In this document: positions 1 through 64,000 of the stretch, piece after piece | Layout of the letters: the number at the start of each line of letters is the position of its first letter | Numbering within the stretch: position 1 is the stretch's first letter | NCBI GenBank assembly: GCA_016872515.1 | Contig: VGZR01000008.1 | Location: forward strand, 4,112-68,111 | Length of the DNA stretch: 64,000 nucleotides | DNA from: SAR202 cluster bacterium | Lineage (GTDB): Bacteria; Chloroflexota; Dehalococcoidia; Lucifugimonadales; VGZR01 | Direction of reading: 5' to 3' | The notes under the pieces: generated by a model | Told to the model about the DNA's origin: nothing | The model's database searches: none | Seen by the model: only the letters and a program-made list of their open reading frames with translations | Made by a program: the position numbers and the translations under genes

Positions 1-1653
1 GAGGAAGTCCATCTTGAGTAGGCCCAGTGTGGCGATGGGGTCCATCGCGTACTGGGTCATGGTGACCGACTGGTCGTCGCCCTTGACCGGCCGTTGGAGC
101 GGGACGTACTCGTCCAGCGGCTCCTTGGAGATGACGACGCCTGCCGCATGGGTGCTCGAGTGGCGGACGAGGCCCTCCAGCCCGCGGGCGGTGTCCACCA
201 GCTTGCGGATGATTTCGTCGGCCTGGTACATCTCGGCCAGTTCGGGTGTCGTGGCGATGGCGTCCTCTAGGGTGATGTGCAGCCGGAAAGGCACCAGTTT
301 GGCGACGCGGTCCACATCGGCGTACGGCATCGCCAGCGCGCGGCCCACGTCGCGGATGGAGGCGCGGGCGCCCAGGGTGCCGAAGGTGATGATTTGGGCA
401 ACGTGGTCGCGACCGTACTTGGCCGTGACGTAGTTGATGACCTCGTCGCGCCGGTCGTCCTGGAAGTCCATGTCGATATCGGGCATCTCTCGCCGCTCGA
501 CATTCAGGAACCGCTCGAAGACCAGGCGGTACGGCAGCGGGTTCACATCGGTGACGCCGAGGCAGTACAACACCAGGCTAGCGGCGGCGCTCCCGCGGAC
601 GGCGAAGTAGATCTCGCGCTCTCGGACGAACCGCGCGATGTCCCATACGACGAGGAAATAGTTAGCGAAACGGGTCTGCCTGATGACCTCCAGTTCATAG
701 GCGAGCCGCTTCTCCTCCTCGGATGTGACGCCGGACAGGCGGCGCCGCAGGCCCTCCCAGCACAGCTTGGCGAGGTATTCGTCTGCGGTCATCCCTGCGG
801 GTACTGGGTACTCGGGAAGCCGCTGGGACAGGTCGAGGGTGATGTCGCACATGTCGGCCACGGCCTGGGTGTTGCGCACCGCCTCGGGCAGGTCGGCGTA
901 TAGCTCGGCCATCTCTTGCGGACTCTTGAGGTAGTACGAGTCCTCCTCCATCCGCAGCCGTTTCTCGTCCAGGATGTTCGTGTTGGTATGGATACAGATG
1001 AGGATGTCTTGGAGTCCCGCATCCTCGCGGCGGACATAGTGGGCGTCGTTCGTGGCAACGAGGGGCAACTTGGTCTCTTGGTGCAGACGCATCAACCCTT
1101 CGTTGATGGCGGGCAGCTCGGGGACACCGCCGTGGCGCATGACCTCCAGGTAGTACCCGTCGAACCGCTCACGGTACCAGGTTGCAGCAGCCTTTGCCTC
1201 CTCGATACGTCCCGACGCCACAAGATGCGGCACCTCGGCACTGGGGCAGCCCGACAGGACGATGAGGCCCTCGTGGTACTGTTCCAACAGTTCGCGGTCC
1301 ACCCGTGGCTTGTAGTAGAACCCCTCCAGGTGGGCCTTCGTGACCAGCTTGACGAGGTTCTTGTAGCCCTTCTCATTGCGGGCCAGGACGGTGAGGTGAT
1401 ACGGGTTCTTCGCCTCGCTGGTGCGCGCGTGACGGCTGGCCTGGGCGACATACATCTCGCAGCCGATGATGGGCTTGATACCTGCGGCTTTGGCGGCCTG
1501 GTAGAAAGTTACGGCACCATACAGACCGCCGTGGTCAGTGATGGCCAGCGCCTCCATACCCAGTTCCTTGGCGCGCTGCACCATCGGCTCGATGCGGCAC
1601 AGCCCGTCCAGCAGGCTGTACTCGGTGTGGACATGTAGGTGGGTGAACAACAC
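1..1653 (-). CDS. dnaE: DNA polymerase III alpha subunit, N-terminal 551 codons (gene continues past window start)
   Basis: Absent from the ORF track because it runs off the edge. My minus-strand translation from GTG 1653 (or TTG 1650) reads LFTHLHVHTEYSLLDGLCRIEPMVQRAKELGMEALAITDHGGLYG (PHP domain) ... MPDIDMDFQDDRRDEVINYV ... with no stop down to nt 1. Confidence 0.9.
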   Translation of the reverse strand, partial: MLFTHLHVHTEYSLLDGLCRIEPMVQRAKELGMEALAITDHGGLYGAVTFYQAAKAAGIKPIIGCEMYVAQASRHARTSEAKNPYHLTVLARNEKGYKNLVKLVTKAHLEGFYYKPRVDRELLEQYHEGLIVLSGCPSAEVPHLVASGRIEEAKAAATWYRERFDGYYLEVMRHGGVPELPAINEGLMRLHQETKLPLVATNDAHYVRREDAGLQDILICIHTNTNILDEKRLRMEEDSYYLKSPQEMAELYADLPEAVRNTQAVADMCDITLDLSQRLPEYPVPAGMTADEYLAKLCWEGLRRRLSGVTSEEEKRLAYELEVIRQTRFANYFLVVWDIARFVREREIYFAVRGSAAASLVLYCLGVTDVNPLPYRLVFERFLNVERREMPDIDMDFQDDRRDEVINYVTAKYGRDHVAQIITFGTLGARASIRDVGRALAMPYADVDRVAKLVPFRLHITLEDAIATTPELAEMYQADEIIRKLVDTARGLEGLVRHSSTHAAGVVISKEPLDEYVPLQRPVKGDDQSVTMTQYAMDPIATLGLLKMDFL

Positions 1654-1742
1654 GGCTCCCGGCGCGATAACGGCGTGGGGGTATTATAGGACGCCGCAAG
1701 GCTGACGCTTCAAGGTTCCGGAGAAGGAGTTGAAGGGAAAAC

Positions 1743-1778
1743 AGAGGGGGCGTCCCAACAAGTTGGGACGCCCCCTCT
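1743..1778 (-). terminator. Hairpin downstream of groEL, probable intrinsic terminator
   Basis: 17-nt inverted repeat AGAGGGGGCGTCCCAAC (1743-1759) / GTTGGGACGCCCCCTCT (1762-1778), about 22 nt past the groEL stop. On the minus strand it is followed by GTTTTCCCTT. Confidence 0.6.
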
Positions 1779-1800
1779 AACTAGCTGCTGTTTGCTTGGC

Positions 1801-3426
<1,626 letters not shown>

Positions 3427-3453
3427 TCATTCGTTCACTGGTGTAGGTGCGGA

Positions 3454-3768
3454 CTACCGCTTGAACAGGATATCGTCCTCGCGAACGACCAGGTACTCGA
3501 TGTCGCCTTCCTTGTACTCGGTACCCGCGAATTTGGAGAATACGACCGTGTCGCCCACGGCGACCTCCATCGGCGTGCGGGTGCCGTCATCGTTGAGCTT
3601 ACCGGGGCCGACGGCGACCACAGTGCCTTCCTGGGGCTTTTCCTTCGCCGTGTCAGGGATATAGATGCCACCAGCGCTCACCTGCTCCTTCTGCTCGTTG
3701 GGGCGGATGACCACGCGGTTGCCCATAGGCTTGAAGCCAGTCTTAGCTTCCTTCTTTGCTACCGCCAT
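3454..3768 (-). CDS. groES: Co-chaperonin GroES (Cpn10)
   Basis: ATG at 3768 preceded by GAAAGGAGGG. Reads MAVAKKEAKTGFKPMGNRVVIRPNEQKEQVSAGGIYIPDTAKEKPQEGTVVAVGPG... The track ORF reaching 3834 is an upstream over-extension. Confidence 0.95.
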   Translation of the reverse strand: MAVAKKEAKTGFKPMGNRVVIRPNEQKEQVSAGGIYIPDTAKEKPQEGTVVAVGPGKLNDDGTRTPMEVAVGDTVVFSKFAGTEYKEGDIEYLVVREDDILFKR

Positions 3769-3837
3769 CGGTTGAGACCCTCCTTTCAACGTTCCGCGGC
3801 ATGGACATGGCGCGATGCGCATTTCGACGGGCAAGAG

Positions 3838-3864
3838 TTAGCAGTCCTTTTTCAAGACTGCTAA
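3838..3864. promoter_or_regulatory. CIRCE-type inverted repeat (HrcA operator) upstream of groES
   Basis: TTAGCAGTC (3838-3846) - 9 nt - GACTGCTAA (3856-3864), a perfect 9-N9-9 palindrome 70 nt upstream of the groES start. CIRCE consensus as I know it is TTAGCACTC-N9-GAGTGCTAA. Confidence 0.8.
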
Positions 3865-3867
3865 CTC

Positions 3868-3897
3868 ATGGTAAGGGACGCTCCATGCCCTTGTCAA
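3868..3897 (-). promoter_or_regulatory. Putative sigma-70-type promoter of groES-groEL
   Basis: Minus strand reads TTGACA (3897-3892) - 18 nt - TACCAT (3873-3868), immediately followed by the CIRCE repeat. Confidence 0.5.
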
Positions 3898-3958
3898 CGG
3901 CACAAAACGACCCAAGCTTGATTGACCCCTTCCCCCAAACGGCCTTATCATCGTCTTC

Positions 3959-4900
3959 ATGGAGCGTGAAGCCGGTCAGGTAGCGGAACCGGCCCTTTTG
4001 AGCACGGTCAAAGCAGTCGTCGAGGGCATCCGTCCCAAACAGTGGACGAAGAACCTCATCGTCTATTTCGCCCTCTTCTTCACCATCCAGGAGGCATGGG
4101 ACCTCAGCGAGCCTACAGCGTTCCTTCCACTGCTTGGCCGGGCGACGCTGGCGTTCCTCCTGTTCTCCGCGCTGACCGGGGCCGTGTATCTCGTCAATGA
4201 CGTGTTCGACGCTGACAAGGACCGGGCGCACCCCAAGAAGCGCCGACGGCCCATCGCGTCGGGACGGCTGGCCCCGTCGCTGGCCCTGGTTGTCGCGGGC
4301 CTCCTGGTGGCCGGAAGCCTCGCCCTGTCATTCCTTCTCTCGCCTTCCTTCGGCGGTGTGGCAGCAGGCTACCTCGCGTTGATGTTGGCCTACACAGTAT
4401 GGCTGAAACGCCTAGTGCTGCTCGATGTCTTCTCCATCAGCGGCGGCTTCGTGCTGAGGGCGGTGGCCGGCGCGGCGGTGCTCGCGGTGCCCATCTCGCC
4501 GTGGCTCTATATCGTCACGGGACTGGGGGCGCTCCTCATCGCCCTGGGGAAGCGGCGCAGCGAGCTAGAAAGGGCGGGGGACGAGGCTGCGGGCCAGCGG
4601 GAGTCGCTGGAACACTACACCAAGAGCCTGGTTGACCAGTTCATCGCCGTCGTCGCGCCCTCAACGCTGGTGGCCTACACGCTCTACACCTTCACCGCGC
4701 CGAACCTCCCCGGCAACCACGCCATGATGCTCACCATCCCCTTCGTCGTCTATGGTCTTTTCCGCTACCTATACCTCGTTCATGCCCGCAACCTGGGCGA
4801 GAACCCCGAGGACATCGTCGTGACGGACCTGCCCCTCATCGTGTGCATCCTCGGCTGGCTGGCCACGGCCGCGACCATCCTCGTCGTGTCCCGCGGCTAG
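3959..4900 (+). CDS. UbiA-family membrane transferase, decaprenyl-phosphate phosphoribosyltransferase-like
   Basis: 313-aa polytopic ORF with NDVFDADKDRAHPKKRRRPIASG (NDxxDxxxD motif). It resembles the Rv3806c type from memory. Confidence 0.8.
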   Translation: MEREAGQVAEPALLSTVKAVVEGIRPKQWTKNLIVYFALFFTIQEAWDLSEPTAFLPLLGRATLAFLLFSALTGAVYLVNDVFDADKDRAHPKKRRRPIASGRLAPSLALVVAGLLVAGSLALSFLLSPSFGGVAAGYLALMLAYTVWLKRLVLLDVFSISGGFVLRAVAGAAVLAVPISPWLYIVTGLGALLIALGKRRSELERAGDEAAGQRESLEHYTKSLVDQFIAVVAPSTLVAYTLYTFTAPNLPGNHAMMLTIPFVVYGLFRYLYLVHARNLGENPEDIVVTDLPLIVCILGWLATAATILVVSRG

Positions 4901-4906
4901 CCGCGG

Positions 4907-6940
4907 ATGGCACCGCCGGAAAACCTGTTCGGAGCCCTCCCCGTCTGGGTCGGCGCGTACGTTCTGTCTGCGCTGGCATTCACGGCGGCAGGTATCGTCC
5001 TGTACCAGCGTGCAGTCAGGCTGATTCTGCTGGGGAGACCATCCATTCGGTTCGACCAGCCCTTGAAGCGGCTCGTCGGCGCTTTGCCGTCAGTGTTCGG
5101 CCAGCGGAAGGTGCTCCAGAGCGTCTCACTACGGGACAGGGCCGGCTTGGCCCACTTCTTCATCTTCTGGGGCTTCATCTCCTTCTTCCTCAGCTACCTC
5201 ATCTTCATCTACGGCGACTCGGCTTGGCATCCCTTCTCGTCCAAGCTCCTCTCCCCGACCGGCGTGAAGGTCTTCGTCTGGTATCTGGAAGTCCTGGTGG
5301 CCGCGTTCCTGGCAGTGCTGGCCTGGGCGGCGGCGCGGCGGTGGGTGGCAAGACCACGCCGGCTGCGCTTCGACCTCACCCAACGGCCCGAGGCCGCCGT
5401 CATCCTCCTCCTCATCGCCTCGCTGATGGTGGCCACGCTGCTGGCTGGGGCGTTCCACGTCGCGGCAGGCGGCACCGGCCCCGAGGCAGCGTCACCCATC
5501 GGCGGGGCCATCGGCCGGCTGATGGCCGAGGCGGGCTTGCCACGGGACATCGCCAACGGGCTGCATGGCCTGTTCTGGTGGCTCCACCTCGGCATCATCC
5601 TGGGCTTCGCCATCTATATCCCGCTGTCCAAACACATGCACATCCTGGGAGCGCCCGTCAGCTTCTTCATGCGCCCGCTGGAACCGCGGGGGGCGCTGAG
5701 CACACCCACAGACCTGGAGACGGCGGAGCAGTTCGGCGCGTCGCGGGTCCAGGACTTCACCTGGAAGGAGCTGCTAGACGGCTACGCCTGCGCCGTCTGC
5801 GGCCGCTGCACCGAAGCCTGCCCCGCCAGCCTGAGCGGAAAGATCCTTTCTCCCATGCACATCGTCGAGAACCTGAAGGAGCACTTATTAGAGACCGGTC
5901 CGGCCCTGGCGAAGGGCCGCGACGAGCAGGAGGCAAAGCCTCTGCTGGGCCGCTGGGTCCAGCCGGAGGCGGTCTGGGACTGTCTGACCTGCGGCGCATG
6001 CGTCCAGGAGTGCCCGGTGGGGGTGGAGCATGTGCAGACCATCGTGGACGTACGCCGTCACCTCGTGATGGACAAGGCGGAAATGCCCGACTCAGCCCGC
6101 AGCGCGTTGCAGAGCATGGAGCAGCGCGGCCACCCCTGGCGGGGTACTACCTTCACCCGCACCACTTGGGCCGAAGGCCTTGGCGTCAATACCCTGGCGG
6201 AACACCCCCAGGCCGGGGTGCTCCTCTGGGTCGGGTGCACCGCTGCGTTGGAGAAGCGCAGCCAGGCCGTCGCGCGCTCCATGGCGCGGGTGCTCCAGCG
6301 GGCCGGAGTGGACTTCGCCATCCTGGGCGACGAGGAGGGCTGCACCGGCGACCCAGCGCGGCGCATGGGCAACGAATACCTCTACCAGATTATGGCCAAG
6401 CAGAACATCGAGACCCTCCGACGGTACAATGTCCGGAAAGTGCTGACCCTCTGCCCTCACTGCTTCAACGTGATGAAGAACGAGTACCCCCACCTGGGCG
6501 GCCTGTTCGAGGTCGTCCACTACAGCGAGTTCGTGGCGGAACTGATAGGCCAGGGCAAGCTCAAGCCCGCCGTCCCTGTCGAGGCCGCAGTCGCCTACCA
6601 CGACTCCTGCTACCTCGGCCGGCAGAACGGCGTGTACGACGCCCCGCGCCGCATCGCGTCCGCCATCCCTGGCGTGCGGCTCGTAGAGATGGAGCGGCGG
6701 CGCGAGCGCGGCTTCTGCTGCGGTGCTGGCGGAGGCCACATGTGGGTCGAAGAGAGCCGCGGCACGCGGGTGAACCACATGCGCACCGGCCAGTTCCTCG
6801 AAACGGACGCCGACACCGTCGGCGTGTCCTGTCCATTCTGCTTGCAAATGTTCACCGAGGGCATCGGCAGCAAGGGATTGGAGGGCAAGAAGCAGGCCCG
6901 TGACCTGCTCGAAGTGCTCGACGAGAGCCTGGGGACCTGA
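4907..6940 (+). CDS. Membrane-anchored Fe-S oxidoreductase (HdrD/GlpC/DsrK-like, CCG-domain protein)
   Basis: 677 aa. N-terminal multi-TM region, then two 4Fe-4S motifs (CAVCGRCTEACP, CLTCGACVQECP), then Cys-rich CCG-type segments (CPHCFNVMK, CCGAGGGHMW, CPFC). Confidence 0.8.
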   Translation: MAPPENLFGALPVWVGAYVLSALAFTAAGIVLYQRAVRLILLGRPSIRFDQPLKRLVGALPSVFGQRKVLQSVSLRDRAGLAHFFIFWGFISFFLSYLIFIYGDSAWHPFSSKLLSPTGVKVFVWYLEVLVAAFLAVLAWAAARRWVARPRRLRFDLTQRPEAAVILLLIASLMVATLLAGAFHVAAGGTGPEAASPIGGAIGRLMAEAGLPRDIANGLHGLFWWLHLGIILGFAIYIPLSKHMHILGAPVSFFMRPLEPRGALSTPTDLETAEQFGASRVQDFTWKELLDGYACAVCGRCTEACPASLSGKILSPMHIVENLKEHLLETGPALAKGRDEQEAKPLLGRWVQPEAVWDCLTCGACVQECPVGVEHVQTIVDVRRHLVMDKAEMPDSARSALQSMEQRGHPWRGTTFTRTTWAEGLGVNTLAEHPQAGVLLWVGCTAALEKRSQAVARSMARVLQRAGVDFAILGDEEGCTGDPARRMGNEYLYQIMAKQNIETLRRYNVRKVLTLCPHCFNVMKNEYPHLGGLFEVVHYSEFVAELIGQGKLKPAVPVEAAVAYHDSCYLGRQNGVYDAPRRIASAIPGVRLVEMERRRERGFCCGAGGGHMWVEESRGTRVNHMRTGQFLETDADTVGVSCPFCLQMFTEGIGSKGLEGKKQARDLLEVLDESLGT

Positions 6941-6963
6941 GCTTACTGTATTGGAGGGAAAGT

Positions 6964-7849
6964 ATGCTGAAGAAGCTTGCCAAGAAAGCCTGGTACAAAG
7001 TGTCCAAGCATCCGCCAGCGATAGTAAGAGCTAACATCTTAGTTGGTTTACTACCCAAGCCACTTGCCGTACGGATATGGGCGCCTTTATTGACAGGGAG
7101 CAAGTCACCCTCGCACTGGCGAAGGTTTTGGTCCAGGCAACTCAATCTTTACTACTACTCAAGGTCGGAAGAGCAGATCAGGCAACTCAATCGAGAGCTA
7201 GTCTGGGGTAGTATTGCCGGCAGAAAGTGGCACCAGCTAAGATCGAGTCTATACACCGACTCGAAGACGCTTCTCACCAACAGAGGCCATTTTGTGTCGG
7301 AGGTCTCTAAGTTCTCAGACAAGCATCCGCAGTCTAGGGAGGTAGTCGAAATTGGAACTGGCCATGGACTATTTCTTGAACTCTTTTACTCGAAACTGTC
7401 TCGAATAGAAAGATTCATCGGCCTCGACATAAACGCTGTCCAGATTGACAACAACAGAGAGAGAGAGAACACCTGGCCGAAGCCTGGAGTATGTATGTGC
7501 CGAAGTGCATGAATGGCTCAGTCAGCACTTAGAAAATGGCACTATTTTGATATCGTGGGGTACTTTTGAATACTTCACACAAAAAGAGCTAACTAGTCTA
7601 CTGATACTGGTGCGCGACAAAAACCGTCAGGCTGCCTTCGCTATAGCTGAGCCCGTCAACATGGATCTGGATAGAGAAACTGAGTCGCGCCCGAGGGGCA
7701 ATACTGCCTTCAGTCATAATTACCCTCACTTGTTTAGGACCACAGGCTACGAGCTTCTATTCACCCGCGTCGAACCCGTAAACCCCGACGTTCCGTTCTA
7801 CAGCAACGTAATGGTAATAGCCACGACGGGCCTGCGTGATGAGCGTTGA
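6964..7849 (+). pseudogene. Class I SAM-dependent methyltransferase, disrupted by a frameshift in an (AG)6A tract
   Basis: ORF 6964-7512 carries VVEIGTGHGLF (motif I) and FIGLDIN. ORF 7445-7849, in the next frame, continues with LEYVCAEVHEWL...GTILISWGTFEYF. The frames switch inside AGAGAGAGAGAGA (7456-7468). Region is about 45-50% GC versus about 63% in the flanks. Confidence 0.75.
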
Positions 7850-9320
7850 AAGCGTCTTTCGTTCGATGACGGCCGAGGGCGTCACGCCCCGCATCAAGGC
7901 CGACGACGTCGAGAAGTTCGTCTCATCGCCAGTCACCTACTGGTGCGACTTGTTCGCGCCAGAGACGGCCATGGACCCCATGAACGACTTCCAGCAACTC
8001 TTACTCAACTACGGCCACAGCCACCAGAGCGATGTGACCTCGCGGCTCGTCGGCCGGGCTGCGCAGGAGGTGTTCGCCAACGAGCTGGAGGGCTTCCGGA
8101 AGACGCTGGCGCTGATGGCGAAGGGAACATCGGCCATGGCCAACATGCCCCTGCTCTGCTGGCCGCTGGGCATCCAGGGACGGCCCGACCTGCTGGTGCG
8201 GGTGGACGGTGTGCCATCCACGTTCGGGGACTACTCCTACCAGGTCGTGGAGATCAAATCGGCCAAGAACATCAAGCGTTCGCACCGGCTCCAGGCAGCA
8301 CTCTATAACCGGCTCTTAGGCCGGGTACAGGGCTATGAGCCTGCCGAGTTCGCCATCGTTAACCGAGACTTCCAGACGGAGCGGGTCGCCATGGCAGACG
8401 TGGAGACCCCGCTAGCAGCCACGTTAGCCTCCATGCGGGCTATCGCTCACGGAGAGCGGATCGTCCCGTGCTACGGCGCGGCCAAGTGGCCGTGGGAGGG
8501 CTACGTGAACGGCCTGGCGCTCGCGGCCAACGACGTGTCGCTTGTTTCGGGGGTCGGCGACAGCACCCGCGCGCTGCTGGCCGCCGTCGGCATCGACACG
8601 GTGGCAGACCTAGCATCGGCGGATGAGGAGCGCTTGAACCGCATCAAGGGCATCGGGGACGCGAAGGCAAGGCGGTTCCTGACTTCGGCCAGGGCTCTCG
8701 TGAGCGGCGCCGTGGTGCCGCGCGGGCCGATGCCGAGAGTGTCCGCCGGCCGGACTCAGGTGTTCCTCGACCTTGAAGGCTCACTACCGGAGATGGCGGA
8801 CGGGGGGCCGGATATCGTGAACTACCTCATCGGCAACGTGGTGCGGGAGAACGACGCGCCCAGCTTCGTCCCCTTCTTCGCCGATGGGCCGGACGGCGAA
8901 GGCCAGAATCTCCGCGAGTTCTTCGACTGGGCTGCTTCCCTGGACGACGCCGTGTTCTATCACTGGAGCGACTACGAACGCATCCATCTGAGCAAGATGG
9001 CCCTGAAGTACGAGGTGGACGAAACCAGGCAGTCGGACGTGTTCGGAAGGCTGGTTGATTTGCGGAAGGTGGCGACGGGCGCCTTCGCGTTCCCCACGCA
9101 AGGCGAGGGGTTGAAGCCCATCGCACGGCATCTGGGGTTCGCGTGGCGCCAGGATGACGTGGACGCGATGGCATCGGTGGCGCTGTACTCGCGCTACACC
9201 GGCTCCGGCGGTGCGGACGACGAGGCAAAGCAGAAGATCCTGACCTACAACGAGGACGACTGCCGCGCCACCATGCACGTCCTCGACTGGCTGACCGGCC
9301 GGGGCGCCAAGGCCGCCTAG
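7836..9320 (+). CDS. TM0106-family RecB/Cas4-like putative nuclease (PD-(D/E)xK N-domain, HhH middle, RNase H-like C-domain)
   Basis: 494 aa. GRPDLLVRVDG...YQVVEIKSAK (D...ExK), GIGDAKARRFL (HhH), C-terminal FLDLEG...YNEDDCRATMHVLDWL (DEDD-like). The start overlaps the methyltransferase 3' end. Confidence 0.75.
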   Translation: MMSVESVFRSMTAEGVTPRIKADDVEKFVSSPVTYWCDLFAPETAMDPMNDFQQLLLNYGHSHQSDVTSRLVGRAAQEVFANELEGFRKTLALMAKGTSAMANMPLLCWPLGIQGRPDLLVRVDGVPSTFGDYSYQVVEIKSAKNIKRSHRLQAALYNRLLGRVQGYEPAEFAIVNRDFQTERVAMADVETPLAATLASMRAIAHGERIVPCYGAAKWPWEGYVNGLALAANDVSLVSGVGDSTRALLAAVGIDTVADLASADEERLNRIKGIGDAKARRFLTSARALVSGAVVPRGPMPRVSAGRTQVFLDLEGSLPEMADGGPDIVNYLIGNVVRENDAPSFVPFFADGPDGEGQNLREFFDWAASLDDAVFYHWSDYERIHLSKMALKYEVDETRQSDVFGRLVDLRKVATGAFAFPTQGEGLKPIARHLGFAWRQDDVDAMASVALYSRYTGSGGADDEAKQKILTYNEDDCRATMHVLDWLTGRGAKAA

Positions 9321-9676
9321 CCCGGCTTCAACACCTTTGCCAGGTCCTTATTGAACTGGTTCTTGGAAAGGACCTGGTCACAGCCCAGAGCCCTCGCCTC
9401 TTCAAGCAGCGCCACGTCAGCGTGCGGGCCGAAGGCGATGACCTTGGTGACGGCCTTCCTCTCGGGCTTCAGTCCAGAGACCACTTTCGTCCACAGGCCC
9501 TTCTCCCCCTCCAGGTCCACCAGGATGAGCGACACGTCGCCTTCGGCGTAGGCCTTCCAAAAGTCGGCCTCGCTGGTGGTCATCCTCAGGCCCAGGCCAT
9601 TGGCCGCCGCCGCGCCGTGGATGCGTGGCACGAAGAAGAGATTCGTGCTGACGAGGAGGACTCTACCCTGTCCCAT
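9317..9676 (-). CDS. Single-domain receiver (CheY)-like protein with degenerate acidic pocket
   Basis: 119 aa. RVLLVSTNLFF (ST in place of the DD pair), SLILVDLEG (Asp retained), KVIAFGPH, VLSKNQF. AAGGAAAGA lies before the ATG. Overlaps the aquaporin stop by 14 nt. Confidence 0.6.
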   Translation of the reverse strand: MGQGRVLLVSTNLFFVPRIHGAAAANGLGLRMTTSEADFWKAYAEGDVSLILVDLEGEKGLWTKVVSGLKPERKAVTKVIAFGPHADVALLEEARALGCDQVLSKNQFNKDLAKVLKPG

Positions 9677-10394
9677 TCTTTCCTTTTCGTGGACTGAGAA
9701 GGAACTGGTGCACCAGGCCAGCCAGAGTCGCGCCGATGAGCGGCCCGACCCAGTAGATCCAGTGGTCCGCCCACGCGCCCGCGGCCACGGCGGGGCCGAG
9801 GCTGCGCGCCGGGTTGACGCCCGCGCCGGTCAAGGGAACGGCAACAAGGTGGATGACCAGGATGGAGAAGCCGATGGCCAACGGCGCCAGGTTGCCGGCG
9901 CCCCTGCGGTCCACGGCGGTCATGAAGACCGTGAAGACGAGGACGAAGGTCAGGATGATCTCGACGAGGAGGCCCATGGCTGCCGTGATGCCGTTCCCGA
10001 GCCCATGAGCGCCGAGGTTGCCTTCCACCGCATCGGGAGAAACGACCATGAGGAGCAGCGCGCCGATGATGGCCCCCGTAAGCTGGGCCGCGACGTACAT
10101 GGCCCCCTTAGTCATGCTGATCTTGCGGGTGACGACCATGGAGAAGGTGACCGCGGGGTTGATGTGGCCCCCGGAGACGTTCGCCGTCGCGAAGACCAGC
10201 AAGGCGATGGCGAGGCCATGCGCGAGGGCGATGGCGACCAGCCGGCCCGTATCCAGAGCACCGCCGCTGGCGATGCCGCTGGCGACCACCGCACCGCCGC
10301 CGATGAAGATGAACAGCAGCGTCACGATGAACTCAGCCAGGGAGTGCTGCCACGCTTCGACGTTGAACAGGTCGCTTCCAGCCTTCGTCGTCAT
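9663..10394 (-). CDS. MIP-family channel (aquaporin/glycerol facilitator)
   Basis: 243 aa with two NPA boxes (GGHINPAVTF, GAGVNPARSLG). AGGAGG lies before the ATG. Confidence 0.92.
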   Translation of the reverse strand: MTTKAGSDLFNVEAWQHSLAEFIVTLLFIFIGGGAVVASGIASGGALDTGRLVAIALAHGLAIALLVFATANVSGGHINPAVTFSMVVTRKISMTKGAMYVAAQLTGAIIGALLLMVVSPDAVEGNLGAHGLGNGITAAMGLLVEIILTFVLVFTVFMTAVDRRGAGNLAPLAIGFSILVIHLVAVPLTGAGVNPARSLGPAVAAGAWADHWIYWVGPLIGATLAGLVHQFLLSPRKGKNGTG

Positions 10395-10484
10395 CCAGTG
10401 CCTCCTAGGACGATGTCAATGGCCGCTTCGGTGGATGCCTCCACTCCCGCGGCAGCACATGGTACCCACGCCGTCTGCGGCGTG

Positions 10485-11363
10485 TCAACGGCTCGGCCGG
10501 CCCTCCGCTAGGTCGCGGAGCCACTCCCGCACACTCGGGGCTACGTCCTTGCGCTGCATCGCCACATGAGCAGACGCCTTCAGCAGCCCGGCGGGCACCC
10601 CGACATCGAAGTGCATACCGGGGAACCGGTACGCGTAGGCCCCCTGACTGCGCGCCACGGCGTCCAGGGCGTCGGTGAGCTGTATCTCCCCTATCGCGCC
10701 GGGCCTGCCGCGGGCCAGTTCGTCGAAGACCTGAGGCGTCAGCACGTACCGCCCGACGATTCCCAGGTTGGACGGCGCATCCTCTGGCTTCGGCTTCTCC
10801 ACCATCCGCCGGATGCGGTAGAGCCGGTCGCCCGCCGGCTCCGGGTCTATGACGCCCAGGCTCGATACCTGCTCCCTCGGCACTTCGCGGACCGCGATGA
10901 CGCTCGCCCCCACCCGTTCGAAGACCTCGATCATACTGCCGATGGTCGGCTTCTCGCTCCAGATAAGGTCGTCGGGGAGAAAGACCGCGAACGGCTCGTC
11001 GCCGACGATGTCCCTGGCCGTTGACACGGCATGCCCCAGCCCGAGGGGTTGCATCTGGTGCACGTAGCGGATGGTCGCCATGTCGGGGATGGCCTCCATG
11101 CGCTGAAGCAATTCGGTCTGGCCGCGCTTGCGAAGGGCGTTCTCCAGCTTCGGCATCCGTCGGAAGTAGCGGGAGATGGCCTCCTGCCCCTCGGAGATGA
11201 CCATGATGATCTCCACGATGCCCGCGAGGGCCGCCTCCTGCACGATGTAGTGCACCGAGGGCGTGTCGAGGATGGGAAGGAGGACCTTGGGGACGGACCG
11301 GGTGACGGGCAGGAAGCGGGTGCCGAATCCGGCGGCGGGGACGACGGCCTTGCGTACCTTCAT
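10485..11363 (-). CDS. galU: UTP--glucose-1-phosphate uridylyltransferase
   Basis: MKVRKAVVPAAGFGTRFLPVTRSVPKVLLPI...VEKPKPEDAPSNL, 292 aa. Confidence 0.9.
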   Translation of the reverse strand: MKVRKAVVPAAGFGTRFLPVTRSVPKVLLPILDTPSVHYIVQEAALAGIVEIIMVISEGQEAISRYFRRMPKLENALRKRGQTELLQRMEAIPDMATIRYVHQMQPLGLGHAVSTARDIVGDEPFAVFLPDDLIWSEKPTIGSMIEVFERVGASVIAVREVPREQVSSLGVIDPEPAGDRLYRIRRMVEKPKPEDAPSNLGIVGRYVLTPQVFDELARGRPGAIGEIQLTDALDAVARSQGAYAYRFPGMHFDVGVPAGLLKASAHVAMQRKDVAPSVREWLRDLAEGRPSR

Positions 11364-11369
11364 GAGGAG

Positions 11370-12668
11370 CTAGGCGGCGGCGACCTCGCCGGTGCGATAG
11401 ACACGGCGCAGGATAGGTTGAGCCAGTACGAGGCTAAGCAGGATGGCCAGGAAGGCTACCGAGGTGGCGTAGAAGATTACCGGGGCATTCACGGTGTCGG
11501 CCAGGAAGCCGTAGCCAAGATTGGCGAAGGCCATGATGCCGCCGGCATGGAGCACATACAGGCTGGCGATGCGGCCCCGGAGCCTGTCCGGCGAGATGGA
11601 GAGGACATAGGCGTTCGTGATGGCCATGAAGGTGGCCTGGGCCGCACCCATCGCCGCCGCGAAGAAGACCGCCGGAACGATATTGCCCATCGTAGCGAGC
11701 AGGATGGGGGCGATGCCGCTGGCAAGCCCAGTCCAGACCATCAGCTGGCCCTTCAGCTTCTCCGCTCGCACACCCGCGACGAGCAGGGTGCCAATGAGCG
11801 ACCCTGCGCCGAACCCCATGACGAGGTACCCGAGGAAGGAACCGTCGGTGGCGCCGAGCTGCTCACGGGAGAAGATGGGCGTGACCGAGTCGTAGGACAT
11901 GACGAGGGCGCAGTGGAAGGCCACGACGAGGATGAAGATGGCGATGATCTGGTTGCTATAGATATACTTCAGCCCCTCCACCATGCCTTGCAACGGAGAT
12001 TGCTGTGTCCTGCCGTCGCCGCTCGAAATGGTAAGGCCGCGCATCATGAAGAAGGCGGCGCAGGCGTACAGGACGGCGCTGAATACCAGAACACCCTCCA
12101 CGCCTACGGAGTCCCAGGCTAGAAGTGGTGATGCGATCAGCAACCCGAAGAAACGGGCGCCGTGGCGGGTCATGGCGAAGAGGGTGATGGCGTTGAGCAA
12201 GTTGTGCTGCGGGACCTGGTTGGGGATGAGGGCCTGGACCGACGGCTCCGACGTGCTCCGGAACGCCCCAGCCACGAAGGCGAGTATGGCAACGTGCCAG
12301 ATCTCGACGGCGCCGGTCAACACCAGGGCGGCCAGCGTTGCGGCCACGGCCGCCTCTCCGGTGAAGCATATCGCGGCAAGGTTTCGCCGGTTCAGCCGGT
12401 CGGCCAGCAGTCCCGCGACCGGCGACACGACCAGAAAGGGCAGCATCGCAGCGAAGGTCGTCACGCCGACCCAGCCGGACGAGTCCGAATCGTTCAGCGT
12501 CCACCAGGAGACGGCCACCAGCAGCGCCCACATGCCCGCGCCCGCGAACATATTGCCTATCCACGTGTAGCGGAAGTCGCGGTACTGGAGGGACGCGAGG
12601 TGCGGAATGCCTGTGAGTTGCTTGAGGGACGAAGGGCCTACCAAGAGCGGAACGCTTTCACGACACAA
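11370..12668 (-). CDS. MFS transporter
   Basis: 432 aa, about 12 predicted TM helices, with DRLNRRN between TM2 and TM3 (MFS signature position). Confidence 0.8.
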   Translation of the reverse strand: MCRESVPLLVGPSSLKQLTGIPHLASLQYRDFRYTWIGNMFAGAGMWALLVAVSWWTLNDSDSSGWVGVTTFAAMLPFLVVSPVAGLLADRLNRRNLAAICFTGEAAVAATLAALVLTGAVEIWHVAILAFVAGAFRSTSEPSVQALIPNQVPQHNLLNAITLFAMTRHGARFFGLLIASPLLAWDSVGVEGVLVFSAVLYACAAFFMMRGLTISSGDGRTQQSPLQGMVEGLKYIYSNQIIAIFILVVAFHCALVMSYDSVTPIFSREQLGATDGSFLGYLVMGFGAGSLIGTLLVAGVRAEKLKGQLMVWTGLASGIAPILLATMGNIVPAVFFAAAMGAAQATFMAITNAYVLSISPDRLRGRIASLYVLHAGGIMAFANLGYGFLADTVNAPVIFYATSVAFLAILLSLVLAQPILRRVYRTGEVAAA

Positions 12669-12734
12669 TCGGAACGCATAGCCGCGATTATAGCAGGCGG
12701 CATAGAGGGAGCGACAGCATGCCGCGTGCCCGGC

Positions 12735-13742
12735 CTACTTCGGCGTGGGCGCCTGCTCGGGGATGAGGTCCTCGTGCTTCAACTCGGCCCACAGATCGCG
12801 TGGGATAGGGTGCTGCACCATACGCACGTTGTCCTCCACCTCATCTGGCGTCCTTGCGCCGGGGATGGTCGCGGCCACCGCAGGGTGGGCCAGACCGAAC
12901 TGGAGCGCCGCCGCCTTGAGCGGCACGCGGTAGCGGTCGCAGACCGCCTTGATGCGCTGCGCCTTGGCGAGCACGTGGTACGGCGCGTTGAGGTAGTGGA
13001 ACTTGGCCCCCTCGGACAGGTCCGAAGCTAGCACACCGCTGTTGTACGGCCCGCCGAGGATGACGCTGATGCCCTTCTTCTGGCAGAGCGGCAACACGTC
13101 CCACAAGGCCGAGTGCTCCAGCAATGTGTAGCGCCCCGCGATAAGGAAGCAGTCGAACTCCCCGTCCCGTATGAACGGCTCGGCGTCCCCCGCGTGGTTC
13201 AGGCCGCACCCGATGGCCTTCACCTTGCTCTGGGAGCGCAGCTCCGCCAGCGTCGGATACGCTTCCCCGATGATCCGGTCATACTGGTGCCACCGCTCGT
13301 TGGGGTCGTGGATGAGCACGATGTCGGCTCTGTCCAGCTTGAGCCGCTTGAGACTGTCGTCCAGGGACTTGAGCACCCCTTTCCGGGTGTCGTCGAAGCG
13401 CGGCTGGAACGGAGGCAGGTTCTTGAACGTGTCGTCCGCGTAGGTACGGGTACGCTTGCCTCGCACCGGCTCCAGCACTCTGCCCACCTTGGTCGAGATG
13501 ACGAAGCTGTCCCGTTTGACCCCGCGCAGCGCCTCGCCGATGAACATCTCGCTCTTGCCATACCCGTACTGCGGCGCTGTGTCTATGTAGCGTATCCCCA
13601 GGTCCAGCGCCCGGCGCACCGAGTCGGAGGCTGCCTTGGCGGGCACGTCGGCGTACAGTCCGCCAAGGGCGGCTCCGCCCAGGCCGAGCACCGTCACCTT
13701 CAGGCCGGTCTTCCCTATCTGTCGGGTCTCCAGCGGCTTCAT
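12735..13742 (-). CDS. Aldo/keto reductase
   Basis: ATG 13742 preceded by GAGGTGAG. MKPLETRQIGKTGLKVTVLGLGGAALGG...IRYIDTAPQYGYGKSE. The track ORF start (13784) is probably an over-extension. Confidence 0.85.
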   Translation of the reverse strand: MKPLETRQIGKTGLKVTVLGLGGAALGGLYADVPAKAASDSVRRALDLGIRYIDTAPQYGYGKSEMFIGEALRGVKRDSFVISTKVGRVLEPVRGKRTRTYADDTFKNLPPFQPRFDDTRKGVLKSLDDSLKRLKLDRADIVLIHDPNERWHQYDRIIGEAYPTLAELRSQSKVKAIGCGLNHAGDAEPFIRDGEFDCFLIAGRYTLLEHSALWDVLPLCQKKGISVILGGPYNSGVLASDLSEGAKFHYLNAPYHVLAKAQRIKAVCDRYRVPLKAAALQFGLAHPAVAATIPGARTPDEVEDNVRMVQHPIPRDLWAELKHEDLIPEQAPTPK

Positions 13743-13829
13743 CGCTCTCACCTCTCGCTCAACGGCATGGGCAGATGGCCCCATATGCTACCATGCCTCC
13801 CGAGCGCGACCCTCGGAAGGAGGCCAACG

Positions 13830-14183
13830 ATGCGACTGGTGAAGCAAAAGTGCGTGGCATGTCGCGCAGGCTCCCCGCGGGTGACTCCCGAGGAGGTCGC
13901 CGAGTTCCGGCCGCAGGTGCCCGAGTGGGCCATCACCCAGGCCGACGGCATTGACCGGCTGGAGCGCACTTTCCGCCTCGACGATTTCGCCTCCGCCCTG
14001 GCATTCGCCAACGAGGTCGGCGCGCTGGCGGAGGAAGAAGACCATCACCCCATGCTCGTGGTCGAATGGGGCCGCGTCCGCGTCGTGTGGTGGACCCACA
14101 AGATCAAGGGGCTGCACCGCAACGACTTCGTCATGGCCGCCAAGACCGACGAGGCCTTCAAGAGCCTATCCGGGCCAGCCTAG
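13830..14183 (+). CDS. Pterin-4-alpha-carbinolamine dehydratase
   Basis: ATG 13830 after GGAAGGAGG. 117 aa. ...FASALAFANEVGALAEEEDHHPMLVVEWGRVRVVWWTHK... (DHHP motif). This is the 3' part of track ORF 13113-14183. Confidence 0.85.
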   Translation: MRLVKQKCVACRAGSPRVTPEEVAEFRPQVPEWAITQADGIDRLERTFRLDDFASALAFANEVGALAEEEDHHPMLVVEWGRVRVVWWTHKIKGLHRNDFVMAAKTDEAFKSLSGPA

Positions 14184-14983
14184 AATACCAGCAGCCGCCG
14201 GACGTCGGCGGGGGTCAGCAACCTGCCCTCCGTCACCACCCCAACGAACATCTCCAGCGGCACCTCTTCGTACCCCGCCTCCGCCGGTACGTCCCGAATG
14301 AGTTTGACCGACTCACACACCGCGTACATCGGGAACCTCCCCTGGGCGGCCTTCGCCAGCTCTAGGCTCGGCGTGCCGTTGACGACGTACTTGGTCGTCA
14401 CTGCATCGGCGCCGATGAAGCCAGCTTGGATGCCGCCTGCAGCAGCCAACCCTGCCGCGTCCACGACCTCGGTGGAGACACCCCTCTCGCCAAGCTCCAC
14501 CGCCAGCCGCCGTCCGTAGGCCGCTGGCTCAGGATTCGTTTCCAACACCACGATGCGCGGCTGTTTTCTGGCCTCCACCGCATGCTTGCACAACCTCATT
14601 ATCGCCGAGCCGTAGCTGCATGTCGCCACCACGGCGCCAACCTTCACCAGCCCCGCCGCGCGGCGCGCTGCCCCCTCCGAGGCCTCGCGCAGCGTCAGCA
14701 CGTGCTCCTGCGCGACCCACCGCGCGGACCTCTTCCCTGCATCCGGCCCGAGCCCTATCAGCTCCGATGCCAGCCGCTCGACCCCGTTGCCCAGCCCTGC
14801 CATCACCGGCTTCGCGCCCGAGATCCGACCCGCCAGCGATTCAAGCTGTTCCGCCCACCCTTCTTCTGCGCCCATCTCAGCCGCAATCTCGCCCAGCAGC
14901 ATGAGGCCCTCGGCCGTCAGCCACGCCGACCCGTGCTCGCGGTCTAGCCTTATCGCCTCGATGCGGGCTTCAACGTCTTGCAT
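14180..14983 (-). CDS. eIF-2B alpha/beta/delta-like family protein (short form)
   Basis: 267 aa. MQDVEARIEAIRLDREHGSAWL...VVLETNPEPAAYGRRLAVEL...IGADAVTTKYVVNGTPS. Family assignment made by eye. Confidence 0.6.
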   Translation of the reverse strand: MQDVEARIEAIRLDREHGSAWLTAEGLMLLGEIAAEMGAEEGWAEQLESLAGRISGAKPVMAGLGNGVERLASELIGLGPDAGKRSARWVAQEHVLTLREASEGAARRAAGLVKVGAVVATCSYGSAIMRLCKHAVEARKQPRIVVLETNPEPAAYGRRLAVELGERGVSTEVVDAAGLAAAGGIQAGFIGADAVTTKYVVNGTPSLELAKAAQGRFPMYAVCESVKLIRDVPAEAGYEEVPLEMFVGVVTEGRLLTPADVRRLLVF

Positions 14984-15094
14984 AGGTATTCATCCGCCTC
15001 CTTGAGCGTAGGCGGCCGTCGTGCCAGAGGAAACACGTGACCGCTTTTCGCGTCTCGTTCATGTTGCAGCTATGTGCGCTGGTGAGGTACTATC

Positions 15095-16378
15095 GTGCCT
15101 CGGCATTCCATCCTCTCGCTACCTGGGAGCCACCTTCGCGTGTTGTACGACGCTATCGTAGTCGGCGCAGGCCCCGCTGGGAACCTGGCGGCCCTCCGGC
15201 TGGCCGAAGCAGGCCACCGGGCATGTGTCGTTGATTGGCGGCAGAACATCGGCGACAAACTCTGCACCGGCATCGTCGGCCGCGAGTGCATGGCCCGCTA
15301 TCCCGTGAACCCCGGCGACATCTACCGCGCTGCCAATTCTGCCACACTGGTCTCTCCATCGGGGAAGCGTTTCAAGCTCGCGAAGACGCGCCCCCAAGCC
15401 TACATCGTCAACCGCGTCTCTTTCGTCTCCTCCATCGCCGCTCAGGCCCAACAAGCGGGCGCCACCTACCTCCTTGGTCCCAAGGTGACGGGCATCCAGC
15501 TCAGCGACAGGGGCGTCGCCATCCAGACCGAATACCAAGCCAGCCGCGACGTGCTTCAGGGCCGTCTGCTCATCCTCGCCAGCGGCTTCGCCTCCCCATT
15601 GGTGAAGATGGCCGGCCTGGCGGGCGGCGGCCACGGCAACGCGATGATTGGCTCCCAGGTCGAAGTGGAGACAGCAGGCGTCGAGGAGACCGAGGTCTAT
15701 CTCGGCAATGCCGTCGCGCCGGGGTCGTTCGGCTGGCTCGTGCCGCTGGCCGACTCCCGCGCGCTCGTCGGCATCGCGACCCGCAAGAAACTGAACGGCC
15801 ACTTGCCGGAGTTCGTGTCCAGTCTTCAGAAGTCGGGCAAGGTGCGCGCGGCCGTCAAGAAGCCACAGAATTGGGGCATCCCGGTCAGGCCGCTGCCGAA
15901 GACCTACGCGGAGCGCGTGCTGGTCGTCGGCGACGCCGCAGGCCTGGCCAAGCCGACCACCGGCGGCGGCATCTACTACGCCCTCCTGTCCGGCGAGATC
16001 GCCGTCAAGACCGCGGGCGGCGCCATCGCCCGCGGCGACTTCTCGGCCCGCATGCTGAGGGAGTATGAGAAGGGCTGGAAGGCCGTCCTGGGCAAGGAGC
16101 TGCGCATCGGCTACCTGGCCAGGGTGCTCTATGAGGTGCTCGGCGACCGCCAGATAGACTCCCTGCTTGAGAGCGTACTGGCGAAGGATGTCCAGGAGGA
16201 CTTCCTGGCCTCGGAAGACTTCTCCTTCGACTGGCACAGCGTCCTCATCAAGAAGGCCGTGAACCACCGCGTGGCGGGCCGGGTCATCGCCTCATTCGGC
16301 CCCGACTCGTCAGGGTTGGCCCGTGCCGTCCCGATGAGTCGGGACGAGGCGGTCCAGCCTTTTGTGCCTCAGCCCTAA
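15095..16378 (+). CDS. Geranylgeranyl reductase-family FAD-dependent oxidoreductase (paralogue 1)
   Basis: YDAIVVGAGPAGNLAALRLAEAGHRACVVD (dinucleotide fold) ...VVGDAAGLAKPTTGGGIYYA. The true start may be GTG 15140. Confidence 0.8.
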   Translation: MPRHSILSLPGSHLRVLYDAIVVGAGPAGNLAALRLAEAGHRACVVDWRQNIGDKLCTGIVGRECMARYPVNPGDIYRAANSATLVSPSGKRFKLAKTRPQAYIVNRVSFVSSIAAQAQQAGATYLLGPKVTGIQLSDRGVAIQTEYQASRDVLQGRLLILASGFASPLVKMAGLAGGGHGNAMIGSQVEVETAGVEETEVYLGNAVAPGSFGWLVPLADSRALVGIATRKKLNGHLPEFVSSLQKSGKVRAAVKKPQNWGIPVRPLPKTYAERVLVVGDAAGLAKPTTGGGIYYALLSGEIAVKTAGGAIARGDFSARMLREYEKGWKAVLGKELRIGYLARVLYEVLGDRQIDSLLESVLAKDVQEDFLASEDFSFDWHSVLIKKAVNHRVAGRVIASFGPDSSGLARAVPMSRDEAVQPFVPQP

Positions 16379-17286
16379 CCCAGCACCTGCTTCAGCAGCG
16401 CCATCCGGACCACCAACGCGTTCTCCGACTGCCGGTAGAACGCCAGCCGCTTGTCCTGCACCTCCACGATGAAGTCGCCGCTGCGCTGCATCGGGTCCAG
16501 GATGATGCAGTGCGGCTGCAGGACGGACATGAACTTCGCGTCTATCCGCAGGTTGAAGGCGTTGCGCGATCGGAGCAACTGTACGTGGGCGATGGTGCGC
16601 GGGCTGTTGAGGTAGATGGCGTCGGCATCGCGCAGCGCCTCATGTCCCTCAGCTCTGGCGAATTTCATGCCTCGCCCCTCGCAGTACTGGACCACCGCAG
16701 GGTCCACGTCGCCGCTGAACGGCACCAGCGTCACCTTCACGTCTTGGAACGTCGCTAGGCCGGTCAGCAGCGCTGCCACGTTCCGGTGCTCCATCCGCCC
16801 CATGATGGCCACGTGCGCGCCGTCCACCTTGCCAAGCTCGCGGGAGATGGTCAGGATGTCCGCCAGCGCCTGCGTCGGGTGGTCGTCCAGGCTGCCCCCG
16901 TTGACGATAGGCAGCGCGTCGGCGGCCTCGGCCCGGTCCATCACCCCACGCTCGCTGCTCCGCAGAACAACCACATCCACCCTCAGGCTCGCCAGCACCC
17001 CGATGACGTTGTCTATGAAGTTGGGCGTCGTCACAGGGAAGAACTGGGACGCGTCCTCGGTATGGTACCACTGCCCGCCCAGCAGACCCATCGCCCGCTC
17101 GAAGGACGTCCTCGTGATGAAGCTTGGCTCGTAGAAGAGGCAGTAGAGCGCGCGGCCACGTAGCTCCTGGCCTGGGACGCGGCGCTTGTCGAACTCGTGG
17201 CACAGCGGAAACAGCTCTCTCTCGATCCAGTCCCGTGTGATCTGCTTCGTGCTGGTCATGTGGCGGATCGCGGGCATCAATTCCAC
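16375..17286 (-). CDS. Aspartate/ornithine carbamoyltransferase-family protein, divergent active-site motifs
   Basis: 303 aa. Has YEPSFITRTSFE where STRTR is expected, retains DDHPTQALADI, and has ILDPMQR where HPLPR is expected. Confidence 0.65.
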   Translation of the reverse strand: MELMPAIRHMTSTKQITRDWIERELFPLCHEFDKRRVPGQELRGRALYCLFYEPSFITRTSFERAMGLLGGQWYHTEDASQFFPVTTPNFIDNVIGVLASLRVDVVVLRSSERGVMDRAEAADALPIVNGGSLDDHPTQALADILTISRELGKVDGAHVAIMGRMEHRNVAALLTGLATFQDVKVTLVPFSGDVDPAVVQYCEGRGMKFARAEGHEALRDADAIYLNSPRTIAHVQLLRSRNAFNLRIDAKFMSVLQPHCIILDPMQRSGDFIVEVQDKRLAFYRQSENALVVRMALLKQVLG

Positions 17287-17353
17287 CTTGCTGCATCATA
17301 TAGTTGCGCTAACGTGTCGTAGGCGCCAACTCAAGAGTTTACACTAAGACCCT

Positions 17354-17827
17354 ATGTGCCCACCCCGAATGACCAAGTCACCCATGAACATCAGGACAGC
17401 CGTGGCCATCCTCGCCTGGCTTCCCGTGCTGCTGTGGATGGCCGCCATCTTCATCATGTCCAGCTTCCCGGGCGTCGAGGTGGAGCGGAGGGCATCCAGG
17501 ATCGAGGAGTTGGTGCCGGTGGCCGGCAAGGCCGTTGTCCATCCGGCGACGTTCCATGTGGCCGTCTACGCCCTCCTCGCTGCCTTTACTTTCGTTTGGG
17601 CACGTTTCCAAAAGGGCCCCGTGCTAAGTTCCGGTTTGACCGCGGTGGTAGTCACCATCGTCTATGGCGGCACCGACGAGCTCCACCAGGCCTTCGTCCC
17701 TGGCCGCTCGTGCTCGGCGGCGGACGTCGGCTACGACGCTATGGGTGCCCTGCTCGGCGTGCTCGCCTGCTGGCTGGCTGTTCGAGCGGCGGCATGGCGG
17801 GCGCGCGCAAAGAATACCCCGCACTGA
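17354..17827 (+). CDS. VanZ-family membrane protein
   Basis: 157 aa, 4 TM segments, GGTDELHQAFVPGRSCSAADVGYDAMGA. The start may be one of the downstream ATGs (17369 or 17384). Confidence 0.7.
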   Translation: MCPPRMTKSPMNIRTAVAILAWLPVLLWMAAIFIMSSFPGVEVERRASRIEELVPVAGKAVVHPATFHVAVYALLAAFTFVWARFQKGPVLSSGLTAVVVTIVYGGTDELHQAFVPGRSCSAADVGYDAMGALLGVLACWLAVRAAAWRARAKNTPH

Positions 17828-17842
17828 AAAACCCTTGTCCTA

Positions 17843-17851
17843 TGCTATAAT
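17843..17851 (+). promoter_or_regulatory. Extended -10 element upstream of tRNA-Ala
   Basis: TGcTATAAT, ending 20 nt before the tRNA 5' end. No convincing -35. Confidence 0.4.
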
Positions 17852-17871
17852 CGGGACGAGACGGCGAGCGT

Positions 17872-17947
17872 GGGGATATAGCTCAACTGGGAGAGCACGG
17901 CGTTCGCAATGCCGGGGTTGGGGGTTCGACTCCCCCTATCTCCACCA
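17872..17947 (+). tRNA. tRNA-Ala (anticodon CGC), CCA encoded
   Basis: Hand-folded cloverleaf. Acceptor GGGGATA/TATCTCC with the G3:U70 Ala identity pair. D arm GCTC-AACTGGGA-GAGC. Anticodon arm CGGCG-TTCGCAA-TGCCG. T arm GGGGG-TTCGACT-CCCCC. Discriminator A plus CCA. Confidence 0.93.
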
Positions 17948-18002
17948 ACCTCTTCCCTCTTCCACGCCAGGCTCACCGCAATCCACCACCCGAGGGCCGT
18001 AT

Positions 18003-18230
18003 TTGCCCAACCGAGTCCTCATCTACACCCACCCGGAATGCACCTACTCCGCGGCGCTCAAGGACGACCTGAACACCGCCGGGACGAAGTACGAAGAGGT
18101 TGACCTTGCCCTGCACCCAGAGGCCTGGGCCGAGGTCGAGCAGTTCACCGGCGGAGACCGCATCACCCCTGTCATGCTCGAAGACGGCAAGGTCACCGTC
18201 GGCTACTACGGGGTTGGGTGAACCTTCTGA
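18003..18230 (+). CDS. Glutaredoxin-like small protein, candidate C-terminal U-x-x-stop selenoprotein (TGA 18219-18221 read as Sec)
   Basis: TTG 18003 with GAGGG 8 nt upstream. (M)PNRVLIYTHPECTYSAALKDDLNTAGTKYEEVDL...DRITPVMLEDGKVTVGYYGVG-TGA-ACC-TTC-TGA. Without recoding the CDS ends at 18221. Confidence 0.6.
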
Positions 18231-18233
18231 CCC

Positions 18234-18252
18234 GCGGGGCCGTCGGCCCCGC
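18234..18252 (+). promoter_or_regulatory. SECIS-like hairpin after TGA 18219
   Basis: GCGGGGCC (18234-18241), loop GUC, GGCCCCGC (18245-18252). Starts 12 nt after the TGA. No U-tract follows. Confidence 0.5.
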
Positions 18253-18277
18253 CGTAACCCAAGTCCAGGAGGACGAT

Positions 18278-18988
18278 GTGGTGAAACAAGTTACCGGCAA
18301 GGTCACCGTTGGCGAACCCGCCCCGGAGTTCACCCTGCCTGCCCTCGAAGGCAGAACGGTGCGCCTCGCAGACTACCGCGGCAAACGGCTCATTCTGTTC
18401 ATGTGGGCTTCGTGGTGAGCCTGCAGAGGCCAGTTGCCAGGTTGGCAGCAGTTCTACCAGAAGCACAGGGCCAGCGGCATCGAACTCCTCTCGGTCGCCC
18501 TGGACGCCCATGGCGCGGGCAGGGCCGAGCCATACCTGCGGCAGGCGAAGGCCGAGTTCGTGACCGTCGTGGACGAGCAGAACCTGCTGGGAGACCTCTA
18601 CGGCTTCAAGGCCATCCCCAACGGCTTCCTGATCGACGAGCAGGGCATCCTCAGGTACGGGGAACTGGGCACCTTCGACGTCCGCAAGCCAAAGACCCGA
18701 GCGCTGCTCGACCAGTGGGTCGCGGGCAAGGGTACCGGGGTGGCGCGATCAGCGGAGGCGCCCGGCAATCGCCACGCCCAGGCCAACGCCCACTTCCGTG
18801 CTGGAGAGGCTCTCTACCGCCAGGGCAAGGTGGACGAGGCCGTCGCCGAGTGGCGCAGGGCCGTCGCCCTGGAACCCGACAACTACATCATTCGTAAGCA
18901 GATTTGGGCCGTCCAGAACCCGGACAAGTTCTACGACGGCGACGTGGACTACGACTGGCAGGACGAACAACTGAAGAAGGGGTTATAG
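18278..18988 (+). CDS. TlpA/redoxin-like thiol-disulfide oxidoreductase with C-terminal TPR, candidate selenoprotein (TGA 18416-18418 read as Sec)
   Basis: Track ORFs 18218-18418 and 18434-18988 share a frame and are separated only by the TGA. Read-through gives ...RLILFMWASW-U-ACRGQLPGWQQFYQKHRASGIELLSVALD... Start GTG 18278 lies 5 nt after AGGAGG (18267-18272). Confidence 0.7.
18433..18449 (+). promoter_or_regulatory. SECIS-like hairpin after TGA 18416
   Basis: GTTGCCA (18433-18439), loop GGT, TGGCAGC (18443-18449). Seven bp including one G-U. Starts 14 nt after the TGA. Confidence 0.5.
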
Positions 18989-18989
18989 C

Positions 18990-19775
18990 GTGAAGGTCCA
19001 GGACCTGTTCAACATGACGGGCCGCGTGGCGGTCGTCACCGGCGGCGGGACCCATCTGGGCAAGGCGATGGCCGAGTCGCTGGCCGAACTGGGCGCCACC
19101 GTCGTCATCGCCAGCCGCCGCAAGGAGTTGTGCGAGGAGGTCGCCTCCGAGTTCCGCCAGCGGGGCCTGAAGTGCGAGGCGACGGGCTGCGACGTGACCG
19201 TCGAGGCCCAGGTCAACGACCTAGTGGACGCCATCGTGAAGCGCCATGGCCGCCTCGACGCCTTCATCTGCAACGCCGGCGGCAGCGTCCCCGCCGAAAA
19301 CACCCCCGACAGCTCGGTGGACGCCTTCTGGAAGACGGTCGAGATGAACGTCCTGAGCACCTTCATCTGCGTCCAGGCCGCCGCCAGGGTCATGGTCAAG
19401 CAGGGCCACGGACGCATCGTCACCGTCGGCTCCATCCACGGCTCCATGGGCACCGATAAGCGGATGTACACCCCCGGCCACAAGCGCTCGTCCATCGGCT
19501 ACTTCGCCGCCAAGGGCGGCGTCGTCAACCTGACCCGCGACCTGGCCGCAGAGCTCGGCGAGTACGGCATCACCGTCAACTGCCTCAGCCCGGGCCAGAT
19601 ACCCAAGCCGGGCGTCAACCCCGTCCTCTTGGAGCGGCTGGAGCAGCGCACGCCCCTGCGGCGCAACGGCGTCCCCGAAGACCTCAAGGGCGCCATCGCC
19701 CTCCTTGCCTCTCCGGCAGGCGCCTGGATCAGCGGCCAAGACCTGCGCGTGGACGGCGCCTGGAGCGTCTGGTAG
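18990..19775 (+). CDS. SDR-family oxidoreductase
   Basis: GRVAVVTGGGTHLGKAM (TGxxxxG) ...NAGG...YFAAKGG (YxxxK), 261 aa. Confidence 0.88.
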   Translation: MKVQDLFNMTGRVAVVTGGGTHLGKAMAESLAELGATVVIASRRKELCEEVASEFRQRGLKCEATGCDVTVEAQVNDLVDAIVKRHGRLDAFICNAGGSVPAENTPDSSVDAFWKTVEMNVLSTFICVQAAARVMVKQGHGRIVTVGSIHGSMGTDKRMYTPGHKRSSIGYFAAKGGVVNLTRDLAAELGEYGITVNCLSPGQIPKPGVNPVLLERLEQRTPLRRNGVPEDLKGAIALLASPAGAWISGQDLRVDGAWSVW

Positions 19776-20004
19776 CAGGGTGAGGCTCCTTCGGGCAGAA
19801 GACCACTGACCGGCGGGTTGACCAGGGGTAGCGGCCGTTTCAGGAGCGGCTTCCCTCCTCGCAGCACCTGCTGACACTCGCGATGGCAGCGGCAAGCGAG
19901 GAAACCCCTGCATCTACCGTCATCCCACAGCTACCGTGATTCTCCCTTTCTCCCTTGAACTAGGTCCTGAAGGGACCAAGGCAGAAACGTTTTCTCACGA
20001 ACGG

Positions 20005-20173
20005 ATGGCGGTATGACGCCATGTATTCTCCCTTGAGGAGTTTTCTATGAACTTGGCCCAGAACACCACCACGGACGCGATGCTCCCTTTCTACCTTGAA
20101 ATGGTAGGAAAAGGGAGAAATGTTTACGGCTCTCCGCTTGCTGTACGAAGCGGCGTATTCTCCCTTGAGGAGT
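20005..20173. repeat. Two hairpin + 19-nt motif units, plus a long bulged hairpin, in a non-coding convergent spacer
   Basis: Unit 1: ATGGCG-GTATGA-CGCCAT (20005-20022) followed directly by GTATTCTCCCTTGAGGAGT (20023-20041). Unit 2: CCGCTT-N8-AAGCGG (20134-20153) followed 1 nt later by the identical 19-mer (20155-20173). Between them lies a 13-bp bulged hairpin (20083-20117). Confidence 0.6.
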
Positions 20174-20232
20174 CCCAGGGATCCGCGCAGGCTTGAAGCA
20201 TCTGGCGAGGGGCTGTGCCGCAAGCCTCACCC

Positions 20233-20282
20233 CTTCAGGCCGAGCAGGCCGGCCTGAAGTCCCTCCCCCGTGTTCGGGGGAG
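20233..20282 (-). terminator. Two tandem hairpins downstream of the 2-hydroxyacid dehydrogenase gene
   Basis: CTCCCCCG-TGTT-CGGGGGAG (20263-20282) and CTTCAGGCC-N9-GGCCTGAAG (20233-20259), just past the stop at 20288. No clear U-tract. Confidence 0.45.
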
Positions 20283-20287
20283 AGCCC

Positions 20288-21262
20288 CTACACCACCACG
20301 TTCTGCGGCCGGCCCTCCAGGAAGGCGATGACGTTGTCCACGACACCCTCGTTGAGCAGCTCGACCCCTTCCGGGGTCATATCGGCGATGTGCGGCGTCA
20401 GCACCACCTGCTCGCACCTCAGGATGGGGTGGTCCGGCGGCAGCGGCTCCTTGTCGAACACATCCAGCGCCGCCCCCATCAGGTGTCCCGACACCAGCGA
20501 CTCCACCAGCGCCGCCGTGTCCACCAGGTCGCCGCGCGCCACGTTCACCAGCAGCGCCCCGGGCTTCATCATCGCCAGCTCCCGCCTGCCGAGCATCCCC
20601 TTGCTTTCGGGCGTGAGCCGCACGTGGAGGCTGACCACGTCGGACTGGCGGAGCAACTCTTCCAGCGTAACGAACCGCACACCCAGCTTGGCCGCCCGCT
20701 CCGGCGTCGGGTGGTACGTCCATGCGATGACCTTCATGCCGATGGCGTTGCCCAGCCGTGCCATCTCCGAGCCGATAGCGCCAGTGCCCACGATGCCCAG
20801 CGTCTTGCCCTGGATGAAAACGTTGTCGGCGCGGGCCCACCGGCCCTGTTTGAGCTGCGCCGTCTGGTAGGCCACCCGTTTCGCTGCGGCGAACATCAGC
20901 GCAAAGCCGTGCTCGGCCACAATCTTGGCCGTCCGCCCCGGTTGGTTGCAGATGGTGATACCCAACTCCTTCGCCGTCTTGAGGTCGAGCATATCGGTGC
21001 CGATGGAGCAGGTGGCGATGAGCCGCAGCTTCGGCAATTGCCGCAACGCCTCGCCCGGCCACTTCACCGCGCCCCGCGTGTTCAGGATGACGTCCGCGTC
21101 CGTGACCCGCGCCAGCTTCTCCGCGTCCGTGGCGGGCCGGTTGGTGTACAGCACGACCTCGCCGTAGGGCTTCAGCCGCTCCAGGTGGGCCGACCCCTGG
21201 ATCTGCGGCGGGTCGTCTCCCGGAACGACGAAGCGTAGCTTCCCCTGCCGTGTCTGTTTCAT
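20288..21262 (-). CDS. D-isomer-specific 2-hydroxyacid dehydrogenase family protein
   Basis: ATG 21262 after AGGGGGT. MKQTRQGKLRFVVPGDD...GKTLGIVGTGAIGSEMARL (NAD fold) ...RGDLVD...LTPHIA. Confidence 0.88.
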   Translation of the reverse strand: MKQTRQGKLRFVVPGDDPPQIQGSAHLERLKPYGEVVLYTNRPATDAEKLARVTDADVILNTRGAVKWPGEALRQLPKLRLIATCSIGTDMLDLKTAKELGITICNQPGRTAKIVAEHGFALMFAAAKRVAYQTAQLKQGRWARADNVFIQGKTLGIVGTGAIGSEMARLGNAIGMKVIAWTYHPTPERAAKLGVRFVTLEELLRQSDVVSLHVRLTPESKGMLGRRELAMMKPGALLVNVARGDLVDTAALVESLVSGHLMGAALDVFDKEPLPPDHPILRCEQVVLTPHIADMTPEGVELLNEGVVDNVIAFLEGRPQNVVV

Positions 21263-21385
21263 GCCTACCCCCTGCGTTCCATGCGCCTGCGCTCGGTCGA
21301 AGGGGAGACTAAGGCGCGACGGCGCGAAAGTCAATCAGGGCCTGCTGGTTGTCAAGGGTATTGACTTGGGCTAGAGTGGAGAATC

Positions 21386-23359
21386 GTGATTTTGATTAGA
21401 AGGTTTTGGGCCGTCGTCCTGGCGGTCGTTTTCTTCATCCTGCTGGTAGGCACACTCGTTCTGTTCCGGGTTATGCAGACTGCCTTGGAGCCGGACTTTT
21501 ACAAAGAACAGCTCGTCAAAGCCGACATCTATAACTTCGCCCTCAACGACCTCCTGACCTCCTCGATCAACGACGCCCGCAACCTCCCGCCCGAAAAGTT
21601 CCCGGGCTCCCAAAAGTCCAACGCCCTCGTCGCCTCCGGCCTGACCACCGAACAGATCACCGCTTCCATGAGCCGCGCTGTGCCCGCCGACTGGCTGCAG
21701 AGCGAGGCGGAGATGGTCGTGGACCAGCTGGGTGTCTATATCGTTGGCAAGCGCGACGAGTTCGAACTGAAGCCACAGTTAGGCGACCGGGCCGCTATCA
21801 TCGTGGACGAGGCCCAGAGCCTGCTGCGTCAGTCCAACACCTATGACCTCGTCTTCACCGAGTTCGTTGACCCGTTCGTGGAGGAGGCCGCGGGTGGCCA
21901 GCTTCTCCTGGGGATACGGGCCAGCCCCGAGCGGCTTTCCGAGGCGGTGCGCGCGGTGTTTCCGCCCGAGTGGATATCGGCCCAAGTTGACGTACTGATA
22001 GACGGGGCATCTCCTTACCTCACCGGCCAGCAGCCAAGCTTCTCCATCACCATCAACCTCTCGGACCGAGTGCCGCTCCTGTTGGAAGAGGTGAAGGGCA
22101 TCCTCCGCGAGTCCGACGCCTACGACCTTCTCTACACACAGGTCGTCGAGCCGCGCGTCACCGAGACCCTCCAGAGCCAGGTCGCCTTGCCCGCAGGCAT
22201 CACCCTCACCCGCGAGGAGATCCTGGACGCTCTGCGGCGCGTCGCTCCGCCGGAGTGGGTAGAGGCGCAGGTGGAGGCGTTCATAGGTTCGACAGGCGGC
22301 TACCTGGTTGGTACGTCAGACACCATCGGCATCCAGGTGGACCTGCGTGAGAACAAGCAGGAGGCAGCCGTCGTTCTGGGGGAGATTGCGGACCGCAGGC
22401 TGGAGGGAATCGTCTCCGGCCTGCCCGTTTGCACGGCCCAGGAGTCTCTCGACCTAGCCGCCGATATCGCAGCGGGCCGGTTCACGGAGATGCCCTCGTG
22501 CCGGCCCTCTTTCCTGACTCCTGAGACGTTGAAGCCTCTCCTCGACCTCGACCTCAGCGGCGCCATCAGCGCCACGGTGCTCTCGAATATCCCCGACACC
22601 GTCGAGTTCAACGAGTCGTTCCTCCGGCAGGCTGTCGCCTCGGACGGCGGCGGCGCAGAAGACGCGCTGGAACGCCTCGACCAGGTACGCGACTGGACGA
22701 AGAACGGCATCACCTTTACCGACAACGACCTGCGCGAGCGGCTCGGCGACAACGCCGCACGACTTGATGACCTGACTTCCTTCATGGCCGACTCGTTCAC
22801 TTATACCCATGAGGACTTCCGCGAGGACCTGAGCGCCCAGAGCGGCACCGAGGCTCTCGATACTATTGACACCGTGCGGGATGCGCTCAAGCGGGTGCGC
22901 AGCCTGCTGTGGCTCGCCTACCTCGTCCTGGCGCTTCTGCTGGTGGCCATCGGCTTCCTCGGAGGGCGGAACTGGCGCAGCCGGGTCATGTGGGCGGCGG
23001 CGCCTGTCATTATCTCCGGCCTAATCCTCGTCATAGTCTCCGGCCCGGTGTACAGCGGCGTGGTCGGTGGCAGGATTGACACCGCCCGTACCAACGCCAT
23101 CTCCGATCTCGACCAAGCGGACGGCTTCTATAACACTGAGGTGTTGCTCATCAATAAGGGGTTCGAGGTCGTTGAGAACGTCCCTGGCGAGTTCGTGGGC
23201 GGCATCCTCACCTCGGGCGTGTGGTTGCTGGTCATCGGCATCGCCGTCATCCTCGGCGCCGCTTTCTGGCCGCAGCTACGGCAGCGCGTGGCGGGGATGC
23301 GTGGTGGCGGCGCCGCAGAGCCGCCTGCCACAAGCCCGCCCTCACCGCCGAAACAGTAG
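21386..23359 (+). CDS. Hypothetical membrane protein with three tandem ~95-aa repeats
   Basis: 657 aa. N-terminal TM helix, then repeats marked by AVPADWLQSEAEMVVDQLGVYIVG / VFPPEWISAQVDVLIDGASPYLTG / VAPPEWVEAQVEAFIGSTGGYLVG. C-terminal TM cluster and Pro-rich tail. Confidence 0.7.
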   Translation: MILIRRFWAVVLAVVFFILLVGTLVLFRVMQTALEPDFYKEQLVKADIYNFALNDLLTSSINDARNLPPEKFPGSQKSNALVASGLTTEQITASMSRAVPADWLQSEAEMVVDQLGVYIVGKRDEFELKPQLGDRAAIIVDEAQSLLRQSNTYDLVFTEFVDPFVEEAAGGQLLLGIRASPERLSEAVRAVFPPEWISAQVDVLIDGASPYLTGQQPSFSITINLSDRVPLLLEEVKGILRESDAYDLLYTQVVEPRVTETLQSQVALPAGITLTREEILDALRRVAPPEWVEAQVEAFIGSTGGYLVGTSDTIGIQVDLRENKQEAAVVLGEIADRRLEGIVSGLPVCTAQESLDLAADIAAGRFTEMPSCRPSFLTPETLKPLLDLDLSGAISATVLSNIPDTVEFNESFLRQAVASDGGGAEDALERLDQVRDWTKNGITFTDNDLRERLGDNAARLDDLTSFMADSFTYTHEDFREDLSAQSGTEALDTIDTVRDALKRVRSLLWLAYLVLALLLVAIGFLGGRNWRSRVMWAAAPVIISGLILVIVSGPVYSGVVGGRIDTARTNAISDLDQADGFYNTEVLLINKGFEVVENVPGEFVGGILTSGVWLLVIGIAVILGAAFWPQLRQRVAGMRGGGAAEPPATSPPSPPKQ

Positions 23360-23368
23360 CAACGGGCG

Positions 23369-24037
23369 CTAGGGCCTCACCGGACGCGCCACCAGCAGCC
23401 CGCTCTCACGGGACACTGCGATGGCGAATTCCAGGGAGTCCACGCCCAGGGCGATGTCGCGGTCCTTGGGATGGAAGTGCGGCGTCGCAGGGTCGCCGTA
23501 CTTCTGCGACTCCGCCCCGGCTAAGATAAGGCGACGCACCGCGTCAACGTCGGGCGCCCGGCCCTCCAAGCGGTTCTTGAGGAGCATGGCGCACTGCTCG
23601 TCCTCGTCGGAGCGGACGAGGCCCGACGCGCCCATGGCAACGATGGTGACGAGGCTGGGCTTGGCGGCGCGGACGGCGCGGACGGTGGGCCCGGCATTGA
23701 CAAGCGAGGCGGCGAAACAACGCTCGGCCTTGGCCGCGCTGGCGACGCCCACCGTACCCGCGCGCGTGGACTGTACCAGCGTGCGGCCTGCGACGTCGGC
23801 CTGGGAAAGCTCATAGGGCGAGTTGCCGAAGTCGAAACCCTGCGGGCGCTTCCCGTCCACCTCGCCCATGCACAGGCCGGCCACGCCCTTACGCCGCAGC
23901 TCCAAGGCCTCCTCCACCCCCGCCACCATGATGACCTTCTCCGCCCCGCGCGAGAACGCGACGGCGGCCGTGGTGAACGCGCGGAAGACGTCCACGATGA
24001 CCACTGTGCCCTCCGCGGCGCGCGCGCCGGGTATCAA
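23369..24037 (-). CDS. 2-phosphosulfolactate phosphatase (ComB)-family protein
   Basis: 222 aa. TVVIVDVFRAFTTAAVAFSRGAEKV. Family assignment made by eye. Confidence 0.65.
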   Translation of the reverse strand: MIPGARAAEGTVVIVDVFRAFTTAAVAFSRGAEKVIMVAGVEEALELRRKGVAGLCMGEVDGKRPQGFDFGNSPYELSQADVAGRTLVQSTRAGTVGVASAAKAERCFAASLVNAGPTVRAVRAAKPSLVTIVAMGASGLVRSDEDEQCAMLLKNRLEGRAPDVDAVRRLILAGAESQKYGDPATPHFHPKDRDIALGVDSLEFAIAVSRESGLLVARPVRP

Positions 24038-24080
24038 ACTCTCGATGCGGACGTTCAGGGCGGCGCCTCGCTAGACATGC

Positions 24081-25316
24081 TCACGCCGGCGTGCGTAGTC
24101 GGCCCAGCAGCCCGCGCTGGCCCTGCCCGTGTGCACCACCGTAGGCGGCCTCGCGTCGGAGGGATGTTACCAGGTACGTCACGGCGGCGATTAGGGCGGC
24201 CAGGTGCCACCCGAGGCCGAGCCGGCGCCGCACGTCCAGATAGCTCCGCTCTCCCCGCAGGAGCTTGCACACCGCCTGCCACACCTTCGGGCTTCGCCGC
24301 TGCAACCGCACATACATGCGCGGGCTCAGGTGGAATAGTGTGTGAAGCGTCCGGCCCGCGTCCAACTCGGGCAAAAGGGTCTCCCGCAGCTCGTCTTCGT
24401 ATCCCGCGAGGCTCGGCGCAGCGCCGGACAGGTATGCGGCTAGATGCTCGGAGGCCGTTTGGCCGCTGAAGATGGCGGCGTATATGCCTTCTCCCGTGAG
24501 GGGGTCGAGCAGCCCGGCGGCGTCGCCCACGGCGAGCGCGTTGCCTTCGGTGAGGCACGAGGCGCCCGTGCGCACCGGCAGGTAGTGGCCGCGCAGACCC
24601 CATAACTGGCCTGGCTCGAAGCCATAGTACCGCACTAGGCGGTCGAGACGCCGGCGCAGCGTCGGACCGGCAGTCCTCCAGCCGCCGACTCCGACGTTGA
24701 CGTGGTCTCCCTTGGGGAAGAGCCATCCGTAGCCGCCTGGGACGTCGCCCAGGTCGAAGCCCATCGTCGCGTTCCAACGCTGCAGGACACCTTCCTTGGG
24801 CGTAATGTTGCCTTCCAAGGCCACTCCCAGGGAGAGCCGCGCTGGGATGCCCGCCAGCCTGGCGGCGATGCCGTTGGCGCCGTCGGCGGCCACCAAGGTG
24901 CGGCCCTGGTGCCACACGGCCCCAGCAAGCACTTCAACTCCACTCTTGGCGCGCCGGATGTCCTTGACCTGGGCATGGGGGACGAAAGCTACCCCTACAT
25001 CAACCGCCTTCTGCAAGAGGAACGCATCGAGTCGGCTGCGCTGGGTGAGGTACGTGACCGGCTGGGGGTAGTCGCGTCCGAAGTCGCCGGATTGGCGCCA
25101 GGAAAAGCGTATCCAGGAAATCGTACGCTCGACGACCGGCGATAGGTCGAAGGGCAGGAGCTTGGCCGAACGGATGCTGACCCCGCCGCCGCAGGGCTTG
25201 TCTCTGGGGAACTTAGCCCTGTCCAAAATGAGCACGGACGCGCCACGACGGCCGCACTCGAAGGCTGTCGTGCTGCCCGCTGGACCCGCGCCGACGACGA
25301 TCACATCGTGTTGCAT
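24081..25316 (-). CDS. Geranylgeranyl reductase-family FAD-dependent oxidoreductase (paralogue 2)
   Basis: MQHDVIVVGAGPAGSTTAFECGRRGASVLILDRAKFPRDKPCGGGVS...VGDAAGLLDPLTGEGIYAA. Confidence 0.85.
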   Translation of the reverse strand: MQHDVIVVGAGPAGSTTAFECGRRGASVLILDRAKFPRDKPCGGGVSIRSAKLLPFDLSPVVERTISWIRFSWRQSGDFGRDYPQPVTYLTQRSRLDAFLLQKAVDVGVAFVPHAQVKDIRRAKSGVEVLAGAVWHQGRTLVAADGANGIAARLAGIPARLSLGVALEGNITPKEGVLQRWNATMGFDLGDVPGGYGWLFPKGDHVNVGVGGWRTAGPTLRRRLDRLVRYYGFEPGQLWGLRGHYLPVRTGASCLTEGNALAVGDAAGLLDPLTGEGIYAAIFSGQTASEHLAAYLSGAAPSLAGYEDELRETLLPELDAGRTLHTLFHLSPRMYVRLQRRSPKVWQAVCKLLRGERSYLDVRRRLGLGWHLAALIAAVTYLVTSLRREAAYGGAHGQGQRGLLGRLRTPA

Positions 25317-25406
25317 CGGTCGGGCCAGAAAGTCTGTATCATGCGGCGCGTCACTTTTTAGACCATCTGCCGGCCCAGGCCCTGGACTTTTCGGACGGCT
25401 TTCGCG

Positions 25407-26300
25407 TCAACGGATGCGATCGAGCACCGAGATGCCTGAAACCTTCAACTTGGAGACGTACACCGCTGGGGGTGTCGTGATGAACAACAGCTTGCAGTCC
25501 CAGCCGTAGAAGGCGAGGTTAGTGCACACGTTCGGCACCCTCAGGATGCCGAGGGCTTTGCCGGTCTTGTCGGCGACCCACACACCACCCGGGCCAGTGA
25601 CGTAGGCGTTGCCCAGGGTGTCCACCTTCATCCCGTCACCGATGCCTTCTAGGTTGTGCTTCATCGCCAGCCAGAGGCGCTTGTTGGCGACGGCCCCGTC
25701 CGCTTGGACGTCGAAGGCGTACACGCAGTTGTCGGCGGAGTTGACGACGTAGAGCAGCTTCTCGTCAGAGGAGAAGGCGAGGCCGTTGGGCTTGGCGATG
25801 TCGCCGATTAGCCTATCGAGGCGCCCGGTGACGGAGAGGCGATAGACGCCGCAGGTGTCCTGGGATGCCAACGACGGCGCTAGCCACTGCTCTTCCGGCC
25901 CCATGAAGTAGGGGTCGGTGAAATAGATAGAGCCGTCGGACTTGATGACGACGTCGTTGGGCGCGTTGAGGGGCCGTCCGTTGTAGCTGTCGGCCAGGAC
26001 GGTGATGGAGCCGTCGTGTTCCCTGCGGGTCAGTCGTTTGAGGGTTCCTTCGCAGCTGATGAGGCGGCCCTGGAGGTCGAGCGTGTTGCCGTTAGCGCCG
26101 CCCGTATTGGTCCGCTCTTTGCCGAACCAGAACGGCGGGCAGTAGCGGATGATCTCCTCGCGCAGGATATCGCTGAAGATGATGTAGCCGGTGGGGAGGA
26201 ACAGCGGGCCTTCGGTGAAGCCGAAGCCGTCGCCCGCCTTCCAGAGCTCCTGTTTGTCCACCAGGTCATGGAACCGCTTGTCGAAGACGATGTCTTCCAC
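25407..26300 (-). CDS. SMP-30/gluconolactonase/LRE-family protein
   Basis: 297 aa. FTEGPLFLPTG...NGNTLDLQGRLISCE...PNDVVIKSDGSIYFTDP...PNGLAFS (beta-propeller repeats). Confidence 0.85.
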   Translation of the reverse strand: MEDIVFDKRFHDLVDKQELWKAGDGFGFTEGPLFLPTGYIIFSDILREEIIRYCPPFWFGKERTNTGGANGNTLDLQGRLISCEGTLKRLTRREHDGSITVLADSYNGRPLNAPNDVVIKSDGSIYFTDPYFMGPEEQWLAPSLASQDTCGVYRLSVTGRLDRLIGDIAKPNGLAFSSDEKLLYVVNSADNCVYAFDVQADGAVANKRLWLAMKHNLEGIGDGMKVDTLGNAYVTGPGGVWVADKTGKALGILRVPNVCTNLAFYGWDCKLLFITTPPAVYVSKLKVSGISVLDRIR

Positions 26301-26326
26301 GCTGCCCTCCGGCTAGAGATATGCTG

Positions 26327-27226
26327 TTACCTAAGTTCTTGGGGAAGGACGAAGGTCACGTCCTCCTCGACACCCTCGATGGGGACGACCTCCTGAGGGC
26401 CGAGGGCCTTGATGACAGCCTCCACCAGTTGCTCCGGAGTGGAGGCCCCGGAGGTGATGCCGACGGTGTCCACGCCCTTCAGCCAGGCGGGCTTCAGCTC
26501 CTCCGGCCCGTTGATGAGGAACGCCGGCACGCCCTGAGCCTCGGCCACCTCGCGGAGGCGGTTGCAGTTGGAACTGTTGGGCGCGCCGATGACCAGCACC
26601 AGATCCACACGCTTGCACAGCTCCTTGACCGCCGCCTGGCGGTTCGTGGTGGCGTAGCAAAGGTCGTTCCGAACCATGACGTTGGTGAACCGCCCCTTGA
26701 TCTCGTCTATGGAGTGTTGGGTATCGTCCACGGAGAGCGTGGTCTGGGTGAGGACGGCGATAGAGGTGTTGGAGTCCCACTCTGGGAACTGGATGGGCTC
26801 GCGGTCGTCCACCAAGTGCATGGAGTGAACGCCCATGGTGCCCTTGACCTCCTGGTGGCCGCGGTGGCCAACGAGGACGAGTTTCTTCCCTTGCTTGGCG
26901 TACTTACGGGCCTCGTTATGGACCTTGGTCACGAGCGGGCAGGTGGCGTCTATGACGTGGAGCTTCCTTTGCTTGGCCTTGTCGAAGTCTTCAGGCGGGG
27001 AGCCATGGGCCGAGAACACGACACGGGAGCCTTCGGGGATCTCCTCCACGTCTTCCACGGTGATGGCGCCCTTGTCCTCCAGCGAGCGGACAACGTAGGG
27101 GTTGTGGACGATCTGGTGTTTGACATAGACCGGAGGGCCAAACTTCTTCAGAGCTAGCTCAACCACGTCTATAGCCCTGACGACGCCCGCGCAGAACCCG
27201 CGCGGCAGCCCTAGGTACACTTTCAT
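26327..27226 (-). CDS. ispH: 4-hydroxy-3-methylbut-2-enyl diphosphate reductase
   Basis: ATG 27226 after GGAGG. MKVYLGLPRGFCAGVVRAIDVVE...HQIVHN...ATCPLVTKVH. Possible TGgTAGAAT -10 element at 27273-27265. Confidence 0.93.
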   Translation of the reverse strand: MKVYLGLPRGFCAGVVRAIDVVELALKKFGPPVYVKHQIVHNPYVVRSLEDKGAITVEDVEEIPEGSRVVFSAHGSPPEDFDKAKQRKLHVIDATCPLVTKVHNEARKYAKQGKKLVLVGHRGHQEVKGTMGVHSMHLVDDREPIQFPEWDSNTSIAVLTQTTLSVDDTQHSIDEIKGRFTNVMVRNDLCYATTNRQAAVKELCKRVDLVLVIGAPNSSNCNRLREVAEAQGVPAFLINGPEELKPAWLKGVDTVGITSGASTPEQLVEAVIKALGPQEVVPIEGVEEDVTFVLPQELR

Positions 27227-27363
27227 CGGTTGCCTCCGACCCGATCCAGTCCAACAGCTTTCGGATTCTACCACAAACGCCTTTCCGCAAGGCTGACGCT
27301 GCGCCGTTCGCCATGCGGCTTGTCGGGTATAATAGCCAGGGATTTTTCACAAGGGAGCGGCAG

Positions 27364-28533
27364 ATGAAGCTGGCATCGAGGATGGATCGCCTGGGGACCG
27401 AGACGGCGTTCCTGGTCCTGGCCAAGGCGAGGCAGCTAGAGGCCCAGGGCAAGGACATCGTCCACCTGGAGATCGGCGAGCCAGATTTCGACACGCCGTC
27501 CAACATCATCGAGGCGGCGACGAAGGCGCTCCACAACGGCTACACCCACTACGGGCCATCGCCGGGTCTGCCGGAGCTGCGCAAGCGCATCGCCGAGGAC
27601 GTGGCGGTCACGCGGGACATTCCGGTGACGTCGGACAACGTGGTGGTGACGCCTGGTGGCAAGCCCATCATGTTCTTCGCAATCCTGGCGCTGGTGGACC
27701 ACGGTGACGAGGTGCTCTACCCCAACCCCGGGTTCCCCATCTACGAGTCTATGATCCGGTTCGCAGGCGGCGTGCCGGTGCCGATGCAGCTCCACGAGTC
27801 CAAGGACTTCAACGTGAACGTGGACGCGGTGGCCAAGCAGGTAACGTCCAAGACGAAGATGATGATCATCAACTCGCCGAACAACCCCTGCGGCAGCATC
27901 ATCCCCAAGGCCGACCTCAAGGCGCTGGCCGGCATCGCCCGGAAGCACGACCTCATCGTGTTGGCCGACGAGATCTACAAGCGGTTCCTCTTCGAGGGCG
28001 AGCACCACAGCATCACCCAGTTCCCGGGGCTGGTGGAGCGCACCATCATCCTGGATGGGTTCTCCAAGACATACGCGATGACTGGCTGGCGCATCGGGTA
28101 CGGTGTCATGCCGCAGGCGCTGGTCGAGCCGATATCGCGTCTGGTGACCAACAGCGTGTCCTGCACCGCCAGCGCCATCCAGATGGGTGCGTTAGAGGCG
28201 TTGAACGGGCCGCAAGAGGACGCCTACGCGATGGTGGCGGAGTTCAAGAGGCGGCGCGACCTCATCGTCAACGGCCTGAACCGCGTCCCAGGCATCCGGT
28301 GCGCCAATCCCAAGGGGGCGTTCTATGTGTTCCCCAATGTGGAGGGCACGGGCATGACGAGCCGCCAGTTCGCCGATGGGCTGCTGCAAGAAGGCGGCGT
28401 GGCGTGCCTGGCCGGCGAAGCCTTCGGCGAGTATGGGAAGGGGTACGTCCGGTTCTCGTTCGCCAACTCGGCGGAGAACCTCAAGAAAGCGTTGGGCCGC
28501 ATGGAAGGCTTCGTGAAGAGTAAGAAGCGGTAG
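27364..28533 (+). CDS. Class I/II pyridoxal-phosphate-dependent aminotransferase (aspartate aminotransferase-like)
   Basis: ATG 27364 after AAGGGAG. ...IINSPNNPCGS...DEIY...GFSKTYAMTGWRIGY (PLP lysine context). Confidence 0.9.
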   Translation: MKLASRMDRLGTETAFLVLAKARQLEAQGKDIVHLEIGEPDFDTPSNIIEAATKALHNGYTHYGPSPGLPELRKRIAEDVAVTRDIPVTSDNVVVTPGGKPIMFFAILALVDHGDEVLYPNPGFPIYESMIRFAGGVPVPMQLHESKDFNVNVDAVAKQVTSKTKMMIINSPNNPCGSIIPKADLKALAGIARKHDLIVLADEIYKRFLFEGEHHSITQFPGLVERTIILDGFSKTYAMTGWRIGYGVMPQALVEPISRLVTNSVSCTASAIQMGALEALNGPQEDAYAMVAEFKRRRDLIVNGLNRVPGIRCANPKGAFYVFPNVEGTGMTSRQFADGLLQEGGVACLAGEAFGEYGKGYVRFSFANSAENLKKALGRMEGFVKSKKR

Positions 28534-28542
28534 CGCGCCATC

Positions 28543-30279
28543 ATGCGCACGTTCCGGCTGGCGATGGCCCAGGTCAACGTTACTGTTGGTGACCTGGACG
28601 GCAACACGAAGAAGGTCATCGAGTACATCCAGCGGGCGCGCGCCCTCCACGCCGACCTGGTCGCCTTCCCTGAGCTGGCCATCCCCGGTTATCCGCCGGA
28701 GGACCTCGTCTTCAAGACCCAGTTCATCCACGAGAACCAGGAGCGGATGCGTCAGGTGGCGAAGGCCTCCACTGGCATCGCCGTGGTGGTGGGCTTCGTG
28801 GATGCCGACTCGGACGCGTACAACGCCGCCGCCGTCGCCTACGATGGCAAGCTCGTCGGCGCCTATCACAAGATGTACCTGCCGAACTACGGCGTGTTCG
28901 ACGAAGACCGCTACTTCAAGGCGGGAACCACGTGCCCGGTGTACGTCTTCAACGGCACCACGGTGGGCGTCAACATCTGTGAGGACATCTGGTATGCGAC
29001 GGGGCCAACGACGGCGCAGCGGCGAGCGGGGGCCGAGGTCATCGTCAATATCAACGGCTCGCCGTTCCACATGGGCAAGCGGGCGCTGCGCGAGAAGATG
29101 CTGGCGACGCGGGCGATGGATAACGGTGCGTATGTGGCCTACGTGAACCTCGTCGGCGGGCAGGATGAGCTGGTGTTCGACGGCGGCAGCGTGGTGATGA
29201 ACCCACAGGGCGAGGTGGCCGCCCGCGGGCCGCAGTTCGAAGAGGGGCTGGTGGTGGCGGACCTGGGCGTGGAGGCGGTGCTGCGCTCGCGGCTGCGAGA
29301 CTCGCGGCCCCGGAAGGAGCGTGCCGCTCATGCCCACGAGGAGCACCCAGCGCCGGTCGTGCGCGTCTCGGAGTACTCACCGAACTCGCAGAGGCCCCAC
29401 GTCGCGCCCGTTCTGCATCCCATCTCGGACGACGTCGCGGAGGTGTACGAGGCGTTGGTGACGGGCACCCGCGACTACGTCCACAAGTGTGGTTTCAAGA
29501 AGGTCCTCATCGGGCTTTCAGGAGGCATAGACTCCAGCCTCGTGGCTGTCATCGCCGCAGACGCACTGGGCAAGGAGAACGTCGTCGGCGTGGCGATGCC
29601 GTCGCGGTTCTCGTCGGACGACAGCATGACGGACGCCAAAGAACTGGCGCAGAACCTGGGCATCGAGTTCCGGGCCATGTCCATAGAGCCTGCCTTCTCT
29701 GCCTACTTGGACACGCTGTCGCCCCACTTCGAGGGTACGCCGTTCGGGTTGGCCGAGGAGAACCTGCAGGCGCGGACGCGCGGCAACCTCATCATGGCCC
29801 TGTCCAACAAGTTCGGCTGGCTGGTGCTGACGACCGGGAACAAGAGCGAGATGGCAACCGGCTATGCGACGCTATATGGCGACATGGCGGGCGGCCTCGC
29901 CGTTATCAAGGACGTGCCAAAGACCCTGGTGTACAAACTGGTGGATTACCGCAATGCCCAAGGGCCGGAGCCAGTGGTGCCGCGCAGCGTCATCGAGAAG
30001 GCGCCCACAGCAGAGCTGCGCCCGAACCAGAAGGACGAGGACAGCCTGCCGCCATATGCGGTGCTGGATCCCATCCTGAAGGCATACGTGGAGGAGGACA
30101 AGACCCTCGAGGAAATCGTAGGGCTTGGATACCCACAGGAGACCGTGCGGCGTGTCATAGACCTGGTGGACAGGAGCGAGTACAAGCGGCGCCAGGCACC
30201 GCCAGGGGTCAAGATCACGCCACGCAATTTCGGCCGCGACCGCCGTATGCCCATCGCGAACAAGTACAGGCCCTATTGA
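28543..30279 (+). CDS. nadE: Glutamine-dependent NAD+ synthetase
   Basis: 578 aa. N-terminal CN-hydrolase domain (FPELAIPGYPPEDL...NICEDIW) plus C-terminal synthetase domain (IGLSGGIDSS). Confidence 0.93.
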   Translation: MRTFRLAMAQVNVTVGDLDGNTKKVIEYIQRARALHADLVAFPELAIPGYPPEDLVFKTQFIHENQERMRQVAKASTGIAVVVGFVDADSDAYNAAAVAYDGKLVGAYHKMYLPNYGVFDEDRYFKAGTTCPVYVFNGTTVGVNICEDIWYATGPTTAQRRAGAEVIVNINGSPFHMGKRALREKMLATRAMDNGAYVAYVNLVGGQDELVFDGGSVVMNPQGEVAARGPQFEEGLVVADLGVEAVLRSRLRDSRPRKERAAHAHEEHPAPVVRVSEYSPNSQRPHVAPVLHPISDDVAEVYEALVTGTRDYVHKCGFKKVLIGLSGGIDSSLVAVIAADALGKENVVGVAMPSRFSSDDSMTDAKELAQNLGIEFRAMSIEPAFSAYLDTLSPHFEGTPFGLAEENLQARTRGNLIMALSNKFGWLVLTTGNKSEMATGYATLYGDMAGGLAVIKDVPKTLVYKLVDYRNAQGPEPVVPRSVIEKAPTAELRPNQKDEDSLPPYAVLDPILKAYVEEDKTLEEIVGLGYPQETVRRVIDLVDRSEYKRRQAPPGVKITPRNFGRDRRMPIANKYRPY

Positions 30280-30286
30280 GGCATAT

Positions 30287-31159
30287 ATGAAGATTGGAGC
30301 GGTGTTCCCACAGACGGAGATAGGCGCCGACGTGGGCGCGGTACGGGCCTTCGCGCAGGCGGCCGAGACGCTGGGGTTCGACCATCTGGTCGTGTATGAC
30401 CACGTGCTGGGGGCTGACTTCTCCAACAGGCCTGAGCGAACGGGGTTCTACAACTACAAGGACACTTTCCACGAGGTCTTCGTGCTGTTCGGCTACCTCA
30501 CTGGAGCGACCCAGCGTCTGGGCCTAACGACGGGTGTGCTCGTCCTCCCTCAGCGGCAGACGGCGCTGGTCGCCAAGCAAGCGGCGGAGATAGACGTGCT
30601 GAGCAAGGGCCGCTTGCGGCTGGGCATCGGCATCGGGTGGAACGACGTCGAGTTCGAGGCGCTGGGAGAGGACTTCCACAGCCGCGGGCTGCGCTCCGAA
30701 GAGCAGGTGCGGGTGCTGAAGCTGCTGTGGACGCGCGAGCTGGTGAGCTTCGAGGGCCGCTGGCACAAGATCACCGACGCGGGGATAAACCCCCTGCCCG
30801 TTCAGCGGCCCATCCCCGTCTGGTTCGGCGGGGGTGCGGAGCAGGTGCTGCAGCGCATCGCGAAGCTGGGCGACGGGTGGTTCTACCCTGGGTACACCAA
30901 GTACCCCGACGACGAATCGAGGCACCGACTCGAGCTACTGCACGAGTTCACCCGTGCCGAGGGGCGCGACCCCGCCTCCATCGGCATCGAGAAGATCGTG
31001 AAGGCACTGGAGCCTGCGAATGAACTGAAAAAGATGCGGCGGGCGTGGCAGCAGGTGGGTGCAACGCACTTCTCGGCCAGCACGATGGGGCTGGGGCTGA
31101 AGACGCCGGATGAGCACATCGCGGCGATACGGCAGTTCAAGCAGAACGTGACTGGTTGA
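30287..31159 (+). CDS. LLM-class (luciferase-like) probable F420-dependent oxidoreductase
   Basis: 290 aa. MKIGAVFPQTEIGADVGAVRAFAQAAETLGFDHLVVYDHVLG...LGIGIGWNDVEFEALG. Confidence 0.8.
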   Translation: MKIGAVFPQTEIGADVGAVRAFAQAAETLGFDHLVVYDHVLGADFSNRPERTGFYNYKDTFHEVFVLFGYLTGATQRLGLTTGVLVLPQRQTALVAKQAAEIDVLSKGRLRLGIGIGWNDVEFEALGEDFHSRGLRSEEQVRVLKLLWTRELVSFEGRWHKITDAGINPLPVQRPIPVWFGGGAEQVLQRIAKLGDGWFYPGYTKYPDDESRHRLELLHEFTRAEGRDPASIGIEKIVKALEPANELKKMRRAWQQVGATHFSASTMGLGLKTPDEHIAAIRQFKQNVTG

Positions 31160-32274
31160 GACAAGCGATGGTAGGCGAAGCCAACCTCAAACGAACGCCT
31201 CTCTACGGAACCCACGTCGGCCTGGGCGGGCGGATGGTGCCCTTCGGGGGCTGGGAGATGCCTGTCCAGTACACGAGCATCCTGGACGAGGCGCGGGCCG
31301 TGCGCATGAAGGCGGGGCTGTTCGATGTGTCGCACATGGGCCGCGTCACCATCGAGGGGGCCGGGGCGGCCACGCTCCTAAGCCGCGTGTTCAGCTCCAG
31401 CCCGACGGCGGTGAAAGTCGGCCGTGGGCGCTATGGGGTGATTTGCACACCGGAGGGCGGCATCCTCGACGACTGCATCCTCTACAGGCGAGCCGAGCAG
31501 CGGTTCCTCCTCGTGCCCAACGCATCGAACGCCGACCCAGTGGTCGAGTGGCTGCGCCGCTGGGGGAGCGGCGTCAGCGATGCCCGCATCGCAGTCATCA
31601 CCCCCTCGCTGGCGATGGTCGCGCTCCAGGGTCCTGTAGCGGCTTCCATGCTGCAAGGCCTCACATCCGCAGACCTCTCGACGCTAAGGACGTTCAGCTT
31701 CGTCGAGGAAAAAGACAAAGGTGCGGACTCCATCGTGGCGCGCACCGGCTACACCGGCGAGGATGGATTTGAGCTGATGGTGCCGAGCGGCAACGTCGCC
31801 GGGGTTTGGAAGGTGCTCATGGAACGGGGAGCGACGCCGTGCGGTTTGGGGGCCAGGGACGTGCTCCGGCTGGAGGCAGGGTTGCCGCTCCACGGCAACG
31901 ATATCGGCCTGACCACGAACCCATATGAGGCAGGGCTGGAGAGGTTCGTGGACCCGGACCGCGAAGGGTATGTCGCAGGGACGGGACTCAGGCAGATCCG
32001 AGATACCGGCCCAAGCCGCAAGCTGGTGGGGTTCAAGCTGCTGGGCCGAAGCGGCATCACTAGGCATGGCTATCCCATCATGGACGGCTCCAAGCCCATC
32101 GGCGAAGTGACCAGCGGCGGGTACTCGCCCACCCTTGACATGAACATAGGCATGGGCTATGTTCCTAAGAGCTACGCGGCCCCAGGCACCCGCTTCGCGG
32201 TGGATGTACGGGGCCGCTTGGCCGAGGCCGAGGTTGCCCCCCTCCCCTTCTATCATCGCAGGAGAGATCCGTGA
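31156..32274 (+). CDS. gcvT: Glycine cleavage system T protein (aminomethyltransferase)
   Basis: LKRTPLYGTHVGLGGRMVPFGGWEMPVQYTSILDEARAVRMKAGLFDVSHMG. Overlaps the upstream stop. The start may be ATG 31168. Confidence 0.93.
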   Translation: MRQAMVGEANLKRTPLYGTHVGLGGRMVPFGGWEMPVQYTSILDEARAVRMKAGLFDVSHMGRVTIEGAGAATLLSRVFSSSPTAVKVGRGRYGVICTPEGGILDDCILYRRAEQRFLLVPNASNADPVVEWLRRWGSGVSDARIAVITPSLAMVALQGPVAASMLQGLTSADLSTLRTFSFVEEKDKGADSIVARTGYTGEDGFELMVPSGNVAGVWKVLMERGATPCGLGARDVLRLEAGLPLHGNDIGLTTNPYEAGLERFVDPDREGYVAGTGLRQIRDTGPSRKLVGFKLLGRSGITRHGYPIMDGSKPIGEVTSGGYSPTLDMNIGMGYVPKSYAAPGTRFAVDVRGRLAEAEVAPLPFYHRRRDP

Positions 32275-32663
32275 ATCCGCCTGATCTACGCTACTCCAAA
32301 GAACACGAGTGGGTCCGCTTAGCCAGCGACGGCACTGTACTCATCGGCATCACCAGGTTCGCAGCGGAAAGCCTGGGCGACGTGGTGTTCATAGACATCC
32401 CCGAAGCCGGGAGACAGCTTGACCAGTTCAAGAAGCTGGGTGAAATCGAGTCGGTTAAAGCTGTATCTGACCTATTCTCTCCCGTCAGCGGGCAGGTGGT
32501 GGAACGAAACCAGGCGGCACTGGACAACCCCCAACTGGTGAACGACTCGCCTTACGACAAGGGCTGGCTCCTCAAGGCTTCGCTTCGCAACCAGGCGGAG
32601 TTGGACACGCTGATGACCGCCCAGCAATACGAACAGTATCTGTCCTCGGAAGGCAGCCATTAG
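32271..32663 (+). CDS. gcvH: Glycine cleavage system H protein
   Basis: YSKEHEWVRL...LGEIESVKAVSDLFSPVSG (lipoyl-Lys context), 130 aa. Confidence 0.95.
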   Translation: MNPPDLRYSKEHEWVRLASDGTVLIGITRFAAESLGDVVFIDIPEAGRQLDQFKKLGEIESVKAVSDLFSPVSGQVVERNQAALDNPQLVNDSPYDKGWLLKASLRNQAELDTLMTAQQYEQYLSSEGSH

Positions 32664-32670
32664 CCGGTAG

Positions 32671-33999
32671 ATGGAAAGTCACGGGTTCACATCCCCTTAT
32701 ACGCCCAATACCGACGCTGAACGCAGTGAGATGCTGAACGCTATCGGCGCCGGCTCGGTGGACGAACTGTTCAAAGACATACCCCAACAGCACCGCAACC
32801 CGAAGCTCAATCTGCCCCCGCCGCTCTCTGAACTGGAGCTGCGCCGCGATATAGAAGCGCTGGCCAGGATGAACGCCGTCCCGGGCGACTACGCCTGCTT
32901 CCTGGGAGGCGGCGCATACCGGCACCACGTGCCAGCGGTCGTGCGGCAGCTCGTCAGCCGCAGCGAATTCATGACCAGCTACACGCCGTACCAGCCGGAG
33001 GTGTCACAAGGCACGCTCCAGGCGCACTTCGAGTTCCAGTCGCTCATCTGCCAACTCACGGGCATGGAGGTGGCGAATGCCGGCATGTACGACGGGGCCA
33101 CATCGTTGGCGGAGGGGTGCCTCATGGCCGCCCGCGTGACGAAGCGCAACAAGGTCATGGTGCTGGACACGGTATCGCCGGCCTACCGCGCGGTCGTGAA
33201 GACGTTTGTGGAGGCGCCCCAACTCGAAGAAATCGTGGTGGCGCCTGCCCAGGCAAACCCGACGAACGAATTCGCCTGTGTGGTGGTGCAGCAGCCGAAC
33301 TTCTTCGGCTACCTGGAGGACGTCGAGGCGCTCGCCCGGCGGACCCACTCGGTGGGCGCGCTACTTGTGGTTGCGGTGGACCTGGTGTCCCTGGGGATGT
33401 TCAAGCCGCCGGGGGAGTACGGCGCCGATATCGTGGTCGGCGAGGGGCAGTCTCTGGGTGTGGCGCCTACCTTCGGCGGGCCGTATGTGGGAATCTTCGC
33501 ATGCAAGGAGCAGTACATCCGCCAGATGCCTGGGCGCATCGTCGGCAGGACGGTGGACACGCGAGGGCGCACCGGCTACGTGTTGACACTCCAGACGCGC
33601 GAGCAGCACATCCGGCGGGAACGGGCCACCTCCAACATCTGCACCTCGGTCGGCCTCATCGCCCTCATGGCGACCATCTATATGGCCGCCAACGGCAGGC
33701 GCGGGCTGCGGCACGTGGCGGAACTGTGCTACCACAAGGCGCACTACGCCGCGTCCCTCGTCTCCAAGATTCCCGGCTACTCCCTGCCCGCCCAGGGCAC
33801 GTTCTTCCGTGAGTTCGTCATACAGTGCCCCAGGCCGCCTGCCGAAATCAACAGGAAGCTGCTTGAGCGGCGCATCATCGGCGGTCTGGACGTGAGCGAC
33901 CGCTATCCCAACGGGATGCTTCTCTGCTGCACCGAGGTCAACTCGCGGGAGGAGATCGAGACGCTGGCGAAGGCGCTGGCGGAGGTTGGCAAGGCGTAA
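32671..33999 (+). CDS. gcvPA: Glycine dehydrogenase (decarboxylating) subunit 1
   Basis: 442 aa. ...FMTSYTPYQPEVSQGTLQAHFEFQSLICQLTGMEVANA... Confidence 0.93.
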   Translation: MESHGFTSPYTPNTDAERSEMLNAIGAGSVDELFKDIPQQHRNPKLNLPPPLSELELRRDIEALARMNAVPGDYACFLGGGAYRHHVPAVVRQLVSRSEFMTSYTPYQPEVSQGTLQAHFEFQSLICQLTGMEVANAGMYDGATSLAEGCLMAARVTKRNKVMVLDTVSPAYRAVVKTFVEAPQLEEIVVAPAQANPTNEFACVVVQQPNFFGYLEDVEALARRTHSVGALLVVAVDLVSLGMFKPPGEYGADIVVGEGQSLGVAPTFGGPYVGIFACKEQYIRQMPGRIVGRTVDTRGRTGYVLTLQTREQHIRRERATSNICTSVGLIALMATIYMAANGRRGLRHVAELCYHKAHYAASLVSKIPGYSLPAQGTFFREFVIQCPRPPAEINRKLLERRIIGGLDVSDRYPNGMLLCCTEVNSREEIETLAKALAEVGKA

Positions 34000-35480
34000 T
34001 GGCCACCCCGGACGTGACGATGGACGGCCGCCGAAAGCTGCTGATGGACCGGAGCGTCCCCGGCAGGATGGGCACGACGTTGCCACCGCTCGACGTGCCG
34101 GCGCAGCCGCTGCCCTCGAAGGGCCTCTTGCGGGACGACCTGCCGATGCCGGAGGTCAGCGAGAGCGAGTTGGTGCGGTATTTCAGCCAGATAAGCCAGT
34201 TCAATTTCTCCATAGACCACAACTTCTACCCGCTTGGGAGTTGCACGATGAAGTACAACCCCAAGGTGAACGACGAGATGGCGGGGATGCCAGGCATGGC
34301 TGAGATCCACCCGAACCAGCCGCCGGAGACGGTGCAGGGGGCGCTCAAGCTGATGCATCGCCTTCAGGGCTACCTTGCCGAGGCTACGGGCATGGCCGGG
34401 GCGAGCCTGGCGCCGATGGCGGGCGCGGAGGGAGAGCTGACGGGCCTGCTGATGGCCCGCGCCTATCACCTCTCGCGGGGCGACGCGAAACGCAAGAAGG
34501 TGCTGATACCGGACAGCGCACATGGGACGAATCCCGCGTCGGCGGCGATGGCTGGGTTCCAGGTGCTAGCGCTGCCGACAGACACCAACGGCAACACCGA
34601 CGCGGAGGCGCTGAAGGCATCGGTGGGCGACGACTTGGCGGCCTTCATGATCACCCAGCCAAGCACCCTCGGCCTGTTCGATGCGAATCTCCTCGAACTG
34701 GTCCACATCGTCCGCGAGGCGGGCGGCATCGTATATGGCGATGGTGCCAACTTGAACGCGCTGCTGGGGCGGGTAAAGCTGGGCGACCTGGGGTTCGATG
34801 TCGTCCACTCGAACCTGCACAAGACGTTCACGCAGCCGCACGGCGGCGGCGGCCCCGGTGCGGGCGCCGTGATGGTCAGCCGGCGGCTGCTGCCCTTCCT
34901 GCCGACGCCTTTGGTAGAGCAACGCAAGGGGCCAGACGGCAAAGAACAGTACGTCCTGGCGACCCCGCCGAAGACCATCGGCAAGATGGGCGCCTTCCAT
35001 GGGAACTTCGGGGCCTTGGTGCGCGCCTACTCCTACATCCGGACGCTGGGGGACGCCGGTGTCGCCGAGGTGAGCCGGGATGCAGTCATCAACGCGAACT
35101 ACATCCTCAGCCAGCTCAAAGGCCACTACGACCTGCCCTACGACCGCAGGTGCATGCACGAGGCGGTGTTCTCGGCGAGGAACCTGAGACACAAGCACGG
35201 CGTCTCCGCGCTGGACGTGGCGAAGCGGCTCATAGACTACGGCGTACACCCACCCACGATGTATTTCCCGCTCATCGTGGAGGAGGCGCTGATGATCGAG
35301 CCGACCGAGACCGAATCGAAGGAGACGCTTGACCAGTTCATCGCCACGATGAAGGCCATCGCCAGGGAGGCCGCCGAGAACCCGAAGCTGCTGCATGATG
35401 CGCCGCACAACACGCCCAACACCCGGCTCGACGAGGCCCGTGCGGCGCGGCAGCCGGACCTGCGGTGGCGGAAGGCCTAG
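33999..35480 (+). CDS. gcvPB: Glycine dehydrogenase (decarboxylating) subunit 2
   Basis: 493 aa. ...YPLGSCTMKYNPK...VHSNLHKTFTQPHGGGGPGAG (PLP Lys context). Confidence 0.93.
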   Translation: MATPDVTMDGRRKLLMDRSVPGRMGTTLPPLDVPAQPLPSKGLLRDDLPMPEVSESELVRYFSQISQFNFSIDHNFYPLGSCTMKYNPKVNDEMAGMPGMAEIHPNQPPETVQGALKLMHRLQGYLAEATGMAGASLAPMAGAEGELTGLLMARAYHLSRGDAKRKKVLIPDSAHGTNPASAAMAGFQVLALPTDTNGNTDAEALKASVGDDLAAFMITQPSTLGLFDANLLELVHIVREAGGIVYGDGANLNALLGRVKLGDLGFDVVHSNLHKTFTQPHGGGGPGAGAVMVSRRLLPFLPTPLVEQRKGPDGKEQYVLATPPKTIGKMGAFHGNFGALVRAYSYIRTLGDAGVAEVSRDAVINANYILSQLKGHYDLPYDRRCMHEAVFSARNLRHKHGVSALDVAKRLIDYGVHPPTMYFPLIVEEALMIEPTETESKETLDQFIATMKAIAREAAENPKLLHDAPHNTPNTRLDEARAARQPDLRWRKA

Positions 35481-35484
35481 ACCC

Positions 35485-35493
35485 TGGTATAAT
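35485..35493 (+). promoter_or_regulatory. Extended -10 element upstream of the peroxiredoxin gene
   Basis: TGgTATAAT, 5 nt after the gcvPB stop and 26 nt before ATG 35519. AAGGAG RBS at 35505-35510. Confidence 0.4.
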
Positions 35494-35518
35494 CTCCACC
35501 CTGAAAGGAGACCCAGCT

Positions 35519-35983
35519 ATGGTTGATGTTGGACAAGCGGCTCTAGACTTCACCGTGATGGACCACAACCAGCAGCAGGTGACGCTGAGCCAGTTCAAGG
35601 GCAAGAAAAATGTCATCCTCTCTTGCCACGTTTTCTCGTTCACCAGTGGGTGAACAGACCAGGTCTCCTCGTTCCGCCAGAATCTCAAGGTGTTCGAGGA
35701 GAAAGATACCCAGGTCTTGGGTATCAGCACTGACGCAAGGGCAACACAGACCGCCTACGCGACCTCGTTGGGCGGCGTGCCGTTCCCCATCCTGACGGAC
35801 TTCCACCCCCACGGGAAGATCGCCCAGGCGTACGGCATCTTCAACGACGCCAACGGCGCCTTCCGCCGGGCCGTCATCGTCATTGATAAGCATGGCATCG
35901 TACGCTTCAAGAAGACGTACACGACGGCGGCCGACCTGAAGGTGGCCGACATCATGGCCGAGGTGGACAAGCTGCCGAAGTAG
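35519..35983 (+). CDS. Peroxiredoxin (AhpC/TSA family), candidate selenoprotein (TGA 35651-35653 read as Sec45)
   Basis: Track ORFs 35465-35653 and 35690-35983 share a frame. Read-through gives MVDVGQAALDFTVMDHNQQQVTLSQFKGKKNVILSCHVFSFTSG-U-TDQVSSFRQNLKVFEEKDTQVLGISTD... The TGA sits at the Cys of the T-x-x-C peroxidatic motif. Confidence 0.75.
35665..35701 (+). promoter_or_regulatory. Stem-loop after TGA 35651 (possible SECIS)
   Basis: CTCCTCG (35665-35671) pairs with CGAGGAG (35695-35701), starting 11 nt after the TGA. An inner CGCC/GGTG helix closes a 10-nt loop. Less canonical than the two hairpins near 18.2-18.4 kb. Confidence 0.35.
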
Positions 35984-36011
35984 CCGTGATCCGCCGGGAA
36001 AGGTAATCGAA

Positions 36012-36057
36012 AAGGCGCACCGGTGACCCCTGGATCGGAACGGTGCGCCTTAGTTTT
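36012..36057 (+). terminator. Intrinsic terminator after the peroxiredoxin gene
   Basis: AAGGCGCACCG (36012-36022) / CGGTGCGCCTT (36041-36051), an 11-bp stem followed by AGTTTT. Confidence 0.6.
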
Positions 36058-36079
36058 AGGACAAGGTGAACGGACCCGC

Positions 36080-36946
36080 ATGAGCGGCATGACCGAGGGG
36101 AAACCAACGGAGCACGTGTTCCACGAGAGCAACTACGCCCTGTTCGTGGACCGCAGGGGGCGGCAGTACCTTGTCCGCCTCGAAGCGGGCAAGGCCTTCA
36201 GTTCGCACCTCGGGGGCCTCTTGCACGCGGATGTCATCGGCAAGGAGCCAGGCGCCCGACTGAAGACGAACCGGGGGCACCGGCTGCTGGCGGTCAGGCC
36301 GACGATGGCAGACTTCACACGGCTCATGCCGCGGACGGCGACGGTTATCTATCCCAAGGACTTGGGCGCCATCCTGGTGCTGGGCGACATCTTCCCCGGG
36401 GCCAGGGTGTTGGAAGCAGGGGCCGGCTCAGGGGCGCTCACCATCGCGCTGGCCAGGGCCGTGGGAGAACGCGGCTCGGTGGTCAGTTACGACGTGCGAG
36501 CCGACATGCTGGAGCGGGCGGGCGGCAATCTGGCGGCGGCCTTACCGGGCTGGTCCAACGTCACCTTCAAGCAGGGCGATGTCTGCGCGGCCATCGAGGA
36601 GACTGGGTTGGACCGCATCGTTCTCGACCTTCCGGAGCCCTGGCGCGCCGTACCGCACATCGAGGGCGCCCTTGCCCGCGGCGGCATCCTATTGAGCTAT
36701 CTACCCACGATTCTGCAGGTCCATGAGCTGTGCAGAACGTTGCGAGACCAGCGCACCTTCGACCTACTCGAAACGATGGAGGTGCTGGTGCGGCCATGGG
36801 AGGTGGGCAACCGCAGCGTCCGGCCCGGGCACCGGATGGTAGCGCACACTGGGTTCATAACCACGGCCCGGCGGTGCGAGGCGAAGCCCCCCGACGAGGG
36901 CGAGGACAACGAGCGGGCCGACGTTCCCGAAGAAGACCCGGCCTGA
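36080..36946 (+). CDS. trmI: tRNA (adenine58-N1)-methyltransferase
   Basis: ...YLVRLEAGKAFSSHLGGLLHADVIG...RTATVIYPKDLGAIL...VLEAGAGSGALTIALARAVG...DLPEPW. Confidence 0.85.
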   Translation: MSGMTEGKPTEHVFHESNYALFVDRRGRQYLVRLEAGKAFSSHLGGLLHADVIGKEPGARLKTNRGHRLLAVRPTMADFTRLMPRTATVIYPKDLGAILVLGDIFPGARVLEAGAGSGALTIALARAVGERGSVVSYDVRADMLERAGGNLAAALPGWSNVTFKQGDVCAAIEETGLDRIVLDLPEPWRAVPHIEGALARGGILLSYLPTILQVHELCRTLRDQRTFDLLETMEVLVRPWEVGNRSVRPGHRMVAHTGFITTARRCEAKPPDEGEDNERADVPEEDPA

Positions 36947-36967
36947 TCCTCCCCTAGCCACTGACAC

Positions 36968-38221
36968 TCACCTGCCTGATGCCTCTTCATCCTCTTGCCA
37001 GAAGGAGTCCGGCTGCCAGGCAGCGTGGGGGTATCCGCCTTCCAAGAGCGGGGTGTGCGCAGGGTCCAGAAGTGGTAGCGGCAGCGAGGCGGTCAAATCT
37101 TGCGCAAGCGGGCCATCCTGGGAGAGAAGGTGAGCCGCATCGCCAACGCCTGTCGCCTTCTCTTGGATCAAGACCTTGAAGTCGCCGAGGCCACCGGGTT
37201 TGGCCAGAGAGCGCATCCCCGCCAAGTTCGCCTCGCGCTCCTGCGCAGGTAGGGCTTCGGAGCGCATCCGCGCGATGAGCGCGTCGAGTCCAAGGCGTCG
37301 TAGGAAGTCGGCTTGGGAGAGGAGCGCCAGAGGGCGGAGTCCATACCGCTCACCCTCCGACATCACCGCTGCGAAATCCACGTGTGCGGTGATGTCCTGG
37401 CGGCCGATCCTCTGGTAGGGACTGCCGGCGGAGACATGGTGAAAGTAGGTCTGAAGGGTACCCGATGGCCGCAGAGACGCGTTGTGCTTTTGCGCTTCGT
37501 ACCCGTAGTCTATGGTAAGCACGAAGCCGCGCGCCAAGGCCTGCGAAACCTCGTTCAGCCACGGGCCGATGGCCAAGTTGATCTCGCCACGGAATCCTTC
37601 CAGCAGGTTTGGCGGAAGAGAATCCAAGACTCCTGAGAGGTCGGAAGACGAAGGCATATCCAGGGTCTCGGTGAGCCGTCCCTGACCATCAAGTCTGACA
37701 TAGACCTCGTATGGTCTGCCGCCTTTCACATGAAACCTGTGCACCGGAAAAGCATCGAGGAGTTCGTTGGAGAGCACGCATCCGGTCAGCCCTCTGAAAG
37801 GCACTCTCGGCGAAACCACGCCATCCGAGAGACTTCGCCGGTCTCCACGCATCGCCACATCTACAGACACGTAGCGGAAGTCTCTTTCGGCAAACCCGAG
37901 CCTTTTCAGGTAGTCGAGGATGTCGTGGGCCAGGAGGCCATCCCCTGCGCCGAGCTCTACCACCCAGAAGGGCGATGGCTTCCCCAGCGATTCTCGCATC
38001 CGCGCCAGCAGCACAGCCAAGAGAGCGCCGAACACCGGGTGTGCGCCGGGGCTGGTGAAGAAGTCTCCCTGTGCTCCTATCTCTGGAGCCTTCGCGTAGT
38101 ACCCTCCGGTAGGGTGGTAAAGGGCCAGTTTCATGAACTCGGCGAACGTTATTTTTCCGTGGCGGCGTATGCGCGCCCTTATCTCGGCCTCGGCAGGATT
38201 TTGGTCTGGTTTAGAGGTCAT
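36968..38221 (-). CDS. MidA/NDUFAF7-family SAM-dependent methyltransferase (DUF185)
   Basis: ...GKITFAEFMKLALYHPTGGYYA...GDFFTSPGAHPVFG...VVELGAGDGLLAHDIL. Start uncertain (ATG 38221 or 38287); neither has a clear RBS. Confidence 0.75.
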   Translation of the reverse strand: MTSKPDQNPAEAEIRARIRRHGKITFAEFMKLALYHPTGGYYAKAPEIGAQGDFFTSPGAHPVFGALLAVLLARMRESLGKPSPFWVVELGAGDGLLAHDILDYLKRLGFAERDFRYVSVDVAMRGDRRSLSDGVVSPRVPFRGLTGCVLSNELLDAFPVHRFHVKGGRPYEVYVRLDGQGRLTETLDMPSSSDLSGVLDSLPPNLLEGFRGEINLAIGPWLNEVSQALARGFVLTIDYGYEAQKHNASLRPSGTLQTYFHHVSAGSPYQRIGRQDITAHVDFAAVMSEGERYGLRPLALLSQADFLRRLGLDALIARMRSEALPAQEREANLAGMRSLAKPGGLGDFKVLIQEKATGVGDAAHLLSQDGPLAQDLTASLPLPLLDPAHTPLLEGGYPHAAWQPDSFWQEDEEASGR

Positions 38222-38311
38222 GGACAGTGTTAAGTAGACAGATAAGGGCGCCCCCGCTTGTCGGGACGCCCTTACACCGATCTGCATCGGATTGGATAAA
38301 ACGGGTACTAC

Positions 38312-38500
38312 CTAACGCGCTGCCTGCCGCGCCCGTTTTGCCTGCGGGTTCTCACGGTCCCAGCCGGAACTCTGCATCGAATTGCGGAACTCCCCATGTT
38401 GTCCGCAATTTTTGCACACGCCTATGCTGACCGGTCCGTTAGGACTGTCTATCAGCCAATGGTGCTGACACTGCCTTGTGGTCTTCTGCCTCGTTGTCAC
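38312..38500 (-). CDS. Small hypothetical protein with CxHH...CxxC zinc-ribbon-like motif
   Basis: 62 aa. GTG 38500 lies 6 nt after AGGAGGGGG. MTTRQKTTRQCQHHWLIDSPNGPVSIGVCKNCGQHGEFRN... Confidence 0.55.
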   Translation of the reverse strand: MTTRQKTTRQCQHHWLIDSPNGPVSIGVCKNCGQHGEFRNSMQSSGWDRENPQAKRARQAAR

Positions 38501-38590
38501 GGCCTGCCCCCTCCTGACTGACCGCTCTGCGTCTTCCTAGTACCCCTCGAAACCCACGGTATCCAAGCAGAATACGGGTTGCTCTGCGAC

Positions 38591-39733
38591 TTACCCTCGC
38601 TTCTCGATCGGCACATACGGAAGGTCCATCGGCCCTTCATAGGCCAACATGGGCCGGAGCAGGATATTGTTTTCTGCTTGCTCCATGACTTGGGCCGTCC
38701 AGCCCGGAATCCGGCCCATGGCGAAGATACAGATGAACAGGTCTGTCGGGATTCCGAGAAGGTGGTAGATGGCGCCTGACCAGAAGTCCACGTTCTGGCA
38801 GATACCTCGCTTGGCGTATGGTTCCATCGCGTTGCTCACGGCCTGCAAGATAGCAAACCACTCTGGGTGGCCCTTGCGCTCTCCCAGCCGCCTGGCGTCT
38901 TCGCGGAGGTGGACGGCTCTCGGGTCTGTGGTCTTATAGACGCGGTGGCCGAAGCCGACGATGCGCCCACCGCTCTTGAGGCGGTTCTGGACGTAGGCCG
39001 CCGCGTTCTCGGCCGAGCCTATCTCCTCGGCCATGTGCATGACACTCTCGGCGGCGCCGCCATGTGCAGGGCCTTTCAACACCGCAACGCCCGTGGTGAT
39101 GGCGCAGTGGAGGTCGGCCTCGGTGGACGCTGCCACCCGTGCGGCGAATGCGGAGGCGTTGATGCCATGCTCGGCATGGAGTACGAAGTCTTTGTCCATC
39201 AACGACGCGTCTTCGGGATGGGGTACCTGGCCGGTGTGCATATACAAGAAGTTCCCGGCGTGGCCGAGCTCTGGGTTCGGTTCAACCGGCTTCTTGCCCG
39301 CACAGATCCGGGCATGGGTCGCCACGATAGTCGGCGCGGCGGCTGTGAGCCTGATGCCCTTGCGGAGAATCGCCTCCCGGGAGTTATCCCGGATATTCGA
39401 ATCGGTCGTGGAGAGGGCTGAAATGGCGGTGCGCAGCACATCCATGGGATGCGCGTTCTTGGTGATGCGGATAACCTCCGACACCTCTGGGGGGAGCTTC
39501 CTGCTGGCTTTGAGCTCCCCATCTATCTGGTCGAGTTGGGCTCTCGTAGGGAGCACACCATAGAGAAGGAGGTAAACAATCTCTTCAAACGTGGAGTTCT
39601 CCGCGAGGTCGTGGATGTTGTAGCCACGGTAAAGGAGCTTTCCCTCTCTGCCGTCTATGAAGCTGGTCCGGGTGCGGTCGATGTAAACGTCACGCAGCCC
39701 TCTGTGTAGCTGAATCTTCTCTGCTTCGACCAT
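38591..39733 (-). CDS. Citrate synthase family enzyme (citrate/2-methylcitrate synthase)
   Basis: ATG 39733 after GAAGGAG. ...SFIDGREGKLLYRGYNIHDL...HAEHGINASAFAARV...GFGHRVYKTTDPR. Confidence 0.9.
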   Translation of the reverse strand: MVEAEKIQLHRGLRDVYIDRTRTSFIDGREGKLLYRGYNIHDLAENSTFEEIVYLLLYGVLPTRAQLDQIDGELKASRKLPPEVSEVIRITKNAHPMDVLRTAISALSTTDSNIRDNSREAILRKGIRLTAAAPTIVATHARICAGKKPVEPNPELGHAGNFLYMHTGQVPHPEDASLMDKDFVLHAEHGINASAFAARVAASTEADLHCAITTGVAVLKGPAHGGAAESVMHMAEEIGSAENAAAYVQNRLKSGGRIVGFGHRVYKTTDPRAVHLREDARRLGERKGHPEWFAILQAVSNAMEPYAKRGICQNVDFWSGAIYHLLGIPTDLFICIFAMGRIPGWTAQVMEQAENNILLRPMLAYEGPMDLPYVPIEKRG

Positions 39734-39967
39734 TGGCTCCTTCCTAACGGCGAGCGCTCGTAGGACGTCCACAAAAGGGGAAGGTAGTAAAAGGCAAAGC
39801 TCAGCCAGGGATCAGGTGGATATCCGACCCAAGAACCCATTAGCCTGCTTGCGCCTCGTACACAAGCGGGGGAATTCTAGCACCGCAGCTTTGGGGTGTC
39901 AAGAAACCGGAACTGGCACAGGCGGAGACGCAGCCGTCCACGCGGTAGTTCGCGTGGTCACAAGCGT

Positions 39968-39996
39968 TTGACGCATGCCGACGGGGTAAGTACAAT
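39968..39996 (+). promoter_or_regulatory. Putative promoter of rex
   Basis: TTGACG (39968-39973) - 17 nt - TACAAT (39991-39996), 50 nt upstream of ATG 40047. Confidence 0.45.
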
Positions 39997-40046
39997 GGCT
40001 CGACCGTCAATCTGAGTTTTTCGCCGGAATAACTATCAAAAACCCG

Positions 40047-40739
40047 ATGAGTTCTCCACAAGTCCCAGAAGTCGTCGTGCTCAGGCTGCCCCTGTATGTG
40101 CGCGCCCTTAGCCAACTCCAGGCTGAGGGCACCGACGTGGTCAGCTCGCATCAACTCGGCAAGCGGCTCCAGATGACCCCTGCACAGATCCGAAAGGACC
40201 TCAGCTACTTCGGAAGGTTTGGAAAGCAAGGCCGTGGGTATAAGGTCCAGTTCCTGTTGCAGGAGCTAGGCGAGATCCTTGGGCTCGACATACGTTGGAA
40301 CACCTGCCTCATCGGCGTAGGCCGCCTTGGGCGCGCCATCATCAACTATCCTGGCTTTGCGCCTGAAGGCTTCAACATCCTGGCCGCCTTCGACAGCGAC
40401 CCAGGCCAGGTCGGCACCCCGATACGGAACCTTAGCGTCCAGCCGATGAAGGACCTGGAAAAGACGGTTACGGACAGAGAGATCGTCATCGCCATCGTGG
40501 CGGTGCCTGCGGCCCAGGCACAGATGGTGATTGACCAGCTCGTGAAGTGCCGTATCCGCGGCATCCTCAACTATGCGCCGGTCGCCCCGCAGGTACCGAT
40601 GGACGTGGTGCTCCGGAACATAGACCCCGTCCTCTCACTCCAGTCTATGACCTACTACCTTCGCGATCAAACGGAAGCTGAACAGGCATCCGTCAAGACG
40701 ACGGGGCGAGGCAAAGGACCCCAACCCGCCAGGAGGTAA
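40047..40739 (+). CDS. rex: Redox-sensing transcriptional repressor Rex
   Basis: VPEVVVLRLPLYVRALSQLQAEGTDVVSSHQLGKRLQMTPAQIRKDLSYFGRFGKQGRGY...LIGVGRLGRAI (Rossmann). Confidence 0.92.
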   Translation: MSSPQVPEVVVLRLPLYVRALSQLQAEGTDVVSSHQLGKRLQMTPAQIRKDLSYFGRFGKQGRGYKVQFLLQELGEILGLDIRWNTCLIGVGRLGRAIINYPGFAPEGFNILAAFDSDPGQVGTPIRNLSVQPMKDLEKTVTDREIVIAIVAVPAAQAQMVIDQLVKCRIRGILNYAPVAPQVPMDVVLRNIDPVLSLQSMTYYLRDQTEAEQASVKTTGRGKGPQPARR

Positions 40740-40740
40740 C

Positions 40741-40783
40741 AATCACGAAGGCCGGAGCGATTCTCGCTCCGGCCTTCGTGATT
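40741..40783. terminator. Bidirectional terminator hairpin between rex and atpC
   Basis: AATCACGAAGGCCGGAGCG / CGCTCCGGCCTTCGTGATT, a perfect 19-20 bp stem with a 3-5 nt loop. It fills the 62-nt convergent spacer. Confidence 0.75.
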
Positions 40784-40801
40784 ACGGTCCTGAGAGTATG
40801 G

Positions 40802-41236
40802 CTAGCCTGGACGGGTCGGCCCTGCAGTGGTGCCGCGGCGACGGCGCGCGACCTTCAGCCGCGCCTCCGCACGCCGCATCGAGGACAAAGCATGTTCCAG
40901 GTTCAGGTCGGCCCCACGGGCAACGATCCTCTCCTTCGCTCTCTTCAGAGCTTCCTCGGCCCGAGCGAGGTCAATCTCGCTGTCGCGCTCGGCGGCGTCG
41001 GCCAAGACAACCACTTTGTTTTCAAAGACCTCCATGAAGCCTCCAGTGACCGCCATCAACGTCTCCTGGCCGTCTTTGCGGATGCGCAACTCACCGGGCT
41101 TGAGCAAGGTGAGCAGGGGGGCGTGATGCGGTAGGATGCCCAACTCGCCATCGAAGCCCGGGGCCACGACGCTGCTGACCTCCTCGGAATAGACGAGGCG
41201 CTCGGCTGTCACGATTTCTAGACGCATGGTGGCCAT
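40802..41236 (-). CDS. atpC: F1 ATP synthase epsilon subunit
   Basis: MATMRLEIVTAERLVYSEEVSSVVAPGFDGELGILPHHAPLLT. Last gene of the operon. Confidence 0.92.
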   Translation of the reverse strand: MATMRLEIVTAERLVYSEEVSSVVAPGFDGELGILPHHAPLLTLLKPGELRIRKDGQETLMAVTGGFMEVFENKVVVLADAAERDSEIDLARAEEALKRAKERIVARGADLNLEHALSSMRRAEARLKVARRRRGTTAGPTRPG

Positions 41237-41265
41237 GTGAAGACCCCTTCTCTTCCCGCGTCTCC

Positions 41266-43567
<2,302 letters not shown>

Positions 43568-43584
43568 GGAATGGCTCGCTTCGG

Positions 43585-45093
43585 TTAGTGGGGTGTCTTC
43601 TTGAACTCTTCGATGGCAGCCTTGAGCTTCGGCTCAATCTCAGGGGTGAGTTCTTTTTTCTGTGCAATCTCTTTGAGGACGCCTGGGTGATTGGAGGTCA
43701 TGAACCTATGGAGCGCTGTCTCGAACGGCCGCATCTTGGGAATCTCCACATCGTCCAAGAGACCATTGACGAGGGCATACATGATGGTGACCTGCTGCTC
43801 CAGTGAAAGAGGGACGTTCTGGCCCTGCTTGAGGACTTCGACCGCGCGCTGGCCACGTTCCAACTGCATTCGGGATGCCCTGTCCAGGTCAGCGGTGCCG
43901 AACTGAGCAAAGGCGGCCAGGTTGCGGAACTGGGCCAGGTCGAGACGGAGCCGGCCCGCGACACGGCGCATGGCGCGGGTCTGGGCCGAGCCGCCGACCC
44001 GGGACACCGAGAGGCCCGCGTTCACTGCCGGGCGGACGCCGGAGTTGAAGAGTTCCGGCTCAAGGTAGATCTGCCCGTCGGTGATGGAGATGACGTTTGT
44101 GGGAACGTAGGCGGACACGTCGCCGGCAAGGGTCTCGATGATTGGCAGCGCCGTGAGTGAACCGCCACCGTGGGCCTCGTCCAGCTTGGCCGCTCTCTCC
44201 AAAAGGCGGCTGTGCAGGTAGAACACGTCGCCGGGGTAAGCTTCGCGGCCAGGCGGGCGGCGCAGCAGCAGCGACATCTGGCGGTAGGCCCAGGCGTGCT
44301 TCGAGAGGTCGTCATAGACGATGAGGGCATCCTTGCCCTTCATCATGAAGTACTCGCCCATGGCGCAACCGGCGTAGGGGGCGAGATACTGCATCGGCGC
44401 CGGGTCCGAGGAGTTGGCGGCCACGACGATGGTATGCTCCATCGCCCCGTGCTGCTCCAACAGCGCGACGGTCTGCGCCACGCGCCCGACCTTCTGGCCG
44501 ATGGCGACGTAGATGCAGAACAGGTCGCCGCCCTTCTGGTTGATGATGGTGTCTATGGCCAGGGTCGTCTTGCCTGTCGAGCGGTCACCGATGATAAGTT
44601 CGCGTTGGCCGCGGCCGATGGGAATCATCCCGTCGATAGCCTTGATACCGGTCTGCACCGGCGTGTTTACGGACTTGCGCGTGGAGACGTCAGGAGCCAC
44701 GATTTCCACAGCCCGGTTCTGTTTGGTCCGGACAGGCCCTTTACCGTCTATCGGCTGCCCGAGGGCGTTCACGACGCGTCCCAACATCTCGTCGCCCACA
44801 GGCACCTCGACGATGCGGCCGGTGCTCCGCACCTCGCTGCCTTCCTTCACCGCCCGGTCGTCACCCATAATCACGGCACCGACACTGTCTTCCTCGAGGT
44901 TGAGGGCTATGCCGATGGTGCCGCCAGAGAACTCGAGCAGCTCGCTGTAGGCTACGCCGGACAGGCCGTGGACGCGGGCGATGCCGTCGCCTACCTCGAC
45001 CACGACGCCGACGTTCACCATCGAAAGGTCGCGGCCGAACTCCTGGATCTGGCGCTTGATGACTGACGCTATATCCTGTCCCCTGACTGCCAT
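43585..45093 (-). CDS. atpA: F1 ATP synthase alpha subunit
   Basis: ...[18 protein letters not shown] (P-loop)..., 502 aa. Confidence 0.97.
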
Positions 45094-45132
45094 GCCTTCC
45101 TCCGTAAGTGCGGGGCAGCGAACGCCCCCGAA

Positions 45133-45675
45133 TCACGCTACCCCTGACGCCAGACTCCGCCGCATCTGTTCCAGCTTGGTCTTGGCGCTGCCGTCCAACA
45201 CGCGGTCGCCGACTTTGGCGATGAAGCCGCCGAGCACCCCTGGGTCAACCCTGGCCGTCACCCTGACCTGCCGCCCAACGACCTCCGAAAGCCGCGTCGC
45301 GATGGCATCGAGTTGCTGGGGTTCCAGGGGGACCGCTGAGATGACTTCGCCCAGTACGATTCCCCTGTGGGCGTACAGTAGCCCTTCGTACTCGTCGAGG
45401 ATGTCCGGTACGAGTCGAACGTAGTTACGGGACGCGAGTAAAAAGATGAGGTTGAGCGGCAGAGGGCCGACGGCTTTGCCAAGCGCATCATTGATGAGCT
45501 TGCGTTTCTGCACTGGAGATAAGTGGGGCGAATCCAGCAAGGCAACAAACTCGGCGTTCTCGATGGCGCGCGCCAGCGCGGCGAGGTCGTCCGCCCAGCC
45601 ATCGAGGTTCTTTCCCTCGACGGCGAGTTGGAAAACCGCTTGAGCATACCTTCTAGCCGAAGGTGCCCTTGCCAT
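45133..45675 (-). CDS. atpH: F1 ATP synthase delta subunit
   Basis: RRYAQAVFQLAVEGKNLDGWADDL..., 180 aa, positioned between atpF and atpA. Confidence 0.88.
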   Translation of the reverse strand: MARAPSARRYAQAVFQLAVEGKNLDGWADDLAALARAIENAEFVALLDSPHLSPVQKRKLINDALGKAVGPLPLNLIFLLASRNYVRLVPDILDEYEGLLYAHRGIVLGEVISAVPLEPQQLDAIATRLSEVVGRQVRVTARVDPGVLGGFIAKVGDRVLDGSAKTKLEQMRRSLASGVA

Positions 45676-45777
45676 GTTTGCTCCGCATCACCTCTTCAGA
45701 TTTGTGGTGAGACTCCTAGAGCCTCGGCAAACTCTTGATTCTAGATACCCTGCGAAGACGGACTTGTCGGAAGAGGT

Positions 45778-46278
45778 CTAACTCCGCCGGACCGTTGAGC
45801 TTTCCTTCAGGACCTTGTCTATCAGGTCCTTGTGGGTATTCTTGTCTAACGACCGCTCAACGATCTTCTCCGCGGCCGACACAGCCATGCCGGCAAACTC
45901 GCGCCGCAGGTCCTCGATGGCCGCATCGCGCTCCCGCTTGATGTCAGCCTCAGCCCGGACGCGGGCCGCCTGGATCTCAGTCCTGGCCTTGGCCAGTTCC
46001 TCGTCACGGAAACGGTCGGCCACTTCCCTTGCCTGGGCGATGAGGGCCTGGCCTTCCGTGCGGGCAGCATCTATCTGCTTCTGCATGTCCGCCTTCGACT
46101 TCGCAGATTCCTCCCTCACCTTCTCAGCCGTCTCCAGGCTCTCTTTGATCTTGGCCGAGCGTTGGTCCAGCATGCGGGTGATGGGCCTGTAGAGCACCAT
46201 CCACAGCAAGCCGAAAAGGATGAGGAAGCTGACGATCTGCGTTATCAGACCGGGCAGGTTGATCCCTAATGCTTCCAT
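45778..46278 (-). CDS. atpF: Fo ATP synthase subunit b
   Basis: N-terminal TM helix followed by a long charged helix (ERSAKIKESLETAEKVREESAKSKADMQKQ...), 166 aa. Confidence 0.88.
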   Translation of the reverse strand: MEALGINLPGLITQIVSFLILFGLLWMVLYRPITRMLDQRSAKIKESLETAEKVREESAKSKADMQKQIDAARTEGQALIAQAREVADRFRDEELAKARTEIQAARVRAEADIKRERDAAIEDLRREFAGMAVSAAEKIVERSLDKNTHKDLIDKVLKESSTVRRS

Positions 46279-46301
46279 TAGCCCTCCTCTACCCTGCTCC
46301 T

Positions 46302-46343
46302 GTCAGCCATTCCGCCCGTTCAACAACAGGCGGAACGGCTGAC
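46302..46343 (-). other. Intercistronic stem-loop between atpE and atpF
   Basis: GTCAGCC-A-TTCCGCC (46302-46316) / GGCGGAA-C-GGCTGAC (46329-46343). Two 7-bp helices around one mismatch, with a 12-nt loop. Confidence 0.5.
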
Positions 46344-46366
46344 TCGGGGACGCGGGTCGAGTCCGA

Positions 46367-47715
<1,349 letters not shown>

Positions 47716-47721
47716 TGCCCT

Positions 47722-47955
47722 CTACCTTGTCTTCCTATCGCCTCGGGTACTCTCGAGGAGCTTCAGCAGCATCGTGTACATACCAACCACCGCGACCATT
47801 ACTCCGAGCAAGACCCCAACAATAGTCAACCATGGACCCGTGTCCAACCACCGGTCGAGCCCGAAGCCCGCGAACGCTCCTCCGGCGATGCAGATGGCGA
47901 CGTACCACCCGATGCCCAGCAGCCTGAGAACGAAGCCGTTTTTGCGGTCGTTCAT
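47722..47955 (-). CDS. AtpZ/AtpI-like small membrane protein, first gene of the atp operon
   Basis: ATG 47955 after GAAGGGGG. MNDRKNGFVLRLLGIGWYVAICIAGGAFAGFGLDRWL... with two TM helices. The track start 47979 would lie inside the predicted promoter. Confidence 0.7.
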   Translation of the reverse strand: MNDRKNGFVLRLLGIGWYVAICIAGGAFAGFGLDRWLDTGPWLTIVGVLLGVMVAVVGMYTMLLKLLESTRGDRKTR

Positions 47956-47973
47956 AAGGCCCCCTTCGGCGGA

Positions 47974-48009
47974 TTGCAAATATTATCACAATCTTTTCGA
48001 GAAGGTCAA
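47974..48009 (-). promoter_or_regulatory. Putative atp operon promoter with overlapping Rex-box-like palindrome
   Basis: Minus strand: TTGACC (48009-48004) - 18 nt - TGaTAATAT (extended -10). The 18-mer TTGTGA-TAATAT-TTGCAA (47991-47974) matches the Rex operator consensus TTGTGAAnnnnTTCACAA perfectly in one half and 4/6 in the other. Confidence 0.45.
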
Positions 48010-48043
48010 CATGCCCCCTGGAGTGCTCTGCAACCGCGTCCGA

Positions 48044-49384
48044 TTACGGAAGTTGACGCACCGCGCGGAATCGGACGGCTATGAACACGATGAATGCTAC
48101 CAATAATGCCGACGCGATCAGGGTGGCATTGGGCGCCCCCAGACTTCTAGCCAGGAGGCCCGCCAGGATAGAGCCGAAAATCATGAAACCCCATGTAGCC
48201 ATCAGCACGCCTGAAACGCCGCCACGGAGATCGTCGCGTACATTGCTCTGGATCAGCGCGCTGGATAAGGTTTGGGTGAGTGTGAAGCACACACCCACGA
48301 TGACGAAGATCGGCAGCGCAGCCCAGTAGTAGGGGATGTGGGAGACCGCAGCCATCGTCAATGCCGAGAAGAAGATGACGAAGAACAGAAGGCGTCCCTG
48401 ACGTTTCGCACTTGCGAAAGAGGCCATCAGGACCCCACCGATAATCGAACCTGCTCCAATCGCCGCCAACAGCCAACCCAACTCTTTCTGGCCAACCTCA
48501 AACTCCTCGACCTGGTAAACCGGCATCAGGCTGCTCGTGAACGGCACGACAAGCAAGGGACTGACGATGCCGCAGAGGAGCAGTCCGGATATGAGGGGAG
48601 TGGCGCGGGCATAGACCGCCACTCGTTTCAGCCCAACCCATACCCCCTTGAGATTCGCCGGCGTCTTGGGTTGGGCCTGGGGCCCCATCAAGAACGCCAT
48701 CAGGCTGGCACTCAATTGGAACCCCCCTTCGAGCAGAAGTGTCGGCCCAGCTCCGAACACCGCCAGTAATACCCCGCCAATGGCGGGCCCGATAAGGCGC
48801 GTGACGCTGAAGGCAAGCTGGGTGAGTGAATAAGCGTTGATGAGGTTCTTGCGAGGTACGATGAGGGGGGTGAGCGCCATCCTGGACGGTTCGATAAGGG
48901 CCCACGAGAGTCCCATCAGGACCACGAATCCGATGACGTGCCACGGCCCGACAAGGTCGAGCAGGACGAGCACGCCAAAACCGATGGAAACAGTGGCCTG
49001 GTACATCGGCAGGAGGATCAGGAGCTTCCTCCGGTCCCAGGCATCCACCAAGACGCCTCCGATGGGGCCGGCCACGAGCTGCGGCATGGAGTCCAGGCCC
49101 AGAGCTATGGCTGTCCAGAAGGGTGACTTGGTCAAGTCGTACATCAACCACCCGACGACGACCTGCTGAAGAAAATAACCTCCGCTTGTCCCGCAACTCG
49201 CTACCCAGAGCATTCGGAACTTGCTGTACTGGAAGGACTCGAACGTGCGTATTCTGTACAGGAAGCCGACTACCCCGGAGGCAGAGGTCCCGCGAGGCTG
49301 GTCCACCTGTGGTGAATCAGCCTGGGCGCCCGCGGCTTGCACAGGATTAGGACTCCGACCTTCAGTTTTCTGCTGTGTGCCCAA
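48044..49384 (-). CDS. MFS transporter
   Basis: 446 aa, about 12 TM helices, GGVLVDAWDRRKLL between TM2 and TM3. Confidence 0.8.
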   Translation of the reverse strand: MGTQQKTEGRSPNPVQAAGAQADSPQVDQPRGTSASGVVGFLYRIRTFESFQYSKFRMLWVASCGTSGGYFLQQVVVGWLMYDLTKSPFWTAIALGLDSMPQLVAGPIGGVLVDAWDRRKLLILLPMYQATVSIGFGVLVLLDLVGPWHVIGFVVLMGLSWALIEPSRMALTPLIVPRKNLINAYSLTQLAFSVTRLIGPAIGGVLLAVFGAGPTLLLEGGFQLSASLMAFLMGPQAQPKTPANLKGVWVGLKRVAVYARATPLISGLLLCGIVSPLLVVPFTSSLMPVYQVEEFEVGQKELGWLLAAIGAGSIIGGVLMASFASAKRQGRLLFFVIFFSALTMAAVSHIPYYWAALPIFVIVGVCFTLTQTLSSALIQSNVRDDLRGGVSGVLMATWGFMIFGSILAGLLARSLGAPNATLIASALLVAFIVFIAVRFRAVRQLP

Positions 49385-49459
49385 GAGTGTTCAGTAGCCG
49401 TCGCGCCTGTGCGTCGGCCACACAGTCCTTTCACATCCACACGAGGGGGCCTGCTTACG

Positions 49460-49483
49460 AAAAAGCCCCGCACTGGGCGGGGC
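49460..49483 (-). terminator. Intrinsic terminator downstream of the bifunctional-nuclease gene
   Basis: Minus strand GCCCCGC-CCAGT-GCGGGGC followed by TTTTT (plus strand AAAAA 49460-49464, stems 49465-49471 / 49477-49483). Confidence 0.7.
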
Positions 49484-49529
49484 AAGGACTACCGGCTGCC
49501 AAGACTGGATAGCCGGTTACGCGACGTTC

Positions 49530-50213
49530 TTATTTGCCCGGCGAAGGCTTCTTGGTCTTCCCTTCGCCCAGGTCATCCAGGTCAAGCGTGGAGATAAACT
49601 CACTGAAGGCGGAGAGGCTGCGCAACTCCTCGTCGCGCAATGGCCTGGGCTGGGCCGAGCCATCCGTCGCGACGATGGGCTTGCCCGTCTCCTCGTCCAT
49701 CTCCACCCCTGCCTTTTCGAGCACGGAATCCTCGGCGAAGATGGGCGAGACGGGCCTTATCACCGGCTCGAGCTCCTTGTGCGTCTTCTTGAGTTGTTCG
49801 ATGTACGCCTGAGCGCTGCCGATGGTCTCAAACACGTGCCGCCCACCCTTGGGGTCGAGGACGTAGTACCCCTGCCGCACCGCCAAGGCGATCGCATCGC
49901 TTGGCCGGGAGTCTATCTCCATTGTGCTCCCGTTGCCTTGAATGACAATCTTCGCGTAGAAGGTGTCGTTGTTCAAGTCCGATACCACAATCTTGTTGAC
50001 GGTAGCACCGAGCGAAGTGATGACGTTGCCGAGAAGGTCATGCGTCAGCGGGCGTGGAACAGTGACGTCTTGGAGCCTGACCGCGATGGCATCAGCTTCA
50101 TTCGGGCCGATCCAAATAGGCAGGTAGCGGTTGGAGTCCTTGACCCGCAGAATCACGACCCTGTGATAGTTCATCAGGCTAACGCGGATGCTGTCGATCA
50201 CCATCTCCAACAT
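49530..50213 (-). CDS. Bifunctional nuclease (DUF151/BFN) family protein with C-terminal extension
   Basis: MLEMVIDSIRVSLMNYHRVVILRVKDSNRYLPIWIGPNEADAIAVRLQDVTVPRPLTHDLL... Confidence 0.75.
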   Translation of the reverse strand: MLEMVIDSIRVSLMNYHRVVILRVKDSNRYLPIWIGPNEADAIAVRLQDVTVPRPLTHDLLGNVITSLGATVNKIVVSDLNNDTFYAKIVIQGNGSTMEIDSRPSDAIALAVRQGYYVLDPKGGRHVFETIGSAQAYIEQLKKTHKELEPVIRPVSPIFAEDSVLEKAGVEMDEETGKPIVATDGSAQPRPLRDEELRSLSAFSEFISTLDLDDLGEGKTKKPSPGK

Positions 50214-50244
50214 GGGCCGCTCCTCCTTGAGACCCCTCGAGCAA

Positions 50245-50273
50245 TTCTATGCCCGCCTAGGATAGGTGTCAAC
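50245..50273 (-). promoter_or_regulatory. Putative promoter of the BFN-family gene
   Basis: Minus strand TTGACA (50273-50268) - 17 nt - TAGAAT (50250-50245), about 30 nt upstream of ATG 50213, which is preceded by AAGGAGGAG. Confidence 0.55.
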
Positions 50274-50368
50274 GACGGCACCCACCTTGCGAGGTGTGCA
50301 CACTGGGTCTGCCATCAGCCCATCTGCGGCGTCGCACCCACGTTCATCAACAGGTGCACCCGCGTGAT

Positions 50369-50581
50369 TCACTTGGTATTGCCAACCGGACGAGGTTCAG
50401 CGGGCCTGACCGAACGCACCCGCTTTTCGAGCTCAGACCGCGCCAGCAGGATCCTGCGGTGACACGTGGTGCACTGAAGCCCGATGTCCGCGCCAAGCCT
50501 CACGACACGCCATTCGCGGCCCCCGCACGGGTGCTGCTTCTTCAGCACCACCACATCGCCCAGCCCCAGCTCCGCTACCAC
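50369..50581 (-). CDS. DUF951-family small protein
   Basis: 70 aa. LGDVVVLKKQHPCGGREWRVVRLGADIGLQCTTCHRRILLARSELEKRV. Confidence 0.7.
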   Translation of the reverse strand: MVAELGLGDVVVLKKQHPCGGREWRVVRLGADIGLQCTTCHRRILLARSELEKRVRSVRPAEPRPVGNTK

Positions 50582-51420
50582 TCCTTGCCCTCAGCGTCGA
50601 GGATGCCGTTGATGCTGTCGCGCAGGTCTTTGGCGGCAGACCTGGCCGCGGTTGCGTACCCTGTTGTGCTTCGGGATGCGTAGATGATGCCTCGCGAGGA
50701 GCTCACCAGGAGGCCACGTCCCTTCCAATCCACACCGGCCTTCACCGATGCCTCCAGGTCTCCTCCCTGAGCACCCACGCCAGGGAGAAGGATGGGCATG
50801 TCTGGGCACAGACGCCGCACCGCCGTCAATTCGGCGGGATACGTAGCCCCCACGACTAGGCCGATGTTGCCATGTTTGTCCCATGACCGCGCGGACTCTG
50901 CGATACGCTCGTACAGCCGTCCGCCTACAGTCTGGGCCACACCCTGAAACTCAGCCGCGCCCGGATTGGAGGAGCGGCACCACACGAACGCTCCTTTGTC
51001 GGGCCGCTCGAAGAAGGGGGCAAGAGACTCACCGCCGCCGGAGGCATTCACCGTCGCCGCGTCGAAACCCCACACGTCGAACATCGCCTGCGCGTATCTA
51101 CTACTTGCATGTCCGACATCACCCCGTTTGCCGTCGCCGATAATCAGCACGCGAGGGGCCACGGCGCGGATGTGCGCCACCGTGCCCTCCAACGCCTTTA
51201 ACCCTGGAATCCCCAGGGCTTCGTAGAAAGCGAGGTTGGGCTTGTAGGCGCAGACAAGGTTTTTCGTCGCGTCCACGATGCCCTTGTTGAAGGCAAGCAC
51301 GTCGGCGACTGGCATGAGGGCCGGATCGGGGTCCAGCCCAATGCACACGAGGCTCTTCGCTGCGTCCATGGCCTCGTTCAGCCGTTGGGTGAACCCTTTC
51401 ATTTCCGCCTCGGTTTCCAC
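50575..51420 (-). CDS. pyrF: Orotidine 5'-phosphate decarboxylase (long, type 2)
   Basis: ...SLVCIGLDPDPALMP...CAYKPNLAFYEALG...IIGDGKRGDVGHAS. The start may be ATG 51402. Confidence 0.88.
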   Translation of the reverse strand: METEAEMKGFTQRLNEAMDAAKSLVCIGLDPDPALMPVADVLAFNKGIVDATKNLVCAYKPNLAFYEALGIPGLKALEGTVAHIRAVAPRVLIIGDGKRGDVGHASSRYAQAMFDVWGFDAATVNASGGGESLAPFFERPDKGAFVWCRSSNPGAAEFQGVAQTVGGRLYERIAESARSWDKHGNIGLVVGATYPAELTAVRRLCPDMPILLPGVGAQGGDLEASVKAGVDWKGRGLLVSSSRGIIYASRSTTGYATAARSAAKDLRDSINGILDAEGKEW

Positions 51421-51497
51421 AGATTGGATGAGTCCTGCATACTTTACAACGTCCTGTAGACGTTCAGAAGGCCGCGTGAAAATATCCTACAGAACCC

Positions 51498-52193
51498 ATG
51501 AAGTTGCCAAAGGGGTTGAAACAGGGACACTTCGTCAGCCGCGTGAACCGCTTCCTGGCGGTAGCCACCTGCGAGGGCCGGGAGGTGGCTGTCCATGTGG
51601 CCAATTCCGGCCGTATGGCCGAGCTGTTCCAGCCAGGAAACCGCGTCATCCTGCGGCCCGAGGAGGGGGTGGCCGGGCGCAAGACCCGATACGATCTGGT
51701 CTTGGTGGAGGCGAACGGGACCCTCGTCTCAGCCGATGCCAGGCTGCCAAGCACGCTGTTGCGCGAAGCGATAGAGGCAGGGCGGCTGCCCGAGTTCTCT
51801 GGCTTCGAGCGGGTCGAGAGCGAGGTAACCCTGGGAGATAGCCGCATAGACCTTCTGCGCTCCAGTAGGTCAGGCCGTTGCTATGTGGAAGCCAAGTCCG
51901 TGACCCTTGTTGTTGGTGGCGCCGCCCTGTTTCCCGACGCACCGACGGCGTGCGGCCAAAAGCACCTGCGCTCACTAATCTCGGCTGTATCGCGGGGGCA
52001 CCGTGCGGCAGTTGCGTTCGTCGTCCAGCGCCCCGACGCCGACGTCTTCTCCCCCAACCAGGCAGCCGACCCAGAGTTCTGTGGCGTCCTAGAGAATGCC
52101 GTCCGAAAGGGCGTCGAGGCCTATGCCTACACATGCAGCGGCACTACAAAGAAGGTGGCGATTACTGGCAACATCCCTGTTGTGCTAAGTTAA
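51498..52193 (+). CDS. sfsA: SfsA-family nuclease / sugar fermentation stimulation protein
   Basis: GHFVSRVNRFLAVATCEGREVAVHVANSGRM...CYVEAKSVTL...ALFPDAPTACGQKHLRSL. Confidence 0.85.
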   Translation: MKLPKGLKQGHFVSRVNRFLAVATCEGREVAVHVANSGRMAELFQPGNRVILRPEEGVAGRKTRYDLVLVEANGTLVSADARLPSTLLREAIEAGRLPEFSGFERVESEVTLGDSRIDLLRSSRSGRCYVEAKSVTLVVGGAALFPDAPTACGQKHLRSLISAVSRGHRAAVAFVVQRPDADVFSPNQAADPEFCGVLENAVRKGVEAYAYTCSGTTKKVAITGNIPVVLS

Positions 52194-52203
52194 GGAAGAG
52201 GCC

Positions 52204-52908
52204 ATGAGCAGCCCAGGCCGTCGGCGTCAGCTCGGCGCTAAACTGCTCACCATCTACCGCCTCCTCTTCGACCACTATGGGACCCAGGGCTGGTGGCCGG
52301 CGGACGGCCCCTTCGAGGTCATGGTAGGAGCGGTCCTTGCCCAGTCCGCTGCGTGGACGAACGTGGAAAAGGCTATCGCGAACCTCAAGACGGCCAATGC
52401 CATGTCGCCACAAGCCATCCGGGGCCTTCCCGATGAGCGGCTGGCCGAACTGGTCAGACCAAGCGGCTACTACAACGTCAAGGCGCGCAAGCTCAAGGCC
52501 CTGGCGCACTTCTTCAACGAGGCCTATGGCGACGACATCGCCGCGATGCGGGCCGAGGATGGCAAAGTGTTGCGGGAAAAACTCTTGCGTGTTTACGGCA
52601 TCGGCGAGGAGACCGCAGACGACATCGCCTTGTATGCGGCGGACATCCCCACTTTTGTGATAGATGCTTACACCAAGCGCCTCTTCGCCCGGCTCGGGCT
52701 GGCGCCTCAAGAGGCGCCCTACGCAGCCCACCGCGCCATGTTCATGGACAACCTCCCCGCAGAAAGCGGCCTCTACAACGAATACCATGCGCTCATCGTC
52801 CGCCACGCCAAAGACATCTGCCGGAAAACCCGGCCGCTCTGCGAGAGGTGCGTTCTGGTTGACCTTTGCCCAACAGGAAAGAGCGTCGTCAGGGGAGGCA
52901 CGGAATAG
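52204..52908 (+). CDS. Endonuclease III-related HhH-GPD protein with Fe-S cluster loop
   Basis: ...LRVYGIGEETADDIALY (HhH-GPD) ... CRKTRPLCERCVLVDLC (C-x6-C-x2-C-x5-C). Confidence 0.8.
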   Translation: MSSPGRRRQLGAKLLTIYRLLFDHYGTQGWWPADGPFEVMVGAVLAQSAAWTNVEKAIANLKTANAMSPQAIRGLPDERLAELVRPSGYYNVKARKLKALAHFFNEAYGDDIAAMRAEDGKVLREKLLRVYGIGEETADDIALYAADIPTFVIDAYTKRLFARLGLAPQEAPYAAHRAMFMDNLPAESGLYNEYHALIVRHAKDICRKTRPLCERCVLVDLCPTGKSVVRGGTE

Positions 52909-53016
52909 CCGAGAACCACCGGGACTGCGGCCCTACCCGCCTCCCGACACCTCTTGTACACCGGTCGCCGCCGTGCTATACTGCCAGTAACAGCTTCTCC
53001 TCCGTTCGCTTTGCTT

Positions 53017-53042
53017 GAAAAGTGGGGTCTTCCCCACTTTTC
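53017..53042 (+). terminator. Intrinsic terminator upstream of nusA
   Basis: GAAAAGTGGGG-TCTT-CCCCACTTTTC (11-bp stem) followed by TTGTT. Confidence 0.7.
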
Positions 53043-53086
53043 TTGTTAGAGGGAGGTTGTGATGGACTCAAGGGGGTGGCAGAAGC

Positions 53087-54613
53087 ATGAAGAGCGATTT
53101 CCTGATTGCTTTGACTCAACTAGCCGCCGAGCGCAATCTGCCGAAAGAAATCGTGCTGTCAGCCATCGAGGCTGCCCTCGTATCCGCATACCGGAAGGAC
53201 AGCCTCTCCGCCGGTCAAAACATCTCGGTCAAACTCGACCCTGGCTCCGGCGATGTCAGCGTCTATCTGCTCAAGACGGCTGTCGAGGCGGTCGCCGACC
53301 CACAACTTGAGATAAGCCTTCAAGACGCGAGGAAAATCAAGCCCGACGTCAAAGTCGGCGACGGGGTTCCCACCGAGACCTTGAGCCACAGCGCGGGCCG
53401 CGTCGCCGCCCAGACCGCCAAACAGGTGGTCCTCCAGCGTCTGCGGGAGGCCGAGCGCGAGTTGGTGTTCGAGGAGTACGCCCACAAGGAGGGCGAGGTC
53501 TTCACCGTCACCATCCAACGCATCGAGCCAAAACAGATCACCGTTGAACTCGGCAGGGCCGAGGCCATCCTGCCCACCTCGGAGCAGGTCTATTTCGAGC
53601 GGTACCGGGTAGGCCAGAAGCTCAAGATCCTCCTCCAGTCCGTCCGCAAGTCCACCAAGGGCCCGGAGTTGATCGTCTCCAGGGCCGACAAGCAGTTGCT
53701 CAAGCGCCTGTTCGAGATGGAGGTGCCGGAGATCTTCAACGGCGCCGTCGAGATCAAGGCCATCGCCCGCGAGCCGGGCGCGCGGAGCAAGGTAGCCGTC
53801 TGGGCCCGGCAAGAGGGAGTCGACCCCGTCGGGTCGTGCGTAGGGCTAAGGGGCATCCGCATCCAGAATATCGTGAACGAACTCCACGGCGAGAAGATTG
53901 ACGTGGTGGCCTGGGACAAAGAGCCGGCCATCTTCGTCGCCCATGCCCTCAGCCCGGCGCAGGTCTTGGGCGTGGACCTGAACCACGAGACTGGCACGGC
54001 CGCGGCCACCGTGCCCGACCGGGTACTCTCGCTGGCCATCGGCAAGGAAGGCCAAAACGCGAGGCTGGCTGCCAAACTGACCGGCTGGAAGGTGGACATC
54101 AAGAGCGACGTCGAGGCTGCCGCGGCCCAGCCGGCCAAGGGGCCATCCAAGCAAGCGGCCGCCGTCGCTGAGCGGTCCGCCGAGGCCAAACCGGCCAAGG
54201 CTGAGGTGAAGGCGCCCGTCGTGGCCGCTGCCAAACAAGAGGCTCTGGTACCCGCCGCGGAGTTGGCGGCTGCCCCGGCGTCCAGTACGGAAGGTGCACA
54301 GGCCCCCCCTGAAGCAGCCGAGGGCGAAGCGCAGAAGCAGCCCGACGCGCTCGATGCAGACCTGCTCAAGCTCCTCGAAGGGGAAGGGCAAGCAGAAGAG
54401 CAGGAGACTGCCCCCGTGCAGGAGCAGTCTGCTTCCTTGAGCGAGCTTCCCCCGGATATCTGGTCGGTCCGCAGGGCAGGAGCCGCGCCCGAGCCGGGAC
54501 GCATCCGCTTCGCAGAAGACATTGTGGAGCTCCGCGCCGGCCCAGGCCGCGGGAAGCGCGGCGACGACTCCAAGGCCGGGAAGCGTAAGTCCAAGACGGG
54601 CAAGTGGCGCTAG
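53087..54613 (+). CDS. nusA: Transcription termination/antitermination factor NusA
   Basis: MKSDFLIALTQLAAERNLPKEIVLSAIEAALVSAYRK...S1 and KH domains... Ala/Glu/Lys-rich C-terminal tail, 508 aa. No rimP upstream. Confidence 0.93.
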   Translation: MKSDFLIALTQLAAERNLPKEIVLSAIEAALVSAYRKDSLSAGQNISVKLDPGSGDVSVYLLKTAVEAVADPQLEISLQDARKIKPDVKVGDGVPTETLSHSAGRVAAQTAKQVVLQRLREAERELVFEEYAHKEGEVFTVTIQRIEPKQITVELGRAEAILPTSEQVYFERYRVGQKLKILLQSVRKSTKGPELIVSRADKQLLKRLFEMEVPEIFNGAVEIKAIAREPGARSKVAVWARQEGVDPVGSCVGLRGIRIQNIVNELHGEKIDVVAWDKEPAIFVAHALSPAQVLGVDLNHETGTAAATVPDRVLSLAIGKEGQNARLAAKLTGWKVDIKSDVEAAAAQPAKGPSKQAAAVAERSAEAKPAKAEVKAPVVAAAKQEALVPAAELAAAPASSTEGAQAPPEAAEGEAQKQPDALDADLLKLLEGEGQAEEQETAPVQEQSASLSELPPDIWSVRRAGAAPEPGRIRFAEDIVELRAGPGRGKRGDDSKAGKRKSKTGKWR

Positions 54614-54912
54614 CCCGAAGGGCAGGCCAAAAGGCAAGCCGCGGTCACGTCCCAGAGCGAACGTGCATCCTCTGCGGAACCAAGGCCGCCAAGCGGGACC
54701 TGGTGCGGATCGTGGCGATGCCGGACGGCGCCATCCGTCTCGACCACGAAGGCAAGGCCCCTGGACGCGGCGCGTACGTCTGCCGCCGGCCAGAATGCAA
54801 ACGCGATAACCTGAAGATGCAGCGCCTCAGCCACGTGCTGAGGGCGAAGGTGCCGGAAAGCGACTGGGCCGCGCTGGTGGGTTCTCTTGAGGCGGACAAG
54901 GCTTCAGGCTGA
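54604..54912 (+). CDS. YlxR/DUF448-family RNA-binding protein
   Basis: RTCILCGTKAAKRDLVRIV...GRGAYVC. Canonical position between nusA and infB. Start uncertain. Confidence 0.8.
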   Translation: MALARRAGQKASRGHVPERTCILCGTKAAKRDLVRIVAMPDGAIRLDHEGKAPGRGAYVCRRPECKRDNLKMQRLSHVLRAKVPESDWAALVGSLEADKASG

Positions 54913-54969
54913 TCCGCGCCGTGGTAGTATGTGGGGCCGGAGTCCTTGAAATCCGACCCGTAGGTTCTG

Positions 54970-56820
54970 ATGACCAGCAAGACCGAAAAGACGAACGTAC
55001 CTGCGCAGCCGACCGCCGCGACCGCCGTGGCGGTTGCCAAGGCACGCGGCGCGCAGAAACCTGCTCCGCCAGCCCCCAAGCCGCTGGACATCCCCCAAGC
55101 CATCGCGGTCGGCGAGTTGGCCAAGGTGATGAAGGTCACCCCCATCGAAGTCATCAAACAACTCATGCGCCAGGGCCACATGTTCTCGGTCAACGAGATC
55201 ATCAACCACGACGTGGCCGCTGAGATTGCCACGGACTTCGGCTTCACCGTTTCCCAGACGGCTGAAAAGGCCGAGTCTGCCCGGCTGACGGTCTCTACCG
55301 AAGGCGAAGACCCCGCGCAGCTTCAGCCACGCTCGCCGGTGGTTACCATCCTTGGCCATGTTGACCATGGCAAGACCACCTTGCTCGATGCCATCCGGAA
55401 CACCCGGGTGGCCGCAGGCGAGGCCGGCGGCATCACTCAGCACATCGGCGCCTACCAGGTCGAGTACAAAGGCAACCGCATCACCTTCCTGGACACCCCC
55501 GGCCATGCGGCCTTCACTGCCATGCGGGCCAGGGGCGCCAAGGTCACCGACATCGCGGTCTTGGTCGTGGCCGCCGACGACGGCATCATGCCCCAGACCA
55601 TCGAGGCCATAGACCACGCCAAAGCCGCTGGCGTGCCCATTGTCGTCGCCATCAACAAGATGGACAAACCCGGCGCCAACCCGGACAAGGTGAAGCAACA
55701 GCTTTCGGAGCACGCCCTCGTCGTCGAGGAGTGGGGCGGCGATGTCATCGCCGTACCGGTGTCGGCCTTGAAGGGTCAGGGCATCCCCGACCTCCTGGAG
55801 AACCTCCTGGTGGTCGCGGAAGTCGCGGAGCTTAAGGCCAACCCGAACCGTAGCGCCAAAGGCATCGTCGTCGAGGCCCGCATAGACAAAAGCCGCGGCC
55901 CCGTGGCGACCGTCCTCGTCCAGACCGGCACGCTCCGAGTCGGCGACTACCTGGCAGCCGGACCGCACAAGGGCCGCGTCAAGGCCATGCTCGACGACAG
56001 TGCCAAGCGGATCAAAGAAGCAGGCCCCTCCGCTCCTGTGGAGATACTGGGCATGGAGACGCTGCCAGAGGCCGGCGAAAAGTTTGAGACAGTCGCGGAC
56101 GAGAAGACCGCGCGGCAGATGACCGAGGCCAAAGCTCAGGAACGGCAGGCCCGCAGCGGGGCCGGGGTGACCCTGGAAGATGTGTACACCCGGATCGAGG
56201 CGGGCGAGGTCAAAGCCCTCAACCTCATCCTGAAGACCGACGTCCAAGGCAGCGTCGAGGCTATCCGTAAGGCGCTGGAGCGCCTGAACACCGAGCGCAC
56301 GCGGGTGAACGTCATCCATGCCGCCGCAGGGAGCATCACCGAGAGCGACGTGTTGTTGGCGGTGGCTTCCAAAGCAATCATCGTAGGTTTCAACAGCCAG
56401 CCCGAGCCTGGAGCGCGCACCCTGGGCAACCAGGTCAGCGTGAACATCCGCCACTACAACATCATCTACTCCCTGGTTGACGACATCGAGCGCGCCCTTA
56501 AGGGCCTGCTCGAGCCGGTGTACAAGGACATCATCGAGGGCCAAGCCACCATCAGGGCTGTGTTCTCGCTGGGCCGCGGCACCACGGTCGCCGGGTTCTA
56601 CGTCAACAGCGGCAAGATTGCCCGCGACGCGGAGATACGCGTGTTCAGGGGCGGCAAGCAGGTCTTCGCCGGCCAGATCGGGAGCCTGAAGCACTTCAAG
56701 GACGACGTCCGCGAGGTCAACACAGGCCTAGAGGGCGGTATCACCTTAGAAGGTTTCAAGGACTACCAGACCGGCGACGTACTGGAAGCCCATCGCCGCC
56801 AGCAGGTCGGGGTCGGCTAA
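54970..56820 (+). CDS. infB: Translation initiation factor IF-2
   Basis: ...[20 protein letters not shown]...DTPGHAAF...NKMD..., 616 aa. Confidence 0.96.
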
Positions 56821-56861
56821 AGAACTCCCCGCGCCAATCTCTTCTCGAGGTCCGCGCCCAC

Positions 56862-57224
56862 ATGACCCGCCGAATGGACCGCATCAACGTGCTCATGCTT
56901 CAGGAGATCAGCCGCATCCTGAGCCTCGAACTTCGGGACCCCAGGCTCGCCACCGTGGTCAGCATCACCAAGGTGGAGACCTCTCCCGACTTGAAGAACG
57001 CCAGAGTCCTCGTCAGCGTTCTGGGGGACAAGGATGAGAAGAGGAAGAGCCTGCAGGCGCTGAAGTCCGCGTCTGGCTTCATCCACCATCACCTTCGGGA
57101 GAACCTCTCGCTGCGCATCATCCCGCGGCTGGAGTTCGAACTCGATCTCTCCATCGAACGTGGTGCTGAGATGCTCGAACTCATCAGGCAAGTCACCTCA
57201 GGGGAGTCGCCGGAAAAGAAGTGA
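56862..57224 (+). CDS. rbfA: Ribosome-binding factor A
   Basis: RINVLMLQEISRILSLELRDPRLATVVSITKVETSPDLKNARVLVSV. Confidence 0.92.
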   Translation: MTRRMDRINVLMLQEISRILSLELRDPRLATVVSITKVETSPDLKNARVLVSVLGDKDEKRKSLQALKSASGFIHHHLRENLSLRIIPRLEFELDLSIERGAEMLELIRQVTSGESPEKK

Positions 57225-58204
57225 ACCAGCCTTCCACCCGCCCACCGCCACGGCCTCAGCCCTTCGAAGCCGATGGAGCCATAGACGGCATCCTAAATGT
57301 TGATAAGCCGGCCGGCATCACTTCGATGGACGTCGTCCGCCGAATCAAGCGCGCCAGCAGGCAGAAACGGGTAGGCCACGGCGGCACGCTCGACCCGTTC
57401 GCGACCGGCGTGATCCCGGTCTGCATGGGCCAAGCCACACGTATGATGGAGTACCTCATCGAGGGCGGGAAGGAGTACCGCGGAGTCGTCGAACTCGGCG
57501 TCGAGACCGACACCTACGACTCAACAGGCGAGGCCGTCGCCAGTGCAGACACTAGCGGTATCACCCAAGACCAGGTGACAGCCACATTGGCTGGCTTCGA
57601 TGGCACCATCGAGCAGGTGCCGCCTATGTACAGCGCCCTCAAGCGGCAGGGCCAGCGGCTGTACACGTTGGCCAGAGCCGGCATCGAGGTGGAGCGGGAA
57701 CCGAGAAAGGTCGAGGTCTTCCGCGCCGTGCTGGAGGATTGGATGCCGCCGCTGGCGACCATCTATGTGAGCTGCAGCCGCGGCCTCTACATGCGCTCGT
57801 TGGCCCACGACCTAGGCCAGAAACTCGGCTGCGGCGGGCACCTGAAGAGCCTCGTGCGCCTACGGAGCGGCCCGTTCAAAATCGAGGAGTCTGTCACCCT
57901 TGACGAGGCCGAGCGCGCCTTCGCCAGCGCTTCCTGGGGGCAACTGCTCCACCCGCCAGACGCCGTCCTTTCGGACCTGCGGGCCGTTGTAGTCAACCGC
58001 AAGATAGAGGAGCGGGTCCGCCAGGGGCAAGCGTTGCCTGTAGGGCTCCGTATGGCCCCCTCCCAGCCCGAAGAGCCGGCGCGGGTGTATTCCGCTGAGG
58101 GAAGGTTCCTTGCGGTCATAGCATTCAACGCCGCTTCCGGACAGTGGCAACCCACGAAGGTTTTCGATATCAGGCATATTGACAGCGCCCTAGTTAGGGC
58201 ATAA
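57221..58204 (+). CDS. truB: tRNA pseudouridine(55) synthase
   Basis: GILNVDKPAGITSMDVV...VGHGGTLDPFATGVIPVCMG (catalytic Asp)... Confidence 0.93.
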   Translation: MNQPSTRPPPRPQPFEADGAIDGILNVDKPAGITSMDVVRRIKRASRQKRVGHGGTLDPFATGVIPVCMGQATRMMEYLIEGGKEYRGVVELGVETDTYDSTGEAVASADTSGITQDQVTATLAGFDGTIEQVPPMYSALKRQGQRLYTLARAGIEVEREPRKVEVFRAVLEDWMPPLATIYVSCSRGLYMRSLAHDLGQKLGCGGHLKSLVRLRSGPFKIEESVTLDEAERAFASASWGQLLHPPDAVLSDLRAVVVNRKIEERVRQGQALPVGLRMAPSQPEEPARVYSAEGRFLAVIAFNAASGQWQPTKVFDIRHIDSALVRA

Positions 58205-58237
58205 TGTGTCTAGCTACAAAATCAAGGAGGGGCAGCA

Positions 58238-58378
58238 ATGGAGGCTTATTGTTTCAAGTGCCGGGCAAAGCGTGACATCAAGAACGCACAGCCGGTGAAG
58301 CTGAAGAACGGCCGCCCGGCCACCCAGGGCACCTGCCCGGTCTGCAAGACGAAGGTCTTCCGGATCGGCCGCGGCTAG
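58238..58378 (+). CDS. 46-aa zinc-ribbon protein (DUF5679-like), below the ORF-track size cutoff
   Basis: ATG 58238, 7 nt after AAGGAGG. MEAYCFKCRAKRDIKNAQPVKLKNGRPATQGTCPVCKTKVFRIGRG, stop TAG 58376-58378. Confidence 0.7.
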   Translation: MEAYCFKCRAKRDIKNAQPVKLKNGRPATQGTCPVCKTKVFRIGRG

Positions 58379-58478
58379 AAGCCCACAACAACCGACCAAC
58401 GTAAGCGGGAACGACTCCCTCGTCAAGGCGGTGCCAGAAGTCCGCGCGGGGAGTCGCTCGCATCGTGTGTGGAGTTCC

Positions 58479-58507
58479 TTGACCCCGCCCGTCTCCCCTC
58501 GTACAAT
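58479..58507 (+). promoter_or_regulatory. Putative promoter of rplU-rpmA-rpmE
   Basis: TTGACC (58479-58484) - 17 nt - TACAAT (58502-58507), about 33 nt upstream of the rplU start. Confidence 0.55.
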
Positions 58508-58540
58508 GGAACTTCGGGTTGAAATCGAAAGGTGATTAAC

Positions 58541-58858
58541 GTGGCGACTTACGCAGTCGTTCAGACGGGCAGCAAACAGTACCTGGTGAGGGAGGGCGAC
58601 ACGATACGTGTCGAGTCCCTTCCACACGAGCAGGGCGAGACCATCGAACTCAAAGATGTTCGTGTCCTTTCGCACGAAGGCAAGGTCACTGTCGGCAATC
58701 CGACCGTGCCCGGGGCCAAGGTGACGGCGAAGGTAGCCGCCAACGGCTTGGGCGAAAAGGTCGTCATCTTCAAGTACAAGTCCAAGACCCGCAACCGCCG
58801 CAAGACGGGCCACCGACAAGGCTTCACCGAACTTAAAGTCACCTCTATCAAGGCCTAG
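58541..58858 (+). CDS. rplU: 50S ribosomal protein L21
   Basis: GTG 58541, 6 nt after GAAAGGTGA. (M)ATYAVVQTGSKQYLVREGDTIRVE...FKYKSKTRNRRKTGHRQ. The track start 58532 is also possible. Confidence 0.93.
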   Translation: MATYAVVQTGSKQYLVREGDTIRVESLPHEQGETIELKDVRVLSHEGKVTVGNPTVPGAKVTAKVAANGLGEKVVIFKYKSKTRNRRKTGHRQGFTELKVTSIKA

Positions 58859-58870
58859 GGGGCAGTCCAA

Positions 58871-59125
58871 ATGGCACACAAGAAGGGCGCAGGCAGCACA
58901 CGCAACGGCCGGGACAGCAGCGGCAAGCGGCTCGGCGTCAAGCGCTACGACACACAGACCATCCGCGCGGGCACCATCATCGTCCGGCAGCGGGGCACGA
59001 AGATTCAGCCCGGCACCAATGTCGGGATGGGCAGAGATTACACCCTCTACGCCCTCGTGGACGGCAAGGTCAAGTTCGAGCACGCCACCCGCGAGCGCAG
59101 GCGGGTCAGCGTCTATCCCAGCTAA
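58871..59125 (+). CDS. rpmA: 50S ribosomal protein L27
   Basis: [27 protein letters not shown]...[17 protein letters not shown]. Confidence 0.97.
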
Positions 59126-59137
59126 AGGCGATATCCC

Positions 59138-59341
59138 ATGAAACAAGGCATCCATCCCAAGTACTATCCTGAAGCACGGGTCATGTGCTCCTGCGGCAAC
59201 TCCTATACCACCGGCTCCACCAAGCAGCAGTTGCGCGTCGAGCTCTGCAACGTGTGCCACCCCTTCTTCACGGGCGAGCAGCGCATCGTGGACACCGAAG
59301 GGCGTGTGGACAGGATGAAGCGCAAATACAAGCTCCAGTAA
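59138..59341 (+). CDS. rpmE: 50S ribosomal protein L31 (Zn-binding type)
   Basis: MKQGIHPKYYPEARVMCSCGNSYTTGSTKQQLRVELCNVCHPFFTG. Confidence 0.95.
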   Translation: MKQGIHPKYYPEARVMCSCGNSYTTGSTKQQLRVELCNVCHPFFTGEQRIVDTEGRVDRMKRKYKLQ

Positions 59342-59367
59342 CTGCTACGTTTGCTGAACGCACGAGC

Positions 59368-59401
59368 CAGGGGTGAGAAAACTCACCCCTGCTTTGTTGT
59401 T
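59368..59401 (+). terminator. Intrinsic terminator after rpmE
   Basis: CAGGGGTGAG-AAAA-CTCACCCCTG (59368-59391) followed by CTTTGTTGTT. Confidence 0.75.
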
Positions 59402-59431
59402 GCGGGGAAACAGCGAGGATAACCCTCTCCG

Positions 59432-60358
59432 ATGAAGCCCGAAGCCAAGCCGGTCTATGGGGGCCAGGCGGTCCTCGAAGGCGTGATGATCCGCGGGCAG
59501 CGGCAAGCGGCGGTGGCCGTGCGCCGCCCCGACGGCGCCATCGTCCTGCGGACTTTCGACATCAGCCCGGTCTTCAGCGGCAAGCTCCGCCGCGTCCCGC
59601 TGGTGCGCGGCGTGCTCGTCCTAGCCGAGACCCTTGCCCTGGGGATGCGCGCTCTTACCCACTCAGCCAACGTCGGTATGGGGAAAGAGGGCGAGGAGAT
59701 GAGCAAGGGGTCCGTCGCAGGGGTCATCACGGTGTCCCTGCTCCTCGCTATCGGCATCTTCTTCTTGCTGCCTGTCTTCGCCAGCAGGGGGTTGGAGGGT
59801 TTCCTCGGCTCCGGCATCCTCAGCAATCTTGCCGAGGGCGCCATCCGGCTGGCTATCTTCTTGGCCTACATCGCTCTCATCGGCCGGATGCAGGAGATAA
59901 AGCGCGTGTTCATGTACCACGGCGCCGAGCACATGACGGTGCACGCGCTGGAGAAGGGTGACCCGCTGGAGGTCGAGGCGGTGCGCAAGTACTCAACGGC
60001 CCACCCGCGCTGCGGCACCGCGTTCCTGCTGACCGTGATGGTCGTCGCCATCGTGGTCTTCGCCTTCACTGGGCGCGACCCGCTCTGGTGGCTCATCGCC
60101 TCGCGTGTGGTGCTTGTGCCCGTGATAGCCGCAGTGAGCTACGAGGTCATCCGGTTCAGTGGCCGCCACACGGGCAACGCCCTGGTGAAGGCCACGGCGG
60201 CGCCGGGCATCCTGCTCCAGGGGCTGACCACGCGCAAGCCGGACGACGCTCAAATCGAGGTGGCCATCGCGGCGATGAAGCTCGCCATCGAGGCCGACCA
60301 GAAGGCGATGGTCAGCGGCGCCGCTCCCGCAGTTGCCGCCACACGGCCTCAGGCTTGA
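59432..60358 (+). CDS. DUF1385-family membrane protein
   Basis: VYGGQAVLEGVMIRG...YHGAEHMTVHALE...HPRCGTAFLL, 308 aa. Confidence 0.8.
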   Translation: MKPEAKPVYGGQAVLEGVMIRGQRQAAVAVRRPDGAIVLRTFDISPVFSGKLRRVPLVRGVLVLAETLALGMRALTHSANVGMGKEGEEMSKGSVAGVITVSLLLAIGIFFLLPVFASRGLEGFLGSGILSNLAEGAIRLAIFLAYIALIGRMQEIKRVFMYHGAEHMTVHALEKGDPLEVEAVRKYSTAHPRCGTAFLLTVMVVAIVVFAFTGRDPLWWLIASRVVLVPVIAAVSYEVIRFSGRHTGNALVKATAAPGILLQGLTTRKPDDAQIEVAIAAMKLAIEADQKAMVSGAAPAVAATRPQA

Positions 60359-60932
60359 CGCCCGAGGCCGCCATCAGCACCAGGGTGTGGTACAACAGGT
60401 CGGCGACCTCCTCGGTCAGCCGTCCCTTGTCTCCTTTGACTCCGGCGATGGCCGTCTCGCCTGCCTCCTCCACCACCTTCTGGCTGATGCGGTCCACGCC
60501 CTCCGCCAGCAGCCTCGCGGTATAGCTGCCCTCCGGCTTGTCGCGCTTGCGGCCCTGGATAACGCCGTACAGCTCCTCCAGCACACCCGGCCCCTTGTCG
60601 GCGTGCTCGAACGATGGCAGCGCCTCCAGCGGCGTGAAGAAGCACGTGCGGTTCCCGGTATGGCAGATGGGGCCGCCGGGTTCCACCTTGACGAGGATGA
60701 CGTCTCCATCACAGTCCAGGGTTGCTGACTTGACGTGCATGAAGTTGCCTGAGATCTCGCCCTTGTGCCAGAAGTCGGCGCGGCTACGGCTGTAGAACCA
60801 CACGTCGCCGCCTTCCAGTGTCCGCCTCAGGGAGCCGGGGCTCATGTACCCGAGCATGATGACCTCGCCGGTGGAGGCGTTCTGCGCTATGGCGGGGATG
60901 AGACCCTTCTCGTCGAGTATGGCCATGACCAT
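60312..60932 (-). CDS. hisI: Bifunctional phosphoribosyl-AMP cyclohydrolase / phosphoribosyl-ATP diphosphatase
   Basis: ATG 60932, 5 nt after GGAAGGTG. MVMAILDEKGLIPAIAQNASTGEVIMLGYM...FYSRSRADFWHKGEISGN...CDGD (HisI), then ...VVEEAGETAIA... (HisE). The track ORF to 61079 is an over-extension into hisF. Confidence 0.9.
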   Translation of the reverse strand: MVMAILDEKGLIPAIAQNASTGEVIMLGYMSPGSLRRTLEGGDVWFYSRSRADFWHKGEISGNFMHVKSATLDCDGDVILVKVEPGGPICHTGNRTCFFTPLEALPSFEHADKGPGVLEELYGVIQGRKRDKPEGSYTARLLAEGVDRISQKVVEEAGETAIAGVKGDKGRLTEEVADLLYHTLVLMAASGVKPEAVWRQLRERRR

Positions 60933-60960
60933 GGCTGCACCTTCCATCAGGATTGAGTGT

Positions 60961-61782
60961 CTATGCCGCGGCTTTCTGGCGTACCGGGATGCCCCGTCCG
61001 GCCAGGTAGTGCTTGGCTTGTTCGATGCGAAACGTCCCGTAGTGAAAGATGCTGGCGGCGAGCACCGCGTCGGCTTCACCGGCCACCAGCGCCTCGTACA
61101 GGTGCTCCAGGGTGCCCGCGCCGCCGCTAGCGATGACCGGCACGGAGACCTGCTCCGAGATGGCCCGCAACAGCTCCAGGTCGTAGCCGGCCTTCCGCCC
61201 GTCCGCGTCCATGCTCGTGACGAGAAGCTCGCCAGCGCCGAGTTCGGCCGACCGCGCCGCCCACTTCACCGCGTCTATGCCGGTCGGCGTGCGCCCTCCG
61301 TGGGTGAATACTTCCCACCGCGACGCCTCGCCGAGGGCCAGGCCCGCGGGCACCGAGGGCGGCGCTACCCTGCCCACCTCGACCCGCTTCGCGTCAATGG
61401 CCACCACGATGCACTGGCTGCCGAAGAAGTCGGCAGCCTCTTTGATGACACCTGGGTTCTGGACGGCGGTGGTGTTGAGCGAGGCCTTGTCGGCTCCCGC
61501 TTCGAGCATCTTGCGGACATGCTCGACCTTGCGGATGCCGCCGCCGACGGTGAGGGGGATGAAGACCTTTTCGGAGACCTTCCTGACCACGTCCACCATC
61601 GTCTCCCGCGACTCAGCGGACGCGGTGATGTCGAGGAAGACCAATTCGTCGGCGCCTTCGCGGTCGTAGAAGGAGGCCATCGCGGCCGGGTCACCCGCAT
61701 CCCGCAGGTTGATGAAGCTGACGCCCTTGACGACCCGCCCACGGTCAACATCCAGGCATGGGATGATGCGCTTGGAGAGCAT
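60961..61782 (-). CDS. hisF: Imidazole glycerol phosphate synthase cyclase subunit
   Basis: [32 protein letters not shown]...LDITAS...GGGI..., 273 aa. Confidence 0.95.
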
Positions 61783-61791
61783 AGCAGCGCG

Positions 61792-62361
61792 CTACTTGCG
61801 CAGGAGCAGCATGTACTGGGCGTCGTTGAGGTGGTAGCGGCCGGTGAAGCGGAAACCGAGCTTCTCCGCTATCTGGCGCAGCGCATCCTCGCCGACGCGC
61901 CGATCAACTGGAGGGCCATCCCCGCTCTCCTTCGTGTTCCACTCGAGGGCAGCCAGCCAGCCGCCCCGGCGGAGGACGCGGTGTGCGTCCTTGAGCAGTT
62001 TTTTGGGGTCGTCCACATTACTGAAGGCGAACGGCGCGAGGATGCCGTCGAGGCTGTCGTCCTCGAGGTTGAGCTTGCGCTCCTTGGTCAGGACTGTTTC
62101 GACGTTGGTGAGGCGCAGCTTTTCCACGGCCTGTTTGGTGGCGTCCAGGGCGTCCTGCTGGGTGTCCACGGCGTAGATCCTGCCGTCGAACACGTACTTG
62201 GCGAGGGGAACAGTGAAGTAACCCGTGCCGCAGGCGATGTCGGCCACGGTGTGGTAGGGCATGACAGGGATGAGGGACATGACGCGGTGGGTGTCCAACG
62301 TTTCCAGCCGCTGAGGAGTGAGGGCGGTTTCTCTGTTCTTGGTTTCGGCCTTTATGGGCAT
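61792..62361 (-). CDS. Class I SAM-dependent methyltransferase embedded in the his operon
   Basis: ...VADIACGTGYFTVPLAKYV (motif I) ...RVLRRGGWLAALEW. ATG 62361 after GAGG. GTG 62376, overlapping the hisA stop, is the alternative. Confidence 0.8.
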   Translation of the reverse strand: MPIKAETKNRETALTPQRLETLDTHRVMSLIPVMPYHTVADIACGTGYFTVPLAKYVFDGRIYAVDTQQDALDATKQAVEKLRLTNVETVLTKERKLNLEDDSLDGILAPFAFSNVDDPKKLLKDAHRVLRRGGWLAALEWNTKESGDGPPVDRRVGEDALRQIAEKLGFRFTGRYHLNDAQYMLLLRK

Positions 62362-62372
62362 CGTTCGAGACC

Positions 62373-63110
62373 TCACACTCTTTTTGCTGAGATGGCACCG
62401 GTTTCACGGATAGCGCTGCGCAGGTCAACCCCACCAGTATACAAGGCTTTGCCGACGATGGCGGCCTCGGCCCCAAGCAGCGCGAGGCGTTTCAGGTGGC
62501 CTATGGAAGAGATGCCGCCCGCCGCCATGGCAGCTAGGCCTGACCCGTCCACCAGTTGCTGGACCCCTTCGAAGTTCGGCTCGGTCAGCGTCCCGTCCCG
62601 CGACACGTCGGTGTACATGATGCGCAGGACGCCCCAACCCGCCACTCGTTTGGCCAAGGACAGGGCCGTCGTACGGCTGGCCTGCTCCCATCCGCGCACG
62701 ACGACGTAGCCATCCTTGGCGTCAACGCTGACGATGACGCGGCCGGAGCCCAGCATGCCGCACACCTCTTTCACCAGGTCGGGCGTCTCCAAGGCGGCGG
62801 TGCCCAGGATGACTCTGTCCACGCCACGGTCTGCAACGGCCTTGGCCGACTCCAACGTCCTGATGCCACCGCCAAGTTGGATGGGGACGCCTGCGGCGGC
62901 GGCAATCTTTGCAACCGCATCCAGGTTGGCGGGCACGCCAGCGCGCGCTCCGTCCAGGTCCACGACGTGGAGCCTGGTAGCGCCCTCCTCGACCCAGCGC
63001 AAGGCCACGGCCACAGGGTCGCCGGAGTACAACGTCTCGCGGGAGTAGTCCCCCTGGTACAGCCGCACGCACCTGCCGCCGCGCAGGTCTATCGCGGGGA
63101 CTACCTCCAT
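62373..63110 (-). CDS. hisA: 1-(5-phosphoribosyl)-5-[(5-phosphoribosylamino)methylideneamino]imidazole-4-carboxamide isomerase
   Basis: ATG 63110. MEVVPAIDLRGGRCVRLYQGDYSRETLYSGDPVAVALRW...HVVDLDGA. The track ORF to 63587 is an over-extension through hisH. Confidence 0.93.
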   Translation of the reverse strand: MEVVPAIDLRGGRCVRLYQGDYSRETLYSGDPVAVALRWVEEGATRLHVVDLDGARAGVPANLDAVAKIAAAAGVPIQLGGGIRTLESAKAVADRGVDRVILGTAALETPDLVKEVCGMLGSGRVIVSVDAKDGYVVVRGWEQASRTTALSLAKRVAGWGVLRIMYTDVSRDGTLTEPNFEGVQQLVDGSGLAAMAAGGISSIGHLKRLALLGAEAAIVGKALYTGGVDLRSAIRETGAISAKRV

Positions 63111-63742
63111 GCGGCTTGAGTGGGGGCGGACTTCACAAGGCGCACGAAGTTCTCGTACAGCTTCAGGCCGTTCTCGCCGCTCTTCTCCGGGTGGAACTGG
63201 ACGGCGATGACGTTCTCCCAGGCCGCTACGCTGCAGAACTCGACGCCGTAGTCGGTGACGCCCGCCACGACCGAGCGGTCGTCTGGGTCGGCGTAGTAGC
63301 TGTGCACGAAGTAGAAGTTGGAGCCGTCGGGCACGCCCTCGAGGACGGGGTGGCCCTTCAGCAGTTTGACCTGGTTCCAGCCCATGTGGGGGATCTTGAG
63401 ACCGTCCGGCAGACGCCGCACGCGGCCCTTCAGAATGCCCAACCCCGGCTCGACGCCCTCGTCGGAGCCTTCGAGAAGGAGTTGGAGGCCGAGGCAGACA
63501 CCGAAGAAGGGCCGCCCACTGCGGATGAACGCCTTGATAGGCTCGACCAAGTCGTGTTCTCGCAGGTGGCGCATGGAGGAGTCGCACGCGCCCTGGCCGG
63601 GGAACACCAGCGCGTCGGCGGACTTGATGACGCGCTCGTCCGAGGTGATGGCGGCTTGCGCCCCAGAGCGCTCCAGCGCCTTCTGGACGCTGCGGAGGTT
63701 GCCCGCCTGGTAGTCCACGATGACGATGTTGAGGCCAGCCAT
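63101..63742 (-). CDS. hisH: Imidazole glycerol phosphate synthase glutamine amidotransferase subunit
   Basis: MAGLNIVIVDYQAGNLRSVQKALE...PGQGA...GVCLGLQLL (catalytic Cys)...HSY. Confidence 0.95.
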   Translation of the reverse strand: MAGLNIVIVDYQAGNLRSVQKALERSGAQAAITSDERVIKSADALVFPGQGACDSSMRHLREHDLVEPIKAFIRSGRPFFGVCLGLQLLLEGSDEGVEPGLGILKGRVRRLPDGLKIPHMGWNQVKLLKGHPVLEGVPDGSNFYFVHSYYADPDDRSVVAGVTDYGVEFCSVAAWENVIAVQFHPEKSGENGLKLYENFVRLVKSAPTQAAWR

Positions 63743-63751
63743 CGGAGGGCG

Positions 63752-64000
63752 TCAGGCCTTGCGGCCGGTGACCAGTTCGTAGGGAAGCGCCCTGTCCTCA
63801 AGCCTGGCGAGCATGAAGAGCAGGTCGGACAGGCGGTTGACGTACCGCAAAACCTCCGGGTTCGGCACCAGTCCGTCGTCGCGCAGCGCCACGATGCGAC
63901 GCTCCGCCCGCCGGAGCACTGTGCGGGCCACATCGAGCGCGCCTGACCCGGCGGACGCGCCTGGGACGATGAACGAGGCCGGCAGGGAGATGGCGGCGTC
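63752..64000 (-). CDS. PduO-type ATP:cob(I)alamin adenosyltransferase, C-terminal 82 codons (gene starts beyond window end)
   Basis: My translation of the minus strand: ...[30 protein letters not shown]...[33 protein letters not shown], stop TGA at 63754-63752. Confidence 0.75.

What the first reader, a model, noticed from the sequence alone, without database searches (positions are those of the whole stretch)
17843..18988. Compact two-gene module of adjacent selenoprotein candidates behind tRNA-Ala
Downstream of tRNA-Ala(CGC), and sharing its TGcTATAAT element or read-through, lie two thioredoxin-fold genes separated by only 47 nt (18231-18277). Each carries a candidate Sec codon followed by a GC-rich 7-8 bp hairpin with a 3-nt G/U-containing loop at near-identical spacing: the stems start 12 and 14 nt after the UGA, and the loops lie 21-24 nt after it. 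The first protein has a monothiol C-T-Y-S plus a C-terminal U-T-F. The second has W-U-A-C plus TPR repeats. Two Sec-bearing partners encoded side by side suggest a dedicated selenol-based redox relay, with the small Grx-like protein as reductant or shuttle for the TlpA-like protein. The repeated hairpin geometry is hard to explain by chance.
Basis: inference. Interest (0 to 1): 0.65.

Follow-up and report, generated by a model that had tools for sequence, protein, structure and literature searches.

The report
Two adjacent known-type selenoprotein genes
Two neighbouring small redox-protein genes in a marine-type Chloroflexota genome each really do use a UGA codon for selenocysteine, guided by an RNA hairpin, but both belong to selenoprotein kinds that are already known, so the only modestly new point is that the two genes travel together in many genomes.

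Summary
Gene 1 (18003-18230) is a 75-residue glutaredoxin-like protein ending G-V-G-U-T-F-stop. It scores above the curated cut-off of NCBIfam NF041211, "UXX-star (seleno)protein family 2". Gene 2 (18278-18988) is a TlpA/ResA-like thioredoxin-fold protein with W-A-S-W-U-A-C and a C-terminal TPR/helical domain.

All 79 related genome loci that could be scored carry TGA at the gene-2 site. Of 33 loci with gene 1 upstream, 31 have TGA-x-x-stop plus a hairpin whose stem shows compensatory changes in 6 of 8 pairs. Cys-type relatives have CxxC, a longer tail and no hairpin. The gene-2 hairpin lies in coding sequence but shows synonymous-site covariation and a strong codon bias.

The pair, always in the same order, occurs in 33 of 80 genomes with gene 2. 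It also occurs in 39 of 58 assessable metagenomic Sec-type gene-1 loci, while the other neighbours change. tRNA-Ala is not a conserved part of it.

The "redox relay" idea remains an inference. Gene 1 is already named in public annotation. Gene 2 is a short sister of the curated WAxxUGC family. Selenocysteine machinery could not be checked; none lies in the window.

The parts
17824..17851 (+). Promoter-like site (CTGAAA, 16 nt, TG-n-TATAAT) upstream of the tRNA. It may drive the tRNA and, by read-through, the two genes.
   Evidence: the only sigma-70-like site in 17300-20400 (10 of 12 matches, with a TG extension). No terminator-like site in that stretch. Function is not tested.
17872..17947 (+). 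tRNA-Ala(CGC). It is a neighbour, not a conserved part of the module.
   Evidence: Rfam tRNA 63.2 bits. Directly upstream of gene 1 only in the window, L001 and L024.
18003..18230 (+). Gene 1: a 75-residue glutaredoxin-like UXX-star family 2 selenoprotein. TTG start, C13-T-Y-S, G-V-G-U73-T-F, stop.
   Evidence: NF041211 113 bits against cut-off 100; NF041212 94.9 against 66; Pfam Glutaredoxin; PDB Grx/NrdH; 31 of 33 relatives have TGA-x-x-stop.
18219..18221 (+). UGA read as selenocysteine in gene 1, third residue from the end.
   Evidence: It aligns with TGA in 98 relatives and with Cys (TGT/TGC) in 15.
18234..18252 (+). SECIS hairpin of gene 1: 8 bp, loop GUC. It lies after the stop codon, in the 47-nt intergenic spacer.
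   Evidence: fold; 90.7% of cells paired against 74.4% in shuffles, and compensatory changes in 6 of 8 pairs; covariance model, 49.9 bits, E = 3e-11, the only significant hit in the window; hits in 58 of 67 independent Sec-form loci and in none of 13 Cys-form loci.
18278..18988 (+). Gene 2: a 236-residue TlpA/ResA-like thioredoxin-fold selenoprotein (W-A-S-W-U47-A-C) with a C-terminal TPR/helical domain. GTG start 5 nt after AGGAGGA; no signal sequence is evident.
   Evidence: Gene callers split it into 66-aa and 184-aa pieces.
18416..18418 (+). UGA read as selenocysteine in gene 2, at the first position of the CxxC-type redox motif.
   Evidence: TGA in the window and in all 79 related genome loci that could be scored; the Cys homologue P0042 has WASWCTC.
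18433..18449 (+). SECIS hairpin of gene 2: 7 bp, loop GGU. It lies inside the coding sequence, over codons Q-L-P-G-W-Q-Q.
   Evidence: the five core pairs are paired in at least 73 of 74 sequences; pair 19-33 is CG 62, UA 8, UG 4, with no mismatch; the Leu codon is NUG in 78 of 79 against 49% elsewhere in the gene, and CUG/CAG against UUG/CAA covary.
18782..18883 (+). The single confidently detected TPR repeat of gene 2. It is followed (18890-18973) by the most conserved stretch of the protein, IIRKQIWA..P..FY..D.DY.WQ.EQ.
   Evidence: TPR_2, 33.1 bits; invariant columns; helices 164-233 of the model.
18990..19775 (+). A generic SDR-family oxidoreductase gene that starts 2 nt after the gene-2 stop. 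It is possibly co-transcribed and is only partly conserved with the pair.
   Evidence: no specific family reached; present downstream in 18 loci, 14 of them paired.

Best explanation
Shown by sequence and comparison: the stretch holds two real selenoprotein genes on one strand.

- Gene 1 is a member of the UXX-star (seleno)protein family 2. This is a glutaredoxin-fold protein with a single N-terminal Cys (C-T-Y-S) and a selenocysteine three residues from the C-terminus. The stop codon comes only two codons after the UGA, so its SECIS hairpin sits in the untranslated spacer just behind the stop.
- Gene 2 is a TlpA/ResA-like thioredoxin-fold protein. It probably acts in the cytoplasm, since no signal sequence is evident. 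The first Cys of its CxxC motif is selenocysteine (W-U-A-C), and its SECIS hairpin is built from the codons for Q-L-P-x-W-Q.

Inferred from established knowledge of bacterial Sec decoding: SelB bound to Sec-tRNA(Sec) recognises each hairpin, whose loop lies about 21-24 nt after the UGA with G/U at its start, and inserts Sec instead of terminating.

Inferred from conserved adjacency only, about 45% likely: the two proteins exchange reducing equivalents. A Cys13-Sec73 selenenylsulfide in gene 1 would couple with the Sec47/Cys49 centre of gene 2. The direction of flow is unknown. Transcription from the tRNA-Ala promoter is plausible in this genome, but it is not a general feature of the pair.
For: Gene 1 family and fold:
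- NF041211 113 bits (cut-off 100) and NF041212 94.9 bits (cut-off 66).
- Pfam Glutaredoxin and PDB Grx/NrdH matches, with C13 on the first active-site Cys.

Gene 1 relatives:
- 31 of 33 genome relatives and 67 of 80 metagenome relatives have TGA-x-x-stop.
- Sec forms always have CxxS (94 of 94). Cys forms always have CxxC (11 of 11) and a tail C-S-F-Y-[DE], with no hairpin.

Hairpin 1:
- Compensatory changes in 6 of 8 pairs; 0 of 500 shuffles reach the observed score.
- A covariance model built from genome loci finds it in 58 of 67 independent Sec-form loci and in 0 of 13 Cys-form loci.

Gene 2:
- AhpC-TSA/Redoxin plus TPR.
- Model of a 61%-identical homologue: pLDDT 88.6, with DsbE/ResA/TlpA as the best PDB folds (target-normalised TM 0.82-0.88).
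- TGA in the window and in all 79 related loci that could be scored. A Cys homologue, WASWCTC, exists.

Hairpin 2:
- Core pairs are essentially always paired (at least 73 of 74 sequences). One pair covaries at synonymous sites (CG 62, UA 8, UG 4, none mismatched).
- Leu codon NUG in 78 of 79 against 49% elsewhere.

TGA as a stop:
- TGA still ends 14 of 57 window genes, including gene 1 itself.

Pairing:
- 33 of 80 genomes across many gene-2 clusters with GC from 39% to 66%.
- 39 of 58 Sec-type gene-1 loci.
- Always the same order and strand, while no other neighbour is conserved in more than 18 loci.

Lineage:
- Dehalococcoidia MAGs with 46-49 selenoproteins are on record (PMC13326102).
Against: - No selA, selB, selD or tRNA-Sec gene lies in the 64-kb window. 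The rest of the genome could not be read, so Sec decoding is inferred, not shown.
- Hairpin 2 on its own is not unusually stable (z = +0.5). Most of its stem is fixed by conserved amino acids (L-P, W-Q), which a Cys homologue also keeps. Its RNA-level support therefore rests on one covarying pair and a codon bias, and the sequences are not phylogenetically independent.
- The functional partnership rests on adjacency alone. 47 of 80 genomes have gene 2 without gene 1 within 6 kb. 19 of 58 Sec-type gene-1 loci have other neighbours.
- Rfam has no matching SECIS family.
Confidence: 0.85

Rival explanations
1. Both are true selenoprotein genes, but the adjacency has no functional meaning. Each protein works on its own with general cellular reductants or substrates, and the pair is retained synteny or a shared expression unit for selenium-dependent genes.
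For: - 47 of 80 genomes keep gene 2 without gene 1 within 6 kb.
- 19 of 58 Sec-type and 8 of 11 Cys-type gene-1 loci have other downstream genes, such as an AhpD-like protein, a membrane protein or a second Uxx-star copy.
- Gene 2 stays Sec-type when gene 1 is Cys-type (L029, L055, L087, L091).
Against: - The pair persists in the same order and strand across gene-2 identities down to about 50% and GC from 39% to 66%.
- Every other neighbour turns over, and the next best neighbour is shared by only 18 loci.
- NCBIfam also lists a fusion protein with a GUXX-star domain (NF045501). This suggests, from its name only, that such domains work together with a second Sec domain.
Confidence: 0.4
2. The pair is functional but works the other way round or in another chemistry. 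The small UXX-star protein would be the client (for example a metal- or metalloid-binding carrier whose Cys/Sec pair must be kept reduced), and the TlpA-like selenoprotein would be its reductant, as TlpA reduces the copper chaperone ScoI.
For: - The review PMC13188914 states that Sec in the UXX-star family may act as a metal-binding ligand or interact with unknown substrates.
- TlpA-ScoI and TlpA-CoxB mixed-disulfide structures are among the structural matches of gene 2 (4txo, 4txv).
Against: - No metal-handling gene is conserved next to the pair.
- Gene 2 has no evident export signal, unlike TlpA. This is by reading the sequence.
- Nothing here tests the direction of flow.
Confidence: 0.2
3. 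The UGAs are ordinary stops or a genome-wide reassigned codon. The stretch would then hold a 72-aa glutaredoxin, a 66-aa fragment and a 184-aa TPR protein, as automatic gene callers annotate, or UGA would code for Trp or Gly.
For: - Gene callers split the genes exactly this way.
- One JGI record translates the codon as W (P0002).
- No sel genes lie in the window.
Against: - The thioredoxin fold is split by the UGA at the catalytic Cys position.
- TGA is kept in the window and in all 79 related loci that could be scored, while coding continues in frame.
- Sec/Cys pairs exist in both families.
- Hairpins accompany TGA and are absent from Cys forms.
- TGA terminates 14 of 57 window genes, including gene 1 two codons after its Sec codon.
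Confidence: 0.03

Closest known systems
UXX-star (seleno)protein family 2 (NCBIfam NF041211; Haft & Tolstoy 2025, as listed in review PMC13188914)
   Same: - Score above the curated cut-off.
- Glutaredoxin-like, about 72-75 aa, with the G-x-G-U-x-x-stop C-terminus.
- Both Sec and Cys forms exist.
- NCBI already gives this name to homologues in Chloroflexi and SAR202 MAGs.
   Different: Nothing defining differs. Added here:
- The Sec forms are strictly CxxS and the Cys forms strictly CxxC, with a two-residue longer tail.
- The post-stop SECIS covaries.
- About two thirds of marine Sec-type members are followed by the gene-2 family.

Whether the original paper reports these points could not be checked, because the paper is not held.
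ResA-like WAxxUGC motif-containing protein (NCBIfam NF041054) and the 'Prx-like (UGC-containing)' / 'UGC-containing TlpA disulfide reductase' selenoproteins of the GOS survey (PMC2398784; PMC13188914)
   Same: - TlpA/ResA-type thioredoxin fold.
- W-A-x-W-U-[G/A]-C redox motif with Sec as the first residue.
- It is the best-scoring curated family (163.5 bits).
   Different: - The score is about half the cut-off of 300, for the window protein and for five relatives (145-165 bits).
- 236 aa against a 354-position profile, and the first ~73 profile positions are absent.
- The window has U-A-C rather than U-G-C.
- It has its own very conserved C-terminal motif (IRKQIWA...FY..D.DY.WQ.EQ).
- Public annotation treats its members as truncated redoxin or TPR proteins, not as selenoproteins.
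Selenoprotein glutaredoxin reducing selenoprotein MsrA in Clostridium sp. OhILAs ('tandem use of selenocysteine', Kim et al. 2011, cited in PMC13188914)
   Same: It is a precedent for a Sec-containing Grx-fold protein serving another selenoprotein.
   Different: - That Grx has Sec in the UxxC active site and its partner is MsrA.
- Here Sec is at the C-terminus, the partner is a TlpA-like protein, and no biochemistry exists.
- This is a resemblance of idea only and was not tested.
Bacterial SECIS elements (E. coli fdhF type) and C-terminal Sec with an untranslated SECIS (mammalian thioredoxin reductase G-C-U-G-stop)
   Same: - A hairpin a fixed short distance 3' of the UGA, with G/U at the start of the apical loop.
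- For gene 1, Sec close to the C-terminus, with the SECIS outside the reading frame.

The comparison with these published elements is from my own knowledge. The geometry here was measured.
   Different: - The hairpins are short (7-8 bp, 3-nt loop) and have no bulged U.
- No Rfam family matches.
- SelB binding is not tested.

Membership tests
UXX-star (seleno)protein family 2 (NF041211) | Whole-protein HMM score at or above the curated cut-off | tested here: met
   113 bits against a cut-off of 100. The parent model NF041212 gives 94.9 against 66 (with U written as C).
UXX-star (seleno)protein family 2 (NF041211) | C-terminus Sec-x-x-stop (G-x-G-U-x-x) | tested here: met
   G-V-G-UGA-ACC-TTC-TGA at 18210-18230. 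The same pattern occurs in 98 relatives.
UXX-star (seleno)protein family 2 (NF041211) | Glutaredoxin-like fold with an N-terminal active-site Cys | tested here: met
   Pfam Glutaredoxin 34.7 bits. A profile search hits PDB Grx/NrdH, with C13 aligned to the first Cys of CPYC.
UXX-star (seleno)protein family 2 (NF041211) | Selenocysteine is actually incorporated | not testable with these tools
   Needs proteomics or 75Se labelling. The support is indirect: a covarying SECIS and Sec/Cys pairs.
ResA-like WAxxUGC motif-containing protein (NF041054) | Whole-protein HMM score at or above the curated cut-off (300 bits) | tested here: not met
   163.5 bits for the window protein. Five relatives, including a Cys form, score 145-165 bits.
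ResA-like WAxxUGC motif-containing protein (NF041054) | W-A-x-x-U-G-C redox motif | tested here: inconclusive
   The window has W-A-S-W-U-A-C. Relatives have U-G-C, U-A-C, U-V-C, U-S-C, U-D-C and U-R-C.
ResA-like WAxxUGC motif-containing protein (NF041054) | Long architecture (profile of 354 positions) | tested here: not met
   236 aa. The best-scoring aligned stretch covers profile positions 74-201.
TlpA/ResA/DsbE extracytoplasmic thiol-disulfide oxidoreductases | Thioredoxin fold with a W-C-x-x-C type centre | tested here: met
   Sequence matches to PDB DsbE, ResA and TlpA. The model of a homologue superposes with target-normalised TM 0.82-0.88.
TlpA/ResA/DsbE extracytoplasmic thiol-disulfide oxidoreductases | N-terminal signal peptide or membrane anchor | tested here: not met
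   By reading only: the protein starts V-V-K-Q-V-T-G-K-V-T-V-G-E-P-A-P-E-F and runs directly into the fold, with no hydrophobic segment. No signal-peptide predictor was available.
Peroxiredoxins (AhpC/TSA, PxxxT/SxxC) | Peroxidatic Cys in a P-x-x-x-T/S-x-x-C motif, and scores reaching the Prx family cut-offs | tested here: not met
   The motif is L-F-M-W-A-S-W-U-A-C, a CxxC type. The NCBIfam peroxiredoxin models score 17-25 bits against cut-offs of 140-270. The Pfam AhpC-TSA hit reflects the shared fold.
Bacterial SECIS element | Hairpin a short fixed distance 3' of the UGA, with G/U at the start of the apical loop | tested here: met
   Stems start 12 and 14 nt after the UGA; the loops are GUC and GGU. 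In most of 98 Sec-type gene-1 relatives the loop starts 17-24 nt after the UGA and begins (C)GU.
Bacterial SECIS element | Base pairing maintained by compensatory change | tested here: met
   Hairpin 1: 6 of 8 pairs have changes on both sides. Hairpin 2: one pair covaries at synonymous sites, with no mismatch in 74 sequences, which is weaker support.
Bacterial SECIS element | Recognition by SelB, and presence of selA/selB/selC/selD in the genome | not testable with these tools
   There are no sel genes and no tRNA-Sec in the window.

The most novel reading that the evidence does not exclude
The pair is a dedicated selenium-based redox couple with its own docking mechanism. The conserved TPR/helical C-terminal domain of gene 2 would bind the free U-x-F-COOH tail of the UXX-star protein, as TPR domains bind C-terminal peptides elsewhere. 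This would bring Sec73 of gene 1 to Sec47 of gene 2, so that electrons pass through an intermolecular Se-Se or Se-S bond. On this reading, the strict switch from CxxC plus a longer tail (Cys forms) to CxxS plus U-x-x-stop (Sec forms) would be the signature of a swinging selenol arm. The predicted pairing of gene 1's last codons with gene 2's ribosome-binding site would tie gene-2 translation to read-through of gene 1.
Probability: 0.15. Interest if true: 0.6.

Novelty: new member of a known kind. Interest (0 to 1): 0.33.

Why it matters
- Practical value: gene 2 and hundreds of its relatives are currently annotated as two fragments, or as N-terminally truncated 'TPR' or 'redoxin' proteins. They form a coherent UxxC selenoprotein family that no curated model captures. 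A model for it would correct the annotation of many Dehalococcoidia/SAR202 genomes.
- Biological value: a selenoprotein gene pair that stays together while everything around it changes is a testable lead to the still unknown function of the UXX-star proteins.
- Limits: it does not change what is known about selenocysteine decoding or about the kinds of proteins that use it.

Tried and rejected
- Rfam scans of 17000-20000 and 19700-20400 found only the tRNA and no SECIS family.
- The paper that defined UXX-star family 2 (Haft & Tolstoy 2025, PMC12013261) is not held. I could not check whether the pairing is already published. Full-text searches for the family names found only one review.
- DNA of the Cys homologue of gene 2 (P0042) could not be fetched. 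The hairpin-absent-in-Cys-form control exists only for gene 1.
A 61%-identical homologue was modelled instead.
- A scan of the window for other in-frame TGA genes gave three candidates. I dismissed them from their positions in the gene map as an antisense frame or gene junctions. The filter was strict enough that it did not list gene 2 itself, so it was not validated.
- The SECIS-1 model found no second element in the window. Its weak hit at 20194 (13.1 bits, E = 0.12) has no x-x-stop and lies in a non-coding repeat region, so I rejected it.
- Sec machinery was looked for among the window's genes and not found. This is uninformative for a 64-kb piece.
- tRNA-Ala as part of the module was rejected.
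- Peroxiredoxin identity for gene 2 was rejected.
- A hairpin with similar geometry at window 15 is a chance match. The TGA there is followed in frame by TAG and lies antisense to a gene.
Full report
**What is there**

The window is 63.7% G+C. Around the finding it carries housekeeping genes: GroEL, ATP synthase, the glycine cleavage system, and NusA-IF2-TruB.

- tRNA-Ala(CGC) lies at 17872-17947. It is preceded by the only sigma-70-like site of the 3-kb neighbourhood: CTGAAA, 16 nt, then TATAAT with a TG extension, at 17824-17851. No terminator-like site follows it.
- Gene 1 starts 55 nt after the tRNA, at TTG 18003, 6 nt after GAGGG. It reads MPNRVLIYTHPECTYS...GYYGVG-UGA-T-F-TGA and ends at 18230.
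- After a 47-nt spacer with AGGAGGA, gene 2 starts at GTG 18278. It reads ...RLILFMWASW-UGA-ACRGQLPGWQQ... and ends at TAG 18988.
- Automatic gene callers cut these into a 72-aa glutaredoxin, a 66-aa AhpC/TSA fragment and a 184-aa TPR protein.

- Hairpin 1 is GCGGGGCC-GUC-GGCCCCGC at 18234-18252. Its stem starts 12 nt after the UGA.
- Hairpin 2 is GUUGCCA-GGU-UGGCAGC at 18433-18449. Its stem starts 14 nt after the UGA.
- In the window, 3.6% of all TGA triplets have a stem of at least 7 bp at such a distance, and about 1% have a SECIS-like one. The window alone is therefore suggestive only. Hairpin 1 is more stable than shuffles (z = -2.8), but hairpin 2 is not (z = +0.5).

**Identity of gene 1**

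- With U written as C, it scores 113 bits on NCBIfam NF041211, "UXX-star (seleno)protein family 2" (cut-off 100). It scores 94.9 bits on the parent model NF041212 (cut-off 66).
- It has a Pfam Glutaredoxin domain. Its profile hits PDB glutaredoxins and NrdH, with Cys13 on the first Cys of CPYC.
- The family is listed with the motif GxGU in a 2026 review that cites Haft & Tolstoy 2025 (PMC13188914).
- NCBI already names homologues "UXX-star (seleno)protein family 2" in Chloroflexi and SAR202 MAGs.

Gene 1 is therefore a member of a known family.

**Identity of gene 2**

- Pfam gives AhpC-TSA/Redoxin plus one TPR repeat.
- PDB sequence matches are DsbE, ResA, StoA and TlpA.
- An AlphaFold model of a 61%-identical full-length homologue (pLDDT 88.6, pTM 0.86) shows a thioredoxin fold followed by five helices. 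Foldseek matches cover only the thioredoxin part, with TM to target of 0.82-0.88.
- The best curated family is NF041054, "ResA-like WAxxUGC motif-containing protein". The window protein scores 163.5 bits against a cut-off of 300, and the first ~73 profile positions are missing. Five relatives score 145-165 bits.
- It is therefore a short sister family of a curated selenoprotein family. It falls within the long-known class of UxxC/UGC Prx- or TlpA-like selenoproteins (PMC2398784; PMC13188914).
- Peroxiredoxin models score far below their cut-offs, and the motif is of the CxxC type.

**Comparative evidence for Sec in gene 2**

A protein search returned 438 relatives. Nearly all are 160-190 aa, that is, called only from downstream of the UGA. 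One is a natural Cys form (WASWCTC). One JGI record has the codon translated as W.

A scan of one genome per species gave 80 loci, mostly Dehalococcoidia with some Caldilineaceae, Ardenticatenaceae and Promineifilaceae. All 79 of them in which the site could be scored carry TGA there, in the context W-[AG]-S-W-U-x-C.

The hairpin sits on the codons Q-L-P-x-W-Q.

- Its five core pairs are paired in at least 73 of the 74 distinct sequences.
- The pair made by the first base of the Leu codon and the third base of the Gln codon is C-G in 62, U-A in 8 and U-G in 4, and is never mismatched.
- The Leu codon is CUG or UUG in 78 of 79 loci, against 49% of Leu codons elsewhere in the same genes.
- These sequences are related to one another, so the P values are not strict. 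The Cys homologue also keeps Q-L-P-G-W-Q. The RNA-level evidence for hairpin 2 is therefore real but moderate.

**Comparative evidence for Sec in gene 1**

- In 33 of the 80 genome loci, a gene-1 relative lies directly upstream of gene 2. Of these, 31 read G-x-G-TGA-x-[F/Y]-stop and two read G-I-G-C-S-F-Y-[DE]-stop.
- The region after the UGA aligns to a hairpin with the apex GCC-GUY-GGC. In this alignment 90.7% of cells are paired against 74.4% in shuffles, 6 of 8 pairs carry changes on both sides, and slid controls fall to 28-53%.
- A covariance model built from these 31 sequences finds one significant site in the window, 18219-18267 (49.9 bits). It finds nothing new in the unpaired loci.
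- In 80 independent metagenome loci found with gene 1, the model hits 58 of the 67 Sec-form loci at the UGA and none of the 13 Cys-form loci.
- Across all relatives, Sec forms have CxxS (94 of 94 with a readable motif) and Cys forms have CxxC (11 of 11). Mean folding energy of the 47 nt after the codon is -14.5 kcal/mol for Sec forms and -6.4 kcal/mol for Cys forms.
- TGA is still a stop in this genome. It ends 14 of 57 window genes, including gene 1 itself.

**The pair**

- Order and strand are always the same. The distance from one UGA to the other is 177-350 nt, apart from one outlier locus (L062) at 1086 nt.
- Paired loci are spread over many gene-2 clusters, with GC from 39% to 66%.
- No other neighbour is shared by more than 18 loci. 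That neighbour is the generic SDR gene, which in the window starts 2 nt after gene 2.
- In the reverse direction, 39 of 58 assessable Sec-type gene-1 loci are followed by gene 2. In every case where the site could be read, gene 2 has TGA.
- However, 47 of 80 genomes have gene 2 alone within 6 kb, and gene 1 has other neighbours in 19 loci.
- tRNA-Ala precedes gene 1 only in the window, L001 and L024.

**Mechanism**

- Shown: two reading frames that need UGA decoding, each with a conserved hairpin at SECIS distance.
- Inferred from general knowledge of bacterial Sec insertion: SelB bound to Sec-tRNA(Sec) recognises the hairpins. For gene 1 the element is untranslated because the stop follows two codons after the UGA.
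- Inferred from the CxxS/CxxC switch: Sec73 takes over the role of the second Cys and pairs with Cys13.
- Inferred from adjacency only: the two proteins exchange reducing equivalents. The direction is open. A client-and-reductant relation like ScoI with TlpA, or a metal-binding role as the review suggests, is equally possible.
- Sec machinery could not be checked. The lineage is known to be rich in selenoproteins (46-49 per Dehalococcoidia MAG; PMC13326102).

**Verdict**

The reading "two selenoproteins with SECIS elements" is right. The relay remains an untested hypothesis. The tRNA link is local to this genome and two relatives.

Both proteins belong to known kinds. Gene 1 is already curated and named. 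The useful additions are these:

- Gene 2 represents a large, systematically mis-annotated UxxC selenoprotein family without a curated model.
- It forms a recurrent two-gene unit with UXX-star family 2.

Noticed in passing
L013:5983-5991: One gene-2 homologue reads TGA-GGG-TGA (W-A-S-W-U-G-U), so both redox positions are UGA, 6 nt apart and upstream of a single hairpin. It is either a UxU double-Sec variant or a C-to-A sequencing error.
   Followed up: partly
L029, L055 and 13 metagenome loci (e.g. L087:1999-2240, L091, L117, L118): Cys-type UXX-star relatives always combine CxxC at the active site with a tail two residues longer (C-S-F-Y-D/E-stop) and no downstream hairpin. Sec types always have CxxS and U-x-x-stop. 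The correlation is perfect in about 105 sequences.
   Followed up: yes
L150:21-580: Two UXX-star-like genes lie in tandem, each with a hit of the SECIS-1 model. The second ends G-G-C-U-A-L, with Cys directly before Sec.
   Followed up: no
window, all 57 mapped genes: TAG is the commonest stop codon (31), ahead of TGA (14) and TAA (12), in a genome piece of 64% G+C where TGA would usually dominate. This may reflect avoidance of TGA in a selenoprotein-rich lineage. The gene map came from a crude GC3-based ORF picker.
   Followed up: no
window 19935-20175 (within the 500-nt gap 19776-20288): A unit of about 135 nt is duplicated in tandem: repeats at 20008/20140 (34 nt, 82% identical) and at 19935/20076 (25 nt, 88% identical). 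It contains GTATTCTCCCTTGAGGAGT twice. There is no Rfam match and no convincing ORF.
   Followed up: partly
window 18223-18229 with 18266-18272: The last codons and stop of gene 1 (CCUUCUG) are predicted to pair with the ribosome-binding site of gene 2 (CCAGGAGG) around the SECIS hairpin. At least 4 such pairs are predicted in 19 of 56 paired loci. This could couple gene-2 translation to ribosomes reaching the end of gene 1, or it could be trivial pyrimidine-purine complementarity. No control was run.
   Followed up: partly
L052, L053, L057, L059, L063, L065, L071, L078, L079 (about 6590-6790); L009, L033, L035 (about 5640-5780): tRNA genes often flank gene 2 in other genomes: tRNA-Asp(GTC) about 50-150 nt downstream, and tRNA-Val(TAC) about 90-230 nt upstream. 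Different tRNAs, the same kind of neighbourhood as tRNA-Ala in the window.
   Followed up: no
window 21386-23359 (+) and 60844-62709 (+): Two long ORFs (657 and 621 aa) have good coding signal but no Pfam hit. The first also has no NCBIfam hit and is conserved next to the pair in 10 loci.
   Followed up: no
L039:5869-6561: This gene-2 homologue, in a long-read MAG, carries an in-frame TAA/TAG inside the thioredoxin domain (VVD*ENLL). It is a pseudogene or an assembly error.
   Followed up: no
P0002 (JGI metagenome protein): This full-length gene-2 homologue in a public collection has W at the Sec position (WASWWAC). The contig was evidently translated with a TGA=Trp table. This is a second way, besides truncation, in which these selenoproteins are mis-recorded.
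   Followed up: no

What the first reader, a model, noticed from the sequence alone, without database searches (positions are those of the whole stretch)
18003..18252. Glutaredoxin-like ORF with a TGA-ACC-TTC-TGA tail: candidate C-terminal U-x-x-stop selenoprotein
The small ORF (...RVLIYTHPECTYSAALKDDL...DRITPVMLEDGKVTVGYYGVG) reaches TGA at 18219-18221. The frame then continues ACC TTC to a second TGA at 18228-18230, giving ...GVG-U-T-F-stop if the first TGA encodes Sec. Twelve nt later is a perfect 8-bp stem GCGGGGCC/GGCCCCGC (18234-18252) with a GUC loop and no U-tract, so it looks like a bacterial SECIS rather than a terminator. The N-terminal motif is monothiol (Cys13-x-x-Ser), leaving a penultimate-region Sec as the natural redox partner (compare the C-terminal GCUG of mammalian thioredoxin reductase). 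I recall a curated family named Uxx-star glutaredoxin-like (seleno)protein with exactly this architecture, but I cannot verify membership here. Gene callers will stop at 18221 and miss the Sec.
Basis: partly seen in the sequence, partly recalled or inferred. Interest (0 to 1): 0.75.

Follow-up and report, generated by a model that had tools for sequence, protein, structure and literature searches.

The report
Known selenocysteine-tailed glutaredoxin-like gene
This small gene really does encode a glutaredoxin-like protein whose apparent stop codon is read as selenocysteine three residues before the true end, but it belongs to an already curated family (UXX-star family 2), so it is a correct call and not a discovery.

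Summary
With U written as C the protein scores 113 bits against NCBIfam NF041211, "UXX-star (seleno)protein family 2" (cut-off 100), matching the whole profile. Among 95 related genes from Dehalococcoidia/Chloroflexota genomes, 59 have TGA at this position. That TGA is followed by [S/T/A/N][F/Y/W/M] and then any of the three stop codons. The other 36 have TGC or TGT there. All 59 TGA forms carry a hairpin after the true stop, with a GU loop 21-27 nt from the UGA; 7 of its 8 pairs covary. The Cys forms lack it. All 59 Sec forms have a CxxS active site, whereas the Cys forms have CxxC or CxxT, which points to a Cys13-Sec73 redox pair. The next gene (18278-18988) is a second selenoprotein, TlpA/ResA-like with WASW-U-A-C, and this pairing recurs in 31 of the 59 Sec loci. 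No selA, selB, selD or tRNA-Sec lies in the roughly 84 kb examined, so the Sec machinery of this genome remains unverified. Verdict: real, correctly interpreted and already known; gene callers truncate it at 72 aa.

The parts
17992..17996 (+). Shine-Dalgarno-like GAGGG, 6 nt before the TTG start
   Evidence: Read from the sequence. The JGI gene call on the near-identical contig starts at the same TTG.
18003..18230 (+). Full coding sequence of the UXX-star family 2 glutaredoxin-like selenoprotein: 75 aa, M1...C13-T-Y-S16...G70-V-G72-U73-T74-F75, then stop
   Evidence: NF041211 113 bits against a cut-off of 100, covering profile positions 1-71 of 71; NF041212 94.9 against 66. PF00462 Glutaredoxin. 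Cys13 aligns with the first Cys of CPYC in PDB 2khp.
18219..18221 (+). UGA read as selenocysteine (Sec73)
   Evidence: This column is TGA in 59 relatives and TGC/TGT in 36. The two codons after it vary synonymously: AGC/AGT, ACC/ACG/ACA, TTC/TTT.
18228..18230 (+). True stop codon (TGA here; among the 59 Sec forms, this window included, TAG 34, TAA 15, TGA 10)
18234..18252 (+). Bacterial SECIS hairpin lying wholly in the 3' untranslated region: 8-bp stem and GUC loop, with the loop G 24 nt from the U of the UGA and a 12-nt spacer
   Evidence: MFE -18.1 kcal/mol. Present in 59 of 59 TGA forms and absent from the Cys forms. 87.7% of cells paired, 7 of 8 pairs with compensatory change, 0 of 500 shuffles as good. 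The same helix came from an unanchored MAFFT/RNAalifold run. It is the only strong hit of the covariance model in the window, 25.1 bits.
18267..18272 (+). AGGAGG Shine-Dalgarno of the downstream gene, 14 nt after the hairpin
   Evidence: Read from the sequence.
18278..18988 (+). Operon partner: a TlpA/ResA-like (AhpC-TSA fold plus TPR) selenoprotein, with in-frame UGA at 18416-18418 in FMWASW-U-AC-R and its own hairpin at 18433-18449
   Evidence: NF041054 'ResA-like WAxxUGC' 163.5 bits, below its 300 cut-off. PF00578 and TPR. The same TGA-containing gene lies directly downstream in 31 of the 59 Sec-form loci (this window counted in both numbers); in 3 Cys-form loci too. Conserved hairpin CUGCC-NGUNU-GGCAG.

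Best explanation
The ORF 18003-18230 is a member of UXX-star (seleno)protein family 2, a 75-residue glutaredoxin-fold protein. Shown by comparison: the UGA at 18219 is a Sec codon, and the hairpin at 18234-18252 beyond the real stop codon has the form and conservation of a bacterial SECIS. Inferred from the E. coli SelB/fdhF model of Sec insertion: when the ribosome has the UGA in its A site, the hairpin sits just outside the mRNA entry channel, 12 nt downstream. Its GU-containing apical loop then holds SelB-GTP-Sec-tRNA(Sec), which delivers Sec. Thr and Phe are added and translation ends at the second UGA, which lies too close to the hairpin to be recoded. Inferred for the protein: Cys13 is the nucleophilic cysteine of the glutaredoxin active site, and the resolving cysteine is replaced by Ser16. 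Sec73, on a glycine-rich C-terminal tail (G-x-x-G-x-G-U), folds back to form a selenenylsulfide with Cys13. This would make a Cys/Sec redox pair analogous to the C-terminal GCUG tail of thioredoxin reductase. The likely client or partner is the TlpA/ResA-like U-x-C selenoprotein encoded 48 nt downstream. Without selenium or SelB the product would be the 72-aa truncated form that gene callers report.
For: Family membership: NF041211 113 bits against 100 over the full profile, and NF041212 94.9 against 66. The closest named relative, P0002 at 71% identity, is called 'UXX-star (seleno)protein family 2' by NCBI. The family is listed in the 2026 review PMC13188914 with motif GxGU. Sec/Cys pair: 59 TGA forms against 36 TGC/TGT forms at the same column, and Cys-tailed proteins in the 1.8-billion-protein library. 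The tail is translated: [S/T/A/N][F/Y/W/M] is kept through synonymous codon changes and all three stop codons follow it. SECIS: a hairpin with a GU loop 21-27 nt from the UGA in 59 of 59 Sec forms. Pairing scores run from 5 to 9 in 58 of them (3 in L034, whose loop has 4 nt) against 0-6 in the Cys forms, and mean MFE is -15.2 against -8.5 kcal/mol. Covariation is seen in 7 of 8 pairs with 0 of 500 shuffles as good, and it was recovered without my anchoring. The hairpin starts 0-10 nt after the true stop in 55 of 59. It is not a terminator: there is no U-tract and the next gene's Shine-Dalgarno is 14 nt away. TGA is an ordinary stop elsewhere in the window, in 9 of 27 Pfam-supported genes, so the genetic code is standard. 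Redox pair: CxxS in 59 of 59 Sec forms against CxxC (24) or CxxT (12) in the Cys forms, and Cys13/Ser16 align with the C/C of CPYC. A second in-frame TGA gene with a similar hairpin lies next door. Dehalococcoidia genomes carry up to 46-49 selenoproteins (PMC13326102).
Against: No selA, selB, selD or tRNA-Sec was found in the window or in about 20 kb of extra flank. The Sec trait of this genome is therefore inferred, not shown. There is no direct evidence for Sec incorporation or for a Cys13-Sec73 bond. The single-sequence AlphaFold model was poor (pLDDT 62, tail below 50), and no coordinates were available to measure distances. The review cited for the family suggests the Sec might instead be a metal ligand. 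Counts over relatives are not phylogenetically independent.
Confidence: 0.88

Rival explanations
1. Sec73 is real, but it acts as a soft-metal ligand (Cu, Hg or similar) together with Cys13. The protein would then be a metallochaperone or detoxification component, not a redox carrier.
For: [quoted passage not shown] A CopA-like heavy-metal P-type ATPase lies upstream in 14 of 83 related loci.
Against: There is no metal-handling gene next to it in this window; the neighbours are VanZ, OTCase and a short-chain dehydrogenase. The most frequent neighbour is a TlpA/ResA-like thiol-disulfide oxidoreductase, in 31 of 59 Sec loci. Swapping the resolving Cys for Ser exactly when Sec appears is what a redox pair predicts.
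Confidence: 0.15
2. TGA 18219 is simply the stop codon of a 72-aa monothiol glutaredoxin-like protein. The hairpin is a transcript-stabilising or attenuating stem-loop, and the ACC-TTC-TGA tail is coincidence.
For: Gene callers produce this model. The hairpin alone is only marginally more stable than shuffles, z = -1.85. No Sec machinery was seen in the DNA available.
Against: 58 further genes keep TGA plus two or more sense codons with conserved amino-acid classes and synonymous variation. 36 homologues have Cys at that column. The hairpin is strictly linked to TGA and absent from the Cys forms. No terminator signature was found. The curated selenoprotein model matches through the tail.
Confidence: 0.03
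3. The gene is a decaying pseudogene in which a Cys codon (TGC/TGT) mutated to TGA.
For: A single transversion converts TGC or TGT to TGA.
Against: The TGA form is the majority state across dozens of species-level genomes. It always comes with a dedicated hairpin and with the CxxS change. The ORF is otherwise intact and conserved.
Confidence: 0.01

Closest known systems
UXX-star (seleno)protein family 2 (NCBIfam NF041211; attributed to Haft & Tolstoy 2025, mSystems, by the review PMC13188914)
   Same: Glutaredoxin fold, about 72-75 aa, G-x-G-U motif, two residues and then stop. The score is above the equivalog cut-off over the full profile. The nearest named member is 71% identical and from a Chloroflexi MAG.
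   Different: Nothing defining differs. This copy is an unnamed, truncated gene call in JGI metagenomes. I could not read the primary paper, so I do not know whether the SECIS consensus, the CxxS/Sec linkage or the TlpA-like neighbour reported here are already described there.
[quoted passage not shown]
   Same: A small Grx-like protein with a Sec three residues from the C-terminus.
   Different: The review lists family 1 with two Sec residues and a UxxT active site. Here the active site is CxxS with a single Sec, and the score is 44.7 against a cut-off of 72.
Mammalian thioredoxin reductase C-terminal GCUG tail (my own knowledge)
   Same: A penultimate-region Sec on a flexible glycine-rich C-terminal tail that shuttles electrons, with a SECIS beyond the stop codon.
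   Different: It is a flavoenzyme in which the Cys-Sec pair is adjacent within the tail, and it uses a eukaryotic kink-turn SECIS with SBP2/EFSec. Here the partner Cys is the Grx active-site Cys 60 residues away, and the SECIS is a simple bacterial SelB-type hairpin.
E. coli fdhF-type bacterial SECIS (my own knowledge; consensus of Zhang & Gladyshev's bSECISearch)
   Same: A stem-loop starting about 11 nt after the UGA with G and U in the apical loop. Here the spacer is 12 nt and the loop is GUC.
   Different: The classical element lies inside the coding region; the review states this as the bacterial rule. Here it lies after the true stop in 55 of 59 genes and overlaps the stop by 1 nt in 4. 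No Rfam model matches it.
[quoted passage not shown]
   Same: AhpC-TSA/TlpA fold with W-A-x-x-U-x-C. It is listed as a known selenoprotein family in PMC13188914.
   Different: It scores 163.5 against a cut-off of 300. The motif is U-A-C, not U-G-C. The form is shorter (236 aa), with a TPR C-terminus and no signal peptide evident.

Membership tests
NCBIfam NF041211 UXX-star (seleno)protein family 2 | Profile score at or above the curated cut-off (100 bits) over the full length | tested here: met
   113 bits covering profile 1-71 of 71 with U written as C, and 104.3 bits for the 72-aa truncated form.
NCBIfam NF041211 UXX-star (seleno)protein family 2 | Glutaredoxin/thioredoxin-fold domain | tested here: met
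   PF00462 scores 34.7 bits against a cut-off of 22.9. The best PDB matches are glutaredoxins and NrdH. A beta-alpha-beta-alpha-beta-beta pattern appears in a low-confidence model.
NCBIfam NF041211 UXX-star (seleno)protein family 2 | G-x-G-U motif followed by two residues and a stop ('Uxx-star') | tested here: met
   G70-V-G72-U73-T74-F75-stop. The same layout occurs in 51 of 59 TGA forms, with 3-4 residues after the U in the other 8.
NCBIfam NF041211 UXX-star (seleno)protein family 2 | Sec aligned with Cys in non-selenoprotein homologues | tested here: met
   36 TGC/TGT forms among the fetched loci, and C-tailed proteins P0004, P0012, P0014, P0036, P0048 and others.
Bacterial selenoprotein gene (general) | SECIS hairpin at the right distance downstream of the UGA, conserved in structure | tested here: met
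   Loop G lies 21-27 nt from the UGA in 59 of 59. 7 of 8 pairs covary, with 0 of 500 shuffles as good. The hairpin is absent from the Cys forms.
Bacterial selenoprotein gene (general) | selA, selB, selD and tRNA-Sec in the same genome | tested here: inconclusive
   None were found in the 64-kb window or in about 20 kb of extra flank, and the rest of the genome is not available. Indirect support comes from a second in-frame TGA gene next door and from Dehalococcoidia being selenoprotein-rich.
Bacterial selenoprotein gene (general) | Physical incorporation of selenium | not testable with these tools
   Needs 75Se labelling or mass spectrometry.
Classical dithiol glutaredoxin / NrdH / mycoredoxin | CxxC active site and a score above the family cut-offs | tested here: not met
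   The active site is C-T-Y-S. TIGR02196 scores 36 against 88.55, TIGR02200 31.4 against 89.5, and TIGR02194 25.3 against 85.75.
Rho-independent terminator | GC-rich stem followed by a U-tract | tested here: not met
   No terminator-like site in 17300-19300. The hairpin is followed by CGTAACCCAAG.
NCBIfam NF041054 ResA-like WAxxUGC (neighbouring gene 18278-18988) | Profile score at or above 300 bits | tested here: not met
   163.5 bits, covering profile positions 74-201 of 354. The motif is present as W-A-S-W-U-A-C, so it is a relative and not an equivalog member.

The most novel reading that the evidence does not exclude
The Uxx-star glutaredoxin-like protein and the TlpA/ResA-like U-x-C protein form a dedicated cytoplasmic two-selenoprotein relay in Dehalococcoidia. 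They would be co-transcribed, and both recoded through hairpins that share a GCC-(N)GU-GGC apical motif. The first SECIS lies in the 3' UTR, 14 nt from the next gene's ribosome-binding site. SelB occupancy there could link selenium supply to translation of the partner. I could not check whether the pairing is already reported in Haft & Tolstoy 2025.
Probability: 0.12. Interest if true: 0.45.

Novelty: already known. Interest (0 to 1): 0.22.

Why it matters
The main value is for annotation. The gene is called as a 72-aa 'glutaredoxin' in metagenome pipelines, and its neighbour is split into two ORFs (66 aa and 184 aa), so two selenoproteins are missed. It also gives a clean example, supported by covariation, of a bacterial SECIS lying entirely after the stop codon. 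That runs against the usual statement that bacterial SECIS elements sit inside coding regions. The 25-nt consensus (GGGGCC-GUN-GGCCCC, with the loop G 21-27 nt from the UGA) could be used to find further C-terminal selenoproteins in Chloroflexota. The strict CxxS/Sec linkage gives a testable hypothesis for the family's still unknown chemistry.

Tried and rejected
- **Rfam.** Scans of the region at E up to 10 and of the whole window found only tRNA-Ala, with no SECIS family match.
- **Terminator scan.** Nothing was found.
- **Covariance model.** The model built from the hairpins (R1) found no second element of this type in the window. The next best hit scored 13.9 bits at E = 0.45. A pattern scan for TGA followed by such a hairpin found only 18219 in a long ORF.
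- **Sec machinery.** I searched with ARAGORN and with Pfam on the remaining large ORFs. I also used the precomputed Pfam tables for the window and for flanks beyond both ends. None was found.
- **Failed or wasted look-ups.** One look-up failed because the start codon did not match a called gene. One Pfam call was rejected for a wrong frame.
- **Primary paper.** Haft & Tolstoy 2025 is not held. Searching for selenoprotein plus SAR202 gave nothing.
- **Structure.** The single-sequence AlphaFold model was too poor (pLDDT 62) for a fold search. No coordinates are returned, so the Cys13-Sec73 distance could not be measured.
- **Neighbour clustering.** The one other large cluster (72 loci, 229 minus-strand ORFs, median start inside the gene itself) looks like antisense shadow ORFs and chaining. 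I set it aside unannotated, so a real neighbour family inside it is not excluded.
- **Shadow ORFs.** ORFs 277-903 and 916-1638 have no Pfam hit because they lie on the strand opposite dnaE.

Full report
**Observation.**
- A TTG at 18003 is preceded by GAGGG and opens a frame that reads MPNRVLIYTHPECTYS...KVTVGYYGVG.
- The frame reaches TGA at 18219-18221, continues ACC TTC, and ends at a second TGA at 18228-18230.
- Three bases later comes GCGGGGCC-GTC-GGCCCCGC (18234-18252), with no T-run after it.
- The terminator scan finds nothing in 17300-19300.
- On its own this is not statistically striking. The hairpin folds at -18.1 kcal/mol with z = -1.85, and 10 of 200 shuffles of this GC-rich stretch fold as well.

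**Family assignment.** With the first TGA written as Cys, the 75-residue protein passes two curated NCBIfam models.
- NF041211, "UXX-star (seleno)protein family 2" (equivalog): 113 bits against a cut-off of 100, aligned over all 71 profile positions including the tail.
- NF041212, "Uxx-star family glutaredoxin-like (seleno)protein": 94.9 bits against 66.
- Classical glutaredoxin, NrdH and mycoredoxin models all fall far below their cut-offs.
- Pfam sees a Glutaredoxin domain.
- The best solved structures are ordinary glutaredoxins. In those alignments Cys13 and Ser16 sit opposite the two cysteines of CPYC.
- The nearest named protein (P0002, 71% identical, Chloroflexi MAG) is already called "UXX-star (seleno)protein family 2" by NCBI. 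A 99%-identical JGI protein (P0001) is an unnamed 72-aa truncated call.
- A 2026 review lists the family with motif GxGU and credits Haft & Tolstoy 2025. I could not obtain that primary paper.

**Comparative test of the Sec codon.** A scan of one genome per species found 322 relatives. The best 80 are all from Dehalococcoidia, Chloroflexota or SAR202 MAGs. Together with the window and two metagenome loci, these gave 95 genes in total.
- 59 genes have TGA at the column of the window's 18219, and 36 have TGC or TGT.
- In the TGA forms the next codon encodes S, T, A or N, through AGC, AGT, ACC, ACG, ACA, GCC, GCG, GCA, AAC and AAT.
- The codon after that encodes F, Y, W or M, through TTC, TTT, TAC, TGG and ATG.
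- A stop follows after two codons in 51 genes and after three or four in 8. The true stop is TAG in 34, TAA in 15 and TGA in 10.
- Synonymous variation with conserved residue classes shows that the tail is translated.
- The large protein library also holds many homologues ending ...GxGC-x-x(-x-x), alongside many that end abruptly at ...GxG.
- TGA ends 9 of 27 Pfam-supported genes in the window, so the genetic code is standard.

**The hairpin.** Every one of the 59 TGA forms has a stem-loop with a GU in the apical loop.
- The loop G lies 21-27 nt from the U of the UGA. The consensus is GGGGCC-GUN-GGCCCC, and in some genes the top pair is open, giving a CGUGN loop.
- The stem starts 8-19 nt after the UGA. 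It starts 0-10 nt after the true stop in 55 genes and overlaps the stop by one base in 4. The element therefore lies in the 3' untranslated region.
- On an ungapped 25-column alignment, 87.7% of cells are paired, against at most 55% when the partner is slid. 7 of 8 pairs show compensatory changes, and none of 500 shuffles reaches the observed values.
- My anchoring favoured paired registers, so I repeated the test with plain MAFFT plus RNAalifold on UGA-to-+47 segments. The same helix emerged, with compensatory change in 5 of 6 pairs.
- The 36 Cys forms lack the element. Their pairing scores are 0-6 against 5-9 for 58 of the 59 Sec forms; the one low scorer (L034, 3) has a 4-nt GGUC loop that the fixed register misses. 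Mean MFE is -8.5 against -15.2 kcal/mol.
- This is what a SelB-type bacterial SECIS predicts and what a terminator or stabiliser does not. No Rfam model covers it.

**Active-site linkage.** All 59 Sec forms have C-x-x-S at the glutaredoxin active site. The Cys forms have C-x-x-C (24 genes, with tails C[S/T/M]FY[D/E] or CN[Y/F][G/S/N]) or C-G-Y-T (12 genes, with tail CVS). So the resolving cysteine is absent exactly where Sec is present. It remains an inference, for three reasons:
- The only structure model was of low confidence.
- No distances could be measured.
- The review floats a metal-ligand role.

**Context.**
- The next gene (18278-18988, AGGAGG at 18267-18272) crosses an in-frame TGA at 18416-18418 within FMWASW-U-AC-R.
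- It has an AhpC-TSA/TlpA fold plus TPR repeats. It is related to, but scores below the cut-off of, "ResA-like WAxxUGC".
- The review lists UGC-containing TlpA proteins as known selenoproteins.
- The same TGA-containing gene follows the Uxx-star gene in 31 of the 59 Sec-form loci; both numbers include the window. It also follows in 3 Cys-form loci.
- It carries its own hairpin, CUGCC-NGUNU-GGCAG, about 25 nt after its UGA.
- Pipelines split it into 66-aa and 184-aa ORFs.
- A second recoded gene next door is indirect evidence that this organism decodes Sec.
- Dehalococcoidia genomes with 46-49 selenoproteins are on record.

**What could not be shown.** No tRNA-Sec, selA, selB or selD occurs in the window or in about 20 kb of flanking contig.

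**Verdict.** The gene is a routine member of an already curated selenoprotein family. Three things are added here: a covariation-backed consensus for the post-stop SECIS, the strict CxxS/Sec linkage, and the frequent pairing with a TlpA-like U-x-C selenoprotein. Any of these may already be in the primary paper that I could not read.

Noticed in passing
window 18278-18988 (TGA at 18416-18418; hairpin 18433-18449): A second selenoprotein gene lies directly downstream. It is TlpA/ResA-like with an AhpC-TSA fold plus TPR repeats, has the motif W-A-S-W-U-A-C, and is split by gene callers into 66-aa and 184-aa ORFs. The arrangement is conserved in 34 related loci.
   Followed up: partly
window 17824-17947: A promoter-like site (CTGAAA-16 nt-TATAAT with an upstream TG) lies at 17824-17851. 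It is followed by tRNA-Ala(CGC) at 17872-17947, only 55 nt before the selenoprotein start. No terminator lies between them, so the tRNA and the two selenoprotein genes may share a transcript.
   Followed up: no
window 19776-20287: A 512-nt intergenic stretch holds two direct-repeat families spaced 132-141 nt apart: 19935-19959 with 20076-20100, and 20008-20041 with 20140-20173. This amounts to a tandem duplication of a unit of about 135 nt carrying TTCTCCCTTGA(GGAGT). There is no Rfam match, and pipelines call a 49-aa ORF here.
   Followed up: partly
L016 443 and 730; also L021, L035, L036, L042, L043, L048, L050, L057, L058, L069, L074: Genomes with the Cys form carry two tandem paralogues about 280 nt apart. 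One has CGYT with tail C-V-S-stop, and the other has C[T/E]IC with tail C-[S/T/M]-F-Y-[D/E]-stop. In L016 and L021 they precede a Sec-containing TlpA-like gene.
   Followed up: no
L077 about 3.2 kb upstream of the Uxx-star gene, and 13 other loci: A CopA-like heavy-metal P-type ATPase with HMA domains (GMTCAAC) lies upstream in 14 of 83 related loci. This is the only contextual hint in favour of a metal-related role.
   Followed up: no
protein P0058 (library representative, 75 aa): This protein begins like the Grx-like family (...DLERLTGG) and ends ...GRKVALFMWASW, which is the start of the TlpA-like protein up to its TGA. It is either a natural fusion or a frameshifted or chimeric call.
   Followed up: no
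window 21386-23359: A 657-aa ORF has no Pfam match. It is conserved in position on two related metagenome contigs (L001, L002).
   Followed up: no

What the first reader, a model, noticed from the sequence alone, without database searches (positions are those of the whole stretch)
18278..18988. TlpA-like redoxin + TPR protein with in-frame TGA exactly at the first redox Cys, and an unusual U-x-C spacing
Track ORFs 18218-18418 and 18434-18988 are in the same frame, separated only by TGA 18416-18418. Read through, the protein is ...GEPAPEFTLPALEGRTVRLADYRGKRLILFMWASW-U-ACRGQLPGWQQFYQKHRASGIELLSVALD... The TGA replaces the first Cys of the W-C-x-x-C motif of TlpA/ResA-type oxidoreductases. A 7-bp hairpin with a GGU loop (18433-18449) starts 14 nt downstream. 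There are two oddities beyond the Sec itself. First, the motif is one residue shorter than canonical (U-A-C, not U-x-x-C); this cannot be a simple indel artefact because the frame is maintained. Second, the C-terminal ~75 aa are TPR-like (AHFRAGEALYRQGKVDEAVAEWRRAVALEPDNY), and from GTG 18278 there is no signal peptide, so this would be a cytoplasmic rather than periplasmic TlpA-like protein.
Basis: partly seen in the sequence, partly recalled or inferred. Interest (0 to 1): 0.8.

Follow-up and report, generated by a model that had tools for sequence, protein, structure and literature searches.

The report
Selenocysteine U-x-C redoxin with TPR tail
This is a real selenocysteine-containing thiol oxidoreductase gene from a marine SAR202 bacterium, wrongly split in public annotation, but it belongs to a selenoprotein family catalogued since 2008, so it is sound rather than new.

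Summary
TGA 18416-18418 joins two same-frame ORFs into one 236-aa protein (GTG 18278 to TAG 18988). It has a ResA/TlpA-type redoxin domain, one TPR and a conserved 35-aa tail.

In 81 of 81 homologous loci, nearly all from distinct Dehalococcoidia/Chloroflexota species, the same codon is TGA, inside an invariant W-[AG]-S-W-U-x-C-R-x-Q-L-P-x-W-Q. Both flanks are conserved as protein.

Cys homologues exist with the same one-residue spacing (C-G-C, C-T-C and others). U-x-C is therefore the family's own motif, not an artefact.

The 7-bp hairpin with a GGU loop meets all four published bacterial SECIS criteria. Synonymous codon choice supports it: the Leu codon is YTG in 81/81 Sec forms but in only 1 of 4 Cys forms.

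The kind is already known. It appears as 'Prx-like (UGC-containing)' in the 2008 GOS selenoproteome and in later reviews, and NCBIfam NF041054 'WAxxUGC' is the best hit, though below its cutoff.

Less documented points:
- This is a short form without a signal peptide, always Sec in the 81 loci examined.
- GenBank truncates it to 'TPR protein'.
- In 32 of 81 loci, a UXX-star glutaredoxin-like selenoprotein gene sits directly upstream.

No Sec machinery genes lie in the window. Function is inferred, not shown.

The parts
18278..18988 (+). Complete selenoprotein gene, 236 codons including Sec, ending at TAG 18986-18988. The start is GTG 18278, or GTG 18281.
   Evidence: Homologues start 9-14 residues before the conserved G(D/E)xAP(D/E)F.
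18267..18273 (+). Shine-Dalgarno-like AGGAGGA, 4 nt before GTG 18278.
   Evidence: Read directly from the sequence. Its function is inferred.
18416..18418 (+). In-frame TGA read as selenocysteine (residue 47), the first residue of the U-A-C redox motif (18416-18424).
   Evidence: The codon is TGA in 81/81 homologous loci. Cys occupies this column in P0124, P0125, P0129, P0159, P0164, P0181 and others.
18433..18449 (+). Candidate bacterial SECIS: a 7-bp stem with apical loop GGU (18440-18442). It overlaps codons Q-L-P-G-W-Q.
   Evidence: Meets the four bSECIS criteria quoted in PMC13188914:
- a 3-nt loop on a 7-bp stem;
- G then G/U at the start of the loop in 81/81;
- 21 nt between the UGA and the loop;
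- MFE -9.6 kcal/mol.

Pair 25-39 of the alignment is CG 71, UA 4, UG 4, with no mismatches. The Leu codon is YTG in 81/81 Sec forms, but CTA, CTC and CTT in three of four Cys forms.
18308..18703 (+). Redoxin (thioredoxin-fold, ResA/TlpA/DsbE-like) domain, residues 11-142. It includes the cis-Pro loop A-I-P-N-G.
   Evidence: Pfam AhpC-TSA and Redoxin. The AF2 model has pLDDT 94, and helix alpha-1 begins right after the Sec position. Foldseek TM-scores (normalised by target length) to DsbE and ResA are 0.83-0.87.
18782..18883 (+). Single TPR motif, residues 169-202.
   Evidence: Pfam TPR_2, E 4.5e-8. It matches consensus TPR proteins in the PDB.
18884..18985 (+). Conserved C-terminal tail N-Y-I-I-R-K-Q-I-W-A-V-x-x-P-D-K-F-Y-x-G-D-V-D-Y-x-W-Q-x-E-Q, with no Pfam family.
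   Evidence: Columns R154, K155, Q156, W158, A159, P163, F166, Y167, D172, W175 and Q176 (P0001 numbering) are invariant in alignment A1. The tail is shared by the long Cys forms P0124, P0142 and P0123.
18003..18230 (+). Neighbouring gene: a UXX-star family 2 glutaredoxin-like selenoprotein. Its Sec TGA is at 18219-18221, its true stop TGA at 18228-18230, and its own hairpin at 18234-18252. It is a probable operon partner.
   Evidence: NF041211 scores 113 bits against a cutoff of 100. See also the translation and the hairpin fold, z -2.8. The same gene lies directly upstream in 32 of 81 loci.

Best explanation
The region encodes one cytoplasmic 236-aa selenoprotein, not two ORFs. UGA 18416-18418 is most likely decoded as selenocysteine, directed by the hairpin 14 nt downstream acting as a bacterial SECIS for SelB.

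The protein has three parts: a ResA/TlpA/DsbE-type thioredoxin-fold redoxin, a single TPR and a conserved helical tail. Its active site is U-x-C instead of C-x-x-C.

**Shown**
- The conserved TGA, and coding conservation on both sides of it.
- Cys homologues with the same spacing.
- A hairpin that meets the published SECIS criteria.
- The fold, and the absence of a leader peptide.

**Inferred**
- Sec sits at the N-terminal cap of helix alpha-1, in the position of the attacking Cys of ResA/TlpA. It attacks a substrate disulfide or another oxidised sulfur or selenium species.
- Cys two residues later resolves the adduct, forming an intramolecular selenenylsulfide.
- The TPR and tail probably hold the substrate or partner protein.
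- The UXX-star glutaredoxin-like selenoprotein encoded directly upstream is the most likely redox partner.
- The substrate is unknown.

The gene belongs to the already catalogued 'UGC-containing Prx-like / TlpA family' selenoproteins, as a short subfamily without a signal peptide.
For: - **Conserved TGA.** It is present in 81/81 loci, inside W-[AG]-S-W-U-x-C-R-x-Q-L-P-x-W-Q.
- **Upstream coding signature.** The 35 codons before it contain no stops and show third-position variation.
- **Domain spans the TGA.** Pfam domain matches run across it.
- **Family match.** The best NCBIfam match is NF041054, the WAxxUGC motif protein, at E 8e-48.
- **Same-spacing Cys forms.** Homologues carry C-G-C, C-T-C, C-Y-C, C-I-C and C-Q-C without an indel.
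- **SECIS.** All four criteria are met.
- **TGA is a normal stop here.** It ends 11 of 40 long ORFs in the window, so there is no global recoding.
- **Structure.** The AF2 model has pLDDT 94 and pTM 0.90, with the helix starting at residue 48. The nearest solved structures are DsbE, ResA, TlpA and CcmG.
- **Neighbour.** A UXX-star gene lies upstream in 32 of 81 loci.
- **Literature.** The UGC-containing family is listed in PMC2398784, PMC9312934 and PMC13188914.
Against: - No selA, selB, selD or tRNA-Sec is present in the 64-kb window or in the 6.5-kb homologous loci. The decoding machinery is therefore assumed from the conservation pattern, not seen.
- The hairpin coincides with the conserved peptide Q-L-P-x-W-Q. 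Whole-structure covariation does not exceed shuffles, and in the window its energy is unremarkable.
- The closest Cys form (L083) keeps the same hairpin, so the stem is not exclusive to Sec forms.
- The score against NF041054 is 163.5, against a cutoff of 300.
- No experiment shows Sec insertion, a selenenylsulfide, a partner or a substrate.
- Some family members have lost both redox residues (S-G-S, S-P-S, D-V-S). The scaffold can therefore have a non-redox role.
Confidence: 0.85

Rival explanations
1. The U-x-C centre handles metal rather than disulfides. It would bind or reduce copper or another soft metal, or reduce the metal-binding cysteines of a copper protein, as TlpA does for ScoI and CoxB. 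The UXX-star Sec would act as a second soft ligand.
For: - A CPx-type heavy-metal P1B-ATPase with two HMA domains lies upstream on the same strand in 14 of 81 loci. It is directly adjacent in L052, L057 and L061.
- The 2026 review notes that Sec in UXX-star proteins may act as a metal ligand, and it lists a U-x-C Cu/Zn efflux transporter family.
- TlpA bound to cytochrome oxidase subunit II (4txv) is among the structural matches.
Against: - The ATPase neighbour is absent from the window and from 67 of 81 loci. In several of the 14 it is separated by unrelated genes, for example a HicAB-like pair in L070.
- No metal-binding domain was found in the protein itself.
Confidence: 0.12
2. It is a peroxidase, as the literature name 'Prx-like' suggests. 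Sec would be the peroxidatic residue and the Cys two residues on would be the resolving residue.
For: The best Pfam hit is AhpC/TSA. There are weak NCBIfam matches to BCP and PrxU. The 2008 paper filed the family under Prx-like.
Against: - The ResA, StoA, TlpA and DsbE models score far higher (74.6, 58.5, 42.4 and 37.8 bits) than BCP (25 bits).
- The flanking motif is W-A-S-W-U, the TlpA/ResA F-W-A-[ST]-W-C signature. From general knowledge of peroxiredoxins, their P-x-x-x-T-x-x-C motif is absent.
- The top structural matches are DsbE, ResA and TlpA.
Confidence: 0.1
3. The TGA is a true stop. On this reading the locus is either a decaying pseudogene or two separate genes, as GenBank annotates it ('tetratricopeptide repeat protein' starting at TTG 18434).
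For: - Public annotation calls only the 184-aa C-terminal ORF (P0001).
- No Sec machinery is seen in the window.
Against: - The identical TGA at the identical codon occurs in 81/81 loci down to 42% protein identity, with no other stops or frameshifts.
- The thioredoxin fold is split by the TGA, so neither piece would fold alone.
- Cys occupies the column in relatives.
- A second selenoprotein gene, scoring above its curated cutoff, lies next door.
Confidence: 0.02
4. TGA is reassigned to Trp or Gly in this lineage (genetic code 4 or 25). JGI's gene caller implied this when it translated the site as W.
For: The JGI products P0002 and P0127 carry W at the site.
Against: - TGA ends 11 of 40 long ORFs in the window, including tightly packed operon genes.
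- The genome is 63.7% GC.
- The conserved Trp positions in this gene use TGG.
- The homologous residue is Cys, not Trp or Gly.
Confidence: 0.01

Closest known systems
[quoted passage not shown]
   Same: - It carries the pfam00578/cd02966 redoxin domain.
- Sec is the first residue of a U-x-C motif (U-G-C in 42 of 81 relatives, U-A-C in the window).
- Many Cys homologues exist.
- It is known only from prediction.
   Different: - The published entries give only the motif, the domain and one accession. I could not retrieve the representative sequences (MDE0950781.1, MBL6689828.1), so I do not know whether they have the TPR and tail.
- The middle residue here is Ala, not Gly.
- The clade-wide use in Dehalococcoidia and the UXX-star neighbour are not mentioned in the texts I could read.
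NCBIfam NF041054 'WAxxUGC_long', a ResA-like WAxxUGC motif-containing protein
   Same: - It is the best family match (E 7.8e-48).
- It shares the W-A-x-x-U-x-C motif.
- Long relatives (P0124, P0142, P0123) match the profile out to positions 324-336 of 354, and by sequence they carry the same TPR plus I-R-K-Q-I-W-A...F-Y...W-Q tail.
   Different: - The score is 163.5 against a cutoff of 300.
- The model is 354 positions long. The window protein lacks the first ~73 profile positions, where long forms such as P0124 have a signal/TM segment and an extra N-terminal domain. It also has a much shorter linker.
- It is therefore not an equivalog.
ResA / TlpA / DsbE(CcmG) extracytoplasmic thiol-disulfide oxidoreductases (PDB 1st9, 1jfu, 3gl3, 2b1k)
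   Same: It shares the fold (TM-score normalised by target length up to 0.87), the F-W-A-S-W signature before the active site, the cis-Pro loop, and the nucleophile at the N-cap of helix alpha-1.
   Different: - Those proteins have C-x-x-C, are membrane-anchored or exported, and have no TPR.
- This one has U-x-C (a one-residue deletion), no leader, and a TPR with a conserved tail.
Sep15/Selenof (C-x-U) and the CGC 'CXC' thioredoxin variants. This comparison rests on my own knowledge and was not tested here.
   Same: A thioredoxin-fold redox centre with only one residue between the two chalcogens. This forces an 11-membered ring, and in the studied cases gives a less reducing potential than C-x-x-C.
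   Different: Sep15 has the order Cys then Sec, is eukaryotic and resides in the ER. No homology beyond the fold is implied, and no redox potential is known for the present family.
CnoX/YbbN chaperedoxins (thioredoxin domain plus C-terminal TPR). This comparison rests on my own knowledge.
   Same: A cytoplasmic thioredoxin-fold domain fused to a C-terminal TPR region. Some members have degenerate active sites, as do the S-G-S and S-P-S members here.
   Different: - The redoxin subfamily is different (classic Trx rather than TlpA-like), and CnoX contains no Sec.
- The tail motif is absent from CnoX as far as I know.
- CnoX was not among the top 50 structural matches.

Membership tests
Bacterial selenoprotein gene (general criteria) | An in-frame UGA conserved among orthologues, with coding conservation on both sides. 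| tested here: met
   TGA is present in 81/81 loci. Both flanks are conserved, and there are no stops in the 35 upstream codons.
Bacterial selenoprotein gene (general criteria) | Homologues with Cys aligned to the UGA. | tested here: met
   P0124, P0125, P0129, P0153, P0159, P0164, P0181, P0192, P0196, P0243, P0250 and P0254 carry Cys at this column.
Bacterial selenoprotein gene (general criteria) | A bSECIS hairpin: loop of 3-9 nt, stem of 4-16 bp, G in the first two loop positions, 16-37 nt from the UGA to the loop, and MFE <= -7.5 kcal/mol (PMC13188914). | tested here: met
   The hairpin has a GGU loop, a 7-bp stem, a 21-nt spacing and an MFE of -9.6 kcal/mol. The loop starts G[G/U] in 81/81. 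Binding to SelB was not tested.
Bacterial selenoprotein gene (general criteria) | The genome encodes selA, selB, selD and tRNA-Sec. | not testable with these tools
   None is present in the window or in the fetched loci. The rest of the genome was not available. Indirect support: a second selenoprotein gene (UXX-star family 2) scores above its curated cutoff next door.
UGC-containing Prx-like / TlpA-family selenoproteins (literature family) | A pfam00578/cd02966 redoxin domain with Sec in a U-G-C motif. | tested here: met
   AhpC-TSA E 2.3e-21. The motif is U-A-C in the window and U-G-C in 42 of 81 orthologues. Direct comparison with the published representatives was not possible.
NCBIfam NF041054 WAxxUGC_long (equivalog) | A whole-protein score at or above the curated cutoff of 300 bits. 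| tested here: not met
   The score is 163.5 bits, and only profile positions 74-201 of 354 are matched in the best stretch. It is related but not an equivalog.
TlpA/ResA/DsbE thiol-disulfide oxidoreductases | A thioredoxin fold with the W-C-x-x-C active site. | tested here: not met
   The fold criterion is met, but the motif is W-U-x-C, with a one-residue gap relative to WASWCGPCR of 3gl3.
TlpA/ResA/DsbE thiol-disulfide oxidoreductases | Extracytoplasmic location (signal peptide or membrane anchor). | tested here: not met
   The N-terminus has no hydrophobic segment. In-frame stops shortly upstream of the start in many homologues leave no room for a leader.
Peroxiredoxins (AhpC/BCP) | The P-x-x-x-T-x-x-C peroxidatic motif, and best matches to Prx models. 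| tested here: not met
   BCP scores 25 bits and PrxU 23 bits, against ResA at 75 bits. The motif context is W-A-S-W-U.

The most novel reading that the evidence does not exclude
The UXX-star glutaredoxin-like selenoprotein and the U-x-C redoxin-TPR protein form a dedicated two-selenoprotein cytoplasmic module in SAR202/Dehalococcoidia. The C-terminal Sec tail of the first would exchange directly with the one-residue-spaced selenenylsulfide of the second.

This would give a redox potential or a soft-metal (Cu) handling chemistry that C-x-x-C proteins cannot reach. It would also explain why Sec is retained in all 81 loci examined, none of which has switched to Cys.
Probability: 0.2. Interest if true: 0.5.

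Novelty: new member of a known kind. Interest (0 to 1): 0.3.

Why it matters
The practical value is annotation. In GenBank and most metagenome gene calls this gene is cut at the UGA and named 'tetratricopeptide repeat protein' or 'redoxin domain-containing protein'. JGI read the UGA as Trp. A curated model for the short form would correct the annotation in the 80-plus Dehalococcoidia/Chloroflexota species genomes found here, and in their many metagenomic relatives.

Biologically it adds three things:
- Selenium use looks entrenched in SAR202, an abundant deep-ocean lineage.
- Sec is invariant in the 81 loci examined, which were the best-scoring relatives retrieved.
- Two adjacent selenoprotein genes could be tested as a redox pair.

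It does not change what is known about Sec decoding or about the thioredoxin fold.

Tried and rejected
- **Sec machinery.** I looked for it in the window and the fetched loci using ARAGORN, motif regexes and tblastn with E. coli SelA/SelB/SelD written from memory. The only match was IF-2 near 55.3 kb.
- **Rfam.** A scan of 17700-19100 found only tRNA-Ala.
- **Terminators and promoters.** No terminator lies between the genes. One promoter-like site lies at 17824-17851, before the tRNA.
- **Whole-structure covariation of the hairpin.** It did not exceed shuffles, because the stem is nearly invariant and overlaps conserved codons. I therefore rely on synonymous sites and on a small Cys-form control of four loci.
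- **De novo neighbour clustering.** It was noisy because of spurious high-GC ORFs. Only the UXX-star gene, an SDR, a dehydrogenase and a P-type ATPase recurred.
- **Haft & Tolstoy 2025.** This is the source of the UXX-star family 2, but the paper is not held.
- **Literature searches.** 'WAxxUGC' returned nothing. 'SAR202' with 'selenocysteine' returned nothing relevant.
- **Rejected explanations.** Pseudogene, two separate genes and code-4 recoding are all rejected, as set out under the rival explanations.

Full report
**1. The observation**

The sequence is as described. ORFs 18218-18418 and 18434-18988 share a frame and are separated by a single TGA at 18416-18418. Read-through gives ...GEPAPEFTLPALEGRTVRLADYRGKRLILFMWASW-U-ACRGQLPGWQQFYQKH...

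The most plausible start is GTG 18278 (or 18281), 4-7 nt after AGGAGGA at 18267-18273. That gives a 236-residue product ending at TAG 18986-18988.

The hairpin is at 18433-18449. It has a 7-bp stem including one U.G pair, a GGU loop at 18440-18442, and starts 14 nt after the TGA.

Pfam AhpC-TSA (E 2.3e-21) and Redoxin span the TGA, and TPR_2 matches residues 169-202.

**2. Is the TGA decoded?**

A protein search with the read-through sequence returned hundreds of relatives. Almost all are C-terminal fragments beginning just after the equivalent of the TGA. The one apparently full-length hit, P0002, has W at the site, but its DNA reads TGA, so it was a code-4 gene call.

I fetched 80 loci from the GTDB species-representative genome collection, all Dehalococcoidia/Chloroflexota MAGs. 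With the window and one metagenome contig (L001), this gives 81 loci carrying the site.
- All 81 have TGA at the same codon, embedded in W-[AG]-S-W-TGA-x-C-R-x-Q-L-P-x-W-Q.
- The middle residue is G in 42, A in 31, V in 4, S in 2, D in 1 and R in 1.
- The C-terminal part is as little as 42% identical across these loci.
- The 35 codons upstream of the TGA contain no stop in 80 loci.
- Those codons vary mainly at third positions, with column entropy of 0.69, 0.58 and 1.37 bits for positions 1, 2 and 3.

TGA is otherwise a normal stop in this genome, ending 11 of 40 long ORFs in a window of 63.7% GC. A pseudogene, two independent genes and a reassigned codon are therefore all untenable.

**3. Cys homologues and the spacing**

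An exhaustive HMMER search of 1.84 billion representatives found uninterrupted relatives.
- Many have Cys at the Sec column with the same one-residue spacing: WASWCGC (P0124), WASWCTC (P0125, P0129), WASWCYC, FASWCIC, WAPWCQC, WASWCSC, WATWCTC, WGSWCHC and WGSWCRC.
- They align without an indel.
- Other members have lost one or both redox residues: S-G-S, S-P-S, S-D-S, D-V-S, D-S-C and C-G-S.

The C-x-C spacing is thus the family's own state. Against solved C-x-x-C proteins it shows as a one-residue gap: WASWCA-CR aligned to WASWCGPCR of DsbE 3gl3.

**4. The hairpin**

It meets the four constraints of the published bacterial SECIS model (text read):
- a 3-nt loop on a 7-bp stem;
- G followed by G or U at the start of the loop, in 81/81;
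- 21 nt between the UGA and the loop;
- an MFE of -9.6 kcal/mol.

There are caveats. In the window alone the fold is not unusual for this composition (z -1.4). The stem also coincides with the conserved peptide Q-L-P-x-W-Q, so whole-structure covariation does not beat shuffles.

Evidence for RNA-level selection comes from synonymous sites.
- The Leu codon is CTG or TTG in 81/81 Sec forms.
- The pair formed by its first base and the third base of the downstream Gln codon is C-G in 71, U-A in 4 and U-G in 4 distinct sequences, with no C-A mismatch.
- Among four Cys-form genes whose DNA I could fetch, the Leu codons are CTA, CTC, CTT and TTG, and three of the four lose the stem.
- The closest Cys form (L083, C-T-C) keeps the hairpin, which fits a recent Sec-to-Cys change.

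**5. What the protein is**

After the WAxxUGC model, the best NCBIfam matches are ResA, StoA, TlpA and DsbE. Peroxiredoxin models score far lower.

An AlphaFold2 model of the 60%-identical P0002 is confident (pLDDT 94, pTM 0.90). It places the Sec position immediately before helix alpha-1, which spans residues 48-62. It also shows a five-helix C-terminal region.

The Foldseek top matches are DsbE 3gl3, ResA, Geobacter thioredoxin-family proteins, TlpA and CcmG. They align over about 140-150 residues, so the redoxin domain only.

The C-terminal third is one TPR plus a tail: N-Y-I-I-R-K-Q-I-W-A-V-x-x-P-D-K-F-Y-x-G-D-V-D-Y-x-W-Q-x-E-Q. The tail has many invariant residues and no Pfam family. The same tail is present in long, signal-peptide-bearing Cys forms such as P0124 and P0142.

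The window protein and its 80 relatives have no leader. In many of them an in-frame stop lies a few codons before the start. A cytoplasmic location follows as an inference.

**6. Context**

The gene directly upstream (18003-18230) is a UXX-star family 2 glutaredoxin-like selenoprotein. It scores 113 bits against NF041211, above the cutoff of 100. It ends G-V-G-U-T-F-stop, and its own strong 8-bp hairpin lies 12 nt after its UGA.

The same gene sits directly upstream, on the same strand, in 32 of 81 loci and in L001. It is the only frequently recurring neighbour.

An SDR gene starts 2 nt after the stop in the window, and a homologue lies just downstream in about six other loci. A CPx-type P1B ATPase lies upstream in 14 loci.

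No sel genes or tRNA-Sec are in the window.

**7. Mechanism**

Shown:
- a conserved, decoded UGA;
- a SECIS-like hairpin;
- a ResA/TlpA-like fold with U-x-C at the helix N-cap;
- the absence of a leader peptide.

Inferred:
- Sec is the attacking nucleophile.
- Cys at +2 resolves the adduct to an intramolecular selenenylsulfide.
- The TPR and tail bind the client or partner.
- The UXX-star protein is the likely partner.

From general knowledge of C-x-C centres (CGC thioredoxin variants, and Sep15 with C-x-U), such a centre should be more oxidising and more strained than C-x-x-C. The longer Se-S bond may relieve that strain. None of this was measured. Metal handling and peroxidase activity are lower-probability rival functions.

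**8. Comparison with what is known**

The 2008 GOS selenoproteome lists 'Prx-like (UGC-containing)', with pfam00578, motif UGC, 46 Sec sequences and 855 Cys homologues. [quoted passage not shown]

NCBIfam NF041054 'WAxxUGC_long' is the best hit, but at 163.5 bits against a cutoff of 300. It models a longer, 354-position form.

The kind is therefore known. The window gene is a member of a short subfamily without a leader that current models and GenBank annotation miss: P0001 is named 'tetratricopeptide repeat protein'.

**9. Verdict**

Novelty is low: a new member or subfamily of a known kind.

The residual points of interest are the invariant use of Sec in the 81 loci examined, the pairing with a second selenoprotein gene, and the systematic mis-annotation.

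Noticed in passing
window 18003-18252 (+): A UXX-star family 2 glutaredoxin-like selenoprotein gene (TTG 18003, C-T-Y-S motif). Its Sec TGA is at 18219-18221, three codons before the real stop TGA at 18228-18230. A perfect 8-bp GC stem with a GUC loop lies at 18234-18252, probably its SECIS, in the intergenic spacer.
   Followed up: partly
L014 2983-2991 (CBDCXW010000001.1): The motif reads TGA GGG TGA, which is U-G-U. The resolving Cys codon is also TGA. This is the only such case among the 81 loci, and I could not tell whether it is a sequencing error or a double-Sec variant.
   Followed up: no
L052, L057, L061 (adjacent); L059, L066, L069, L070, L071, L074, L076-L078, L080, L081 (further upstream): A CPx-type heavy-metal P1B-ATPase with two N-terminal HMA domains lies upstream on the same strand as the U-x-C redoxin in 14 of 81 loci. 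This hints at a link to copper handling in one clade. In L070 a HicAB-like pair lies between the two genes.
   Followed up: partly
proteins P0122, P0216, P0224, P0234, P0123, P0142: Some family members keep the fold, the TPR and the tail but have lost the redox residues (S-G-S, S-P-S, S-D-S, D-V-S, D-S-C, C-G-S). This suggests a non-catalytic role, such as binding or chaperoning, for part of the family.
   Followed up: no
L001 199-909 (JGI Ga0611942_0289662) and P0127: JGI gene calls translate the Sec TGA as Trp. These contigs were apparently called with genetic code 4 because of the read-through ORF, which is a source of false 'W' residues in protein databases.
   Followed up: partly
L083 1501-2398: This is the closest Cys-form relative (C-T-C motif, 57% identical in the redoxin domain). 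It keeps the CAG-TTG-CCA-GGT-TGG-CAG hairpin, and its gene is called as two overlapping ORFs (redoxin, then TPR). It may be a recent Sec-to-Cys conversion with a frameshift or assembly error.
   Followed up: no
window 17872-17947 (+) and 18990-19775 (+): A tRNA-Ala(CGC) lies 56 nt upstream of the UXX-star gene, with the same arrangement in L003 and L024. A short-chain dehydrogenase gene starts 2 nt after the selenoprotein's stop codon, so the genes are probably transcribed together.
   Followed up: partly
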